The position numbers were made by a program, and so were the translations under genes. A stretch of DNA of 32,000 bases. It comes from Candidatus Heimdallarchaeota archaeon (GTDB lineage Archaea > Asgardarchaeota > Heimdallarchaeia > Heimdallarchaeales > Heimdallarchaeaceae). Under the pieces are notes generated by a model, which was not told where the DNA came from, ran no database searches, and was given only the letters and a program-made list of their open reading frames with translations. Within the stretch, counting starts at the first letter, position 1. The number at the start of each line of letters is the position of its first letter. Where the stretch lies: contig DAOVER010000029.1 in the NCBI GenBank assembly GCA_030668875.1, forward strand, positions 1-32,000. Direction: 5' to 3'. Positions 1 through 32,000 of the stretch are shown one piece after another.

Positions 1-2
1 CA

Positions 3-569
3 TATCGTCCTTTTGAATTAAATCTAAAAAAAGCAGCACTCTTAGTTCTGGATATGCAAAATTACTTCGTGAATGAAGAGTCTCATGCTTTCGTTCCTTC
101 CTCTTTAAACATAATAAGCTCTATCCAAGAGATTTCCAAGATTATTCAAGAGATGGGAAACAAGGTAATCTTCTCTAGACATTTAGATGCTAAAAACGAA
201 TCGAGTACAATGAATAGGTGGTGGAAAGACAATATTATACCTGATAACAATCTTTCGAAAATCTCCCATTTGTTAAACAAACAATCAATAGAAATTATAG
301 AGAAAAGCCAATACAGCGCATTTTATGGGACGAAACTAGAAGCAATTCTCAAAGATAATGATATTGAACAAGTTATCATAACTGGAGTGATGACACATCT
401 TTGCTGCGAGACAACTGCGCGAGATGCTTTCATGAGAGGGTTTGAAGTTTTCTTTGTGATAGATGCCACAGCTACATATACAGAAGAACTACACTTAGGA
501 ACTCTAAGAGCAATATCACATGGCTTTGGTACATGTATATCAACAGAGGAGATAATCAATGAAGAGTAA
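3..569 (+). CDS. Isochorismatase/nicotinamidase-family cysteine hydrolase (5'-truncated by the window edge)
   Basis: The frame is open from base 3 (YRPFELNLKKAALLVLD-MQNYF), giving the family motif ALLVxDMQNxF. The ATG at 54 in the ORF track is therefore internal, just after the catalytic Asp. Catalytic Lys in EKSQYSAF and Cys in GVMTHLCCETTARDA are present. Confidence 0.9.
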   Translation, partial: YRPFELNLKKAALLVLDMQNYFVNEESHAFVPSSLNIISSIQEISKIIQEMGNKVIFSRHLDAKNESSTMNRWWKDNIIPDNNLSKISHLLNKQSIEIIEKSQYSAFYGTKLEAILKDNDIEQVIITGVMTHLCCETTARDAFMRGFEVFFVIDATATYTEELHLGTLRAISHGFGTCISTEEIINEE

Positions 570-1488
570 ATTAATAACGAAGGTTGCTTTGATTGGTGGG
601 GGACCGGCCTGTGCAACTGCTGCAATTCAACTGACCAGATCTGGAATTGACATAATCCTTATTTCCAAGGAAATAGGAGGAACTATCAAAAATGCTAATC
701 TTGTTGAAAACCTCATTGGTTATCCTAATGGTGTTGTTGGAAAAGATTTCGCTAAATCATTTCAATTACAACTGACAAAAGCTGGTGTTCCAATCATTCT
801 AGAAGAAGTTCTAACCGTTGAGCAAACGGGCAACAAGTATACAACTAAAACAGCTGAAACAGAAATAATAAGCGAATATCTCATTATAGGCACTGGATCA
901 ATCCCTAAGAAATTAGATGTTGAGGGTGAAAAAGAAGCTTTTCTAAATGGAAAATTGTTTTATGAAATGTATAATGTTAAACAATCTACAGACAAAAAAG
1001 ATATCGGTATAATAGGAAGTGGGGATGTAGCATATGATTACGCTCTAAATCTTCAAAATATAGCGAACAAAATAGCAATTATACGTAGAACTGATAAAAC
1101 ATCGAGTCTTCCAATTTTACAAAAAAGAGTGAAGAATACAGAGAACATTGTTGTTCTCAATAATCATGTAATAAAGAAAGTAGAGCTTAAAGACGATAAA
1201 ATAATCCTTGAACTAGACGAGGATGGAAAACCTATCACAATGATAAAAGACTTAGTTTTGGTTGCTATAGGTAGAAAACCAAATCACGATTTTCTCTCTG
1301 AGGTCATAATCTCTGAGTACAATAGTCCAAAATCAGATTCGAAACTACATTTTATTGGTGACGTTAATAAAAATAATTTCAGACAAGTTTCAATTGCAAT
1401 GGGTGATGGAATGAAGGTTGCAATGGAAACAGTAAAAAGGATTATAGAAAAAGAGGGATATCATGGAGCTTCTGGGCAAGTATGGTAA
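559..1488 (+). CDS. Thioredoxin-reductase-like FAD/NAD(P)H oxidoreductase lacking the CxxC redox motif
   Basis: FAD motif IGGGPA, GG...VENLIGY, GTGS, NAD(P)H motif IIGSGDVA, C-terminal FIGDV. LFYEMYN occupies the position where TrxR has SYCATCD. Start overlaps the upstream stop. Confidence 0.85.
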   Translation: MKSKLITKVALIGGGPACATAAIQLTRSGIDIILISKEIGGTIKNANLVENLIGYPNGVVGKDFAKSFQLQLTKAGVPIILEEVLTVEQTGNKYTTKTAETEIISEYLIIGTGSIPKKLDVEGEKEAFLNGKLFYEMYNVKQSTDKKDIGIIGSGDVAYDYALNLQNIANKIAIIRRTDKTSSLPILQKRVKNTENIVVLNNHVIKKVELKDDKIILELDEDGKPITMIKDLVLVAIGRKPNHDFLSEVIISEYNSPKSDSKLHFIGDVNKNNFRQVSIAMGDGMKVAMETVKRIIEKEGYHGASGQVW

Positions 1489-2404
1489 AGAAGATTTAGC
1501 AATTCTTTACATAGCTAAACAAGAAGATAAAATTGTAGAATTTGTTGAAAGTCTACAACCTCCTATTCCTAGAGAAAAAAAATGGGTTCTTGTTATTTCT
1601 ACCATGTATGGCTGTCCCATCGGTTGTTTAATGTGTGACGCTGGAGAATACTATCATGGTAATATCTCTAAAGAAGGAATGTTAGAAGAAATCGATTATA
1701 TGATTAAAGATCGTTTTCCGGATGGTAAAATTCCAATTGAGAAATTTAAGATCCAGTTTGCAAGAATGGGAGAACCTTCTTTGAACAATGATGTTCTAGA
1801 AGTCTTGAAGGAGTTACCAAAAACATATGACGCTCCTGGATTAATGCCTTGCATAAGTACAATCGCACCCAACGGGGGTGAGGATTTTCTAAATGAACTT
1901 ATTTCTGTAAAAGATGAGTTTTATCCAAATGGAAATTTCCAGCTTCAATTTTCTATACATTCTACTGATGAAAATATGAGACATAAATGGATAACATCAA
2001 ACATCTGGAGTCTTGGAGAAATTTCTAAATACGGTGAAAAGTGGTTTAAGGAAGGAGACAGAAGAATAACATTGAATTTCGCAGTTGCAGCTGATTCTAT
2101 TATTGATCCAGATGTTATTCTAAAGCACTTTGAACCTTCAAAATATTGGATCAAACTCACTCCTATTAATCCTACTAGCAAAGCACAAAGTAATCAGTTT
2201 AAGAGTGCTATTACAGAAGAAAACACAGAATTCTTTCCTTTGGTTAAAGCTTTTCGAGAAAGAGGATTTGATGCTGAAATTAGTATTGGTGAATGGGAAG
2301 AGAACGACATAGGCACTAATTGTGGTCAATTTGCAACAAAGTACATAAATGGTAAAGTAGGAATCAAAGAAACCTATACAACCACAGAATACAAAATGGA
2401 CTAA
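1463..2404 (+). CDS. RlmN/Cfr-like radical SAM protein (short; no RNA-binding N-terminal domain)
   Basis: C51xxxC55xxC58 (GCPIGCLMC), RMGEP, LQFSIHS, IKLTPIN and C-terminal NCGQ (C287), which are all RlmN-family hallmarks. Confidence 0.85.
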   Translation: MELLGKYGKEDLAILYIAKQEDKIVEFVESLQPPIPREKKWVLVISTMYGCPIGCLMCDAGEYYHGNISKEGMLEEIDYMIKDRFPDGKIPIEKFKIQFARMGEPSLNNDVLEVLKELPKTYDAPGLMPCISTIAPNGGEDFLNELISVKDEFYPNGNFQLQFSIHSTDENMRHKWITSNIWSLGEISKYGEKWFKEGDRRITLNFAVAADSIIDPDVILKHFEPSKYWIKLTPINPTSKAQSNQFKSAITEENTEFFPLVKAFRERGFDAEISIGEWEENDIGTNCGQFATKYINGKVGIKETYTTTEYKMD

Positions 2405-2418
2405 TATATCCTAAAATA

Positions 2419-3123
2419 GTGAGTTCAACCAGTCATTTTTACGAAAAAGATTTATGCAAATTTCTTAATTTTGTGTATGGAGAAAAAAGCGAAGCAAATT
2501 TACTCATAGGTTCTCTATCAACTTTATACATAACAGTGTTTCTGATTTATATCTTAAGACCTCTTGATCTATTCCTAGAAGAATTTTCGAGATTTTTAGC
2601 GTTGTTTGGACTTTTATCATTGTTTGTTTCAAGTATAATGGCGGCTTTTACTCGGGAGATATTTCAAGTATTGGGAAAACCCTTCAAAAAAGTTCATCAC
2701 ATCATTGCTCTAACGGCACTAGGTTTGATAACATTTCACCCCATTTTCGTTGTGATATTCTCTAGTGATGTTTCTTTGTTCCTTCCCAATTTTGGCAGTT
2801 TGTCTCTCTTTATGACATATGCAGGAGCCCCCTCTTTATATCTAATTCTTCTAGCAACTTTAGCAGGTTATTTCCAAAGAAAAATACCTAAGTTCTGGAG
2901 ATACATTCATGGATTAAGCTATGTGGCTTTGATATTTGGTGTTATACATGGAATTAAGATTGGAGGACATTTTAGTTCATCAATTGCATTAAAAATAATA
3001 TACATCCTTATGTTAGTATTAACTACGTTTGCATTTGGTTTCAAGAGATACAGAAATTACAAGAAGAAAAGAAGAATAAGGGAAAAGCAAGCTAAGAAAA
3101 AAGAAAAGGATAAAATTATGTGA
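2419..3123 (+). CDS. Ferric-reductase-like (MsrQ/NOX-type) di-heme transmembrane protein
   Basis: Several hydrophobic helices with two His pairs, KVHH-x12-H and WRYIH-x12-HG. Basic C-terminal tail. The GTG start is uncertain. Confidence 0.75.
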   Translation: MSSTSHFYEKDLCKFLNFVYGEKSEANLLIGSLSTLYITVFLIYILRPLDLFLEEFSRFLALFGLLSLFVSSIMAAFTREIFQVLGKPFKKVHHIIALTALGLITFHPIFVVIFSSDVSLFLPNFGSLSLFMTYAGAPSLYLILLATLAGYFQRKIPKFWRYIHGLSYVALIFGVIHGIKIGGHFSSSIALKIIYILMLVLTTFAFGFKRYRNYKKKRRIREKQAKKKEKDKIM

Positions 3124-3130
3124 ATATAAT

Positions 3131-4093
3131 TTACTTCTGTGGAACTATGAAGAATTTTCTATCATTATAAATAACGGACTTAATTTTTCCTTCTTTTTCC
3201 ATTTTTAATAATAAGTTCTCAACATCATTTTTGTAAAAAGTTTCTAAAAGTGAGTAGACTTGATCTTCTCTTAGGGGATGTCTTTGAGCTATTTCTATAA
3301 TATTTTGTTCAGGAGGAGCTGTTTTATCGATAGAAGTCACATCTGATGTTTCATAGAGAGAGATGCTTTCTGCTGAAAGAATCTTTTGAGCTTCAAGAAG
3401 AACTTCAGGATCAGGTATTTTCACCCAACTTTCTGCTGGAGGTCGTATTGGAACATTGATAAAAACTTTATCAAAACCAATCGAATCAATAATATCCTTA
3501 ATTTTACTTAAAATCTCTGGTGTGTCATTCTTTCCTTTAACAAGCATAACTTCTACCCAAAACTGCCCTTTATATTCCTCTCTAAACTGCTTCATGCCTT
3601 CAATTATGCTTTTTAGGTTTATTTCTTTATGAGGTCGATTAATCAAACGAAATAGTTTTTCTGTGGGAGCATCGAGAGTAGGTAAAATTACATCAGCATT
3701 AAGTAAATCGTGTCTAACATCTTCTCGATATAGTAATGCACCATTTGTGATGACAGCTATGGGGAAAGATGTTTGTTTTTTCAGACTATTAATTAAGCTC
3801 CCTAAACCAGCATAGAGTGTTGGTTCTCCATCACCCACTATGGTGACATAATCAATTTGGTCTGTTATTAGAAGAGCCTTTTGAACCTCTTCGACAATTG
3901 CTTCTGAAGGAAAAAAGTCTACTCTTTTATTTGTAAAATTAGTTGTTCTACCTAATTGACAATAAATACAAGTGAAATTACATGTTTTTCGTGGGATAGG
4001 ACTTATGCCTAAGGATCGACCTAATCTTCTCGAAGGAACGGGTCCAAATACATACTTGAATGAATGTTCTTGTTTCTTTTTCAACTGCTGCAT
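3131..4093 (-). CDS. Radical SAM protein, COG0731-type (YVFGPVPSRRLG family), function unknown
   Basis: YVFGPVPSRRLGRSLGI, CNFTCIYC, GDGEPTL, ITNG, WVEVMLVKGKND. Confidence 0.85.
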   Translation of the reverse strand: MQQLKKKQEHSFKYVFGPVPSRRLGRSLGISPIPRKTCNFTCIYCQLGRTTNFTNKRVDFFPSEAIVEEVQKALLITDQIDYVTIVGDGEPTLYAGLGSLINSLKKQTSFPIAVITNGALLYREDVRHDLLNADVILPTLDAPTEKLFRLINRPHKEINLKSIIEGMKQFREEYKGQFWVEVMLVKGKNDTPEILSKIKDIIDSIGFDKVFINVPIRPPAESWVKIPDPEVLLEAQKILSAESISLYETSDVTSIDKTAPPEQNIIEIAQRHPLREDQVYSLLETFYKNDVENLLLKMEKEGKIKSVIYNDRKFFIVPQK

Positions 4094-4282
4094 CTCTTTA
4101 ATAGAGGCTTCTTAGAATGAACTACTTATTGTAAAGAGTGTAAATTCAGATTAATACTTTTAGATAAGGACAGAATTAAATTAAAAAATCTAAAGTATCC
4201 ATATATAGTTAAACAATTTTTTTTGGAAAAACTTCAAATCTGGCAAGGTCTGATAAAAAAAGAGGATAATTCTTATAAATTT

Positions 4283-5182
4283 ATGAAGCATTTTGTTAAT
4301 ATTGTGTTGAAACAAATTCGCATTTCTATTAAAATTCTCATTATTTTACTATTTGCTTTTGGAAACACCACTGTAGTATCTCTTCAAAGTGAATTAAACA
4401 AAAGCATAGAGTTTTCTGATATTGTGGGATACTGGAATTTTGATGAAGGTGAAGGCGAGGAAGTAATGGATAGTAGTCAAAATAATAATGATGGGATTCT
4501 AAGTGGAGCTGAATGGACAAATGAAGCTATAAAAGGAAAAGCTCTTTCTTTTGATGGAATTGATGACTATGTTAGAATAGAAGACTCAGATACTTTATCT
4601 ATTCATGATGGGTTTTCAATAGAATTATGGATAAAAGCAGATAATTTTTCAGGTGATGGTGGAAGCAGTGGGAATCCCTTAGTTTGTAAATGGACCTTAT
4701 GGACAGAAGGAGAATTTCATTTTTCGTCTTGCACAGGTGGGGATTTAATACTTTACTTAAGTAGTGGTACAGCAGTAGCTACTACTAGAGCATACAGTGT
4801 GCTGGATACAAATACTTGGTATCACTTAGTAGCTACTTGGAATGGGAGTTATGTCAAATTATATGTAAATGCAACAACTATAGCCACAAGTCCAACATAT
4901 TTTGATTCATTAAATACAGAAGAACATGAGGAAGAGTATCTACAAATTGGTCACGATACTGGTGGATCAGGTTGGTGGTTTGATGGCATCATTGATGAAG
5001 TAATCATATATAATAGAGAATTAAGCGAACAAGAAATTCGAGATAATTTTTCTAATCCTTCTCCCTCAATGCCTATAACTACAGTTGATGTACACATGGT
5101 TATTGGTTTCCTTTGTGTAGTATTCCTCTCTTTGAGTGTTTCCAAGAAAAGGATTATTTTGTATCTTAGAAAAAAAGAATGA
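4283..5182 (+). CDS. Secreted or membrane-anchored LamG-like jellyroll (Laminin_G_3) protein
   Basis: VGYWNFDEGEG, GKALSFDGIDDYV, FSIELWIK, WYHLVATWNG, FDGIIDEVIIYNRELS. N-terminal hydrophobic signal and C-terminal TM helix. The ORF is open from TTG 4223; ATG 4283 is preferred. Confidence 0.85.
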   Translation: MKHFVNIVLKQIRISIKILIILLFAFGNTTVVSLQSELNKSIEFSDIVGYWNFDEGEGEEVMDSSQNNNDGILSGAEWTNEAIKGKALSFDGIDDYVRIEDSDTLSIHDGFSIELWIKADNFSGDGGSSGNPLVCKWTLWTEGEFHFSSCTGGDLILYLSSGTAVATTRAYSVLDTNTWYHLVATWNGSYVKLYVNATTIATSPTYFDSLNTEEHEEEYLQIGHDTGGSGWWFDGIIDEVIIYNRELSEQEIRDNFSNPSPSMPITTVDVHMVIGFLCVVFLSLSVSKKRIILYLRKKE

Positions 5183-6061
5183 TTATTGTGGGTGGTATTC
5201 CACATTTCCTTCTTTGTCTATTGTTGCTCCGGCGTGTCTTAATGCCCAACAAGAGATTACTACTCCTACTGGTAATGATGCTGGATGTCTTGCTGCGAAT
5301 TCCATGTGTACGTCTAATACAGATGATCCTTCTCCTAGTCCCATAGCTCCAATTTCAAGTTTGTTCAAGGTTTGCAGCATCTCTTTTTCTAAACTAGCAA
5401 TCTTTTCATCTTCATGATATTCATAAAGAGGTCTCAAAAGAGCTTTCTTGCCAAGATTCATACACATATCTTCTCCTCCTCCGACCCCAACACCAACAGT
5501 ATATGGAGGACAACCTAAGGGACCAGCAGCTGCTACCGCTTCAACTACAAATTCTTTAACACCTTTGATACCTTTTCCTGGTGGAACCATCTTCATTTTT
5601 CCGACGTTGCTAGAACCACCACCTTTAGGCATGGCAATGATTTCGCACTTATCTCCTTCTACTAAATCAAAATAAAACCAAGGAACGTATCCTCTTAATC
5701 CAACATTGTTTTTTGTGTTGCCCTTGAACATATCCACAGCATTAGGTCTGAGAGGTACACTAGAAGTTGCTTTCTTTGTTGCTTCAATCAGAGCTGTTTT
5801 TACTTCTGATCTAATTGGGAACTTATCGCCGATTTTTACGAAAAAGGCTACAAGACCAGTATCTTGGCACATTGGTTTACTTTGTGTTTCAGCGATGTGA
5901 ACATTTTCATTAATTGCATGTAATTGAGACTTGCCTAAACTGCCTTCTGTTTCGGCTTCGTCTTTGATCAATGTATTTTTTACCTCTGTAGGTAATATTG
6001 TTGCAGCGATTTTCAGTAATCGTGCAGCTGTATCTTCTACTACTTGTGCTATATCCTTCAT
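5183..6061 (-). CDS. Class I Fe-S fumarate/L-tartrate hydro-lyase, alpha subunit
   Basis: PMCQDTG, PKGGGS, GCPPY, HPASLPV, SCWALRH (three cluster cysteines). Confidence 0.92.
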   Translation of the reverse strand: MKDIAQVVEDTAARLLKIAATILPTEVKNTLIKDEAETEGSLGKSQLHAINENVHIAETQSKPMCQDTGLVAFFVKIGDKFPIRSEVKTALIEATKKATSSVPLRPNAVDMFKGNTKNNVGLRGYVPWFYFDLVEGDKCEIIAMPKGGGSSNVGKMKMVPPGKGIKGVKEFVVEAVAAAGPLGCPPYTVGVGVGGGEDMCMNLGKKALLRPLYEYHEDEKIASLEKEMLQTLNKLEIGAMGLGEGSSVLDVHMEFAARHPASLPVGVVISCWALRHAGATIDKEGNVEYHPQ

Positions 6062-6062
6062 A

Positions 6063-6662
6063 CTAGTTCAACTCCTGTAAAATCTTATCACGATTTGCAG
6101 CAATGTTCTTCTTTGAATCATCAGTTAAATTTCCACCATGTGAATCTATTGTTATTGTTAAAGGACCAAAGCTTTCGACTTCGAAGTACCACAGACATTC
6201 CGGCATTCCTAGTTCTTCATACCAAAAAACATCTTTTACCTTCTTTATTCTGTCAGCTGCTAATAGAGCTGCTCCACCTGTGAAGTATCCATAGATGCAA
6301 GTTTCCTCTTGACATGCTTTTGCAGTTCTTTCACCCATTCCACCTTTTCCGATGATTATTCCAGGATGAAATGTTTTTATGAATTCATCTTGAAAGATTT
6401 CCATTCTTGCAGATGTAGTTGGTCCTGCTGCAACAACTATCCACTCACCATCATTATTTTTTTTCATTACTGGACCACAATGAAAAAGACCTATACCAGT
6501 GAAATTTACAGGTGGTTTTTTACCTTCTTTGTGAAGTTCTAATGCTTTAAGATGAGCTTCATCTCTGGCAGTGACAACTGTACCGGTAAGGTACACTATA
6601 TCCCCTATCTTGATTTTTTTCAGTTCTTCGGGTGGTATTGGAGTAGTTAAATGGTATTCCAT
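6063..6662 (-). CDS. Class I Fe-S fumarate/L-tartrate hydro-lyase, beta subunit
   Basis: TARDEAH, HCGP, AGPTTSARM, GKGGM, GGAALL, FGPL-IDSHG. ATG 6662 has an upstream GAGGA SD-like sequence; the ORF track starts at 6686. Confidence 0.92.
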   Translation of the reverse strand: MEYHLTTPIPPEELKKIKIGDIVYLTGTVVTARDEAHLKALELHKEGKKPPVNFTGIGLFHCGPVMKKNNDGEWIVVAAGPTTSARMEIFQDEFIKTFHPGIIIGKGGMGERTAKACQEETCIYGYFTGGAALLAADRIKKVKDVFWYEELGMPECLWYFEVESFGPLTITIDSHGGNLTDDSKKNIAANRDKILQELN

Positions 6663-6824
6663 AAGTCCTCTGAAAACTAGAGACATGTAAATCTTTCTGA
6701 ATGGACTTACAAAACCTTAAACAGCCTTCTGTGTTATTTTAGGGGTTTTAGTCTATAAGAGCTTAAAACATTAAATATAACCTCTACAAATATAATCAAA
6801 GCTTTATTCGGACAGAGTTACGGA

Positions 6825-7601
6825 GTGAACCTTGTGGAAACCTATGACGAGATCATAAGAGTGATTGCCAAACATGTGCTAAAAGCAGAGACAATCATTT
6901 TTTTTACCGGTGCTGGTACAAGTGTCCATAGTGGTATTCCCGATTTTCGTTCCGATGGAGGACTGTGGGAAAAATTCAACCCTCTTGAAGTAGCAACTAT
7001 CAGAGCTTTTAGAAAAAACCCTGATAAAGTGTGGGAGTTCTTTCGAATAATTTATGAGGACTTTCAACCTGTGGAACCTAATAAGGGTCATTATGCAATT
7101 ACAGAGATTCAACAAATAAAAGGAGAGAATAAGGTTCACATAGCAACACAAAATATTGATGGACTTCATCAGAAATCTGGATCTACAAATGTATACGAAT
7201 TACACGGAAATCCTGACATAATGCACTGTATTAGATGTTCTCATGAGGAACAGATGAATTACGAAAAACATATTGAACCAGAAAAATACCCCTTATGTCC
7301 TAAATGTGAAAATCCTCTAAAACCAAAAGTAATACTCTTTGGAGAACCTCTGGACATGGAAGTTTTTAACTCTGCAATGAGAGTATCCAATAGGAGTGAT
7401 ATAGCTGTTGGAGTTGCTACTAGTTTAGAAGTTTTTCCAGCTGCTAATATTCTTTTATCTCCACCTCCGCCAACTAAAAAAGCACTATTCAATCTTACAC
7501 CTACCTTATACAACGCCCAAATAGATTACTATGTTGAGGGAGACATAATTGAAACCTTACCTACTTTGGCTAGAATTCTGAAAGAAATAAGTCAAAAATG
7601 A
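6825..7601 (+). CDS. cobB: Sir2-family NAD-dependent protein deacylase
   Basis: TGAGTS-SGIPDFRS, TQNIDGLH, ELHG, CxxC...CxxC zinc site, KPKVILFGE. GTG start. Confidence 0.93.
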   Translation: MNLVETYDEIIRVIAKHVLKAETIIFFTGAGTSVHSGIPDFRSDGGLWEKFNPLEVATIRAFRKNPDKVWEFFRIIYEDFQPVEPNKGHYAITEIQQIKGENKVHIATQNIDGLHQKSGSTNVYELHGNPDIMHCIRCSHEEQMNYEKHIEPEKYPLCPKCENPLKPKVILFGEPLDMEVFNSAMRVSNRSDIAVGVATSLEVFPAANILLSPPPPTKKALFNLTPTLYNAQIDYYVEGDIIETLPTLARILKEISQK

Positions 7602-7682
7602 AAATTTTCAAGTTATATCCAGAGAATCATAGAAAATTTAAAGTATTCAGTCTATTATTATAAATTGTAAGGATGATTTAAA

Positions 7683-8696
7683 ATGTCTGAAGAAAAAGAA
7701 CATAGTAGCTATGAAGAGACTGCAAAAGATGTCATAGAAGAGATGGATGAGATGGATGATGTTCAATCTGAAATTTCTAAACGAGTAGAAGAAGAGGAAG
7801 AAGAAATGGAAACACAAGTAGTTGAGGAAGAGACAGCAAAAGAACCTGAAGAGACAGCAAAAGAACCTGAAGTTACAGCTAAAATACCTGAAGATAAAAA
7901 AGATGAAAAGAAAAAGAAAAAAGAAGAACGGGTAGTTTATTCTCACATTGATGTTGATCTTTGGAGAACTAAAATGCACCGAGAAGAATGGGGTATTCGC
8001 TTAGATGCTCAAAGAGCTCAAAAAGATCGCCAATGGACTCGCGACATGGATATGATTGGCGAGATTAAAAAAGACGGTGAAACTTATGGTTTTCTTGGTC
8101 AAAGAGAAAAATTATGGAAGAATAAAGACCCTCTAGAGAGAAGATTTGTCATGAAAATGTTCTCAAAAGGTGGTTACTGGCGAGGTAGCATAGAAAGATT
8201 GCAGGGAGAAAGTTTCGCGAATTCTCATGCAACTAAGGAACCTTGTCCTTCATACGTTTGTATTTTCAAACATACTAGGAATCTATATAGAATCAAGAGA
8301 TTGGCTCATTTCCCAAGATTTCAAGGAGAAGTTTTCGGTTTCAGTTATCTTGATGAAAATGATGTATTTCAAACATTTGTGATAGATGACAAAAGGTTAA
8401 CCTTCGGTAGCGATTGGATGATCAAAGACATTCACAACAAGATTATTGCCAAAATTGATGGTAAATTCATGAACTTGGGTGGAAGATTCAATATTGATAT
8501 TTTCGATGAAGTACTTGCAAATGATAAGACATTTTACAATATAATGATTCTATTCAGCGCCACACTTCGTTTCCATAAAAATATCAAGAAAAATATCAAG
8601 AAAGCTCTAAAAGAGCTTAGGATTACAGATGCTAAAGTTAAATTAGATGATAGTGAAACAAACCTATATTTGAATCCTCGAAAACTATCAATTTAA
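7683..8696 (+). CDS. Hypothetical protein: acidic low-complexity N-terminus plus a LURP-one/Tubby-C/scramblase-like domain
   Basis: E/K-rich first ~85 aa. The C-terminal beta-rich region with KRLTFGSDWMIKDIHNKIIAKIDGKFMNLGGRFNIDI is followed by a hydrophobic helix (FYNIMILFSATL), matching the recalled LURP-one pattern. Confidence 0.55.
   Translation: MSEEKEHSSYEETAKDVIEEMDEMDDVQSEISKRVEEEEEEMETQVVEEETAKEPEETAKEPEVTAKIPEDKKDEKKKKKEERVVYSHIDVDLWRTKMHREEWGIRLDAQRAQKDRQWTRDMDMIGEIKKDGETYGFLGQREKLWKNKDPLERRFVMKMFSKGGYWRGSIERLQGESFANSHATKEPCPSYVCIFKHTRNLYRIKRLAHFPRFQGEVFGFSYLDENDVFQTFVIDDKRLTFGSDWMIKDIHNKIIAKIDGKFMNLGGRFNIDIFDEVLANDKTFYNIMILFSATLRFHKNIKKNIKKALKELRITDAKVKLDDSETNLYLNPRKLSI
7827..7889 (+). 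repeat. In-frame 21-bp tandem repeat x3 (EETAKEP/EETAKEP/EVTAKIP)
   Basis: gaagagacagcaaaagaacct is exact at 7827-7847 and 7848-7868 and degenerate at 7869-7889. A related unit occurs at 7713-7730. Confidence 0.95.
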
Positions 8697-8727
8697 TTCT
8701 TTCTTCTATTTTTTTTCTTTACTTTTT
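8697..8727 (+). terminator. Oligo-T archaeal-type terminator
   Basis: T-rich run immediately after the stop codon at 8696. Confidence 0.55.
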
Positions 8728-8766
8728 ATATGTAAATAATTTTAAATGGTTGTAGGATGCAGAAAG

Positions 8767-10167
8767 ATGAAAAAGCTCTCAATTCGTTTCAGAGTAGGAT
8801 TTGATTTAATAATCGAAGCTGATGAAGAGATAACAGACTCTGCTTTACTCAAGTTAATGAAAGTAAATCCAAGAAAAAAGAATGAATACCGAGCTTCTCC
8901 TCACACATATAAAGACATTATTAGTATCCTTGAAGAAAAAAATGTATCGTTAAATACTGAAATCTTAAAAGATTCAGCTCTTACTCACGAATATATTAAT
9001 AGAATGAAACTTAAGCTAGATCTTAGACCTTATCAAGAACATGCAATTTCTGAATTTTTTGGAAACAAAGGTATGGGTGTTGTAATCTTACCAACAGCAG
9101 CAGGGAAAACAATCATAGGTTTTAAGATAATTGAAAAACTCAAACAGAAAACACTAATCATCGTTCCCACAAAAAACTTACTTTATCAATGGATTGATCA
9201 TTTGACCAAGTATACATCTTTATCAAAAAACATGATTGGTCAAGTAGGCGACAATATCAAAGATATTAAAGAAATTACCATTACTACATACGATAGCGCG
9301 AGATTAAATCTCAATTTATTCAGAAAAATATTCAATTTGGTTATTCTAGATGAAGCACATCATGCTGCAGCAAAAGAAACAATCAAAGTACTTGAAGGTC
9401 TTCCAGCTGAATACAGGTTAGGATTAACTGCTACTCCTGATAGATCTGACAAGGGAGAAGAGTTACTGTTCAAATATATTGGAAAACCTATTGTTGTGGC
9501 TAAGATTTCTGATTTAGCTGAAAATGGTTTTATTGCAAAACACCAGCTGAAAACAGTAAAAGTTCCATTAACTGAAGAAGAGAGGATTCAGTATGAAAAA
9601 AACATGGGAATATACCGGGAATATTTGAGGAAAAGAAAAATCCAGATACGTTCTCCGGAAGATTATGAACGTTATCTTATCTTTCGAGTCAATCAAGATG
9701 TTGAAGCAAAAGAAGCTTTAGATGCTCACAGAATGGCAAGAAAGATTGTTTATTCATCTCAATCTAAGTTAGACAAGATGGAGGAATTATTAGATAAGCA
9801 CTGCAAAGACAAAATGATCATATTTTCTGAATTCAATGATATGGTTTATTCTATTGGAAGGAAACACCTGATTCCTATTATTACGCATGAAACAAAGAGC
9901 TCCGAACGTGAGGAAATTCTGAATATGTTTAGTTTAGGAGAATACACTAAGATTGTAACTGGGAGAGTTCTTGATGAAGGATGGGATTGTGGTTCAGTTA
10001 ATGTTGGAATTATTGTAAGTGGGACTGGGCAAGCTAGACAGTTTATACAGAGATTAGGGAGAATTCTTAGACCAAAAGAAGGAGAGGCAATTCTCTATGA
10101 ATTAGTTACACCAGATACGATAGAAACAGGGACAGTAAAACGAAGGAAGAAGGCTGATGTGATATAA
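8767..10167 (+). CDS. xpb: XPB/Rad25-like SF2 DNA helicase
   Basis: LRPYQ, LPTAAGKT, LDEAHH, LGLTATP, LDEGWD, QFIQRLGRILRP. Translationally coupled to a DUF790 gene. ATG 8767 is preferred over 8746. Confidence 0.88.
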   Translation: MKKLSIRFRVGFDLIIEADEEITDSALLKLMKVNPRKKNEYRASPHTYKDIISILEEKNVSLNTEILKDSALTHEYINRMKLKLDLRPYQEHAISEFFGNKGMGVVILPTAAGKTIIGFKIIEKLKQKTLIIVPTKNLLYQWIDHLTKYTSLSKNMIGQVGDNIKDIKEITITTYDSARLNLNLFRKIFNLVILDEAHHAAAKETIKVLEGLPAEYRLGLTATPDRSDKGEELLFKYIGKPIVVAKISDLAENGFIAKHQLKTVKVPLTEEERIQYEKNMGIYREYLRKRKIQIRSPEDYERYLIFRVNQDVEAKEALDAHRMARKIVYSSQSKLDKMEELLDKHCKDKMIIFSEFNDMVYSIGRKHLIPIITHETKSSEREEILNMFSLGEYTKIVTGRVLDEGWDCGSVNVGIIVSGTGQARQFIQRLGRILRPKEGEAILYELVTPDTIETGTVKRRKKADVI

Positions 10168-11894
10168 TGAGACTTGCGTTATCTGATTTTGAGTTTGACA
10201 TACGTGGATCGGGATCTAATGCGGTATTTTTACCCTTTTATCTAAAATACGAGGATAATAACAGAGTTCAAACTTATATAAATCTCCTTGAAGATAATTT
10301 ACATAAAAAAAGGTCAGAAATACCCTTAAAATCACTAGAAGGTTTGTTTATCACTGAAAAAATATCTAAAGCTTTGTTAACCTCATTAAACAGATATTAC
10401 CAATTCCAAAGTCAAACTATTAACGAAATTGTAGGACTAGAGGTGAAAGTAGGAACAGAATCAAAGGAGGGGTCAGCAGACATAGCAAAGTTCCTGACAC
10501 AGGCAGGTGATATAAATAAAGAAATTAGCAAAATGTCTGCTGCTCAAATCAGGTCTGTTGTTTTTAAAATTGTAAATAGAAACAATAGAGGTTATGTTAA
10601 GTCATCTGAAAGAGAAGAAATAATTAAGCGAATTGAAAAGAACCTCAAAATCCCTAAAAACTCACTGGATAGACTCCTTTATCACGATGTTGATTCTGAA
10701 AGAAAACTGATTAAAAGGGAAGTTGCTGAAACTACTAAGGTCATTGGATGGTATAACTATGATGCTATAGAAACCACTTTGGCTTATGCATTAGATTTAC
10801 AAATTAAAACGCCCAAACTTCCAGGTTATATTGCAAAGAATGTTGTTTATGTTTCTAAGAAAAATTGTGTTTTTACAGAAATAGCTTTGGAGGGAGATGG
10901 ATATGTTTTAACTATAATTCCCCCGCTAGAGATGTTTAAAGAGAAAGGAGGATGGGGCAAAAATATCAGTAATGTTGCAATGTATATTATACGCAATTTG
11001 CTAAAGGAAAAAATTGAGTTTCAGCTTCAAGCAATTATTATGCCAAGAAAAAGAAAGGCAGTGTTCGCTTTAAATTCAGAAGGTCTACCAGTTCTTCCCA
11101 CATTCAGAACAGAAGATGATGAGACAATTAAACCTGAGATTGATTCAAAGATAGAGGATAGATTCTTAAAAACATGGAAAAATTATCAAGGATGGAAAGC
11201 TCAACCAGAGCCAGATGCACTTATCATCGGCAAGAAAATGTACATCCCAGATTTCTTACTCGAAAGAAGTGGAAAAAACATATACGTGGAAATTGTTGGG
11301 TTCTACACGTCAAAGTACATTCAAAAGAAGAAGAGTCAGATGAAAGAGCTATCTACACTAAATATGCCAATTCTGTATTTGGTGGATCAAAATATTTTGT
11401 CAAACTTCACAGATTTAAGAGATGTTATCTTGCTTCCTTATACGGGAACAATTGTTCCATCTAGTGAGATAGTGAAAATATTAGAGAGTGATTATTCAGA
11501 TTTTGAGGAAAGGCTTCCCCAATTTACAAAAATTATAGAAGAAATTGTTTCGGATCTAAATGAGAAAAAAAGCCTTGTTACCCTGCAACAATTAGAAGAG
11601 AAACTACAAGCTTATTCAGCTAAAGAAGTAATAAGAGTACTCGCAGAAGTTGAAATTAAACAACTTATTCAGAAGAATTCAATCGTATTTATTTCTAGTT
11701 TTGGATTAGCTTCAGAGAATATAATAACTGAAGTTGAAACTTATCTCAAAAAGGTAAAGAGAGTTCTGTTATCCACACTTAAAGAAGAATTCCCCAGCTA
11801 TAAAGAGGCCGCAATAGCTATCAGCCAGCATATTGGGTGTAGAATTCATTGGAAATCAATTGAAGTAGTGGAAATAATAGCACCTAGAAAATAG
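10167..11894 (+). CDS. bax1: DUF790/Bax1-family endonuclease (XPB partner)
   Basis: DSKIEDRF...W...PEP...YIPDFLLE...YVEIVGFYTSKYIQKK, a PD-(D/E)xK-type DUF790 motif. TAATG stop/start overlap with xpb. Confidence 0.82.
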   Translation: MRLALSDFEFDIRGSGSNAVFLPFYLKYEDNNRVQTYINLLEDNLHKKRSEIPLKSLEGLFITEKISKALLTSLNRYYQFQSQTINEIVGLEVKVGTESKEGSADIAKFLTQAGDINKEISKMSAAQIRSVVFKIVNRNNRGYVKSSEREEIIKRIEKNLKIPKNSLDRLLYHDVDSERKLIKREVAETTKVIGWYNYDAIETTLAYALDLQIKTPKLPGYIAKNVVYVSKKNCVFTEIALEGDGYVLTIIPPLEMFKEKGGWGKNISNVAMYIIRNLLKEKIEFQLQAIIMPRKRKAVFALNSEGLPVLPTFRTEDDETIKPEIDSKIEDRFLKTWKNYQGWKAQPEPDALIIGKKMYIPDFLLERSGKNIYVEIVGFYTSKYIQKKKSQMKELSTLNMPILYLVDQNILSNFTDLRDVILLPYTGTIVPSSEIVKILESDYSDFEERLPQFTKIIEEIVSDLNEKKSLVTLQQLEEKLQAYSAKEVIRVLAEVEIKQLIQKNSIVFISSFGLASENIITEVETYLKKVKRVLLSTLKEEFPSYKEAAIAISQHIGCRIHWKSIEVVEIIAPRK

Positions 11895-11976
11895 AAACAA
11901 AGAATCTTGTAACAAATCACTGTTTTTTCATTAAAAATGCGAAAAGTTCTTTTAATTTCAGTGCAAATAAATTATA

Positions 11977-12768
11977 ATGTCTGAAAAAATAGCGATAATT
12001 GGAGGGTCAGGAGTTTATGATTTAATCAAGAAAGCAAGCAAGGTATCTGTCAAAACTCCATATGGGAAAGTAGACACTATTAAGAAAACTATGTATAAGG
12101 AAAAAGTGATTTATTTTCTTCCTCGGCACGGACCAAAACACTCCGTTCCACCACATTTCATCAATTATAGAGCTAATATATATGCACTCTTCAGTTTAGG
12201 AGTGAAAAAAATCTTTTCTACTAATGCTGTAGGCTCCATTGATTTAAGCATTAAACCAGGAGATTTTGTTGTTCCTGACCAGATAATAGATATGACAAAG
12301 GTCAGACCATTGACATTTTTCGATGGAGCTACAAAAGTTAAGTTTGAAGATGGTTCCATCCGAAAAGGTGTTGTACATCTAGATTATACTGATCCCTACT
12401 GCACAAATCTTAGAAATATGTACATTAAAGCGGTTGAGGACATTGGAGAAATGGTTTACACAAAGGGAGTCTATGTTTGTTCTGAAGGACCTAGATTTGA
12501 AACACCAGCAGAAATCACCATGTATCAAAAAATGGGCGGAACCTTAGTAGGAATGACTACAATTCCTGAAGCAATCCTCGCAAGGGAGTTGAAGATGTGT
12601 TATTCAACTCTCTGTCTTATAACTAACTTTGGTGCAGGCATGCAAGAAAAAATAACTCACGAAGAAGTTGTTGAAATTTTTGAACAAAAGACAAATCAAG
12701 TTAAGGAGATAATGAAGAAAATAATTGCAGCAGAAATTTCTACTGTTAAATGTACTTGTATAAATTAG
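11977..12768 (+). CDS. MTAP/PNP-family nucleoside phosphorylase, probably 6-oxopurine/methylthioinosine-specific
   Basis: IIGGSG, PRHG, NYRANI, EGPRFETPAE, GMT, ITNFGAG. Confidence 0.88.
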   Translation: MSEKIAIIGGSGVYDLIKKASKVSVKTPYGKVDTIKKTMYKEKVIYFLPRHGPKHSVPPHFINYRANIYALFSLGVKKIFSTNAVGSIDLSIKPGDFVVPDQIIDMTKVRPLTFFDGATKVKFEDGSIRKGVVHLDYTDPYCTNLRNMYIKAVEDIGEMVYTKGVYVCSEGPRFETPAEITMYQKMGGTLVGMTTIPEAILARELKMCYSTLCLITNFGAGMQEKITHEEVVEIFEQKTNQVKEIMKKIIAAEISTVKCTCIN

Positions 12769-12877
12769 CAAAGCATTGAGATTGAATAATGAAGAAAAAT
12801 AGTTTTGCTGGAAATAAGTTAGAAGCTGCTCCTACCCTATCTGTTTGGTAAACGTTGATATTTTGATTTCTCACTTT

Positions 12878-12930
12878 TGCAACAAGCTTTATAAACCGAT
12901 GTTGATTTGTTGCACATATCTTATATAAAT
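12878..12930 (+). promoter_or_regulatory. tbp promoter region: TATA boxes and an 8-bp inverted repeat
   Basis: TTATATAAAT at 12921-12930 ends 22 bp before the ATG, consistent with a leaderless transcript. TGCAACAA (12878-85) and TTGTTGCA (12907-14) flank TTTATAAA (12888-95). Confidence 0.55.
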
Positions 12931-12952
12931 AACTTAGAGTTGGAATAACAAA

Positions 12953-13531
12953 ATGGCCCCTAAACTTGATTTTGGAATAGTTATACAAAATGTTGTTGCG
13001 AGCATCAATCTTTTTACAACCATTGATCTTGTTACTTCTTATCAAACTTTAATAGATGATGATGATCTTTTCGTCAGTTATAATCCTGAAACATTTCCAG
13101 GTCTCATCCTAAAGATTAAGAAACCAAAGATTTCCAGTCTTGTTTTCAGTTCTGGAAAACTGGTTTTAACTGGAGCTAAATCCACCCAAATGGTTCATGA
13201 AGGAGTTCAACAAATGATTAAAATACTCCGTACAGTTGGAACAAAAATTACTGAAGAACCAGAAATCATTGTTCAAAATATCGTTGCTTCTGGTCATTTC
13301 AACCACAGAACCATTAACTTAGAGTTAGCAGCTCTATGGCTTGAGCATTCCATGTATGAACCAGAACAATTCCCAGGTTTGATTTATAGATTGGCAGAAC
13401 CAAAAACAGTATTGTTACTGTTCCAATCTGGAAATCTTGTTTGTACAGGTGCAAAAACAGAGGTACAAGTCCGTCAAGCCGTTGAAAACACTTACAATAC
13501 ACTAGACGAAATCAATGCATTTGATTTCTAA
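12953..13531 (+). CDS. tbp: TATA-box binding protein
   Basis: Two direct repeats: IQNVVAS...YNPETFPGL...LVFSSGKLVLTGAK and VQNIVAS...YEPEQFPGL...LLFQSGNLVCTGAK. Confidence 0.98.
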   Translation: MAPKLDFGIVIQNVVASINLFTTIDLVTSYQTLIDDDDLFVSYNPETFPGLILKIKKPKISSLVFSSGKLVLTGAKSTQMVHEGVQQMIKILRTVGTKITEEPEIIVQNIVASGHFNHRTINLELAALWLEHSMYEPEQFPGLIYRLAEPKTVLLLFQSGNLVCTGAKTEVQVRQAVENTYNTLDEINAFDF

Positions 13532-13534
13532 TAA

Positions 13535-13553
13535 CTCTTTTTTCTTTCCCTTT
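13535..13553 (+). terminator. Pyrimidine/oligo-T terminator after tbp
   Basis: ctcttttttctttcccttt follows directly after the stop. Confidence 0.5.
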
Positions 13554-13703
13554 ATTCATACTATTTTCGAGAGAACTTGATTCATATCTTCAATTAAACC
13601 ATCGATGATTCCTCATTTCTTACTTTTTAAGATTTTCAGAAATATGATAAGTATAATAAATAAATGCGAGGGTATTTAAATTGGAAAAATAAATAATTAA
13701 TCA

Positions 13704-14732
13704 ATGACGGATAGAAAAAAGAAACAAGTTAATTTTTTGGACAAAGTACTTGGATCTGTAACAAAGGAGGGAGGAGGTGGAGTATTTATCGCATTTGGAG
13801 AAGAAGAATCGAAACGATTACGTTCAGAACAAAGAAAAACTTATGGAGATTCTGGATTAAAAATTGGCTCTATGCTCACATACAAAATTGATGACTATAT
13901 AGCAATAATTGAAGGAGAACTAAAGAATAATACACTTGAAGATGAAGAGAGATCTGCAAAAACAGAGACCCTATTATTTGCTACTAACATCAAAGTTTCC
14001 TTACAAAGCTTGAATATTTCAGACATTCAAATTCAAGAAGTTAACAATGAACTAAGATTATCATTTGATTCTTTAGTTCAGAACAAATATCCCTTCTTCT
14101 TACAGTTTTTTATCAGATATGAACGAGATGGAAGTATAGTTCTAGATGGTTTATTCAAGAAAATTCAACCCTTTAAAGTTTCAATAAGATCTTTTGGGGA
14201 TGAAGCTAAGAAAGAAAATCAAGACAGTTTTGAAAATCTTAATTCTCTATACATTATAAATTCTAATGATGATTTGCTTGTTAAATTTTTAAACCAGAAT
14301 CCAAGAATAACTCAGAAATTAATTGCTTTATCTTCAAATCTTGAGCTAATCATGATTAATCGGAAATACTTTGTTGTAACATTTTACGATGCTAATTCTG
14401 TTATCAAAGTTATTGATTTACTAGGAGAACTCTATAATGAGTTTGTGATACAAAAAACTGGTTTGAAATCTGTAACTTACATCAAATGTTTCAATTGTGG
14501 AGAGGAGCTTGATGAAAATGACGAGAAATGTCCTAACTGTAATGCTAATAGACCTAGATGTGCTGTCTGTCTGTTAGACTTACAACTTGCTGAAAAAGAA
14601 GAAGTTGTTCAAATGCCTTGTTGTGGAGTTTATGGACATAGGGAACACGTTCTGATGTGGGTTGAAAGAGCTCATACTTGTCCAAATTGTAAATCAAGAC
14701 AGATTGATTGGTTGGATGAGTTAAATCGTTAA
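13704..14732 (+). CDS. Zinc-ribbon plus RING-finger protein (candidate E3 ligase or scaffold)
   Basis: C-terminal CFNC-x10-CPNC-x6-CAVC...PCC-x4-HREH-x3-W-x6-CPNC. Confidence 0.85.
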   Translation: MTDRKKKQVNFLDKVLGSVTKEGGGGVFIAFGEEESKRLRSEQRKTYGDSGLKIGSMLTYKIDDYIAIIEGELKNNTLEDEERSAKTETLLFATNIKVSLQSLNISDIQIQEVNNELRLSFDSLVQNKYPFFLQFFIRYERDGSIVLDGLFKKIQPFKVSIRSFGDEAKKENQDSFENLNSLYIINSNDDLLVKFLNQNPRITQKLIALSSNLELIMINRKYFVVTFYDANSVIKVIDLLGELYNEFVIQKTGLKSVTYIKCFNCGEELDENDEKCPNCNANRPRCAVCLLDLQLAEKEEVVQMPCCGVYGHREHVLMWVERAHTCPNCKSRQIDWLDELNR

Positions 14733-14875
14733 GTTTAGCGCACCTAGTGAGAATCTGATAATAGATAATTGGGTTCAAGGGATGAAAATTATTGCTACTT
14801 CAATTCATACTTTCTAATTTTTTTAAAGTTGAGAGAGCAAATTCTTTTTTAGTAAGTTATATATAACATCACTTG

Positions 14876-16267
14876 ATGTGTGATACAGTTGTTGCTGTTG
14901 GTAAGTCTACCAAAGATGGTAGTGTTATTTTAGGTAAAAATTCAAATCGTGTTCCTAATGAGGTTCATAATGTTGAATATGTTGAAGGGAAAAAACATGG
15001 AGCTAATGCTAATGTCAAATGTACTTATATCACAATCCCCCAAGTAAAAGAAACATATGATGTTCTTCTACTGAAACCATTCTGGATATTTGGTTGTGAA
15101 ATGGGTAGTAATGAGTTTGGTGTAACTATCGGTAATGAAGCCGTTTGGAGCAAGGAACCCATACGCGATACAGGTTTGCTTGGTATGGATATGATGCGCT
15201 TAGCATTAGAGAGATCAAAAACTGCAAAAAAAGCCCTTGAAATAATAGCAGAGTTACTGGAGAAGTATGGTCAAGGTGGTCAATGTACTTATGGTGTTAA
15301 AGGTCGTGATTACCATAATTCTTTCATAATTGCTGATACAAAAGAAGCTTGGATTTTGGAAACAGCTGATAGATTTTGGATAGCTGAGAAAGTGAAAGGA
15401 ATACGTACAATTTCAAACACTCTTTCGATAGGTAGTGATTATGACTTAATTCATCCAGAGTTAATAGACCATGCAATCAAGAAAGGTTATTGTAAGAGTA
15501 AAGATGACTTCCATTTTGCTAATAATTTCATACCCAAATTCCGTATATATCATGCTATAAAAGAGTCTCAACCTAGATCGCAATATTTTGCAAAGGGCTC
15601 TGATCGACAACAATGTACTACAGCTCTTCTCTTAAGAAACAAGGGTAAGATAACTCCAGAAGACGTTATGGAAGTTCTTAGAAATCACAATCTCAAACCA
15701 GAAGAAGAAGCTACTTGGTCTGCATCAAAAGCTTCAGCTAAGAGTCCTTGTCAACACGCAACTGGTATGACAGTACCTAGTCAGTCAACTGGGTCTATCG
15801 TCTCTCACCTGAAAAAAGTCATCCAAGTTCACTGGGTAACCGGTACATCAGGCCCATGTACAAGCACCTTTAAACCTGTATTCTTACCTAAAGTAGGATT
15901 CAGTAAAAAACCTATCCTGGGAGATGAAAAGTACAATGAAAAAGCTCTCTGGTGGCAACATGAAAAACTTCACAGATTGGTTCTTTTAGACTATCAGAAA
16001 AGGTTAGGAACATACAAAGAAGATCGAGACAAATTTGAGAAAAAATATGTTAAAAAAGTAAACACAATTCTCAAAGGTTTATCAGGAAAACCAACAAAAG
16101 CTGATTTAACAAAAATGAAGAAGGTTACAACAGATTCGTTTAAGGAAAGTCAAAAGTTAACTGATGAATGGATTAATAATATAGTAGATCTTCCAATTGA
16201 AACAAGTACAGGTGTACTTTATCGAAGATTCTGGAATAAATATAACAAAGTTGATGGTTTAAAATAG
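14876..16267 (+). CDS. Peptidase C69/secernin-like Ntn-hydrolase dipeptidase
   Basis: MCDT N-terminus (Cys2 nucleophile; ATG 14876 rather than TTG 14873), GKNSNR, WIFGCEMGSNEFGVTIGNEAV, LLGMDMMRLALER, YHNSFIIAD. Confidence 0.9.
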   Translation: MCDTVVAVGKSTKDGSVILGKNSNRVPNEVHNVEYVEGKKHGANANVKCTYITIPQVKETYDVLLLKPFWIFGCEMGSNEFGVTIGNEAVWSKEPIRDTGLLGMDMMRLALERSKTAKKALEIIAELLEKYGQGGQCTYGVKGRDYHNSFIIADTKEAWILETADRFWIAEKVKGIRTISNTLSIGSDYDLIHPELIDHAIKKGYCKSKDDFHFANNFIPKFRIYHAIKESQPRSQYFAKGSDRQQCTTALLLRNKGKITPEDVMEVLRNHNLKPEEEATWSASKASAKSPCQHATGMTVPSQSTGSIVSHLKKVIQVHWVTGTSGPCTSTFKPVFLPKVGFSKKPILGDEKYNEKALWWQHEKLHRLVLLDYQKRLGTYKEDRDKFEKKYVKKVNTILKGLSGKPTKADLTKMKKVTTDSFKESQKLTDEWINNIVDLPIETSTGVLYRRFWNKYNKVDGLK

Positions 16268-16276
16268 GAGAAAGAG

Positions 16277-16353
16277 TGGCGTAAACTCAGAGGTGCCGTT
16301 ATTTACATTGCCAATTGGCTCAAACGGTAAAACCTTCATCATAATTCACGCCA
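16277..16353 (-). ncRNA. Box C/D kink-turn small RNA (candidate sRNA/snoRNA-like)
   Basis: Minus strand reads UGGCGUGAAU-U-AUGAUGA (box C, 16342-36)-AGGUUUUACCGU-UUGA (D'-like)-GCCAAUUGGC-A-AUGUAAA-UAACGGCACCU-CUGA (box D, 16290-87)-GUUUACGCCA. It has a 10-bp terminal stem with two G-U pairs and an exact 3-nt kink-turn bulge. Confidence 0.75.
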
Positions 16354-16370
16354 TTTAACAAATTACTATT

Positions 16371-16380
16371 GTATAAAATA
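16371..16380 (-). promoter_or_regulatory. TATA-like box for the C/D RNA
   Basis: Minus-strand TATTTTATAC; its centre is roughly 22-25 nt upstream of the 5' end of the terminal stem. Confidence 0.45.
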
Positions 16381-16429
16381 AGTTTATCTTTGCGATAAGT
16401 TTAATTTTTATGAATTCTGTATCATAGAT

Positions 16430-18181
16430 ATGAAAGAGAGTATCAAAAAGTTTTTAGAAAAAGAATATCTCGAAACTATACGAATTCATCAACTTCGTCC
16501 GCTATTTGAGAGGTATTTAAACTTAAATTCTGATTTAGTTGAAAAATATGAAAAAGAATATTCTCGTCCCAAAAATTTGATAGTATCTGCTCTATATACA
16601 GCTGATTATATTATAATGTCGTCGGAAGTGAAACTTGAACTTGAAGATGATGCTAGAAGGAAAGAAATAATCGAATTCTGGATAAACCTGAATATAACTA
16701 ATGATGAAATGTGGTACGAATTAACTTACATTGTAGCTTTTTCATATAGAATTGCTTCGATGCTTAGGAAACGTTACTATTATTTAATGGATAGAGGAGT
16801 TGCTAAGCAAATTGCAGCAGCATTGGTAGCTGATTACTTTGTTCGACACCACTTGGAATACACTTCTGACAAATTGAATATCATTCCAACTTGGTGGGTT
16901 GTTTTTCTAATGGAAACAGCTATGTGCCAAACAATATTTTCCACAACTCAAAAGAAGTGGGCTAACATCCAAGAAATACTCCACTCTAATGAAATGGGTT
17001 TATTATCACACATAATTGCAAATAACTTCATAGGGGAAACTATAGGGGAACCCAATCCAGCTGTCCCCATACCATACTTCAAAGATTCTTCTATTTTCTA
17101 CTATGCCACATGGGTTCAAGACACAGTTAAAAAGAATCGATTTGAATCACTGTTACCTGCTAAGACTTCAGCACAAATTCATAAGGAGTTCAAGAAATGT
17201 ACTCCGTTATTGGATTCAAATAATCCACACATCTTAAAATACATGAGACTTGCAGGAAAATACTCGATTTCTTCTCCTGAGATAAATTTCATTATTGCAA
17301 ATTCCCAAATTAATGATGCTGAAGGTTGGATTGGATTGCTTACACCTTTAGATGATATCAATATGAAGGAAATAGAATCCCTATTAAAACTTAAACTAGA
17401 TGATCTGAAAGCTCTTGAAAAATATGCAAAACATCTCCCAACTATTCAAGTTCTTCAGAGGCAAAAGGAAGAACGAGAAGTAGTTGAAGAGATAATAGAA
17501 AAAGAAGAGAAAAAAGGATTCTTCAAAAAGCTATTTTCAGGTTTTAAAAAGAAGAAGAAAAAAGCAGAGCCGAAGAAAGCTGTAAAAATACCACAATCAA
17601 TAGATAAGTGGTATCGATTGGTTTTAGATGAAATACTCATTGCCAGCGTTTCTGGTATAGGACTAGGGTTAGAGATTTATGATTCATATCGTGAGGATAA
17701 TTTCGTAATTAGTGGATTAATTGAGTCGGAACAAAAAGAAACTCAACCCACAGTTTTCTATTCAGAAGCGACTGTCGCATTCCCATCTGAATTTCTAGAT
17801 CCAATTATTAGCCTTATTGAAGTAGGTAAATTGTTTATAGCAACAATAAAAAATGTAGAAACGATTTCAGTTATTCCTGAAGAAGCGTTTTATCGTGATA
17901 AGCAAGATGTAGGTCTCTATAGACTTGTAGAATTTGTTTTCGGTGAAAAACTATTAGTTGGTATATTAGCAGAAAAACAAGCTAGAACAGCTATGACACT
18001 CGCAAGGTCAGAACCAACTTATCAGAGAAGATCACTTCAAAGAAAAGCTAACGAATTCGTACATGCGAGAAGAGTCAACAAAACTGACGACGTAGGTAAA
18101 AGAACACTTTCAAGAGAGATAAATTGGGATACTGTGAAATTAAGTTACGAGGAAAAACCATTGTTTTACAAGAAAAAATAG
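16430..18181 (+). CDS. Hypothetical protein (583 aa) with an internal amphipathic/polybasic motif
   Basis: Long uninterrupted ORF with no recognised family. Contains KKGFFKKLFSGFKKKKKK. Confidence 0.8.
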   Translation: MKESIKKFLEKEYLETIRIHQLRPLFERYLNLNSDLVEKYEKEYSRPKNLIVSALYTADYIIMSSEVKLELEDDARRKEIIEFWINLNITNDEMWYELTYIVAFSYRIASMLRKRYYYLMDRGVAKQIAAALVADYFVRHHLEYTSDKLNIIPTWWVVFLMETAMCQTIFSTTQKKWANIQEILHSNEMGLLSHIIANNFIGETIGEPNPAVPIPYFKDSSIFYYATWVQDTVKKNRFESLLPAKTSAQIHKEFKKCTPLLDSNNPHILKYMRLAGKYSISSPEINFIIANSQINDAEGWIGLLTPLDDINMKEIESLLKLKLDDLKALEKYAKHLPTIQVLQRQKEEREVVEEIIEKEEKKGFFKKLFSGFKKKKKKAEPKKAVKIPQSIDKWYRLVLDEILIASVSGIGLGLEIYDSYREDNFVISGLIESEQKETQPTVFYSEATVAFPSEFLDPIISLIEVGKLFIATIKNVETISVIPEEAFYRDKQDVGLYRLVEFVFGEKLLVGILAEKQARTAMTLARSEPTYQRRSLQRKANEFVHARRVNKTDDVGKRTLSREINWDTVKLSYEEKPLFYKKK

Positions 18182-18289
18182 TCCTTCTCTCCCACTTTTC
18201 CCACTTATTTGCGGAAAAAACTACTAGAAACTATATATTAAATCATGTGAATCTTAATATAGAAAGGTAAGTGGGCTAGGGGCAAATAT

Positions 18290-19090
18290 ATGAATGACCA
18301 TAATACTAATGCAAATTTCTTCTTCTTACGAGGAAAAGACGGGTTCCTTAAAGGTAATTATCAGAATTGTATAAAGGATTTAATGTATGCACAAGAGATG
18401 TTTACAACCATAGGTAATAAAGAGAAATCTGCAGAAAGTTCACTTCTTTTAGCTTCAGCATACTTTAACATCACTCGTTTTGATCAATCAAGATTGATGT
18501 TTGATCGAGCATATTCTAGGTTCAAAGAACTTAACAAACTAGTTAAATTAGGAGAATGTGCGTTAGCTCTTGGAGAGATCTATAAGGAAGAAGGGGAGTT
18601 CAAGCGAAGCAGACAGTATCTATTAGAATCAATACATATTTTTACTAATCTAAAAGATACAGAAAAACTAGCTGATTCATGGAAGCACCTAGCTGAAGCA
18701 TATCAAATGGATCTTTCAGATTCACATGATCATCAAGTTAGTATTGTTGAAGCTTACAGAACAGCACTTGGTTATTATAAAAAAGCAAAAAATAACAGAA
18801 TGAAAGCAGAATGCGAATTTGATTTGGGGCATGTATTAATCTCCCAATCTAATTTTTCAGCGGCTTTGAAATTTCTCTCTCCTGCATTCAACTACTTCAA
18901 GGAAATAAATAATCACGATAATGTAATTACAATTGCAATACTAATTGGTCGAATATATTTTGAACTTAGGAAAAAACCTAAAGCTAAGGAATACATGTTC
19001 GAAGCTATAAATCAGATGAAAAAGGCTAATTATAATCCTGAAAAGATTGGCTCTGTACAGAATACAATTGCTTCCATGTTTGCAGGTTAG
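18290..19090 (+). CDS. Tetratricopeptide-repeat protein
   Basis: Repeating helical units of about 40 aa (LASAYF...FDRA; LGEIY...GEF; LGHVLI...NFSAAL; IGRIYF). Confidence 0.8.
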   Translation: MNDHNTNANFFFLRGKDGFLKGNYQNCIKDLMYAQEMFTTIGNKEKSAESSLLLASAYFNITRFDQSRLMFDRAYSRFKELNKLVKLGECALALGEIYKEEGEFKRSRQYLLESIHIFTNLKDTEKLADSWKHLAEAYQMDLSDSHDHQVSIVEAYRTALGYYKKAKNNRMKAECEFDLGHVLISQSNFSAALKFLSPAFNYFKEINNHDNVITIAILIGRIYFELRKKPKAKEYMFEAINQMKKANYNPEKIGSVQNTIASMFAG

Positions 19091-19091
19091 G

Positions 19092-20690
19092 TTACTTTCT
19101 CACAAATAATAGTTGCTTATAGGTTATTGCAATATCGTCACTTGGGATTAAAATTTCAATCTTTTTGAAACGTTGTGTAGCTCTTAAAAGATCATACACA
19201 AATTTAATATCAAAATCCTCGTTATGTTTATTTTCTCTGAGCTTCTTAGGTAAAATGTGTCCAATTACCTGATATCCTGAGAATACTTTTCGTTTTTTCC
19301 TTAGATCTTTTTCATCCATTGTTGTACCTACAAACAAAAGTGATTGTATATCATCATCATGGTTTAAAGCGGTAATAGCAAAGATTTCTAAATTTATCAG
19401 TATTTCATCCTTACTATTTCTGTAGAAAAATTTGCTTATATTGTCTTTAAGTACATACCTATCTTTAATGGAAATAAGTAATTTCTCTTCTATCAATTCT
19501 CTCGAAAGAGCAAATGTAGCATCAGAGTCACTGACAGCATTAGCAAATTCCACGCTCTGGGTGTTATCACTAATTAAGCATGGACTATTGAATTTCAATG
19601 TTAACTTTTTCAGTGACTGAGTTGTCTGTGAAGACGAAGCAAGATCATATATCATAGATATCCCTAGAAGCTGAGCGAGTGTATATGCATAACCTTTCCT
19701 AATCCGCCTTTGATGGTCATCTGTTGTATAAGAGGAAAATTCTATCGCTTTCTCAAAGTAAACTAAAGCCACTTTGTACTCTTTGTATTCTGCAATACCA
19801 TAAGCTACAGCAGAATAAAACATCGCTTTCTTGTTGCGATTTAATCCTTCTATAAAATCATCTATTTGTTTTATTGATGGTTCTAGTAAGCTATCTGAAA
19901 GTTTCAAAACACTTACAAGTATGGTTAAACGTCTAGTTGCTTCATAATCCGACTTCAAAAACTTAATTGCTCTTAAAACAACACCTACACCCTTTAGTAT
20001 AGTTCCCTTATTCTTCGAAACAACTGCAAGTCCAGGGTTATCAGAAAACAATTGTAGGAAGAAATCTGAAGGCATGATAATTTTTTCGTTCGGGTAAGGT
20101 TTCGAAGTAATTATATCAATTATATTTGAGCAAAATTCTGCTGCTTTATTTGTTTCTTTTTTGAATAGATGCATTAAACCAATATTAACATCACAAAATA
20201 CGATGTTCTCATGTAGACTGTGTTTTTCTGATAATTCTTTAGATTGAAGAAGAAAACCCATTGCTTTGTCTTTTCCAATTGTCCTATTTATAACAAATAA
20301 CATGTTATAGACCTTAATCTGTATCTTTGGATCCTTCAATTTCTTAGCAAGAACATCTGCTTTTGTAACCGCTTTTTCAGCGCCCTCATAATCATTAGAA
20401 AGCAAAAATGAATCTGCTAATGCTAAGTAGAAAAAGGCAGTTAATATTTTAGGAACTAAAGGTAGTAAAACCTTAACATGACGTAGTATTATCATTCCTT
20501 CGTCTCTATTTTCCAAATTGAACTGTTTCTTACACTCTGTTAACATGTATTCTACGAGATCAATTACGGTCAGATTTTTTTCCAGTTGTAAATCTTCTAA
20601 AATTTTGGTGAATTTAGATTTATCCTTTACACTATTTGCGAAGGTTTGGGTTTTTGTAGACTTAAGATAATTGTGTAATAACACGGTCAT
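19092..20690 (-). CDS. TPR-like alpha-solenoid protein with an unknown C-terminal alpha/beta domain
   Basis: LADSFLLSNDYEGAEKA, IGLMHLFKKETNKAAE, VAYGIAEYKEYKVALVYFEKA. Confidence 0.7.
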   Translation of the reverse strand: MTVLLHNYLKSTKTQTFANSVKDKSKFTKILEDLQLEKNLTVIDLVEYMLTECKKQFNLENRDEGMIILRHVKVLLPLVPKILTAFFYLALADSFLLSNDYEGAEKAVTKADVLAKKLKDPKIQIKVYNMLFVINRTIGKDKAMGFLLQSKELSEKHSLHENIVFCDVNIGLMHLFKKETNKAAEFCSNIIDIITSKPYPNEKIIMPSDFFLQLFSDNPGLAVVSKNKGTILKGVGVVLRAIKFLKSDYEATRRLTILVSVLKLSDSLLEPSIKQIDDFIEGLNRNKKAMFYSAVAYGIAEYKEYKVALVYFEKAIEFSSYTTDDHQRRIRKGYAYTLAQLLGISMIYDLASSSQTTQSLKKLTLKFNSPCLISDNTQSVEFANAVSDSDATFALSRELIEEKLLISIKDRYVLKDNISKFFYRNSKDEILINLEIFAITALNHDDDIQSLLFVGTTMDEKDLRKKRKVFSGYQVIGHILPKKLRENKHNEDFDIKFVYDLLRATQRFKKIEILIPSDDIAITYKQLLFVRK

Positions 20691-20765
20691 TATTACACGA
20701 ATAAAGAATTGGAATAAATTTCTTTTGTTCTTCCATTTTTCTTGAAGATGGAAAAAATAGATCTT

Positions 20766-22268
20766 TTATTGGCTAATTCGCTTCTTTAATTCTTTTGTTA
20801 AATCAGAGATTAATACTAGAGATTCCTCTCTTGTCTCTAAATTTTTAAGAGTTACGCTCTTATTTTCTAAATCTCTTTCGCCAACAATAATCATATATGG
20901 GATATTTCTGTTTATCGCATCTTGGAGTTGTTTCTTACGGTTCCAGCCAAATGGGTTAAATAATGTTGCAAAGTTGTCTCTTAGAGTTGCAACGATTTCA
21001 GCTGCAACATCAGTGACATCTTTTGTCATTGATGTAACATAGACCATAGCAGGATGTTTATACTTTTCTAGCTTTCCTTGCTCTTTTAGAATGGAATAAA
21101 GAACAGTTTCACCCATACCTATTCCAGTACAAGGAATTTTTCCACCACCAAAGTTCTCCACAAGTTGATCATATCTTCCGCCTCCAGCTATTGCCCTCAC
21201 AACAGAACCTGTAGTATCATAGAATTCGAATACTATTCCTGTGTAGTAATCAAGACCTCGTGCTACTGAGGCATCGTAAATGCAAGTATCAATAACTCCA
21301 AACATTTTCAAATGGACAGCAAGCTCACTCATTTTATCCAATATTTCTTTGGTTGCTTCATCTAAATCAATCTCATTTTGCATTTGTTCAATGAAAGCTT
21401 CTGGATTACCTCTGATATTAGAAAATACATATAGCTGATCTGATTGTAAATCAGTTAAACCTAGTTCTTTGAATGATTTCTTGATTACATTCTCAGCAAT
21501 CTCTTGTAAGCTATCAACATAAGCAACCAAATTAGAATCCTTCTGAAGTATTGAACTGTATCTTTCTAATTTTGGATCCTGCATCCATACAGTTCTAACT
21601 ATCATAGAGAGATCTTCAGCTTTTTCTTTCTTAATTTTCTTATCTATTAAATCCTGTTTAATATAACTTTGAACATGTTTTTCACGAGAATCTATAGCTC
21701 TTATGATATCAGGTATATTTTCAACACCCAAGTGATTCAGAAAATTTTGAACTAATTCTCTGCTATTGATTGTACATACAAACTCGTCTTCTTTTAGTCC
21801 AGCTTGTTTGATTATTTGAGTAGTAAGAGCTATAATCTCAGCATCAGCACCAACGTGATCAACACCGATAATATCAGCATTAAATTGGAAATGCTCTTTG
21901 ACTCTTCCCCTTTGAGGTGTTTCATCTCGGAAAATTCTCGGAATAGAATACCATCTCATGGGTTTGGGATACCTTTGATGTTGATTAGCAATTAATCGTG
22001 CCAAAGTAGGAGTTTGCTCTGGTCTAAGAACTAATTTACGCTTTTCTCTATCTTCTAGGCTATATATTTCTGCATACAAATCTTTTCCAGACTTGTACTC
22101 AATCAATTTAGCATACTCTAGGGAAGGTCCTTCATACTCCTCAAAACCGAACTTAGCAGAAACACCGTGCATAATATTAAGAATCTTATTGATTTCAGCA
22201 TAATCCTCTGGGAAGAAGTCTCTGAATCCTTTGATACCTTTAAGAATCTCTTTTAGTTCAGAATCCAT
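20766..22268 (-). CDS. hisS: Histidyl-tRNA synthetase
   Basis: GFRDFFP, LRPEQT, FRDETPQRGR-EHFQ, ARGLDYYTG, GGGRYDQL, C-terminal anticodon-binding domain. Confidence 0.97.
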   Translation of the reverse strand: MDSELKEILKGIKGFRDFFPEDYAEINKILNIMHGVSAKFGFEEYEGPSLEYAKLIEYKSGKDLYAEIYSLEDREKRKLVLRPEQTPTLARLIANQHQRYPKPMRWYSIPRIFRDETPQRGRVKEHFQFNADIIGVDHVGADAEIIALTTQIIKQAGLKEDEFVCTINSRELVQNFLNHLGVENIPDIIRAIDSREKHVQSYIKQDLIDKKIKKEKAEDLSMIVRTVWMQDPKLERYSSILQKDSNLVAYVDSLQEIAENVIKKSFKELGLTDLQSDQLYVFSNIRGNPEAFIEQMQNEIDLDEATKEILDKMSELAVHLKMFGVIDTCIYDASVARGLDYYTGIVFEFYDTTGSVVRAIAGGGRYDQLVENFGGGKIPCTGIGMGETVLYSILKEQGKLEKYKHPAMVYVTSMTKDVTDVAAEIVATLRDNFATLFNPFGWNRKKQLQDAINRNIPYMIIVGERDLENKSVTLKNLETREESLVLISDLTKELKKRISQ

Positions 22269-22345
22269 GATATATTCAAATTAAAAAATAATAGAAATTA
22301 TTTAATGTTATTGTTCATCAATGCTTGTGAAAGACTACTTGATGG

Positions 22346-23341
22346 TCATGAATTGTTTTCTAAATAGGAGATTTCAAACATTGGTAGCTCTTTCTCAGAC
22401 CAGAAGGATTGGTTGTTAATCAAGTATTTCATAAGATACCCTGTTAAATCAGATTCTGATATATCAGCACCTTTATCCTCTCTCAATCCCTGTATTTCGA
22501 TGATGAATTCAGTTAATAATTTCATCAACAAATTGGCACCCTTTATTTTTTTATTCTGATTAATCATATTTGTCATCAACCAGCATGATGTTTGATTGTC
22601 AGCTGCCATTACTACTTGTCGTCCGTTAATATTCATGTAATCAAGAATTGATTCATTTCCAGAGGCAAATTTGTAGCGAATGACAGGAAACATCCCTTCA
22701 GTATCATTAATCGCGGATGGAGAGCGAATTCTTGCCTCAATTATACCTTTATCGGTTTTTAGATAAGCAATGAAAGACTCTACAGATACTCCTGTGCTCA
22801 TTAGATTTGTGATAATTGTGTTAGCTAACCAATCAATTGTTTTATTTAGATTTTCACCAGTAATTGGAGATACACTAAAACATTCAATCAATTGTAGACG
22901 AGAATATGATTTAAACAAGTTGGAAACAGTATTGATCTCTTTTTGGTTAATCTTCTTATCCCAAGTATTAATTAAAACAAGTATAGGTGAATCCTTTTTA
23001 ATCCACTTCAGAGAACGAACAAACCATTTCTCTGATTCTTTAATCTGATGTTCTTTAGTTGCATCAACGACAAAAATGAGCGCATCGGAACGAGAGATAT
23101 AGCTAGGCCAAAGAGATTTTCTAAAAGGTTCTTTACCTCCTAAATCTGTCAAACCGAGTTTCAATCCATCAATATTAACTATTTCTTGATTAATTCCATA
23201 TGTTGAATAGGTTTCAGTAATCTCTTCATTCAGGAGCTTATTAATAATAGTAGTTTTTCCAACCCCGTCTAATCCAGCGACTGATATAGATACATCTCTA
23301 TCATTCGATAACCAATTTGAATTTGAATTAGGACCTAACAA
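22346..23341 (-). CDS. Arf-family-like small GTPase fused to a C-terminal longin-like domain
   Basis: G1 GLDGVGKTT, G2 STYGIN, G3 DLGGK-FR-LW-Y, IFVVDA, G4 NTWD, G5 SPITGENL-IDWL, plus an extension of about 150 aa. The TTG start is uncertain. Confidence 0.85.
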   Translation of the reverse strand: MLGPNSNSNWLSNDRDVSISVAGLDGVGKTTIINKLLNEEITETYSTYGINQEIVNIDGLKLGLTDLGGKEPFRKSLWPSYISRSDALIFVVDATKEHQIKESEKWFVRSLKWIKKDSPILVLINTWDKKINQKEINTVSNLFKSYSRLQLIECFSVSPITGENLNKTIDWLANTIITNLMSTGVSVESFIAYLKTDKGIIEARIRSPSAINDTEGMFPVIRYKFASGNESILDYMNINGRQVVMAADNQTSCWLMTNMINQNKKIKGANLLMKLLTEFIIEIQGLREDKGADISESDLTGYLMKYLINNQSFWSEKELPMFEISYLENNS

Positions 23342-23403
23342 ACTGTGTTCACTTCTTTCCCCGCTTCACACAAATAGTGTGATGAATCTATTAGAAAAAC
23401 CCC

Positions 23404-23428
23404 TATATATATATTGGTAAACCAATAT
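23404..23428. promoter_or_regulatory. TATA-like tract abutting an 8-bp inverted repeat in a divergent intergenic region
   Basis: TATATATA (23404-11) and ATATTGGT-AA-ACCAATAT (23411-23428). Confidence 0.5.
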
Positions 23429-23575
23429 TAAAAATTTATTTAGTTCGGCAATTAAGTCGGGAAATTGTACTAAATCAATTAACACATTGGATAGGCAATG
23501 CAAATAAATTGTGATTTAAGAATAAGCTTATATGTAACTCAAACTAGTACAAGTTAATCACTAATAGGGATTATC

Positions 23576-24019
23576 TTGCCAGACATACTTTCATCAGAAA
23601 AAGCCGAAATACGGGAGATAGCAAAAAGTTATGCTCAAGCTTTGTGGACCATACCCTTTAACAAAGGTTTCATAGCATATATCAAAACAAGTGATGAGAT
23701 CTCCGTTCATCCAGCACGTTGGAGATATTGTTTTAAATGTGGAATGATTTTAAGAACAAATTTAGTCAAAAATGATGAAACTGCTGATGAAACAAGGAAT
23801 CATGCATGTATCTTAGAATTTGAAGATATACCATTATTAATAAAAACTTCATGGATTAAGTTGCGAAAATTCTTTCTTATAGATGAGAATCATAAAAAAA
23901 TTCTGAAGGAAATAGGGTTAACTATATTACCTAAACCAATTATTATTACAAAATCAACTTTAGAAAGAGAATCAACTAAGAAAGACATTTCTGAAGGATT
24001 TACTGAAGAGTCGACATGA
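23576..24019 (+). CDS. Hypothetical protein with a possible C2HC zinc site
   Basis: TTG start with upstream AGGGA. Contains YCFKCG and NHAC. Confidence 0.6.
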   Translation: MPDILSSEKAEIREIAKSYAQALWTIPFNKGFIAYIKTSDEISVHPARWRYCFKCGMILRTNLVKNDETADETRNHACILEFEDIPLLIKTSWIKLRKFFLIDENHKKILKEIGLTILPKPIIITKSTLERESTKKDISEGFTEEST

Positions 24020-24067
24020 CACTTTCTCCCATTTTTATCGTTTTCTCCTCTTAGGTCTGCAAAATAC

Positions 24068-24113
24068 GTATATGTAACCACATTGTTACATATACTGTAA
24101 CGGATAGGTTACA
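24068..24113. promoter_or_regulatory. Tandem palindromic operator TGTAAC-N6-GTTACA x2
   Basis: Perfect 11-bp inverted repeat GTATATGTAAC-N6-GTTACATATAC (24068-95) and a second TGTAAC-N6-GTTACA (24096-113). GGTGA SD at 24121-25. Confidence 0.75.
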
Positions 24114-24129
24114 TACAGCAGGTGAAAAT

Positions 24130-25446
24130 ATGAAAATTAAAAAAACATTTACGTTAATTATAGTTTCAAGTATGATTCTTTTATTATCATGGCAAAATCA
24201 AATGATTGTAAACACGAGAGCATCAACTCAGAACAGCTTTTTACCGGTTCTTAATGCAGATCCAATGATAGTAATTGATGAGGATTCAGACTTCTCAATC
24301 TATCCAGGCTATGGAAATGAATCGCATCCATATATCATTAGCGGATTTGATATTGAAGTTCCAACAGGCGATGACATAGGGATTAATATAACAGGTACAA
24401 CGATGCACTTTGAAATCAGGAACAATGACCTTTCAGCTACTACTGTTGGATATATCGCAATTTCTATTATTGATGTATCGCCAAATACTGCGAAGGTGAG
24501 TAACAATAACATACAAGGGTTCCACGCAGGGGTATATGGAGAAAATGCTGAAGGAATAATAATAGAGGAAAACATTTGTCTTTGGATAGGGGATACGAAC
24601 TTTAGATTAATAAACAGCCCTCATGCAAGAATAGAAAAAAATGATTTGTACAAGATTAATCCACCAGAATTGCATGAAAGAAGTTCGATCGAAAGCTCTC
24701 TTCAGGAAAGCTTAGATGAGCTGTTTTTTGGAATGTATCTAGAACATTGCTCAGACAGTAACATCACTGGAAATTATATGGATCTTGACTCGAATTCAGT
24801 AATATATGGGGGCGGGATAACAGTTTTTTATTCTGATAGAGTCTTAATTGATGAAAATATAGTGAGGAACATAAGAATTGAAATTACTTCTTACGAATAC
24901 CCTGAAGTTGGGGGGATATATTTGAATGATGTTTCCTATGCAACCATATACAATAATACTGTTGAAAAAACGGAAAAAAATAGCCTTCACGTTGTAGAAA
25001 GTGATAATATTCTAATATCAAACAATACTTTTAGTGAGAGTGAGAGATACGGAATAAATTTAGTATCTACAACAAATACAAATATCACATATAATACCAT
25101 TCAACAACACCCAAGTTTTGGCATTATGATTCCTTCAGGTTCATCTAACACACGTATACATCATAATCACTTCATAAACAATAACATAGGTAGCTCACAG
25201 GCAAGTGATTCTGGGACAAATAATGTGTGGTATGATCCATTAAGTATGCAAGGAAACTGGTGGAATGACTGGTCAGGAGGAGATTACGTAATAGGTGGCT
25301 CTGCAGGTTCTTTAGATATATACCCATTAGGTGAACCTATAGTTGTTCCAGAATTTTCGCAGCAACAAAGCATCATATATCTCTCTTTGATATTTTCAGC
25401 AATCATTCTTACAAGTACAATAATACGGAAAAAGAGGAAGAAATAA
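24130..25446 (+). CDS. Secreted right-handed beta-helix (NosD/CASH-like) surface protein with a PEF-CTERM-like sorting signal
   Basis: Signal peptide, Asn-ladder repeats (ISNNT, ITYNT, IHHNHF), GNWWNDWSG, and C-terminal VPEF plus TM helix plus RKKRKK. Confidence 0.88.
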   Translation: MKIKKTFTLIIVSSMILLLSWQNQMIVNTRASTQNSFLPVLNADPMIVIDEDSDFSIYPGYGNESHPYIISGFDIEVPTGDDIGINITGTTMHFEIRNNDLSATTVGYIAISIIDVSPNTAKVSNNNIQGFHAGVYGENAEGIIIEENICLWIGDTNFRLINSPHARIEKNDLYKINPPELHERSSIESSLQESLDELFFGMYLEHCSDSNITGNYMDLDSNSVIYGGGITVFYSDRVLIDENIVRNIRIEITSYEYPEVGGIYLNDVSYATIYNNTVEKTEKNSLHVVESDNILISNNTFSESERYGINLVSTTNTNITYNTIQQHPSFGIMIPSGSSNTRIHHNHFINNNIGSSQASDSGTNNVWYDPLSMQGNWWNDWSGGDYVIGGSAGSLDIYPLGEPIVVPEFSQQQSIIYLSLIFSAIILTSTIIRKKRKK

Positions 25447-25450
25447 TTCA

Positions 25451-25480
25451 CTTTTTTCGTTTTTTTATTTTATTTATTTT
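25451..25480 (+). terminator. Oligo-T terminator
   Basis: cttttttcgtttttttattttatttatttt follows the stop at 25446. Confidence 0.55.
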
Positions 25481-25575
25481 GAAATTTGTTATAACATTGT
25501 TTGATGTTTTCAATGCAATAGAGATTTATATTGAAAAAATAAAGTACTTTACATTATCTAATTGGGAAATTTTAG

Positions 25576-27708
25576 ATGACTTTATTACAACACAAACTGA
25601 ATTTGGCAATAAATCACTTAGTTAGGGGAGAATATAGAGAATTTCAAGACACAATTAGAATTATAGAAAGTAATAGTAAATTATCAAAATTTCAACGTCT
25701 CGAGAGTTCAATTCTTCAAATGTAATTTACAGATAAAACAGATAATTTTGGACCAAGAGAAGAATTAATGGTTAAAACATCTAAGCTTCTTGAGGAAATT
25801 TGTCTAACTTACAAACTAGAAATTATTAACATCATGGATACGAGTTCTAGAGTTTCTGAATCTTTGATAGAATCTACAATTAATCAATTTAGCAATCAGT
25901 CAAGAGAATCGCAACATACATTCTTAATTGTTTCAATGGCCAAAATAAAGTTCCAATATAAATATAACATTTTGTTCCCACTTTTCAGTCATTATATAGA
26001 AGTCATTATGCGTATAGCTAAGGATATGAATGAAAATTATTACTACACTGAATTACTAAATGAACTGTGCTGGTCTTTTACATATAGGGATTGTTTTGAC
26101 AATGCATTAGAGAGTGCAGAAAAACTACTACCGCTTGCAAAAGAACTTGAATCCCAAGATTTAGTGATGCGATCTTTGGCGTATCTAAGGCACAATTATT
26201 CTGAAAAAGGTTTTCATGATCTCTCCTTGAAGTATGGATACCAGTATCTAGAACTGGCGAAAAATGTAAAATCAAAATATAGACTATGGCATGCCTACAT
26301 AAATTTGAGTTTTGCATATTGTTATAGTGGTGATTTAATAAATAGCATGAAATTTCTGAATTTGGCTAGAACACATGAGAAAGATTTGAATTATAAAAAC
26401 TATAAGGGATGGAGGATGTTGGTTAGAGGTCAAATCAGTTATTATGAGGGAGATTTACACAAAGCTTATGAGCAACTAGAAGATGTATTGAAAGTTTTTC
26501 AGAATTCAACACAATACTACCCATTAGGATTTGGATATAGCATGATGGGAAGTATATCATATCAATTAGGAAAGTATGATGATGCAATAGAGTTCTATAA
26601 GGAGGGTTTGAAATTCAGAGAAAAACACGAAAGTGAAGTGCGTGTTGCACTAACTTACTTAAGACTAATTAGCATCTATGCTATTAAGAGAGATAAGGTT
26701 AGCTTGAAAATATGCTTAACGGAACTAAACAAACTCAAGAAAAAAAGCAATAATAGAATATTAGATAATATAAATGAAGCAGGGAAAGCTATAAACTTGA
26801 GATATGTAAGTGACCAAATAGAGCAATCTAAAGAAATATTCGAAAATATAATCATGAGTAAGAGCATGCTATTTGCTACAACAGAGAAATCTTACCTGTA
26901 TATCTGTGACATCTTGTTTGAAGAAGTAAAAAGAAGCAAAGACATTAATTTGTTAGTCGAACTAAACAGCTATATTAAGAATTTAATTGATATTGCAGAA
27001 AAGAATCAAGCGTATTTGCTACTCATTGAATTATACTTTTTGCAATCAAAACTAAGTACACTAGAATTTAAGACAGATACATCTTTATCTCTGTTGGAAA
27101 GGGCTCAAGAAGTTGCAAAACAAAAGGGATTGAATAGATTGGAAATATATTTGTCAAACGAACACGATGTTCTTCTAGAACAACTCGACACATGGGAAAG
27201 AGTGTCAAACTACTTACCAACATTAGAAGAACGATTTGAAGCAACACATATTGAAGAGATTCTTAGTAAGATGTTATTAAATAGGGTAAACTATATAGAA
27301 GCTTCCATTGAAGATGAAAAGCCAATTTCATTCTTAGTCTTCGATGAAAATTATAGCATCTTATACGCAGATTCACTGTCAGAAACACCTAATGAAGAAA
27401 TCGGATATGGAGAGCTTATTACAAAAATTACTGAGAAGAAACTCAATTTTACGAAAGGGGGTAGAATATTGAAAATTAAACATCATAAGTTCATGTGTAT
27501 CCTGGTAAAAAAGATGAAAGCATATTATTGTTATATATTCATTGGAAAATCGTTTTTCGCTAAACGGAAATTTGTTCAATTGATTGACACTTTGTCAAAT
27601 TGCAAAATTATCAAAAGATTTGAAGAATTGATTCCACAGAATAGTCCTGTGAAATTAGATCTTAGAATGCAGCTTGCATCGCTAATTAGAGAAGAAATTT
27701 GTTCATGA
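25576..27708 (+). pseudogene. Asgard-type TPR protein with a C-terminal longin-like domain, interrupted by one in-frame TAA (25723-25725); intact ORF from 25768
   Basis: ATG 25576 is in frame with ATG 25768 (192 bp apart), with a single TAA between them. TPR repeats and the family motif LLERAQEVAKQKGLNRL-SNEHDVLL are present. Confidence 0.65.
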
Positions 27709-27801
27709 CATATTTTCATAAAACCAAAACAATTATATATCAATGAATAGCACCATCAATTGAAATTTACACTCAACTATTACTAGAGTGAGGTAAAAAA
27801 T

Positions 27802-29424
27802 ATGTATGGTACTCCCGTTTATATTATGAAAGAAGGTACTGAGAGAACTCAAGGCAAAGATGCTCAAAGAAATAACATTCTTGCTGCTAGAGCAGTATCT
27901 GAAGCTATTCGTTCGGCTCTCGGTCCTAAAGGTATGGATAAAATGTTGATAGACAATTTTGGTGATACAACTGTGACAAATGATGGTGCTACAATTTTGA
28001 AAGAAATTGAAGTCAGCCATCCTGCAGCTAAATTCCTTATTGATTTATCTAAGACACAAGATCAAGAAACTGGTGATGGAACAACTACCGTTGTTGTTAT
28101 TGCTGGAGAATTACTTAAGCAAGCTGAAGAATTATTAGATGTTGAGGTTCATCCCAGTATCATTGTTGAAGGTTACAAGAACGCTCGATTTAAGGCTGCT
28201 GAAATTCTAGAAGAAATGGCTAAAGACGTAACATTTGAAGATGAAGACATACTCAATTATGTTTCTCAAACTTCCATGGCTTCCAAAATAATCAGTGGTG
28301 AGAAAGAATCTCTTTCTAAGATTATTGTAAAAGCAGTTAAAGCCATTACTGAAGAAAAAGATGGTGAATATGTTGCCAACATTGACAATATACAAATTCA
28401 GAAGAAAAAGGGTGGAAGTCTTGTTGATACAGAACTCATCGATGGAATTATCCTTGATAAAGAGTTTGTACATGTTGACATGCCCAAGAAGGTAGCAGGT
28501 GCTAAAATACTTCTTTTAGATAAAGGTCTTGAATTAAGCAAAACAGAAATTGACGCTAAAATTAACATTACAAGTCCTGATCAAATTCAAGCATTCTTAG
28601 ATAATGAACAAGATATGCTAAAAGAGATGGCAGATAAAATAATCGCTTCTGGTGCAAATATTGTGCTCTGTCAGAAAGGAATTGATGACATTGTTCAGCA
28701 TTATCTTGCTAAGAACGGTGTTTCCGCAGTTCGAAGGATAAAGAAAAGTGACATGGACAAATTAGCTAAAGCCACAGGAGCTCAGGTTACCACAAGTCTT
28801 GACGATTTAGATCAATACATCGGAAACGCTGCACTAGCAGAACAGAAATCCATCAGTGATGATAATATGATTTTCATTACAGGTTGCACAAATCCTAAGG
28901 CAGTATCTATTGTTATCCGCGGTGGAACAGAGATGATTGTTAATGAAGCTGAAAGAGCGATTCATGATTCGTTATGTGTCGTTAGACAAGTTATTCATGA
29001 CAAGAAAGTCGTTCCAGGTGGTGGAGCTCCAGAAATTCAAATTAGTCAAAAACTAAGTGAGTTCGCTAAAGCACAAACCAGTAAAGAACAATTAGCCATA
29101 GAAAAATTCGCTAAAGCTGTAGAAATTATTCCAAGAACTTTAGCAGAAAACGCTGGACTTGATCCTATTGATGTGCTTGCCGAATTACATGTTAAACACA
29201 ACAAAGTAGGTAATGTTTTTGGAGTTAATCCTTTTGCTAAGAAAGTAGATGACATGTCTAAACGCAATGTTTGGGAGCCAATTTCCGTCAAATTACAAGC
29301 TATCAGTAGTGCTGCTGAAGCAGCGGAAATGATCTTGAGAATTGATGACGTTATTGCTTCTAAAGAACTATCTGGTGGTGGTCCTCCCATGCCAGGTGGC
29401 GGCGGAATGCCCGAAGATTACTAG
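27802..29424 (+). CDS. ths: Thermosome (group II chaperonin) subunit
   Basis: LGPKGMDKML, TNDGATIL, GDGTTT, GGGAPE, RIDD, Gly/Met/Pro-rich tail. SD GTGAGGT at 27788-94 and TATA at 27733-40. Confidence 0.98.
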   Translation: MYGTPVYIMKEGTERTQGKDAQRNNILAARAVSEAIRSALGPKGMDKMLIDNFGDTTVTNDGATILKEIEVSHPAAKFLIDLSKTQDQETGDGTTTVVVIAGELLKQAEELLDVEVHPSIIVEGYKNARFKAAEILEEMAKDVTFEDEDILNYVSQTSMASKIISGEKESLSKIIVKAVKAITEEKDGEYVANIDNIQIQKKKGGSLVDTELIDGIILDKEFVHVDMPKKVAGAKILLLDKGLELSKTEIDAKINITSPDQIQAFLDNEQDMLKEMADKIIASGANIVLCQKGIDDIVQHYLAKNGVSAVRRIKKSDMDKLAKATGAQVTTSLDDLDQYIGNAALAEQKSISDDNMIFITGCTNPKAVSIVIRGGTEMIVNEAERAIHDSLCVVRQVIHDKKVVPGGGAPEIQISQKLSEFAKAQTSKEQLAIEKFAKAVEIIPRTLAENAGLDPIDVLAELHVKHNKVGNVFGVNPFAKKVDDMSKRNVWEPISVKLQAISSAAEAAEMILRIDDVIASKELSGGGPPMPGGGGMPEDY

Positions 29425-29455
29425 AGAAAATTTTTCTCTTTTTTTATTTTTATTT
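29425..29455 (+). terminator. T-rich terminator after the thermosome gene
   Basis: Short agagaaaa/ttttctct inverted repeat plus T-runs. Confidence 0.55.
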
Positions 29456-29485
29456 ATCAAAAATCAAATGTTACTGTATTTCACT

Positions 29486-29698
29486 TCAAGAATAAGTCTT
29501 TAAGGCTTGAGTAACTTTGGTTAGCATTTCTTCAGTAACTTGATCTGATTCCATCTCTACTATTGAAACCCAAGTAGAATATGCTGCCTCTCTCACACCT
29601 CTATTCGTATCTGACATCCCTTCCACAATTATTTCTACAACTTCGTTGGTTAGTTTTAACCTACTCTCTATGGTTACTTTTTGTTGTAGATATGTCAT
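29486..29698 (-). CDS. Small HEAT-repeat-like protein (70 aa from ATG 29698; 84 aa from TTG 29740)
   Basis: IIVEGMSDTNRGVREAAYSTW matches the HEAT consensus L-D-x3-VR-x-AA. Confidence 0.5.
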   Translation of the reverse strand: MTYLQQKVTIESRLKLTNEVVEIIVEGMSDTNRGVREAAYSTWVSIVEMESDQVTEEMLTKVTQALKTYS

Positions 29699-29870
29699 CC
29701 TAGTGTTAATTTCTCTTAGGAATTTAAAACTTTTGTCCAAGAATTGTTTGAAATATGTAAAAAATTAAGAGATTAGTGTTTATCTAATATTCATTAATTA
29801 GATATGCTAAACAAAGTGTTTTTACCCAAAGTTTTTAACAAACATTCATTACTCGATTAGTGATAAGCAA

Positions 29871-30818
29871 ATGGATCTTGAAGGAATTAATAAGAAGGTA
29901 TTAGAAAAATTAGAGATTGCCGGTTTTACTATTGAAAATTTATCTATTTTAACATCAGAAGAACTTTCCTCTAAGATTGATTTAGACATTGGAGAGGCAA
30001 AAAAGATCATTAACAAAGCCCAACATAAACTTGGAATTCAACCTATTTCAGCTATGAAATTCTTGGAACTTGAATCGAAGAGAGGTAAAATCACCACATC
30101 TTCAAATGAATTTGATGGCATACTTGGTGGAGGAGTGTGGACTCAAGAGCTAACAGAATTAGCTGGTGGTTTTGGTTCCGGTAAAACACAGCTTTGTTTT
30201 CAATTATGCATAAACGTACAATTGCCTTTTGAAGAAGGGGGATTAGAAGGCAATGCCTTTTTTATTGATACTGAGAGGACGTTTTCACCACGAAGAGTGG
30301 TTGAAATGGCATCATACAGAGAATTGGATGTTGAAGAAATACTCAACAATATTTACATCAGCTCAGCAGTCAATACTCATCATCTATTTAGTATAGTCGA
30401 CCAATTAGACGAAATTATACCAGAGAAAAACATTAAATTGCTGATTATTGATTCTTTAGCTTCACATTTTCGTTCCGAATTTATAGGTAAAGGAAAACTT
30501 GTTGAGAGACAACAAAAACTCATGAAAATTGCTGAGCTGCTGATTATGATTGCTGTAAAATATGATATTGCAATTGTTGTAACCAACCAAATTATTGCTA
30601 ACGTTGAAGAGTTCTTATTTGGAAGCCCTGAAGAACCTGCTTTAGGTTTTGCTTGGGCTCATCGACCTCAACAGAGAATATTTCTAAGAAAATCAAGAGG
30701 TAGTTCAAGAATTGCTAGATTGTTTGATAGTTCTAGAATGCCCGAAAGAGAAGCATTGTTCTATGTAACAGAAAGTGGCATAACTGATGCCCCTTACTCT
30801 ACAGAACTATTTGAATAG
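29871..30818 (+). CDS. RadA/Rad51-family protein with RAD51-paralog-like signatures
   Basis: N-terminal HhH domain, Walker A GGFGSGKT, IDTERTF, Walker B LLIIDS, TNQ, RIARLFDS. Confidence 0.92.
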   Translation: MDLEGINKKVLEKLEIAGFTIENLSILTSEELSSKIDLDIGEAKKIINKAQHKLGIQPISAMKFLELESKRGKITTSSNEFDGILGGGVWTQELTELAGGFGSGKTQLCFQLCINVQLPFEEGGLEGNAFFIDTERTFSPRRVVEMASYRELDVEEILNNIYISSAVNTHHLFSIVDQLDEIIPEKNIKLLIIDSLASHFRSEFIGKGKLVERQQKLMKIAELLIMIAVKYDIAIVVTNQIIANVEEFLFGSPEEPALGFAWAHRPQQRIFLRKSRGSSRIARLFDSSRMPEREALFYVTESGITDAPYSTELFE

Positions 30819-30877
30819 AAATGAATAGAAAATAATCTATTGAAATCGTAATTATAGGAAAAATGGAGAATTCAAGA

Positions 30878-31177
30878 TTACTCGGCTGCTGGTTTATTCT
30901 TTGTAGCAGAATAAACACTTGTTCTTTTTGATTTACTGATGCATTTAATAATGTTGTTTGCTTCAGCTTCTCTGAGAATTCTTTTTGCAGCGCTAACTCT
31001 AATATTATACTTATCTGCAAGGTAAGCTGGTGTTACTCCTTTTGCCCTTGATAATTCTCCATCAATCTTTTTCTTTGTCTCTTCATCTGGAGAAAGATCA
31101 CGAATGACAGGGATGAATTCGAACACTAAACCAAACTTTTTCTTCTTTCTTACAACTTTCCTCTCGCGTAATGACAT
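30878..31177 (-). CDS. rps25e: Ribosomal protein eS25 (S25e)
   Basis: Basic N-terminus and winged-helix core VTPAYLADKYNIRVSAAKRILREAE...IIK...VY. Confidence 0.85.
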   Translation of the reverse strand: MSLRERKVVRKKKKFGLVFEFIPVIRDLSPDEETKKKIDGELSRAKGVTPAYLADKYNIRVSAAKRILREAEANNIIKCISKSKRTSVYSATKNKPAAE

Positions 31178-31276
31178 CGTTCTCGAACTCTGGATTTTCC
31201 GCGGATTTTTAAGTTATTCGATTGAAAGGTTTTTCACTTACCGCAATCTTGATAATTTCCTCGCCTAAGATACCTT

Positions 31277-32000
31277 ATGGATAAATTGGAGTTGTTACTA
31301 AATACATTCAAAGGGGGGAATACAAATTATCCTTTGTTCAGTTTGTGGAAGCATTTTCCACATGATGACAGAAACTTTGAGAGATTAGCTGAAGCTCACA
31401 TTAAATTCTATGAGCATCATCAATTCGATTTGATGAAAATATCTCCTCACGGAAGATATCCTGTTGTTGATTATGGATGCAAAGTAGCAAAAGAATTTGA
31501 CTCAATTACTGGCAGCACAAGCTGTGAAGAATGTACAATACACACTTTTGAGGACTGGGAAGCATTAGAACAAGTTAATGTAAATGACGGGGAATTTGGT
31601 AATCAAGTAAAAACTGTCAAAATATTAGGTAAAAAACTAGAAGAGCTACCTAAAATGATGACTATATTTTCTCCTTTGATGGTTGCTTCTAAAATGGATA
31701 ATAATCTTGTTGCACATATGCGAGAGGATAAAGCAAAATTAAAAAAAGCATTTTTTGTAATATACAAAGATCTTTTAGAATTTGCTCAATCATCAATTGA
31801 TGCTGGTGCAAATGGATTATTCATTGCATCACAACATTTCCGAAAAACTGATTTAACTTGGGAAGAAGTAGATAATTTTGAGATTTACTTTATCAAAAAA
31901 TTAATACAAGAAACTAGAAAGAAATCAGATTTCAACATCATACATATTCATGGACAAGAAATCAATTTCAATAAGGTTGTAGAAACTATTGATGTAGATG
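31277..32000 (+). CDS. Uroporphyrinogen decarboxylase (URO-D)-like TIM-barrel protein, 3'-truncated; absent from the ORF track
   Basis: Manual translation from ATG 31277 is open to the window end: MDKLELLL...LWKHFPHDD...DLMKISPHGRY...TIFSPL...DAGANGLFIASQ...IIHIHG. Confidence 0.8.
   Translation, partial: MDKLELLLNTFKGGNTNYPLFSLWKHFPHDDRNFERLAEAHIKFYEHHQFDLMKISPHGRYPVVDYGCKVAKEFDSITGSTSCEECTIHTFEDWEALEQVNVNDGEFGNQVKTVKILGKKLEELPKMMTIFSPLMVASKMDNNLVAHMREDKAKLKKAFFVIYKDLLEFAQSSIDAGANGLFIASQHFRKTDLTWEEVDNFEIYFIKKLIQETRKKSDFNIIHIHGQEINFNKVVETIDVD

Follow-up and report, generated by a model that had tools for sequence, protein, structure and literature searches.

The gene for P0001 in the 32,000-nt stretch of Candidatus Heimdallarchaeota DNA analyzed in the present study (the window) probably encodes an E3 ligase of the RING type for ubiquitin or a ubiquitin-like protein, composed of a disordered basic N terminus, an alpha/beta domain with a CCDC47/TtfA-like fold, and a C-terminal three-zinc cassette consisting of a zinc ribbon and a RING finger. 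We infer that P0001 binds an E2, has ligase activity, and binds a client through its N-terminal domain: the cassette would recruit a ubiquitin-charged E2 from the E1/E2/ubiquitin system of the same genome, and the CCDC47/TtfA-like domain would most likely bind the client or a partner. The features of the gene are as follows.

13673..13680, forward strand: putative archaeal TATA box TATTTAAA, 24-31 nt upstream of the ATG, read from the letters
13704..14732, forward strand: whole gene, 342 aa (P0001), from the open reading frame and its translation
13704..13868, forward strand: basic, Gly-rich region of low model confidence, residues 1-55 (KKKQ, GGGG), from pLDDT and alignment A3
13875..14453, forward strand: alpha/beta domain with a CCDC47/TtfA-like fold, residues 58-250, from fold matches and a model pLDDT of about 85-95
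14487..14540, forward strand: C4 zinc ribbon, C262-x2-C265-x10-C276-x2-C279, invariant in alignments A1, A2, and A3, from Pfam and the MIOS alignment
14541..14558, forward strand: six-residue linker NANRPR from ribbon to RING (Pro is P284), constant in length across cassettes
14559..14690, forward strand: RING finger of a C4H2C2 variant, C286-x2-C289, C306-C307, H312-x2-H315, C326-x2-C329, from zf-RING_2, the EL5 match, and conservation
14703..14726, forward strand: C-terminal helix, residues 334-341 (DWLDELNR), packing after the RING in the structure model

The position of the putative TATA box would imply a leaderless or short-leader mRNA. The gap upstream of the gene is 172 nt long and contains stops in all three frames, which leaves no room for a hidden N-terminal extension, and a wrong start or a concealed N-terminal membrane anchor was excluded on these grounds. 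Hydropathy revealed no TM segment in P0001, and residues 1-53 have a pLDDT below 50 in the structure model; in the membrane-anchored relatives, the counterpart of residues 1-55 sits just after the TM helices (alignment A3).

Regarding the cassette, the initial annotation had placed a zinc-ribbon plus RING module at 14487-14690, and the strings it quoted were all found when checked on the DNA, where this interval runs exactly from the codon for C262 to that for C329. The 12 Cys/His ligands (C262, C265, C276, and C279 in the ribbon; C286, C289, C306, C307, H312, H315, C326, and C329 in the RING) are unchanged in 15 close homologs and 42 family members with identities down to about 20%, and, thus, the pattern is not a product of chance. 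From residue 258 to the C terminus, these are the only conserved Cys/His ligands and would correspond to three zinc sites. The eight putative cross-brace ligands are invariant and have RING spacing, as a C4H2C2 variant, and the set is non-canonical in that the fourth ligand would be C306, adjoining C307. Among 112 diverse cassettes, 97 fit ribbon-x6-CxxC...[CC or CxxC]-x4-HxxH-x3-W-x6-CxxC, with a linker of six residues in 96 of these 97, and a Pro occupies the position of P284 in 80 of the 112. The Cys pair before HxxH, which is CC in P0001, is CxxC in 34 of the 97, and the ligand-4 His of RING-H2 fingers is present in only one. W336 and L340 of the C-terminal helix are invariant among close homologs. 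In Pfam, the ribbon matched Zn_ribbon_3 and Zn_Ribbon_1 below threshold, and it aligns with the CNFCG...CPGC ribbon of MIOS.

Several lines of evidence identify the second half of the cassette with RING fingers of ubiquitin ligases. The Pfam family zf-RING_2 (PF13639; cut-off, 27.3 bits) matched the isolated module over the cut-off (31.1 bits for residues 255-342 and 31.4 for 252-342) and the full-length protein just under it (25.5 bits), and it matched all 112 cassettes at E <= 0.01. RING-H2 E3s were found with the cassette profile A2 at E values of 5e-9 to 1e-7, EL5 scoring 39 bits. The predicted module superposes on the RINGs of RNF38, RNF165, and EL5 with an rmsd of 1.7-2.4 over 49-61 residues (EL5: 38% identity over 55 residues, rmsd 2.2; RNF165: rmsd 1.7), and its small-domain structural matches were all RINGs or U-boxes bound to E2s. 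The initial annotation had regarded the order of elements as much more specific than a generic RING match; for the RING half this did not hold, with EL5 and Arkadia-type RING-H2 fingers reaching 36-39 bits versus 23-33 bits for GATOR2 and IFT-A chains over a longer stretch.

Based on established RING-E2 structures, we take V288, W319, P327, and K330 to be the E2-contact residues of P0001. Across the 112 cassettes, Val or Ile is conserved in 110 (C-x-[VI]-C), Trp in 105, and Pro in 111 (C-P-x-C), while the linchpin Lys/Arg after the last Cys is present in about half (58). The complex predicted for the module and the E2 encoded on contig C68 weakly favors E2 binding: its ipSAE was 0.46, versus 0.20 for the best control, and may come from the memory of solved pairs because solved RING-E2 complexes exist. 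Agreement between the runs was 94% or more of contacts, and the partner had a pLDDT of at least 90. In the calibration, 58 of 80 solved complexes passed the ipSAE mark, as did two of 110 mismatched pairs, and values at 0.60 or under accounted for only seven of the 80 solved complexes and for both of the mismatches that passed.

RING ligases and ubiquitin systems are already known in Asgard archaea. The genome that carries P0001 encodes four UQ_con E2s and two ubiquitins, and a cluster on its contig C80 combines an E2, JAB, a RING protein, a ubiquitin-like protein, and a ThiF-type E1. A published report describes the reconstitution of an archaeal E1/E2/small-RING cascade in Caldiarchaeum (PMC5654768), which provides a precedent. 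The neighbors of the P0001 gene encode TBP, MTAP, and a C69 peptidase, and no ubiquitin-system gene lies beside it. Since the order TBP, RING, (M20), C69 peptidase recurs only at orthologous loci in the same narrow clade, the paralogs of P0001 are found in unrelated contexts, and a ubiquitin gene is not adjacent, we rejected gene context as a clue to function.

The N-terminal domain was modeled as an alpha/beta domain of approximately 190 residues with no Pfam match, and Pfam gave no WD40 or solenoid hit for P0001, in agreement with the earlier view that the module is attached to an unrelated alpha/beta domain rather than to WD40 or solenoid repeats. In VIA-align, its best matches were 7tut_4 (Z 11.3; 167 aligned residues; rmsd 3.8), 9i78_4 (9.4), and TtfA (6t84; 9.3); the top fold matches had Z scores of 11.3, 11.0, 10.1, 9.4, and 9.3 over 148-167 residues, and the next unrelated fold reached at most 6.4. 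Foldseek matched the domain to TtfA (E 1e-4, probability 1.0), and an Atlas search returned clusters annotated as CCDC47 (PF07946) and TtfA (PF28092). From the residue range 145-400 and the Atlas annotation, we infer that chains 7tut_4, 6w6l_7, and 9i78_4 are CCDC47. At the sequence level, the domain had no match in Pfam, including PF07946 and PF28092, for 39 family members at E <= 1, its profile had no match among PDB sequences at E <= 10, and the scores of a language-model Atlas look-up were all below 0.9. The literature searched contained no paper joining CCDC47 and TtfA. Bacterial hypothetical proteins often have this fold, which, thus, does not establish a link between Asgard archaea and eukaryotes.

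P0001 has 18 close homologs (57-83% identity) and about 45 more distant full-length relatives, and this family of N-domain RING ligases was seen in one genus only. The N-terminal domain evolves much faster than the cassette, with a mean pairwise identity of 20% versus 50%, which is consistent with recognition being variable and the catalytic part attached to it staying constant. P0001 is the anchor-less member of this fast-evolving family, and the same genome encodes three membrane-anchored paralogs, on contigs C13, C85, and C22; therefore, it may be a cytosolic protein, or these paralogs may bring it to the membrane.

The cassette is a mobile and generic module of Asgard archaea. It was found in 108 of the 150 sampled genomes of the phylum, at the C terminus of many unrelated domains in the style of an effector module, and its carriers include PCI, Kelch, HEAT, beta-helix, Ig-like, and Dna2-like proteins. 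The P0001 genome has six full cassettes, four of which are carried by the same N-domain family. The two long cassette ORFs examined in this genome encode a Dna2-like nuclease-helicase and a winged-helix repeat protein, and neither combines a propeller or solenoid with the cassette.

The initial annotation had interpreted the module as an Asgard relative of the tails of MIOS, WDR24, and WDR59. The MIOS string that it gave matches the MIOS chain deposited in the PDB, and the order and spacing of the elements were confirmed by HMMER alignments to MIOS and by profile alignments to WDR24 (717-773) and WDR59 (901-954), which extend through the HxxHxxxW segment. In phmmer, residues 258-335 aligned with the MIOS C terminus, pairing PRCAVCL with PRCALCL and GHREHVLMW with GHAGHMLSW, and profile A5 matched MIOS with an E value of 3.9e-5. 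Whole-module profile matches among solved chains were confined to MIOS, WDR24, WDR59, Sea4, IFT144/WDR19, IFT122, and Pirh2, the best being IFT144 (32.8 and 30.9 bits, E 6e-7 to 2e-6, profile positions 5-83); four cassettes also matched the Pfam family Zf_IFT144_1st. The Mios-type family PF17034 (zinc_ribbon_16; gathering threshold, 27 bits) gave 20.5-20.6 bits on the isolated module, covering profile positions 38-60 of 125 only, and 15.8 bits on the full protein. Its best score in the P0001 genome was 16.5 bits, below the cut-off, which was passed in one of 150 genomes of the phylum and there only by summing pieces. We rejected membership in PF17034 because scores were below the cut-off in P0001, in its genome, and in 149 of the 150 genomes.

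In the structural comparison, the Foldseek list for the module was headed by GATOR2/SEAC chains, and VIA-align with the first model favored WDR24 (715-790, Z 7.7) and WDR59 (898-974, Z 7.5) over the best RING-H2 finger (5.9). With the better model, this edge was lost, and WDR24 (6.3), IFT144 (5.8, 80 aligned residues), and RNF38 (5.8) were tied; Sea4 reached a Z score of 5.9 with 32-33% identity over 72-74 aligned residues. In layout, the likeness of the cassette to GATOR2/SEACAT and IFT-A tails is real, and common descent may underlie it. The proposed kinship with GATOR2 stands for the layout and the whole-module matches, but not for PF17034, for the grouping of the RING half, or for GATOR2 over IFT-A. 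Since IFT-A tails match equally well, the link concerns protocoatomer-type tails as a class and not TORC1 sensing; with the cassette also being generic in Asgard archaea, the suggested connection to amino-acid sensing was not upheld. The likeness implies no nutrient-sensing role for the P0001 gene, and nothing in the analysis connects it with Rag/TORC1 components.

Several of the above observations weigh against a ligase: the lack of an adjoining ubiquitin-system gene, the non-canonical ligand set with C306 beside C307, the sub-cut-off zf-RING_2 score of the full-length protein, the weak E2 complex prediction, and the restriction of the linchpin Lys/Arg to about half of the cassettes. The nearest solved whole-module relatives, namely, GATOR2, SEAC, and IFT-A, use these domains mainly structurally or as adaptors; the RINGs of GATOR2/SEAC mainly form structural RING-RING contacts (PMC9646525), and an IFT-A preprint describes such tail domains as adaptor or structural contacts and calls the RING of IFT121 degenerate. 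The cassette may accordingly be a structural oligomerization module that pairs with the cassettes of anchored paralogs or with others and has no ligase activity. This explanation, which accommodates the sequence and fold matches of the whole module to tails working by RING-RING heterodimerization or adaptor binding, the presence of six full cassettes in the genome with four on the same N-domain family, and the lack of an anchor in P0001 but not in its paralogs, which would fit recruitment by pairing, appears unlikely to us because the E2-contact residues are strongly conserved, which is unexpected for a purely structural RING (that of IFT121 is degenerate), and because active RING-H2 ligases are the nearest matches of the RING half. 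Given that many active RING E3s dimerize, pairing and ligase activity are compatible.

The cassette may also be read as a general three-zinc, PHD-like or treble-clef module for a protein, lipid, or nucleic-acid ligand, with a likeness to RINGs of fold only. PHD-type C4HC3 fingers have the ligand spacing CxxC-x4-HxxH, and a third of the cassettes equal it; many weak zinc-ribbon and DZR matches in Pfam and frequent fusion to winged-helix/PCI proteins point in the same direction. We consider this quite improbable: PHD was absent from the commonest families for the 112 cassettes, which matched zf-RING_2 in every case and Prok-RING_1 in 39, the Trp four residues past ligand 6 and C-P-x-C are RING features, and the E2-bound RINGs and U-boxes noted above made up all of the small-domain structural matches. 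PHD-finger identity was rejected on the grounds of the Pfam families, the RING-specific Trp, and C-P-x-C. Least probable of all, and in our opinion very unlikely, is that P0001 represents a specific relative of GATOR2/SEACAT tails in a sensing scaffold of a proto-TORC1-like, Rag/longin-linked kind. The MIOS-like order and spacing of the ligands, the GATOR2/SEAC chains heading the Foldseek list, and the identity to Sea4 may be cited in its favor; however, PF17034 remains below its cut-off in P0001 and 149 of 150 genomes, WD40 and solenoid repeats are absent from P0001, three zinc sites face four per GATOR2 tail, IFT-A matches equally well, and the N-domain family is limited to one genus. Moreover, when 1.84 billion representatives were searched, the highest-ranking eukaryotic protein within the best 150 matches was a plant multi-RING-H2 ligase and not a Mios-type protein.

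A RING-type ligase remains the reading that we prefer, and the fusion of its cassette to a CCDC47/TtfA-like, normally membrane-proximal domain hints at functions in membrane-protein surveillance or conflict. A bolder proposal, which we regard as unlikely, is that the Asgard cassette was the direct source of the ZnF-RING tails of GATOR2/SEACAT, IFT-A, and perhaps HOPS/CORVET and already works by pairing with other cassettes in Asgard cells, such that P0001 would dock on its anchored paralogs and the resulting scaffold, close to the membrane and serving ubiquitylation, would surround a CCDC47-like domain that binds clients. If the cassette was the ancestor, one building block of protocoatomers would be older than the propeller-solenoid-RING architecture and would have existed as a free-standing module subject to shuffling. 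In the literature searched, we found no paper stating that the Asgard three-zinc cassette has the layout of GATOR2/SEACAT and IFT-A tails and none joining Asgard, GATOR2, and RING; a preprint from 2026, which deals with Asgard-eukaryote structural clusters, refers to RING E3 ligases, and GATOR, IFT, and CCDC47 are absent from it. As a small soluble protein, P0001 is suited to zinc, E2-binding, and dimerization assays.

CCDC47, of which the cytosolic globular domain was compared, belongs to the PAT complex of the ER multipass translocon, and TtfA is mycobacterial. The N-terminal domain of P0001 shares their fold at only 8-11% identity, and the domain lies right behind a membrane anchor in CCDC47, TtfA, and most family members, whereas P0001 has no TM helix. 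RING-H2 E3s (EL5, Arkadia/RNF165, RNF38, RNF126, and RNF24) match the RING half best and have the Val/Ile, Trp, Pro, and Lys/Arg positions in common with it. RING-H2 fingers are C3H2C3; in the cassettes, an extra Cys at -1 or -3 takes the place of the ligand-4 His, and a His serves as ligand 6 (C4H2C2). RING-H2 fingers are not known to be preceded by a zinc ribbon. The RINGs associated with ubiquitin-like systems in archaea and bacteria include Prok-RING_1 (PF14446) and the small RING E3 of Caldiarchaeum. The 39 cassettes that match PF14446 do so with a best E value of 6.8e-9, but P0001 itself scored only 12.6 bits, lies outside a ubiquitin operon, and adds a ribbon and a large N-terminal domain.

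The tails of IFT-A (IFT144/WDR19 and IFT122; PDB 8F5O, 8FGW/8FH3, and 8BBG) have the same layout of a zinc finger and a RING; unlike P0001, they follow two WD40 propellers and TPRs, serve as adaptor or assembly surfaces, and have no link to ubiquitin, and their rmsd to the P0001 module is 4.8-5.9. GATOR2 has eight tails per complex; a tail forms a RING-RING heterodimer with a partner tail, sandwiched by Seh1/Sec13. The 32 Zn of its model (PMC12507694) amount to four per tail if this stoichiometry applies, in contrast to the ligands for three zinc sites in P0001. Similar to GATOR2/SEACAT tails (MIOS, WDR24, and WDR59, or Sea4, Sea2, and Sea3; PDB 7UHY, 9DX0, and 8ADL), the cassette has a C4 ribbon right before the RING, a six-residue linker ending in PR-C-A-x-C-L, and a position at the extreme C terminus; CxxC-x4-HxxH-x3-W is also shared by cassettes of the CxxC form, P0001 having CC there. 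Unlike these tails, P0001 has neither a WD40 propeller nor an alpha-solenoid, its first RING loop lacks a 10-residue insertion, and its final ligands are a plain C-P-x-C instead of CP-x4-C-x-C. Whereas the tails of GATOR2 form RING-RING junctions, P0001 keeps the E2-contact residues.

Regarding the gene of interest, the peptide strings quoted in the initial annotation were found in a single ORF of 342 aa, which confirmed that observation, and the features concerned are as follows.

Window 13704-14732, plus strand: ribbon-RING gene, an ORF of 342 aa encoding the protein P0001.
Residues 58-250, plus strand: alpha/beta domain, a fold predicted with high confidence.
Window 14487-14690, plus strand: ribbon and RING segment, exactly from the first base of the C262 codon to the last base of the C329 codon.
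C262, C265, C276, and C279, plus strand: C4 ribbon ligands, one of two sets that hold twelve zinc ligands in all.
C286, C289, C306, C307, H312, H315, C326, and C329, plus strand: RING ligands, accompanied by W319.

All twelve predicted ligands were invariant among 15 close homologues from Heimdall-group assemblies and across 42 family members, down to approximately 20% overall identity; therefore, the motif is a conserved feature and not a chance cysteine cluster. The close homologues were assigned to Candidatus Heimdallarchaeaceae or Heimdallarchaeota by their source names, and the neighbors of the gene are archaeal (TBP, MTAP, XPB, and Bax1). Downstream of it lie a C69-family (secernin-like) peptidase gene (window 14873-16267) and a gene whose 583-aa product matched nothing in Pfam (window 16430-18181); an M20 peptidase located between the RING and C69 genes in relatives is missing in this window.

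In a phmmer search of PDB sequences, residues 258-335 of P0001 aligned to the C-terminus of MIOS (E 0.003), with PRCAVCL paired with PRCALCL and GHREHVLMW with GHAGHMLSW. When a 112-sequence profile of the cassette (ribbon, linker, and RING) was compared with PDB sequences, the whole module (profile positions 5-83) was matched only by IFT144/WDR19 (32.8 bits), MIOS (29.9), WDR24 (29.5), Pirh2 (25.4), IFT122 (25.1), WDR59 (23.2), and, in part, Sea4 (23.8); the head of the list consisted of RING-H2 ligases at 36-39 bits on the RING half alone. The profile ended after HxxHxxxW placed MIOS at the top (26.8 bits, E 3.9e-5), with all ligands in register, and EL5 second (26.0 bits). Both alignments bear out the proposal that the elements follow the same order as in MIOS. 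Membership of the Mios-type Pfam family, for which the initial annotation suggested a check, was not upheld: P0001 reached 20.6 bits against the 27-bit cut-off of PF17034, covering 23 of 125 positions, and is not a member by curated criteria, and no single match in 150 genomes of the phylum exceeded 22 bits.

Structure comparisons were performed on two predicted models. With the first AlphaFold model (pLDDT 61), almost all of the 22 best Foldseek matches were GATOR2/SEAC chains, and VIA-align gave WDR24 715-790 (Z 7.7, rmsd 2.6, 75 aligned), WDR59 898-974 (Z 7.5), Sea4 (Z 5.9, 32-33% identity), and the best RING-H2 (Z 5.9). A deeper alignment yielded a better model (pLDDT 77.5 overall, 82-91 in the module), in which the Foldseek matches of the module were still GATOR2/SEAC, and the VIA scores of WDR24 (6.3, rmsd 6.2), IFT144 (5.8), the RNF38 RING (5.8), and EL5 (5.2) were tied. 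Judged from these models, the edge of the GATOR2 and IFT-A tails is owed to the added ribbon rather than to greater similarity of the RING.

Searching 1.84 billion representatives with a profile (E <= 0.001) returned 243 matches. Approximately 45 were full-length relatives, and more than 100 shared only the last ~80 residues with P0001. In the latter, the module was C-terminal on PCI/winged-helix, Kelch+PCI, HEAT+PCI, beta-helix, DUF2341, Ig-like, and TSP3 proteins, the named cassette members were Asgard (e.g., Freyarchaeum), and the sole eukaryotic protein among the matches listed came from a plant and carried eight RING-H2 fingers of the ordinary kind. The cassette occurred in 108 of 150 genomes sampled across the phylum, in up to 32 copies and on ORFs of 89 to 3558 aa, with six full cassettes in the source genome. 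Ninety-seven of 112 diverse cassettes fit ribbon-x6-CxxC...[CC or CxxC]-x4-HxxH-x3-W-x6-CxxC, with CC (62) or CxxC (34) preceding -x4-HxxH; the ligand-4 His of RING-H2 was present once among them, and this near absence makes the cassette RING a C4H2C2 variant. In P0001, two neighboring residues, C306 and C307, would serve as the third and fourth RING ligands.

Several cassette or RING proteins deserve mention. Among the matches to the representatives, P0165 (901 aa, from a short contig) combines a Kelch beta-propeller, PCI, and a C-terminal ribbon-RING, and P0160 (654 aa) HEAT repeats, PCI, and the same terminus, a propeller/solenoid layout loosely reminiscent of protocoatomer proteins. The source genome also encodes a 690-aa winged-helix-repeat protein with a terminal cassette (contig C36:27842-29917; locus L029:2343-4418, minus strand), and cassette-bearing ORFs of ~690-700 aa recur across many genomes of the phylum. 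In the same source genome, a 994-aa Dna2-like protein (contig C58:8764-11748; locus L028:765-3749) carries a Dna2/PD-(D/E)XK nuclease, an SF1 helicase (AAA_11/AAA_12), and a C-terminal RING finger (residues 940-985), and thus represents a replication/repair nuclease-helicase fused to a ubiquitin-ligase-type domain.

The 3.2-Mb assembly contains four genes for UQ_con E2s and two for ubiquitin, as well as the following cluster.

Contig C80, 1251-7858 (locus L027): ubiquitin gene cluster, with gelsolin on the minus strand.

It comprises gelsolin, a UQ_con E2, a JAB/MPN deubiquitinase, a RING protein (370 aa, its C-terminus matching the RING profile), two ORFs without assignment, a ubiquitin-like protein (128 aa), and a ThiF-type E1; thus, a ubiquitylation cascade is available in the genome. 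No ubiquitin-system gene adjoins the ribbon-RING gene in the neighborhood examined. The positions through which RINGs contact E2 in known structures were strongly conserved, the 112 cassettes having Val/Ile in 110, Trp in 105, Pro in 111, and Lys/Arg in 58. When the module was modeled together with the canonical E2 encoded on contig C68, the predicted complex scored 0.46 against 0.20 for the best control, a value that may reflect memory of solved RING-E2 pairs; its runs shared at least 94% of contacts, with partner pLDDT of at least 90. Of 80 solved pairs, 58 reached the complex mark, as did 2 of 110 mismatched ones; at scores of 0.60 or below, just 7 of the solved pairs did so, along with both mismatches. 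The prediction lends weak support to E2 pairing. Based on the conserved contact residues and this model, the cassette is read as a putative E3 handle; action by structural pairing is a less likely but serious alternative. The most probable function of P0001 is that of a RING E3 ligase whose presumed recognition domain is CCDC47/TtfA-like.

The initial annotation placed the module on an unrelated alpha/beta domain, in agreement with the fold predicted for residues 58-250. The best matches were residues 145-400 of a translocon chain in 7TUT, 7TM3, and 6W6L (Z 10.1-11.3), followed by 9I78, where the fungal counterpart gave Z 9.4, and by mycobacterial TtfA at Z 9.3 and a Foldseek E of 1e-4, with the next rows at Z 6.4 or below. 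A separate Atlas search returned clusters annotated CCDC47 (PF07946) and TtfA (PF28092); from this annotation and the globular cytosolic domain described for CCDC47 (PMC7505659), we infer that the translocon chains and their fungal counterpart are CCDC47. The N-domain sequence matched no Pfam family or PDB chain. An Atlas Planctomycetota cluster (245 aa) has Prok-RING_1 in 77% of members, and its predicted structure aligns to P0001 residues 76-296; a similar N-domain is followed there by a RING, so this pairing is not unique to Asgard.

Among the 150 genomes, the N-domain was limited to the source genus (8 genomes, mostly 3-5 copies, some tandem), and its mean pairwise identity was 20% versus 50% for the cassette. 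Its profile found four paralogues in the source genome, P0001 included; the three besides P0001 carry transmembrane helices at the N-terminus, as do 30 of 32 distant relatives by hydropathy scan, and none was found in P0001 or its close orthologues, the upstream gap being unable to encode one. Orthologues keep the TBP-side locus at 30-38% identity; paralogues sit elsewhere. Two or three paralogues lie in tandem in sister genomes (G068:C171:10981-13650, G115:C192:25317-28056, and G133:C11:103620-105681), and the N-domain occurs alone on ~200-aa ORFs (e.g., G115:C54:4234-4767), which together looks like lineage-specific expansion.

Taken together, the proposed kinship with the GATOR2 scaffold holds in part: the layout likeness to GATOR2 tails stands, curated Mios-type membership does not, and the likeness is no evidence for a TORC1-like function. 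The module matches IFT-A equally well, and the IFT-A authors already placed the IFT-A, COPI, HOPS/CORVET, and GATOR2 RINGs in one group; in the literature searched, no paper was found that connects RINGs of Asgard archaea with the tails of GATOR2 or IFT-A. Real as it is, the likeness is sufficiently specific to make common descent with tails of the protocoatomer type in general a candidate explanation. GATOR2 models contain 32 zinc ions (PMC12507694). The P0001 module has ligands for three. With eight tails per complex, a GATOR2 tail would hold four.

Follow-up and report, generated by a model that had tools for sequence, protein, structure and literature searches.

A candidate box C/D double-guide RNA in a Heimdallarchaeota genome with predicted targets in helix 18 of 16S rRNA

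Archaeal box C/D sRNAs carry guide spacers of about 12 nt next to a box C reading RUGAUGA and a box D reading CUGA, and they address the target nucleotide at position N+5. In the 16S rRNA of archaea, helix 18 is recognised as a hotspot of methylation (PMC4644070; also PMC7994747), and four crenarchaeal sRNAs, Sac sR115, Pca sR28, Tte sR114 and Iho sR21, have been described as double guides for it (Dennis et al. 2015, PMC4644070). In all four the D′ guide is directed to E. coli A535 and the D guide to G515, and selection for coupled guide binding was inferred by the authors (PMC4644070). The uridine next to the decoding base G530 is a site of guided methylation in eukaryotes: G530 is equivalent to yeast G577 and human G626 (PMC5187420), so that U531 corresponds to yeast U578, which is methylated (Um578) via snR77 (PMC5344495), and to human U627, which is methylated (Um627) via SNORD65 (bioRxiv 10.64898/2026.05.13.724956). 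In our full-text searches of the literature, no paper dealing with Asgard box C/D guide RNAs turned up. Here we describe a well-supported and previously unannotated sRNA family in Heimdallarchaeia that has a defined predicted target in the decoding centre.

Layout of the candidate RNA and its locus

The MAG studied here (G000) has 3.23 Mb in 99 contigs and a completeness of 92%, and the window, that is, the whole stretch of 32,000 nucleotides analysed, is its contig C17. By direct reading, we found a box C/D RNA candidate of ~75 nt on the minus strand at 16277-16353. It takes up the intergenic space that separates a Peptidase_C69 gene (14873-16267, +) from a gene for a 583-aa protein (16430-18181, +), lying just past the peptidase stop codon and overlapping neither coding region. 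The flanking protein genes are the same in all loci compared, although in the genera furthest away among these their products are no more than 41-58% identical. No Pfam match was found for the 583-aa protein, which is syntenic with the sRNA across the family and whose first ~312 residues are 41-62% identical in more distant genomes. By their Pfam matches, the neighbouring genes at 13704-14732 (+) and 18290-19090 (+) encode a protein with zinc-ribbon and RING-finger domains and one of the TPR/SNAP-like type; the scores for zinc ribbon and RING are slightly under the Pfam curated cut-offs. Zinc-ribbon/RING and TPR/SNAP-like domains are of the eukaryote-signature type that is typical of Asgard genomes.

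The initial annotation had described a minus-strand box C/D element with a 10-bp stem, strand-specific G-U pairs, a 3-nt U-A-U bulge, a spacer, UUGA, a mini-stem and AUGUAAA, and all of these could be read directly. The terminal stem is formed by a 5′ arm, UGGCGUGAAU (16353-16344), seen in the sequence and in folding and covarying among relatives, and a 3′ arm, GUUUACGCCA (16286-16277), supported by the same three kinds of evidence; the conserved core of the 5′ arm in the genus alignment is GCGUGAAU (16351-16344). Two of the ten pairs, G16347-U16283 and U16344-G16286, are G-U pairs that would become A-C mismatches on the plus strand. The 5′ arm is followed by the bulge nucleotide U16343 and box C, AUGAUGA (16342-16336; together 16343-16336), the 3-nt bulge being made up of U16343 and the opening A and U of box C. 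The GA of box C stands opposite the GA of box D (CUGA, 16290-16287, invariant in the genus) in a predicted kink-turn geometry. Between the two boxes lie, in order, a 12-nt D′ guide spacer, AGGUUUUACCGU (16335-16324); a D′ box, UUGA (16323-16320), of the genus form U-N-G-A; a hairpin, GCC-AAUU-GGC (16319-16310), apparent in both sequence and folding; a single nucleotide, A16309; a degenerate C′ box, AUGUAAA (16308-16302); and an 11-nt D guide spacer, UAACGGCACCU (16301-16291). We read the hairpin as supplying the canonical stem to a kink-turn inside the RNA, where a K-loop would otherwise stand. In AUGUAAA a U sits where the sheared A-G pair needs an A, so that L7Ae binding at C′/D′ may be weak.

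Upstream of the stem is a BRE/TATA-like element, AAACTTATTTTATA (16372-16385, minus strand), centred ~25 nt 5′ of the conserved stem, in agreement with the TATA-like box at promoter distance that had been proposed before. An A/T block (GAAAGTTTATTTTT / GAATGTTAATTTAGG) is kept at equal distance in the alignment of all genus homologues, and we infer that the block at 16385-16372 is the promoter. On the other side, the stem is followed by a T-rich tract, CUCUUUCUCCUAUUUU (16261-16276, minus strand), which runs into the last part of the convergent peptidase gene and is a possible oligo-T terminator; the aligned homologues likewise have T-rich tracts 3′ of the stem.

Conservation, covariation and strand

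Folding of the minus strand gave a z-score of -3.2. The plus strand folds as well (-19.4 kcal/mol, z -2.5), and the position of the element directly behind the peptidase stop codon would also suit a hairpin that terminates the peptidase transcript on the plus strand, or a motif that arose by chance, with no RNA gene at all. To weigh this reading we turn to the homologues. BLAST found the element in other genomes of the genus and, partially, in other genera of the family. A covariance model (R1) built from 21 genus sequences matched G000 in a single copy (92.6 bits, E 1.4e-19) and had a match in 28 of the 29 genomes of family f1. With strict filters R1 did not detect the homologues of family f5, which an exact guide-pattern search did detect: across 399 genomes of the phylum, this pattern was present in 27/29 genomes of f1 and 11/22 of f5. 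The few pattern matches outside these two families were without C/D features and lay in coding-like sequence, and we rejected them as homologues.

The terminal stem and the internal hairpin both covary in the syntenic loci, where the initial annotation had suggested looking for covariation. In the genus alignment, 4 of the 10 stem pairs changed on both sides, including a GC<->AU exchange at 11:9, with no unpaired cell, and 22 stem cells are G-U pairs that are feasible on the minus strand only. G-U occurs at four stem positions in many homologues, where the plus strand would read A-C, and this fixes the strand as minus. The 10-bp length of the stem that had been reported holds for G000 itself; conservation in relatives is limited to the inner 8 bp, the outer two pairs being specific to G000. 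The D′-C′ hairpin varies between 3 and 8 bp among relatives.

The boxes and spacers are conserved to different degrees. Among the 21 genus sequences the box C core UGAUG is invariant, and box D CUGA and the 11-nt C′-D spacing are also conserved. In the D′ box the GA is invariant, the box reading U-N-G-A in the genus and CUGA in f5. The genus consensus of the C′ box is AUGAAAA; AUGUAAA is found in part of the genus only, and f5 has AUGAUGA. The degenerate C′ pointed out earlier is thus true of the G000 copy and is not a trait of the family, and we interpret it as local drift and not an ancestral feature. The proposal of a eukaryote-like guide also fails to hold up, since the spacers have the archaeal lengths of 12 and 11 nt and most genus members have a near-canonical C′/D′, f5 a canonical one. 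Within the D′ spacer, GGUUUUACCGU is invariant in the genus and in f1, and GGUUUUACCG is retained in f5 as well. One genus relative, G012, has a second, diverged copy (C117:15373-15457, +) ~2 kb from the first, in which the D spacer AACGGCACCU is kept and the D′ spacer is different; this looks like guide diversification after duplication.

A genome-wide scan that asked for the two boxes, C and D, together with a stem of 5 bp or more returned 13 matches as against 1 in the reversed genome, and the RNA studied here had the longest stem. A loose snoscan-like scan returned 128 matches against 57 in its control, which is too noisy for counting sRNAs, and a strict sRNA pattern left seven candidates only. 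The Infernal/Rfam search that had been suggested for the element returned no family at gathering score, the best matches below it being generic C/D-box models (SNORD19B, 22.8 bits, E 0.19). Chance or a plus-strand terminator hairpin is hardly credible given the A-C mismatches that the plus strand would carry in many homologues, the invariance of box C, box D and both spacers across genera, and the single match in the reversed genome. These comparisons argue instead for a genuine and conserved RNA gene that has no Rfam family.

The genome also encodes the expected protein partners. A fibrillarin gene (C36:109088-109756, 307 bits) adjoins a Nop (Nop5) gene (C36:109954-110631, 212 bits), and two L7Ae-family genes are located on C58 and C9; with all three kinds of gene present, C/D RNP machinery is encoded in the genome.

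Predicted targets in helix 18 of 16S rRNA

As no rRNA genes are assembled in the MAG, targets were read from the 16S and 23S rRNAs of a genus relative (G001) and three family relatives, in all four of which helix 18 of the 16S rRNA reads GGCUGGUGCCAGCCGCCGCGGUAAAACCAGC. According to the established secondary structure of 16S rRNA, 511-516 and 535-540 form a helix, and the GCUGGU and ACCAGC of helix 18 are perfectly complementary; we took the helix-18 pairing from this model and complementarity, folding of the isolated helix not having returned the native structure. The D′ spacer matches 16S 5′-GCGGUAAAACC-3′ (E. coli 527-537) by 10 Watson-Crick pairs and one G-U pair, taking in CGGUAAAACC of the 530 loop, and the duplex has an energy of -17.1 kcal/mol. 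Of shuffled spacers, 1.2% had 10 contiguous pairs anywhere in 16S and 23S rRNA. The N+5 position of this guide is an A-U pair at U531, the nucleotide that follows the decoding base G530 on its 3′ side, and nearly all homologues in the two families, f1 and f5, share this register. A search of rRNAs and tRNAs for targets, also proposed in the initial annotation, yielded a predicted D′ target in 16S rRNA; for either spacer, no target was found in the relatives' 23S rRNAs or among 24 tRNAs predicted by ARAGORN.

The D spacer is predicted to bind the opposite strand of the same helix. Its GGCACC is complementary to GGUGCC of 16S rRNA (E. coli 514-519), with a duplex energy of -12.9 kcal/mol and N+5 at G517. 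This pairing is short, 6 bp in G000, 7 bp in species whose spacer ends in A and 6-7 bp genus-wide, and 9.6% of shuffled spacers had 6 bp near the D target. In the other genera of f1 the D spacer is AACUGGCAC, which forms 7-8 bp with 514/515-521 and places N+5 at C518, and in f5, where the internal hairpin is longer, it is CUGGCA or GCUGGCA with N+5 at C518 or C519. The second guide always pairs with the 5′ strand of helix 18, in a register that varies by lineage (G517, C518, C519). In two f5 genomes (G078:C106 and G080:C65) the guides are swapped, so that D′ is preceded by the CUGGC guide and D by the GGUUUUACCG guide, and a 4-nt K-loop linker stands in for the hairpin, which makes these RNAs a permuted form of the family. 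That the two guides stay together through every rearrangement argues for coupled action on helix 18.

Outside the rRNA, the full-length target of the D spacer (GGUGCCGUU) has few exact matches in the genome, all inside ORFs, and we judged them to be chance. One of the places noted is an 11-nt perfect D-spacer complement in a 150-aa ORF (C93:4379-4389, -), for which ~0.6 is expected by chance. A bipartite GGUGCC-ucua-CGGUAAAACC in a 387-aa ORF (C68:53835-53860, +) is probably chance too.

The two spacers are also complementary to each other (AGGU/ACCU and CCGUU/AACGG), as had been observed before, and the minimum-free-energy fold pairs them together. Along with the tight synteny with both neighbour genes, this fold would suit a non-guide, L7Ae-binding structural or regulatory RNA whose spacers are closed as a hairpin, such as one that controls the peptidase gene or the 583-aa gene in cis or as an antisense RNA. 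The guide-guide duplex is weak, however, at -7.0 kcal/mol, and the spacer-rRNA duplexes are far stronger. The spacer-spacer pairs never covary in the genus alignment and are broken in G011/G012 (AAAGG), and in the other f1 genera the complementary motif is interrupted as AACUGG. The spacers moreover remain invariant while the flanking genes diverge, which indicates an invariant target in trans, and the RNA lies clear of both coding regions. The complementarity has a simpler source: the GGU/ACC part exists because the spacers bind 514-516 and 535-537, paired strands of helix 18, and two further spacer-spacer pairs come from the GG and CC directed at C518-C519 and G529-G530. We saw no sign of selection for a closed state of the spacers in these sequences, and the earlier suggestion of a guide that "must open" to act is not borne out. 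More generally, targeting both strands of one rRNA helix offers a simple account of self-complementary spacers in double guides. The fit of the D′ spacer to the 530 loop, in an N+5 register kept in two families, likewise tells against the non-guide RNA that the initial annotation had offered as its second option. A guide role is very likely on these comparisons, and a non-guide L7Ae-binding RNA is highly improbable.

Taken together, we consider it likely that this sRNA is transcribed in its own right from the minus strand and is a double guide on helix 18 with U531 as its predicted site of 2′-O-methylation. Motifs, conservation, covariation, strand, complementarity, register and protein genes are computed features, and on them we base a proposal for transcription, RNP assembly and methylation. 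In this proposal, an sRNA of ~75 nt would be independently transcribed from the minus strand and would assemble with the L7Ae, Nop5 and fibrillarin of the genome. Its D′ spacer would bind the 530 loop together with the 3′ strand of helix 18 (527-537), placing U531 at N+5 for 2′-O-methylation. The D spacer would bind the 5′ strand (514-519), where it could direct a second methylation (G517 in the genus) or, more likely, would mainly keep the helix open for the D′ guide.

The weaker features of the D half could also mean that only the C/D-D′ half, or neither half, is catalytic, with the RNA serving 30S assembly mainly by pairing to the two strands of helix 18, which would guide the way the 530 loop and pseudoknot fold, and the D spacer being accessory. 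The D spacer retains its pairing to the 5′ strand throughout, although this pairing is short (6-8 bp) and the N+5 register shifts among lineages; C′ is degenerate in the clade of G000; and coupled binding of nearby rRNA sites by two guides has been argued for by Dennis et al. (PMC4644070). Full conservation of box D and of its 11-nt distance from C′ is nonetheless what an active site would show, and f5 has canonical C′ and D′ boxes. We regard such a single-guide or chaperone RNA as unlikely, though it is the alternative that we take most seriously, and favour the double guide.

Comparison with known guide RNAs

Guides of the Sac sR115 and Pca sR28 type appear to be the closest known systems. 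Like the RNA studied here, the crenarchaeal sRNAs have a D′ guide on the 3′ side of helix 18 and the 530 loop and a D guide on the 5′ strand; this likeness is drawn from their description, and they differ in their sites (A535/G515 as against U531/G517, or C518/C519 in relatives) and in their thermophile hosts, whereas our RNA belongs to a mesophilic Asgard archaeon.

A second point of reference lies in the same genome. On the contig that also carries the fibrillarin and Nop5 genes, we noted a compact canonical sRNA (C36:8467-8514, +) that reads AUGAUGU-12 nt-CUGA-AGA-AUGAUGA-11 nt-CUGA, both spacers of which match 16S rRNA, at positions 1356 and 1429 (G001 numbering), with 10 and 9 contiguous pairs. 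Common to the two RNAs are a box C and a box D, putative D′ and C′ boxes between them, spacers of ~12 nt and guides complementary to rRNA. The compact sRNA has a 3-nt K-loop linker, whereas the RNA studied here has a covarying hairpin of 3-8 bp, a terminal stem of 8-10 bp and, in its clade, a degenerate C′. Since a compact K-loop sRNA occurs in the same genome, the D′-C′ hairpin cannot be ascribed to the organism as such. As judged from the alignments, the true architectural peculiarity of the family is this covarying hairpin, which would give a stem-closed kink-turn and not a K-loop.

In eukaryotes, snR77 and SNORD65 address the very uridine predicted as the target here, which lies 3′ of the decoding G and is universally conserved. 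The spacing of the RNA, at 12/11 nt, is archaeal and sets it apart from these two, and cmscan at E <= 10 gave no match of the RNA to the snR77/SNORD65 Rfam families. Convergence on a functional hotspot is as possible an explanation of the likeness as common descent. The stronger proposal, that the sRNA is the direct archaeal counterpart of snR77/SNORD65 and that eukaryotes inherited guided U531 methylation from an Asgard ancestor, is improbable in our view; if it were true, the hairpin-closed internal kink-turn and the decaying C′ would represent an early step towards the asymmetric layout of eukaryotic snoRNAs. The family raises a testable question, namely whether the archaeal lineage nearest to eukaryotes already relied on a guide RNA for this modification of the decoding centre. 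Apart from its hairpin and its predicted site, the RNA is an ordinary representative of a well-known class, with its nearest likeness in the crenarchaeal double guides.

Follow-up and report, generated by a model that had tools for sequence, protein, structure and literature searches.

An Arf-like GTPase with substituted G3, G4 and G5 motifs and a C-terminal longin-type domain, restricted to one family of Heimdall archaea and proposed to load GTP spontaneously

The gene at 22346-23341 on the reverse (-) strand of the window (the whole 32,000-nucleotide stretch of Heimdallarchaeota DNA that was analysed) translates to a protein of 331 amino acids in which an Arf-like GTPase domain is followed by a C-terminal longin domain. 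Our preferred reading, held with moderate confidence, is that this is a family-restricted Asgard Arf-like-longin GTPase which takes up GTP spontaneously and remains switched on as long as no partner intervenes; judged by its motifs, it is likely to be a slow-hydrolysing, fast-exchanging switch. Fusion of a GTPase to a longin domain is itself an already described Asgard theme and not novel: longin domains fused to Lokiarchaeal Arf-like GTPases date from 2016 (Klinger et al. 2016, as summarised in PMC4917890), fusions of Rag-family GTPases to longins were noted by Liu et al. (preprint 10.1101/2020.10.19.343400), and Tran et al. 2024 (PMC10933270) described 26 roadblock- or longin-fused GTPases in a single genome, many of them annotated as Arf. 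Within this theme the window protein is a distinct variant by virtue of its conserved Lys/Thr/Pro motif set, an extra C-terminal strand and a narrow, single-copy distribution.

The coding frame opens with a TTG codon and ends in a TAA/TAG-type stop at 22346-22348. The TTG start is credible because the orthologues, which open with MLG..., share this start position and because the first internal methionine of the window protein is not reached until residue 181. Within the intergenic stretch 23342-23440, a TATA-like ATATATATATA run lies about 65 nt upstream of the TTG and a purine-rich GGGGAAAGAAGTGA stands immediately before it, making it plausible that the GTPase-longin gene has its own promoter and ribosome-binding site. 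The divergent open reading frame at 23576-24019 (147 amino acids) has no counterpart adjoining the orthologues that were examined. The first 15 residues of the protein (23297-23341, same strand as the gene, as are all its parts given below) are variable and polar in the alignment, and the model has a pLDDT below 50 for residues 1-12. Both the Arf-defining N-terminal amphipathic helix and the Gly2 that often accompanies it are missing, as the preliminary description of this DNA had stated: residue 2 is Leu, and the hydrophobic moment of the variable N-terminus is 0.24-0.50 compared to 0.49-0.63 in three ArfR-like paralogs.

Residues 16-182 (22796-23296) make up the G domain, which the earlier description had called Arf-type and which the Pfam Arf profile matched accordingly (PF00025, E 2.1e-27, 96.1 bits against a cut-off of 22.3, residues 11-176 on profile positions 9-174), with Roc, SRPRB and Ras as weaker matches. 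Translation of the exact coordinates (22346-23341, reverse strand) placed all of the motifs claimed earlier where they had been described, including the three substitutions Gln to Lys at G3, NKxD to NTWD at G4 and SA to SP at G5. The G1 P-loop GLDGVGKT (residues 23-30, 23252-23275) is intact, and Thr47 of switch I (23201-23203), which is invariant, is the equivalent of the Mg-binding Thr in the TIPTIGFN of Arf. G3 reads DLGGK (residues 66-70, 23132-23146) followed by EPFRKSLWPSY, with Lys70 replacing the catalytic Gln, so that where Arf proteins have WDxGGQ the window protein has TDLGGK. The G4 motif, canonically [NT]KxD, is NTWD (residues 125-128, 22958-22969), in which the Asn and Asp are retained and the Lys has become Thr, and G5, canonically SA[KL], is VSP (residues 157-159, 22865-22873), in which Pro159 replaces the Ala whose backbone NH touches the O6 of guanine.

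These motifs are not due to chance or sequencing error, since they are conserved across 21 orthologues (45-92% identity) that were aligned. The nucleotide-binding core, consisting of G1 GxxxxGK[ST], the switch-I Thr and G3 DxxG, is present and invariant in 21 of 21; invariant positions include the P-loop Gly, Lys and Thr, Thr47, Gly49, Asp66-Leu-Gly-Gly69, Arg74, Trp78, Asn125, Asp128 and Ser158, while Lys70, Glu71, Thr126, Trp127 and Pro159 are nearly invariant. Neither Gln nor His was ever found at the G3 catalytic position among the members of the orthologue group examined; the residue is mostly Lys, with Arg in one member (P0046, which also carries NKKD at G4 and SS at G5), Ser in another (P0044) and Asp in a third (P0056). 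This last, a metagenomic representative of 347 amino acids that is 39% identical to the window protein, is the most divergent member of the group; with DLGGD as its G3 and NQWN as its G4 it lacks the guanine-specifying Asp, yet it retains the G5 SP and the longin domain, and it may be further along towards a nucleotide-independent protein.

The same positions were compared in 174 G domains from outside the group, comprising the nearest ones in a library of 1.84 billion proteins together with the paralogs from the same genome. The G3 residue was Gln in 119 of these, His in 24, Arg in 4 and Lys in 2, and the G4 Lys was retained in 172; Thr at the position of that Lys (NT.D) and Pro at the position of the G5 Ala each occurred in none of the 174. 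Together with the variation inside the orthologue group, these counts place the loss of the catalytic Gln at the group's base. NKWD is common among the related two-domain GTPases, including the paralog L013, suggesting that NTWD is derived from it.

A search of 399 Asgard genomes with a profile of the C-terminal domain (E<=0.001) found one copy each in 28 of the 29 genomes of the family to which the window belongs (Heimdallarchaeaceae by source names), covering five genera, and no match at that threshold in the 370 genomes of other Asgard families; in the genome of the window itself the window gene was the only one found. Around 50 full-length relatives (311-334 amino acids, 45-92% identity) were obtained from a word-indexed search of 5.8 billion proteins, and all of those with a named source are from Heimdallarchaeota or Heimdallarchaeaceae; the next-best matches were eukaryotic Arf/Arl proteins, aligning over the G domain only. 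One orthologue, that of AB_125, has the accession OLS32647. Pairs involving the window's own copy were uninformative for dN/dS because their dS was saturated, so closer orthologue pairs with unsaturated dS were taken, and these gave values of 0.04-0.17 for the G domain and the C-terminal domain alike. By this measure both halves are under purifying selection, and the odd motifs are upheld by selection rather than being products of decay. A tree of 109 G domains placed the orthologue group as a clade with 100% support on a stem of 0.62 changes per site, within the Arf-like set and away from the Ras-like set; the clade did not group with the genome's own trio of ArfR-like proteins, and the tree pinned down no exact sister for it.

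The positions at which Gln has become Lys, NKxD has become NTWD and SA has become SP are all classic sites in Ras where mutations impair hydrolysis or make exchange fast; contacts to the base in Ras come from the G4 Lys and the backbone NH of the G5 Ala, and changes at the equivalent residues K117 and A146 accelerate exchange. We propose that the protein would be soluble, since no amphipathic helix and no membrane segment were noted, and that it would still bind Mg-GTP, since it retains the P-loop, the Thr of switch I, DxxG and, among the G4 residues, Asn and Asp. Its intrinsic GTPase activity would probably be low, given that the catalytic position of G3 holds no Gln or His and varies between Lys, Arg, Ser and Asp, while loss of the G4 Lys and of the G5 Ala backbone NH would leave the guanine base gripped less tightly than in canonical relatives, with faster exchange as the expected result. 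Such a switch would load GTP spontaneously, and turning it off would depend on a partner, if on anything; conservation of the switch regions implies that the nucleotide state is still read. Loss of the Gln is in itself no proof of slow hydrolysis, as Sar1 and SRbeta use a His, Rap uses a residue of its GAP and the HAS-GTPases take other routes. Lys70 is unlikely to be catalytic because the residue that replaces Gln is itself unconstrained across the group, and the strongly conserved switch II, including the nearly invariant Glu71, could be hiding an alternative catalytic arrangement.

A different account of the same motifs, and one which we consider rather unlikely, is that the protein is a normally cycling GTPase that switches off like other small GTPases, the catalytic residue being supplied in trans by a GAP or, on dimerisation, by the partner protomer; folliculin/NPRL2-type longins, which are abundant in Heimdall genomes, would be the candidate GAPs. 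Switch I and switch II are conserved as strongly as the P-loop, as would be expected if the nucleotide state were read and regulated, and the strong purifying selection also fits this account. However, in the known longin GAP complexes and in most GAP systems of the Ras superfamily the GTPase keeps its own Gln and the GAP gives an arginine finger, whereas here the position is occupied by Lys, Arg, Ser or Asp, and no regulator gene was conserved beside the GTPase-longin gene in the orthologue neighbourhoods that were examined. Longins of the FLCN/SMCR8 type with an arginine finger are encoded by Heimdall genomes, and GAP-type longins are defined by a GP motif which precedes strand 2 and lies next to that finger (PMC12290439). 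The protein's own longin domain lacks this motif, the loop ahead of strand 2 reading T-D-K-G-I/L with no Pro in any orthologue; it shares the longin fold of the catalytic FLCN/NPRL2/SMCR8 longins (structural Z of 7.5 to NPRL2 and 6.9 to the FLCN complex) but differs in the absent GP motif, by which assignment as a FLCN-type GAP longin was ruled out.

The preliminary description had also entertained a pseudo-GTPase, and a protein of this kind that binds no nucleotide became unlikely once the P-loop, Thr47, Asp66/Gly69 and Asn125/Asp128 proved to be invariant or nearly so. A true pseudo-GTPase scaffold, with its nucleotide site empty or with nucleotide held as a structural cofactor without switching, seems improbable to us: three of the five G motifs depart from the canonical form and the divergent P0056 has lost even the G4 Asp (NQWN), as might be expected of such a scaffold, but the invariance of GxxxxGK[TS], Thr47, Asp66, Gly69, Asn125 and Asp128 in the 21 orthologues would be difficult to account for if phosphate, Mg and guanine were not contacted, and real decay looks different, as in the paralog L015, where G3 reads EAGEE.

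The C-terminal longin-type domain spans residues 185-310 (22412-22789) in the AlphaFold2 models and in the comparisons with VIA-align, Foldseek and hhalign, and it has the beta-beta-alpha-beta-beta-beta-alpha-alpha order that had been predicted for the C-terminal 150 or so residues. AlphaFold2 returned a pLDDT of 74 for the full-length protein (with the full alignment), and of 77.8 with a pTM of 0.76 for the domain alone (residues 181-331, with a 30-sequence alignment); the elements are strands at 187-195 and 199-206, a helix at 212-216, strands at 232-238, 241-247 and 251-257, helices at 269-293 and 296-309, and an extra strand at 321-328. The domain model has a short helix alpha1 and shows the conserved PVIRYKFA segment as coil. 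That extra strand belongs to a conserved C-terminal extension, QxFWSE..PMFEIS (22349-22411), which AlphaFold2 models as one beta strand (residues 321-328). Trp314, Pro320 and Glu323 of this tail are invariant, and it has no counterpart in the paralogs.

The structural comparison that had been proposed as a check on a longin-like fold came out in its favour, with longin domains as the top structural matches. An exhaustive VIA-align comparison of the domain model with 48,161 PDB representatives gave Z scores of 9.3 for VAMP7, 9.2 for Sec22, 8.9 for synbindin and 8.5 for a TRAPP core subunit, values around 9 being only modestly above the 7-8 often seen for models that match nothing clearly; NPRL2 (8fw5_C) followed at 7.5, a Lokiarchaeal longin at 7.1, and the FLCN complex (6ulg_N) and SRX at 6.9 each, with the longins of AP sigma/mu, Lst4, Ykt6, C9orf72 and Mon1-Ccz1 in the same stretch of the list. 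Each of the top longin matches aligned about 120 residues, including both C-terminal helices, while the roadblock proteins MglB and MglC (Z 6.1-6.6) aligned over the first 107-112 or so residues only, without those two helices. The top Foldseek match of the domain was also a longin, that of Ykt6 (E 7.6e-3). By the definition of Tran et al. (PMC10933270), the core of a longin is roadblock-like, but the helix at the N-terminus is missing and there is a second one at the C-terminus; the predicted five-stranded sheet with two C-terminal helices fits this definition. By sequence, residues 180-331 had no Pfam match and the C-terminal profile found nothing among PDB chains at E<=10; hhalign, however, aligned 118 columns of the profile with a profile built from the C-terminal domains of related Arf-like GTPases with two domains (probability 68%, E 4.8e-5), and some of those related domains match Fuz_longin_1 (9e-6), Robl_LC7 (2e-5) or Sybindin (2e-3). 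A cluster of Thorarchaeota "Arf family" proteins in the ESM Atlas also matched the domain model (TM 0.62). The best matches being longins, we assign the domain to this fold with the medium confidence of a model with a pLDDT of 78. It is very doubtful that the domain is instead a GAF-, PAS- or profilin-like sensor of a small molecule or peptide that controls the G domain, with no role as a GTPase platform: a GAF domain (4g3k) did reach a Z of 6.7, the polar or reactive residues Glu202 and Ser252-Cys253-Trp254 are invariant on the sheet and the domain has no sequence match to a Longin or Roadblock HMM, but the matches at the top of the structural list are all longins spanning both C-terminal helices, GAF and roadblock matches being shorter and weaker, and the related two-domain GTPases bear domains that do match longin or roadblock HMMs.

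Under the preferred reading of a spontaneously GTP-loading switch, the longin domain would serve as a protein-protein platform, either in self-association like the C-terminal domains of Rag proteins or, on the pattern of SRX-SRbeta, as a docking site for a regulator or for the switch face of the same protein. A homodimer prediction with two copies of the C-terminal domain scored 0.00, which is evidence neither way.

Among known structures, the closest G domain by sequence is that of HodArfR1 (8oul, E 2.2e-26), and Foldseek matched the ArfR structures 8ouk and 8oum at TM 0.77-0.79 with 28-30% identity. The ArfR proteins (HodArfR1 and GerdArfR1; 10.1101/2024.02.28.582541) share with the window protein the P-loop GLDxxGKT and the switch II pattern xDxGGxxxxRxxWxxY, but they are single-domain proteins with an amphipathic N-terminal helix, a catalytic Gln, NKxD and SA. 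Over the full length, the best Foldseek matches were LokiRagO (8yl2), RagA/C and Gtr1/2 (E 2e-11, about 315 columns), which bears out the Rag-like overall layout of GTPase plus platform that had been suggested. The Rag/Gtr proteins and LokiRagO (8yl2, 6s6a, 3r7w) likewise have an N-terminal G domain and a C-terminal alpha/beta platform; they differ in that the platform is a roadblock domain rather than a longin, in the relative orientation of the domains (rmsd 14-16 A) and in the retention of the catalytic Gln by the Rags. The possibility of a true Rag/Gtr orthologue was rejected, as there was no match to Gtr1_RagA (PF04670) at E<=1 and Rag-like genes are found elsewhere in the genome. SRbeta-SRX (1nrj) resembles the window protein in pairing an Arf-family GTPase that lacks the catalytic Gln with a longin-type domain, and both SRX (Z 6.9 to the domain model) and SRPRB (a partial match) showed some similarity; the differences are that SRbeta and SRX are separate chains, that SRbeta is membrane-anchored and carries His at G3, and that the longins of SNARE and TRAPP proteins match the domain model better than SRX does. 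An SRbeta orthologue was likewise rejected, the SRPRB profile scoring 40 bits over residues 18-110 only compared to 96 bits for Arf, and the N-terminus not being hydrophobic.

The Arf profile gave 37 matches in the genome from which the window comes (3.2 Mb in 99 contigs). Three of these are the short ArfR-like proteins (L004-L006), which have an N-terminal amphipathic helix, DVAGQ and NKQD, and about nine further paralogs of 300-410 amino acids combine an Arf-like G domain with a C-terminal extension; in these two-domain paralogs G3 is DxGGH or DxGGQ, G4 is NKxD (HKSD in L016) and the G5 residue is usually Ala, Val or Met. The window group is like other Asgard two-domain GTPases in that its Arf-annotated G domain precedes a longin/roadblock-superfamily domain of about 130-150 amino acids, and a weak relationship between the C-terminal domains can be detected (by the hhalign match given above, E 4.8e-5); it differs in having Lys, Arg, Ser or Asp for Gln or His at G3, NTWD for NKxD and SP for SA, in adding the conserved PMFEIS strand and in being single-copy and confined to one family.

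Several of the paralogs lie as adjacent or nearby pairs on the same strand, namely, outside the window, L013/L009 (contig C18:1769-3178), L010/L011 (C18:14568-17400) and L015/L007 (C71:34403-35845), and such adjacent pairs of two-domain GTPases are, by analogy, reminiscent of the pairs that form Rag heterodimers. L015 has an intact P-loop with a degenerate G3 and switch I and adjoins L007, which has DLGGH, so from their motifs these two may be a pseudo-GTPase/GTPase pair. PF04670 has 17 matches in the genome, the window gene not being among them; the best matches to this Gtr1/RagA profile are at C54:27739-28203 (in a 641 amino acid frame, 95 bits) and C88:31200-31868 (in a 413 amino acid frame, 66 bits, with HKSD at G4), and both frames are candidates for true Rag-like proteins with additional domains.

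Downstream of the GTPase-longin gene, on the same strand, are genes for histidyl-tRNA synthetase (HisRS) and then for a TPR-like protein of 532 amino acids, and genes for a SNAP-like TPR protein of 266 amino acids and a protein of 583 amino acids are nearby. Together these form a block of five genes (583 amino acid protein, 266 amino acid SNAP-like TPR protein, 532 amino acid TPR-like protein, HisRS and GTPase-longin; window 16430-23341) that is kept together across five genera. The order GTPase, HisRS, 532 amino acid protein is the same in three genera, a fourth genus has a 4.5-kb insertion between the GTPase and HisRS genes, and in another genome of the family the block is inverted and still clustered. 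Since TBP and HisRS have housekeeping roles and the genomes are all from one family, we read the block as inherited synteny and not as proof of a functional operon. The 583 amino acid neighbour had no Pfam match and no usable match in the ESM Atlas, and the 532 amino acid neighbour gave generic TPR-like matches only in the latter. In the sensing of amino acids, tRNA synthetases have been reported to be linked to Rag GTPases, and a bolder version of our reading, which we hold to be highly improbable, is that the protein is a constitutively GTP-loaded Arf-type module, independent of GEF and GAP, whose own longin domain clamps the switch face in cis and which acts together with HisRS. If true, this would make it a single-chain analogue of SRbeta-SRX or half of a Rag dimer, and would provide an archaeal parallel to those links.

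Asgard archaea encode dozens of small GTPases and longin or roadblock proteins, which have a central place in the debate over how eukaryotic membrane traffic and Rag- and SR-type signalling arose. The orthologue group described here leaves the picture of the kinds of protein that Asgard archaea possess unchanged, and offers a clean experimental object: a soluble-looking protein of 331 amino acids, single-copy and near-universal in one Heimdall family. How it handles nucleotide would reveal whether Asgard lineages had already evolved GTPase-longin units that are always on or dependent on a partner.

What the first reader, a model, noticed from the sequence alone, without database searches (positions are those of the whole stretch)
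29871..30818. RadA-architecture protein carrying eukaryotic RAD51-paralog signatures
Seen: the segment after loop L2 reads EPALGFAWAHRPQQR (30636-30662), and the inter-domain linker reads LGIQPISA, with Pro58 where RadA has the Phe of FxxA. Established (recalled): true RadA/RAD51/DMC1 have PIGGxIxAH and an FxxA polymerisation motif, whereas RAD51B/C/D and XRCC3 have (P)ALGxxW (e.g. PALGESWGH). The N-terminal HhH domain, Walker A/B and catalytic Glu are retained, unlike archaeal RadB, which lacks the N-domain. Inference: a filament-capping or mediator paralog that may be related to the ancestor of the eukaryotic RAD51 paralogs, rather than the housekeeping RadA.
Basis: partly seen in the sequence, partly recalled or inferred. 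Interest (0 to 1): 0.75.

Follow-up and report, generated by a model that had tools for sequence, protein, structure and literature searches.

The report
Heimdall RadA paralog with RAD51-paralog signature
This gene encodes a second, conserved RadA-like recombination protein of Heimdall-group Asgard archaea that shares a four-residue signature otherwise seen only in the eukaryotic RAD51 paralogs (RAD51B/C/D, XRCC3), so it may be their closest archaeal relative, but the link rests on those few positions.

Summary
Window 29871-30818(+) encodes a 315-aa RadA-architecture protein with PALGFAWAHRP after loop L2 and Pro58 where RadA/RAD51 have the FxxA Phe. It is not the housekeeping recombinase: the same genome has a canonical RadA, a third RadA-like gene and a RadB-like gene. 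It belongs to a tight, single-copy family under strong purifying selection. The family was found in 55 of 60 sampled genomes of its own class (Heimdallarchaeia by record names) and 3 of 190 other Asgard genomes.

A profile made only from human RAD51B/C/D/XRCC3 motif peptides separates all 123 family members from all 168 RadA/RAD51/DMC1 sequences. Four columns (A197, A221, L258, W262) are shared by this family and the eukaryotic paralogs, and not by RADalpha or RadB-like proteins.

ML trees place the eukaryotic paralogs next to this family (99/98; 94/75 without the motif). That signal disappears when all four columns are removed, AU tests reject no alternative, and adding more RadB-like sequences blurs the order.

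Function (an accessory, RAD51-paralog-like partner of RadA) is inferred, not shown. The scan noted the same motif before in another genome. The published library I searched describes Asgard RadA paralog clades but not this link.

The parts
29871..30818 (+). Whole gene: 315-aa RadA-architecture paralog ('PALG family'), stop codon included
   Evidence: ORF list and translation. Pfam Rad51 1.2e-68. NCBIfam NF003301 RadA 338.8 bits (cut-off 259), but TIGR02236 313.8 bits is below its cut-off of 361.15. dN/dS 0.03-0.04 against close orthologs.
29871..30032 (+). N-terminal helical (HhH-type) domain, residues 1-54
   Evidence: The NCBIfam RadA models align from residue 2. The AF2 model has helices 8-16, 21-24, 29-36 and 40-54 with pLDDT about 90.
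30030..30053 (+). Inter-domain linker LGIQPISA: the polymerisation-motif position with Pro58 in place of Phe; Ala61 is kept
   Evidence: P at this column in 16 of 16 family rows. F in 7 of 7 RAD51/DMC1 rows and 35 of 49 archaeal RadA rows; the other archaeal rows are mostly L, I or W (11 of the 14 listed). K, L, I, V or M in RAD51C/D/XRCC3/RAD51B. P58 is at least 90% conserved in A1.
30165..30191 (+). Walker A, GGFGSGKTQ (residues 99-107)
   Evidence: G104, K105 and Q107 are invariant and T106 is nearly invariant in the family alignment A1.
30438..30461 (+). Walker B strand LLIIDSLA (190-197), including signature residue Ala197
   Evidence: D194, S195 and A197 are invariant in A1. A197: family 16/16, eukaryotic paralogs 13/15, RADalpha 1/56, RadB-like 0/9.
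30486..30515 (+). DNA-binding loop L1, GKGKLVERQQ (206-215)
   Evidence: R213 and Q215 are invariant and Q214 is nearly invariant. It aligns with RadA GRGxLxxRQQ.
30531..30533 (+). Signature residue Ala221 in the helix after L1
   Evidence: A or G in family 16/16 and eukaryotic paralogs 15/15; L, I, M or V in RADalpha 56/56 and RadB-like 9/9.
30588..30635 (+). Loop L2 (residues 240-255), the same length as in RadA, acidic (NVEEFLFGSPEE)
   Evidence: Aligns without gaps to RadA L2. Disordered in the model, pLDDT below 50 at 242-257.
30636..30677 (+). Post-L2 motif PALGFAWAHRPQQR (256-269), holding signature residues Leu258 and Trp262; His264 is kept
   Evidence: P256, L258, G259, A261, W262, H264, R265, P266 and R269 are invariant in A1. 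L258 and W262 are shared with 15 of 15 RAD51B/C/D/XRCC3 rows and 0 of 56 RADalpha rows. Predicted helix 256-263.

Best explanation
The gene encodes a member of a conserved, single-copy RadA-paralog family that is almost confined to Heimdallarchaeia. It sits beside, and does not replace, the canonical RadA. It keeps the full RadA build: N-terminal helical domain, linker, an ATPase core with Walker A/B and the catalytic Glu, the L1 Arg-Gln-Gln, an L2 of normal length, and the trans-acting His. So it most likely still binds ATP and single-stranded DNA within a RadA-type assembly (inferred). It has lost the Phe that a RadA/RAD51 protomer inserts into its neighbour. It also carries the constellation A197/A221/L258/W262, otherwise seen only in eukaryotic RAD51B/C/D/XRCC3. 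The most likely role is therefore an accessory, RAD51-paralog-like subunit that joins RadA filaments (at an end or at nucleation) and modulates them, rather than forming the bulk filament (inferred by analogy with XRCC3-complex capping, PMC7618403). In evolutionary terms it is the best current candidate for the archaeal lineage closest to the N-domain-bearing eukaryotic RAD51 paralogs. That rests on four shared positions, shared architecture and taxonomic distribution.
For: Paralog status: three Rad51-family genes plus a RadB-like gene lie in the own genome, and the C32 copy is the canonical one. In five other Heimdall genomes (four of them complete chromosomes) the family member always co-occurs with higher-scoring RadA copies. 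Family coherence: 120 homologs all carry the motif and Pro58. Constraint: dN/dS 0.03-0.04. Distribution: 55 of 60 genomes of its class, 3 of 190 elsewhere in the phylum, one copy each, reversed control 0; named records are almost all Heimdall, Hod, Kari or Wukong. Signature: the paralog-only motif HMM scores 123/123 family members at 10.9-24.2 bits and 168/168 RADalpha at 7.6 bits or less. The same profile hits only RAD51B/C/D, XRCC3 and Rad57 in the PDB. There are four exclusive shared columns against one for RAD51/DMC1, and the RadB-likes lack them. Compared with the same genome's canonical RadA, the protein scores lower to every RADalpha structure but higher to XRCC3, RAD51C, RAD51B and Rad57. 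Trees: family + paralogs 99/98 with the full core, 94/75 without L2 and the motif, 94/81 with long rows also removed. Without the family, the paralogs fall to the long RadB-like branch in an unfinished (quick-tree) search. The best-likelihood tree found holds family + paralogs + RadB-like as one clade.
Against: Removing the L2/motif block plus columns 197 and 221 abolishes the grouping; the paralogs then sit unsupported among archaeal RadA. The phylogenetic support is therefore not independent of the four characters. These may form one co-adapted structural cluster and could be convergent. AU tests do not reject RAD51/DMC1 + paralogs as a clade (p 0.087 and 0.21). With nine RadB-likes included, bootstrap support for family + paralogs drops to 40, and a paralogs + RadB tree is 7.8 lnL better than the free tree. 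Free searches missed better trees, so the support values are rough. Methanopyrus RadA also falls near the family, a sign of attraction between divergent sequences. Paralog sampling was 15 sequences, nearly all mammalian, with no XRCC2, Rad55/57, plants or protists. By overall similarity and fold the protein is RadA/RAD51-like, and it passes one NCBIfam RadA equivalog cut-off. All catalytic and L1 residues are intact, so a genuine recombinase activity is not excluded. No conserved neighbouring partner gene was found.
Confidence: 0.5

Rival explanations
1. It is a second genuine strand-exchange recombinase: a specialised RadA isoform that polymerises through a modified Pro-x-x-Ala linker. On this reading it is not an accessory factor.
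For: Complete RadA architecture with an intact Walker A/B, catalytic Glu, L1 R-Q-Q, normal-length L2 and His264. The best PDB sequence and fold matches are RadA and RAD51. It passes the NF003301 RadA cut-off. Ala61 of the FxxA motif is kept. Ferlez et al. (bioRxiv 10.1101/2025.02.19.639135) treat diverse Asgard groups as recombinases and note rare Val-Glu L2 pairs; this protein has such a pair (NVEE).
Against: The Phe that drives RadA/RAD51 polymerisation is replaced by Pro in every member. It always co-occurs with a more canonical RadA. It scores below the stricter TIGR02236 cut-off. It shares its derived residues with non-recombinase paralogs.
Confidence: 0.3
2. The resemblance to the RAD51 paralogs is convergent. 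On this reading the family is a Heimdallarchaeia-specific duplicate of RadA, and the eukaryotic paralogs derive from the RadB lineage or from a duplication inside eukaryotes.
For: The tree signal vanishes once the four columns are removed. AU tests do not reject RAD51/DMC1 + paralogs. Paralogs + RadB-like fits better than the free tree, and that pairing appears when the family is omitted, matching the published RADbeta concept (PMC3637515). The four positions may be one co-adapted packing cluster, which I could not measure. Outside those columns the family is closer to RadA than to any paralog.
Against: Identical states at four positions (A, A/G, L, W) in 16/16 family rows and 13-15 of 15 paralog rows across four paralog families, in 0-1 of 56 RADalpha rows and 0-1 of 9 RadB-like rows. 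N-domain architecture is shared with RAD51B/C/D/XRCC3 and is absent in RadB (PMC7618403). The family is concentrated in the archaeal class from which eukaryotes are thought to derive (Eme et al. 2023, as cited in PMC12722695). The short-branched family pulls the paralogs away from the very long RadB-like branch, which is the opposite of long-branch attraction. The best-likelihood tree keeps all three lineages together.
Confidence: 0.45

Closest known systems
Archaeal RadA / eukaryotic RAD51-DMC1 (RADalpha recombinases)
   Same: Same two-domain architecture and length. 42% identity to the own-genome RadA. Best PDB hits are Sulfolobus and Pyrococcus RadA at 253-257 bits and RAD51 at 200 bits. 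Foldseek top 50 are all RadA, RAD51 or DMC1. Walker A/B, catalytic Glu, L1 RQQ and His264 are conserved.
   Different: Pro replaces the polymerisation Phe. P-A-L-G-x-A-W-x-H-R-P replaces P-x-G-G-x-x-(I/V/L/M)-x-H. A197 and A221 replace T/I/M/V and L/I/M/V. It scores below the TIGR02236 cut-off. It is an extra copy beside a canonical RadA.
Eukaryotic RAD51 paralogs RAD51B, RAD51C, RAD51D, XRCC3 (RADbeta)
   Same: (P/A)ALGxxW after L2, small residues at positions 197 and 221, no Phe 'ball', and an N-terminal domain plus RecA core (PMC7618403). They are the ML neighbour of this family when the signature columns are kept.
   Different: Overall similarity is far lower (81-117 bits, against 170-257 bits for RADalpha). 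The paralogs have long, variable L2 regions (RAD51B, XRCC3) and partly degenerate ATP-site residues: position 264 is F in RAD51D and N in XRCC3. Heteromeric complexes are known for the paralogs and nothing is known here. The grouping is not significant by AU tests and is lost without the four columns.
Archaeal RadB and the Asgard RadB-like proteins
   Same: An accessory RecA-family paralog that co-exists with RadA. It joins this family and the eukaryotic paralogs in the best-likelihood tree.
   Different: RadB-likes are about 210-245 aa with no N-terminal domain. They carry the RADalpha states at all four signature columns. This protein scores 96.5 bits to TIGR02237 against a cut-off of 172.4.
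Published 'second RadA clade' of Asgard archaea (Matsuo et al. 2025, PMC12722695; 18 Asgard recombinase groups of Ferlez et al., bioRxiv 10.1101/2025.02.19.639135)
   Same: Both papers report RadA paralog clades in Heimdall, Gerd and Njord archaea that co-occur with other RadA copies in the same MAGs. This family is very probably one of those clades.
   Different: Neither paper includes the eukaryotic RAD51 paralogs or mentions the motif: 'paralog', 'Rad55' and 'XRCC3' occur 0 times in Ferlez et al.. I could not map this family to their clade numbers.

Membership tests
RadA/RAD51/DMC1 recombinase (RADalpha) | N-terminal HhH domain + RecA core with Walker A/B and catalytic Glu | tested here: met
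   NCBIfam RadA models align over residues 2-306. Invariant G104, K105, D133, E135 and D194. Model pTM 0.80.
RadA/RAD51/DMC1 recombinase (RADalpha) | FxxA polymerisation motif with Phe (or another large hydrophobic residue) in the linker | tested here: not met
   Pro58 in 16/16 aligned family rows and in the 120-sequence census. F in 42 of 56 RADalpha rows.
RadA/RAD51/DMC1 recombinase (RADalpha) | Post-L2 P-x-G-G-x-x-aliphatic-x-H | tested here: not met
   L258 and W262 here; G and aliphatic in 56/56 RADalpha rows.
RadA/RAD51/DMC1 recombinase (RADalpha) | Curated equivalog score cut-offs | tested here: inconclusive
   NF003301: 338.8 bits, above the cut-off of 259. TIGR02236: 313.8 bits, below 361.15. 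The own canonical RadA passes both, at 432.7 and 412.6 bits.
RadA/RAD51/DMC1 recombinase (RADalpha) | Self-filament formation and strand exchange | not testable with these tools
   Needs biochemistry.
Eukaryotic RAD51 paralogs (RAD51B/C/D, XRCC3; RADbeta) | (P/A)ALGxxW motif after L2 | tested here: met
   An HMM built from human paralog peptides scores P0001 at 13.1 bits and the family at 10.9-24.2 bits, against 7.6 bits or less for RADalpha. The motif profile hits only paralogs in the PDB.
Eukaryotic RAD51 paralogs (RAD51B/C/D, XRCC3; RADbeta) | N-terminal domain + linker + RecA core (absent in XRCC2 and RadB) | tested here: met
   paralog architecture as described in PMC7618403.
Eukaryotic RAD51 paralogs (RAD51B/C/D, XRCC3; RADbeta) | Monophyly with the paralogs in a phylogeny | tested here: inconclusive
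   99/98, 94/75 and 94/81 in three ML trees, but 40/89 with more RadB-likes. The grouping is lost without the four signature columns. AU tests do not reject alternatives.
Eukaryotic RAD51 paralogs (RAD51B/C/D, XRCC3; RADbeta) | Acts in a heteromeric complex with the recombinase, or on its filament | not testable with these tools
   The single complex prediction returned no verdict.
Archaeal RadB | Core-only protein of about 210-240 aa without an N-terminal domain; TIGR02237 cut-off | tested here: not met
   315 aa with an N-domain; TIGR02237 96.5 bits, below 172.4. A separate RadB-like gene exists in the genome.
aRadC / KaiC-like archaeal paralogs | KaiC-type core, no HhH domain | tested here: not met
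   Only weak KaiC matches: Pfam 29.3 bits over residues 76-201, NCBIfam KaiC models 18-21 bits. Separate KaiC-like genes lie on C9 and C71.

The most novel reading that the evidence does not exclude
The family is the surviving archaeal representative of the lineage that gave rise to the N-domain-bearing eukaryotic RAD51 paralogs (RAD51B/C/D, XRCC3/Rad57). If so, the recombinase/mediator split (RADalpha/RADbeta) and a RAD51-paralog-type filament modulator already existed in the Heimdallarchaeial ancestor of eukaryotes, and RadB is only a more distant, N-domain-less offshoot.
Probability: 0.4. Interest if true: 0.85.

Novelty: new variant of a known kind. Interest (0 to 1): 0.7.

Why it matters
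RAD51 paralogs are essential mediators of homologous recombination and are cancer genes in humans. Their origin is usually traced, weakly, to euryarchaeal RadB. [quoted passage not shown] It would add a recombination component to the list of eukaryotic signature proteins. It would also give a simple, single-gene archaeal model for how paralogs modulate recombinase filaments. The same trees place a different Heimdall paralog (C68 type) next to RAD51/DMC1, so both eukaryotic branches might have separate Asgard counterparts. If the signature turns out to be convergent, it still marks four positions that distinguish mediators from recombinases.

Tried and rejected
(1) Short-query PDB searches gave nothing: a 23-aa single sequence and a 25-column profile. 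The 20-column family profile hit only RAD51D, at E 1.4.

(2) A literature search for the motif strings found 0 papers.

I then used 44-aa peptides. They were validated afterwards: 100% identity and coverage to human RAD51C and hominoid XRCC3 records, and an exact PDB alignment for RAD51B.

(4) Complex prediction of this protein with the own canonical RadA gave no verdict (score 0.01). This is neither evidence for nor against binding.

(5) No RNA holder was listed for the locus. The DNA holders are marine-sediment metagenomes that may be the source of the assembly.

(6) Euryarchaeal RadB could not be fetched: the M. kandleri record is not held as a genome handle. Only Asgard RadB-likes were used.

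(7) A conserved operon partner was looked for. The neighbours (thermosome, eS25, URO-D-like) are shared by only about 20 of 52 loci of at least 7 kb, those of close kin.

(8) I considered that it might be the sole or housekeeping RadA. This is rejected.

(9) I considered RadB or aRadC membership. This is rejected on architecture and scores.

(10) The sister position of Methanopyrus RadA to the family is treated as attraction between divergent sequences, not as history.

Full report
THE OBSERVATION

Window 29871-30818 (+) is an ATG-initiated ORF of 315 codons. Its translation has:
- LGIQPISA at residues 54-61, with Pro58.
- GGFGSGKTQ (Walker A) at 99-107.
- IDTER, with Glu135.
- LLIIDSLA (Walker B) at 190-197.
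- GKGKLVERQQ (loop L1) at 206-215.
- An L2 of normal length, followed by PALGFAWAHRPQQR at 256-269.

Pfam assigns Rad51 (1.2e-68). NCBIfam aligns the RadA equivalogs over residues 2-306. The score of 338.8 bits passes NF003301 (cut-off 259), but 313.8 bits fails TIGR02236 (cut-off 361.15). RadB scores only 96.5 bits against a cut-off of 172.4. Every descriptive element of the finding is correct.

IT IS A PARALOG, NOT THE HOUSEKEEPING RadA

The window's genome is 3.23 Mb in 99 contigs, 92% complete. Homolog names place it in Heimdallarchaeaceae. It holds three full-length Rad51-family genes:
- Contig 32: a 370-aa protein with GFQSA and FPIGGHIVAH. It passes both RadA equivalogs, at 432.7 and 412.6 bits.
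- Contig 68: a 438-aa protein with an extended N-terminus, DFVSA and AIGGNILGH.
- The window's gene.

A 214-aa RadB-like gene and KaiC-like genes are also present. Five other Heimdall genomes, four of them complete chromosomes, carry 3-6 Rad51-family genes each. In all of them the window-type copy co-occurs with higher-scoring RadA copies.

A COHERENT FAMILY

- All 120 closest clusters in the 5.8-billion-protein collection share PALG[FYLQ]AW[AG]HRP and a Pro at the Phe position.
- Among the 150 best 50%-identity representatives, only three carry the motif. The rest are ordinary RadA, RAD51 or DMC1 with GG.
- In a 30-sequence alignment (A1), P256, L258, G259, A261, W262, H264, R265, P266 and R269 are invariant, as are the ATPase and L1 residues.
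- dN/dS against close orthologs is 0.03-0.04.
- Named genome records with the gene are almost all Heimdall-, Hod-, Kari- or Wukongarchaeota, with a few probably mislabelled bins.
- A DNA pattern for the motif occurs exactly once in 59 of 250 Asgard species genomes. That is 55 of 60 in the window's class and 3 of 190 elsewhere. The reversed control pattern gives 0 hits.
- Gene neighbours (thermosome upstream, eS25 and a URO-D-like gene downstream) are conserved only among close kin.

THE RAD51-PARALOG SIGNATURE IS REAL

- The family's 20-column motif profile finds only human RAD51D (KPALGRSWSFVPSTRILL) in the PDB, weakly, at E 1.4.
- The reciprocal test is stronger. A profile made from four human paralog peptides hits only RAD51B, RAD51C, RAD51D, XRCC3, their Alvinella orthologs and yeast Rad57. 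It hits no RAD51, DMC1 or RadA.
- Compared with the canonical RadA of the same genome, the window protein scores lower against every RADalpha structure. Human RAD51 is 200.6 against 273.1 bits, and Pyrococcus RadA is 252.9 against 337.2 bits.
- It scores higher against every paralog listed. Alvinella XRCC3 is 117.0 against 104.5, RAD51C 106.9 against 83.3, RAD51B 93.2 against 85.1, and Rad57 81.7 against 74.7 bits.
- After fetching full-length RAD51B/C/D/XRCC3, a column census found four positions where the family and the paralogs share a state that RADalpha lacks:
  - A197: family 16/16, paralogs 13/15, RADalpha 1/56.
  - A or G at 221: family 16/16, paralogs 15/15, RADalpha 0/56.
  - L258: family 16/16, paralogs 15/15, RADalpha 0/56.
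  - W262: family 16/16, paralogs 15/15, RADalpha 0/56.
- Only one column is shared in this way between RAD51/DMC1 and the paralogs.
- Nine Asgard RadB-likes carry the RADalpha states at all four positions.
- The paralogs also lack the Phe: K, L, I, V or M appear at position 58.

PHYLOGENY

All trees used LG+C20+F+G4 (PMSF) on the RecA core.

- With 88 rows, the split {family + paralogs} has 99/98 support.
- With the L2 and motif block removed it keeps 94/75.
- With long rows and the outgroup also removed it has 94/81.
- RAD51/DMC1 instead group with the C68-type Heimdall paralog (92/91 and 87/74).
- Without the family, the paralogs join the very long RadB-like branch, the classical RADbeta picture. 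This run returned only the quick tree, because the careful search did not finish.

Four results limit the conclusion:
1. AU tests do not reject RAD51/DMC1 + paralogs (delta lnL 30.7, p 0.087; delta lnL 25.2, p 0.21).
2. With nine RadB-likes, the free tree still pairs family and paralogs, but at 40/89. Constrained searches found better trees: paralogs + RadB at +7.8 lnL and family + paralogs + RadB at +21.1 lnL. In both, the paralog-RadB pair sits beside the family.
3. Methanopyrus RadA lands next to the family, a warning of attraction among divergent sequences.
4. When columns 197 and 221 are removed together with the motif block, the paralogs leave the family. They then sit unsupported among archaeal RadA.

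The tree signal is therefore essentially the four characters. The rest of the core is uninformative about where the paralogs attach.

STRUCTURE AND MECHANISM

The AF2 model is confident (pLDDT 84.8, pTM 0.80). L2 is disordered, and the motif forms a short helix at 256-263. All top Foldseek hits are RadA, RAD51 or DMC1.

In RAD51 filaments, Phe86 of one protomer enters a hydrophobic pocket of the next. XRCC3 engages RAD51 differently, and the XRCC3 complex caps filament 5' ends (PMC7618403).

By analogy, a protein that keeps the ATP and ssDNA contacts but lacks the Phe is more likely to join or terminate a RadA filament than to build one. This is inference. The one complex prediction returned no verdict, and no RNA data were found.

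WHAT IS KNOWN

- Matsuo et al. 2025 (PMC12722695) describe two RadA clades in Heimdall, Gerd and Njord archaea.
- Ferlez et al. (bioRxiv 10.1101/2025.02.19.639135) describe 18 Asgard recombinase groups.
- Neither paper includes the RAD51 paralogs.
- The accepted RADbeta concept links the paralogs to RadB (PMC3637515).
- A 2026 preprint notes in passing an ESP-catalogue Asgard cluster whose dominant eukaryotic member is RAD51D (PMC13734099).
- I found no paper stating the motif or the link.
- This scan's first stage noted the same motif in another genome. That site matches a pattern hit.

VERDICT

The gene is an accessory-type RadA paralog family typical of Heimdallarchaeia. Its relationship to the eukaryotic RAD51 paralogs is supported by a specific four-residue signature, shared architecture and taxonomic distribution, but it is not statistically secured and may be convergent. 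I put the evolutionary link at about 0.4-0.45 and the accessory (non-recombinase) role at about 0.55.

Noticed in passing
Own genome G000 contig C68:39736-40695 (+); locus L009:1156-2472: A third RadA-like gene of 438 aa with an extended N-terminus that seems to hold a duplicated HhH region, DFVSA and AIGGNILGHW. Its orthologs in other Heimdall genomes form a 100/100 clade that is the ML sister of eukaryotic RAD51/DMC1 (92/91 and 87/74).
   Followed up: partly
Loci L103 and L106 (G004, G003); L108 and L109 (G001, G002): Two further Heimdall RadA-paralog classes. One has Walker A GENGCGKTQ and ...GGNVVGHTVTTRLMIRKGK. The other is a long-branched 365-aa class with GSPQSGKTQ. Heimdall genomes thus hold 3-6 Rad51-family genes.
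   Followed up: no
G004:C1:2979401-2980105 (-), locus L100: In the complete chromosome CP070760.1 (bin272), the family member lies in a frame reported as open for 1964 aa, and I extracted an 821-aa stop-free segment. This could be a fusion or just a long stop-free upstream stretch.
   Followed up: no
Own genome G000 contig C9:16342-16983 (-); locus L004:1342-1983: A 214-aa RadB-like gene without an N-domain (TIGR02237 82.7 bits, below cut-off). Matches to it at E <= 1e-8 were found in 41 of 101 sampled Asgard genomes; some of the weaker matches are RadA-sized rather than RadB-like.
   Followed up: partly
window 27802-29424 (+), 29486-29740 (-), 30878-31177 (-), 31277-31999 (+): The neighbours are a thermosome subunit (Cpn60_TCP1, 601 bits), an 84-aa ORF with a weak sub-threshold CLASP_N/HEAT-like match, ribosomal protein eS25, and a URO-D-family protein that runs off the window.
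   Followed up: partly
Proteins P0105, P0109; loci L026, L053, L085: Family members sit in records labelled Zixibacteria, Methanobacteriota/Euryarchaeota, Bathyarchaeia or Thorarchaeota. Given the otherwise strict Heimdall distribution, these are probably mislabelled or mis-binned MAG contigs.
   Followed up: no
Protein P0163 (Methanopyrus kandleri RadA): It clusters as sister to the family in several trees (95*; 99/81). This is biologically implausible and is read as an artefact of divergent sequences.
   Followed up: partly
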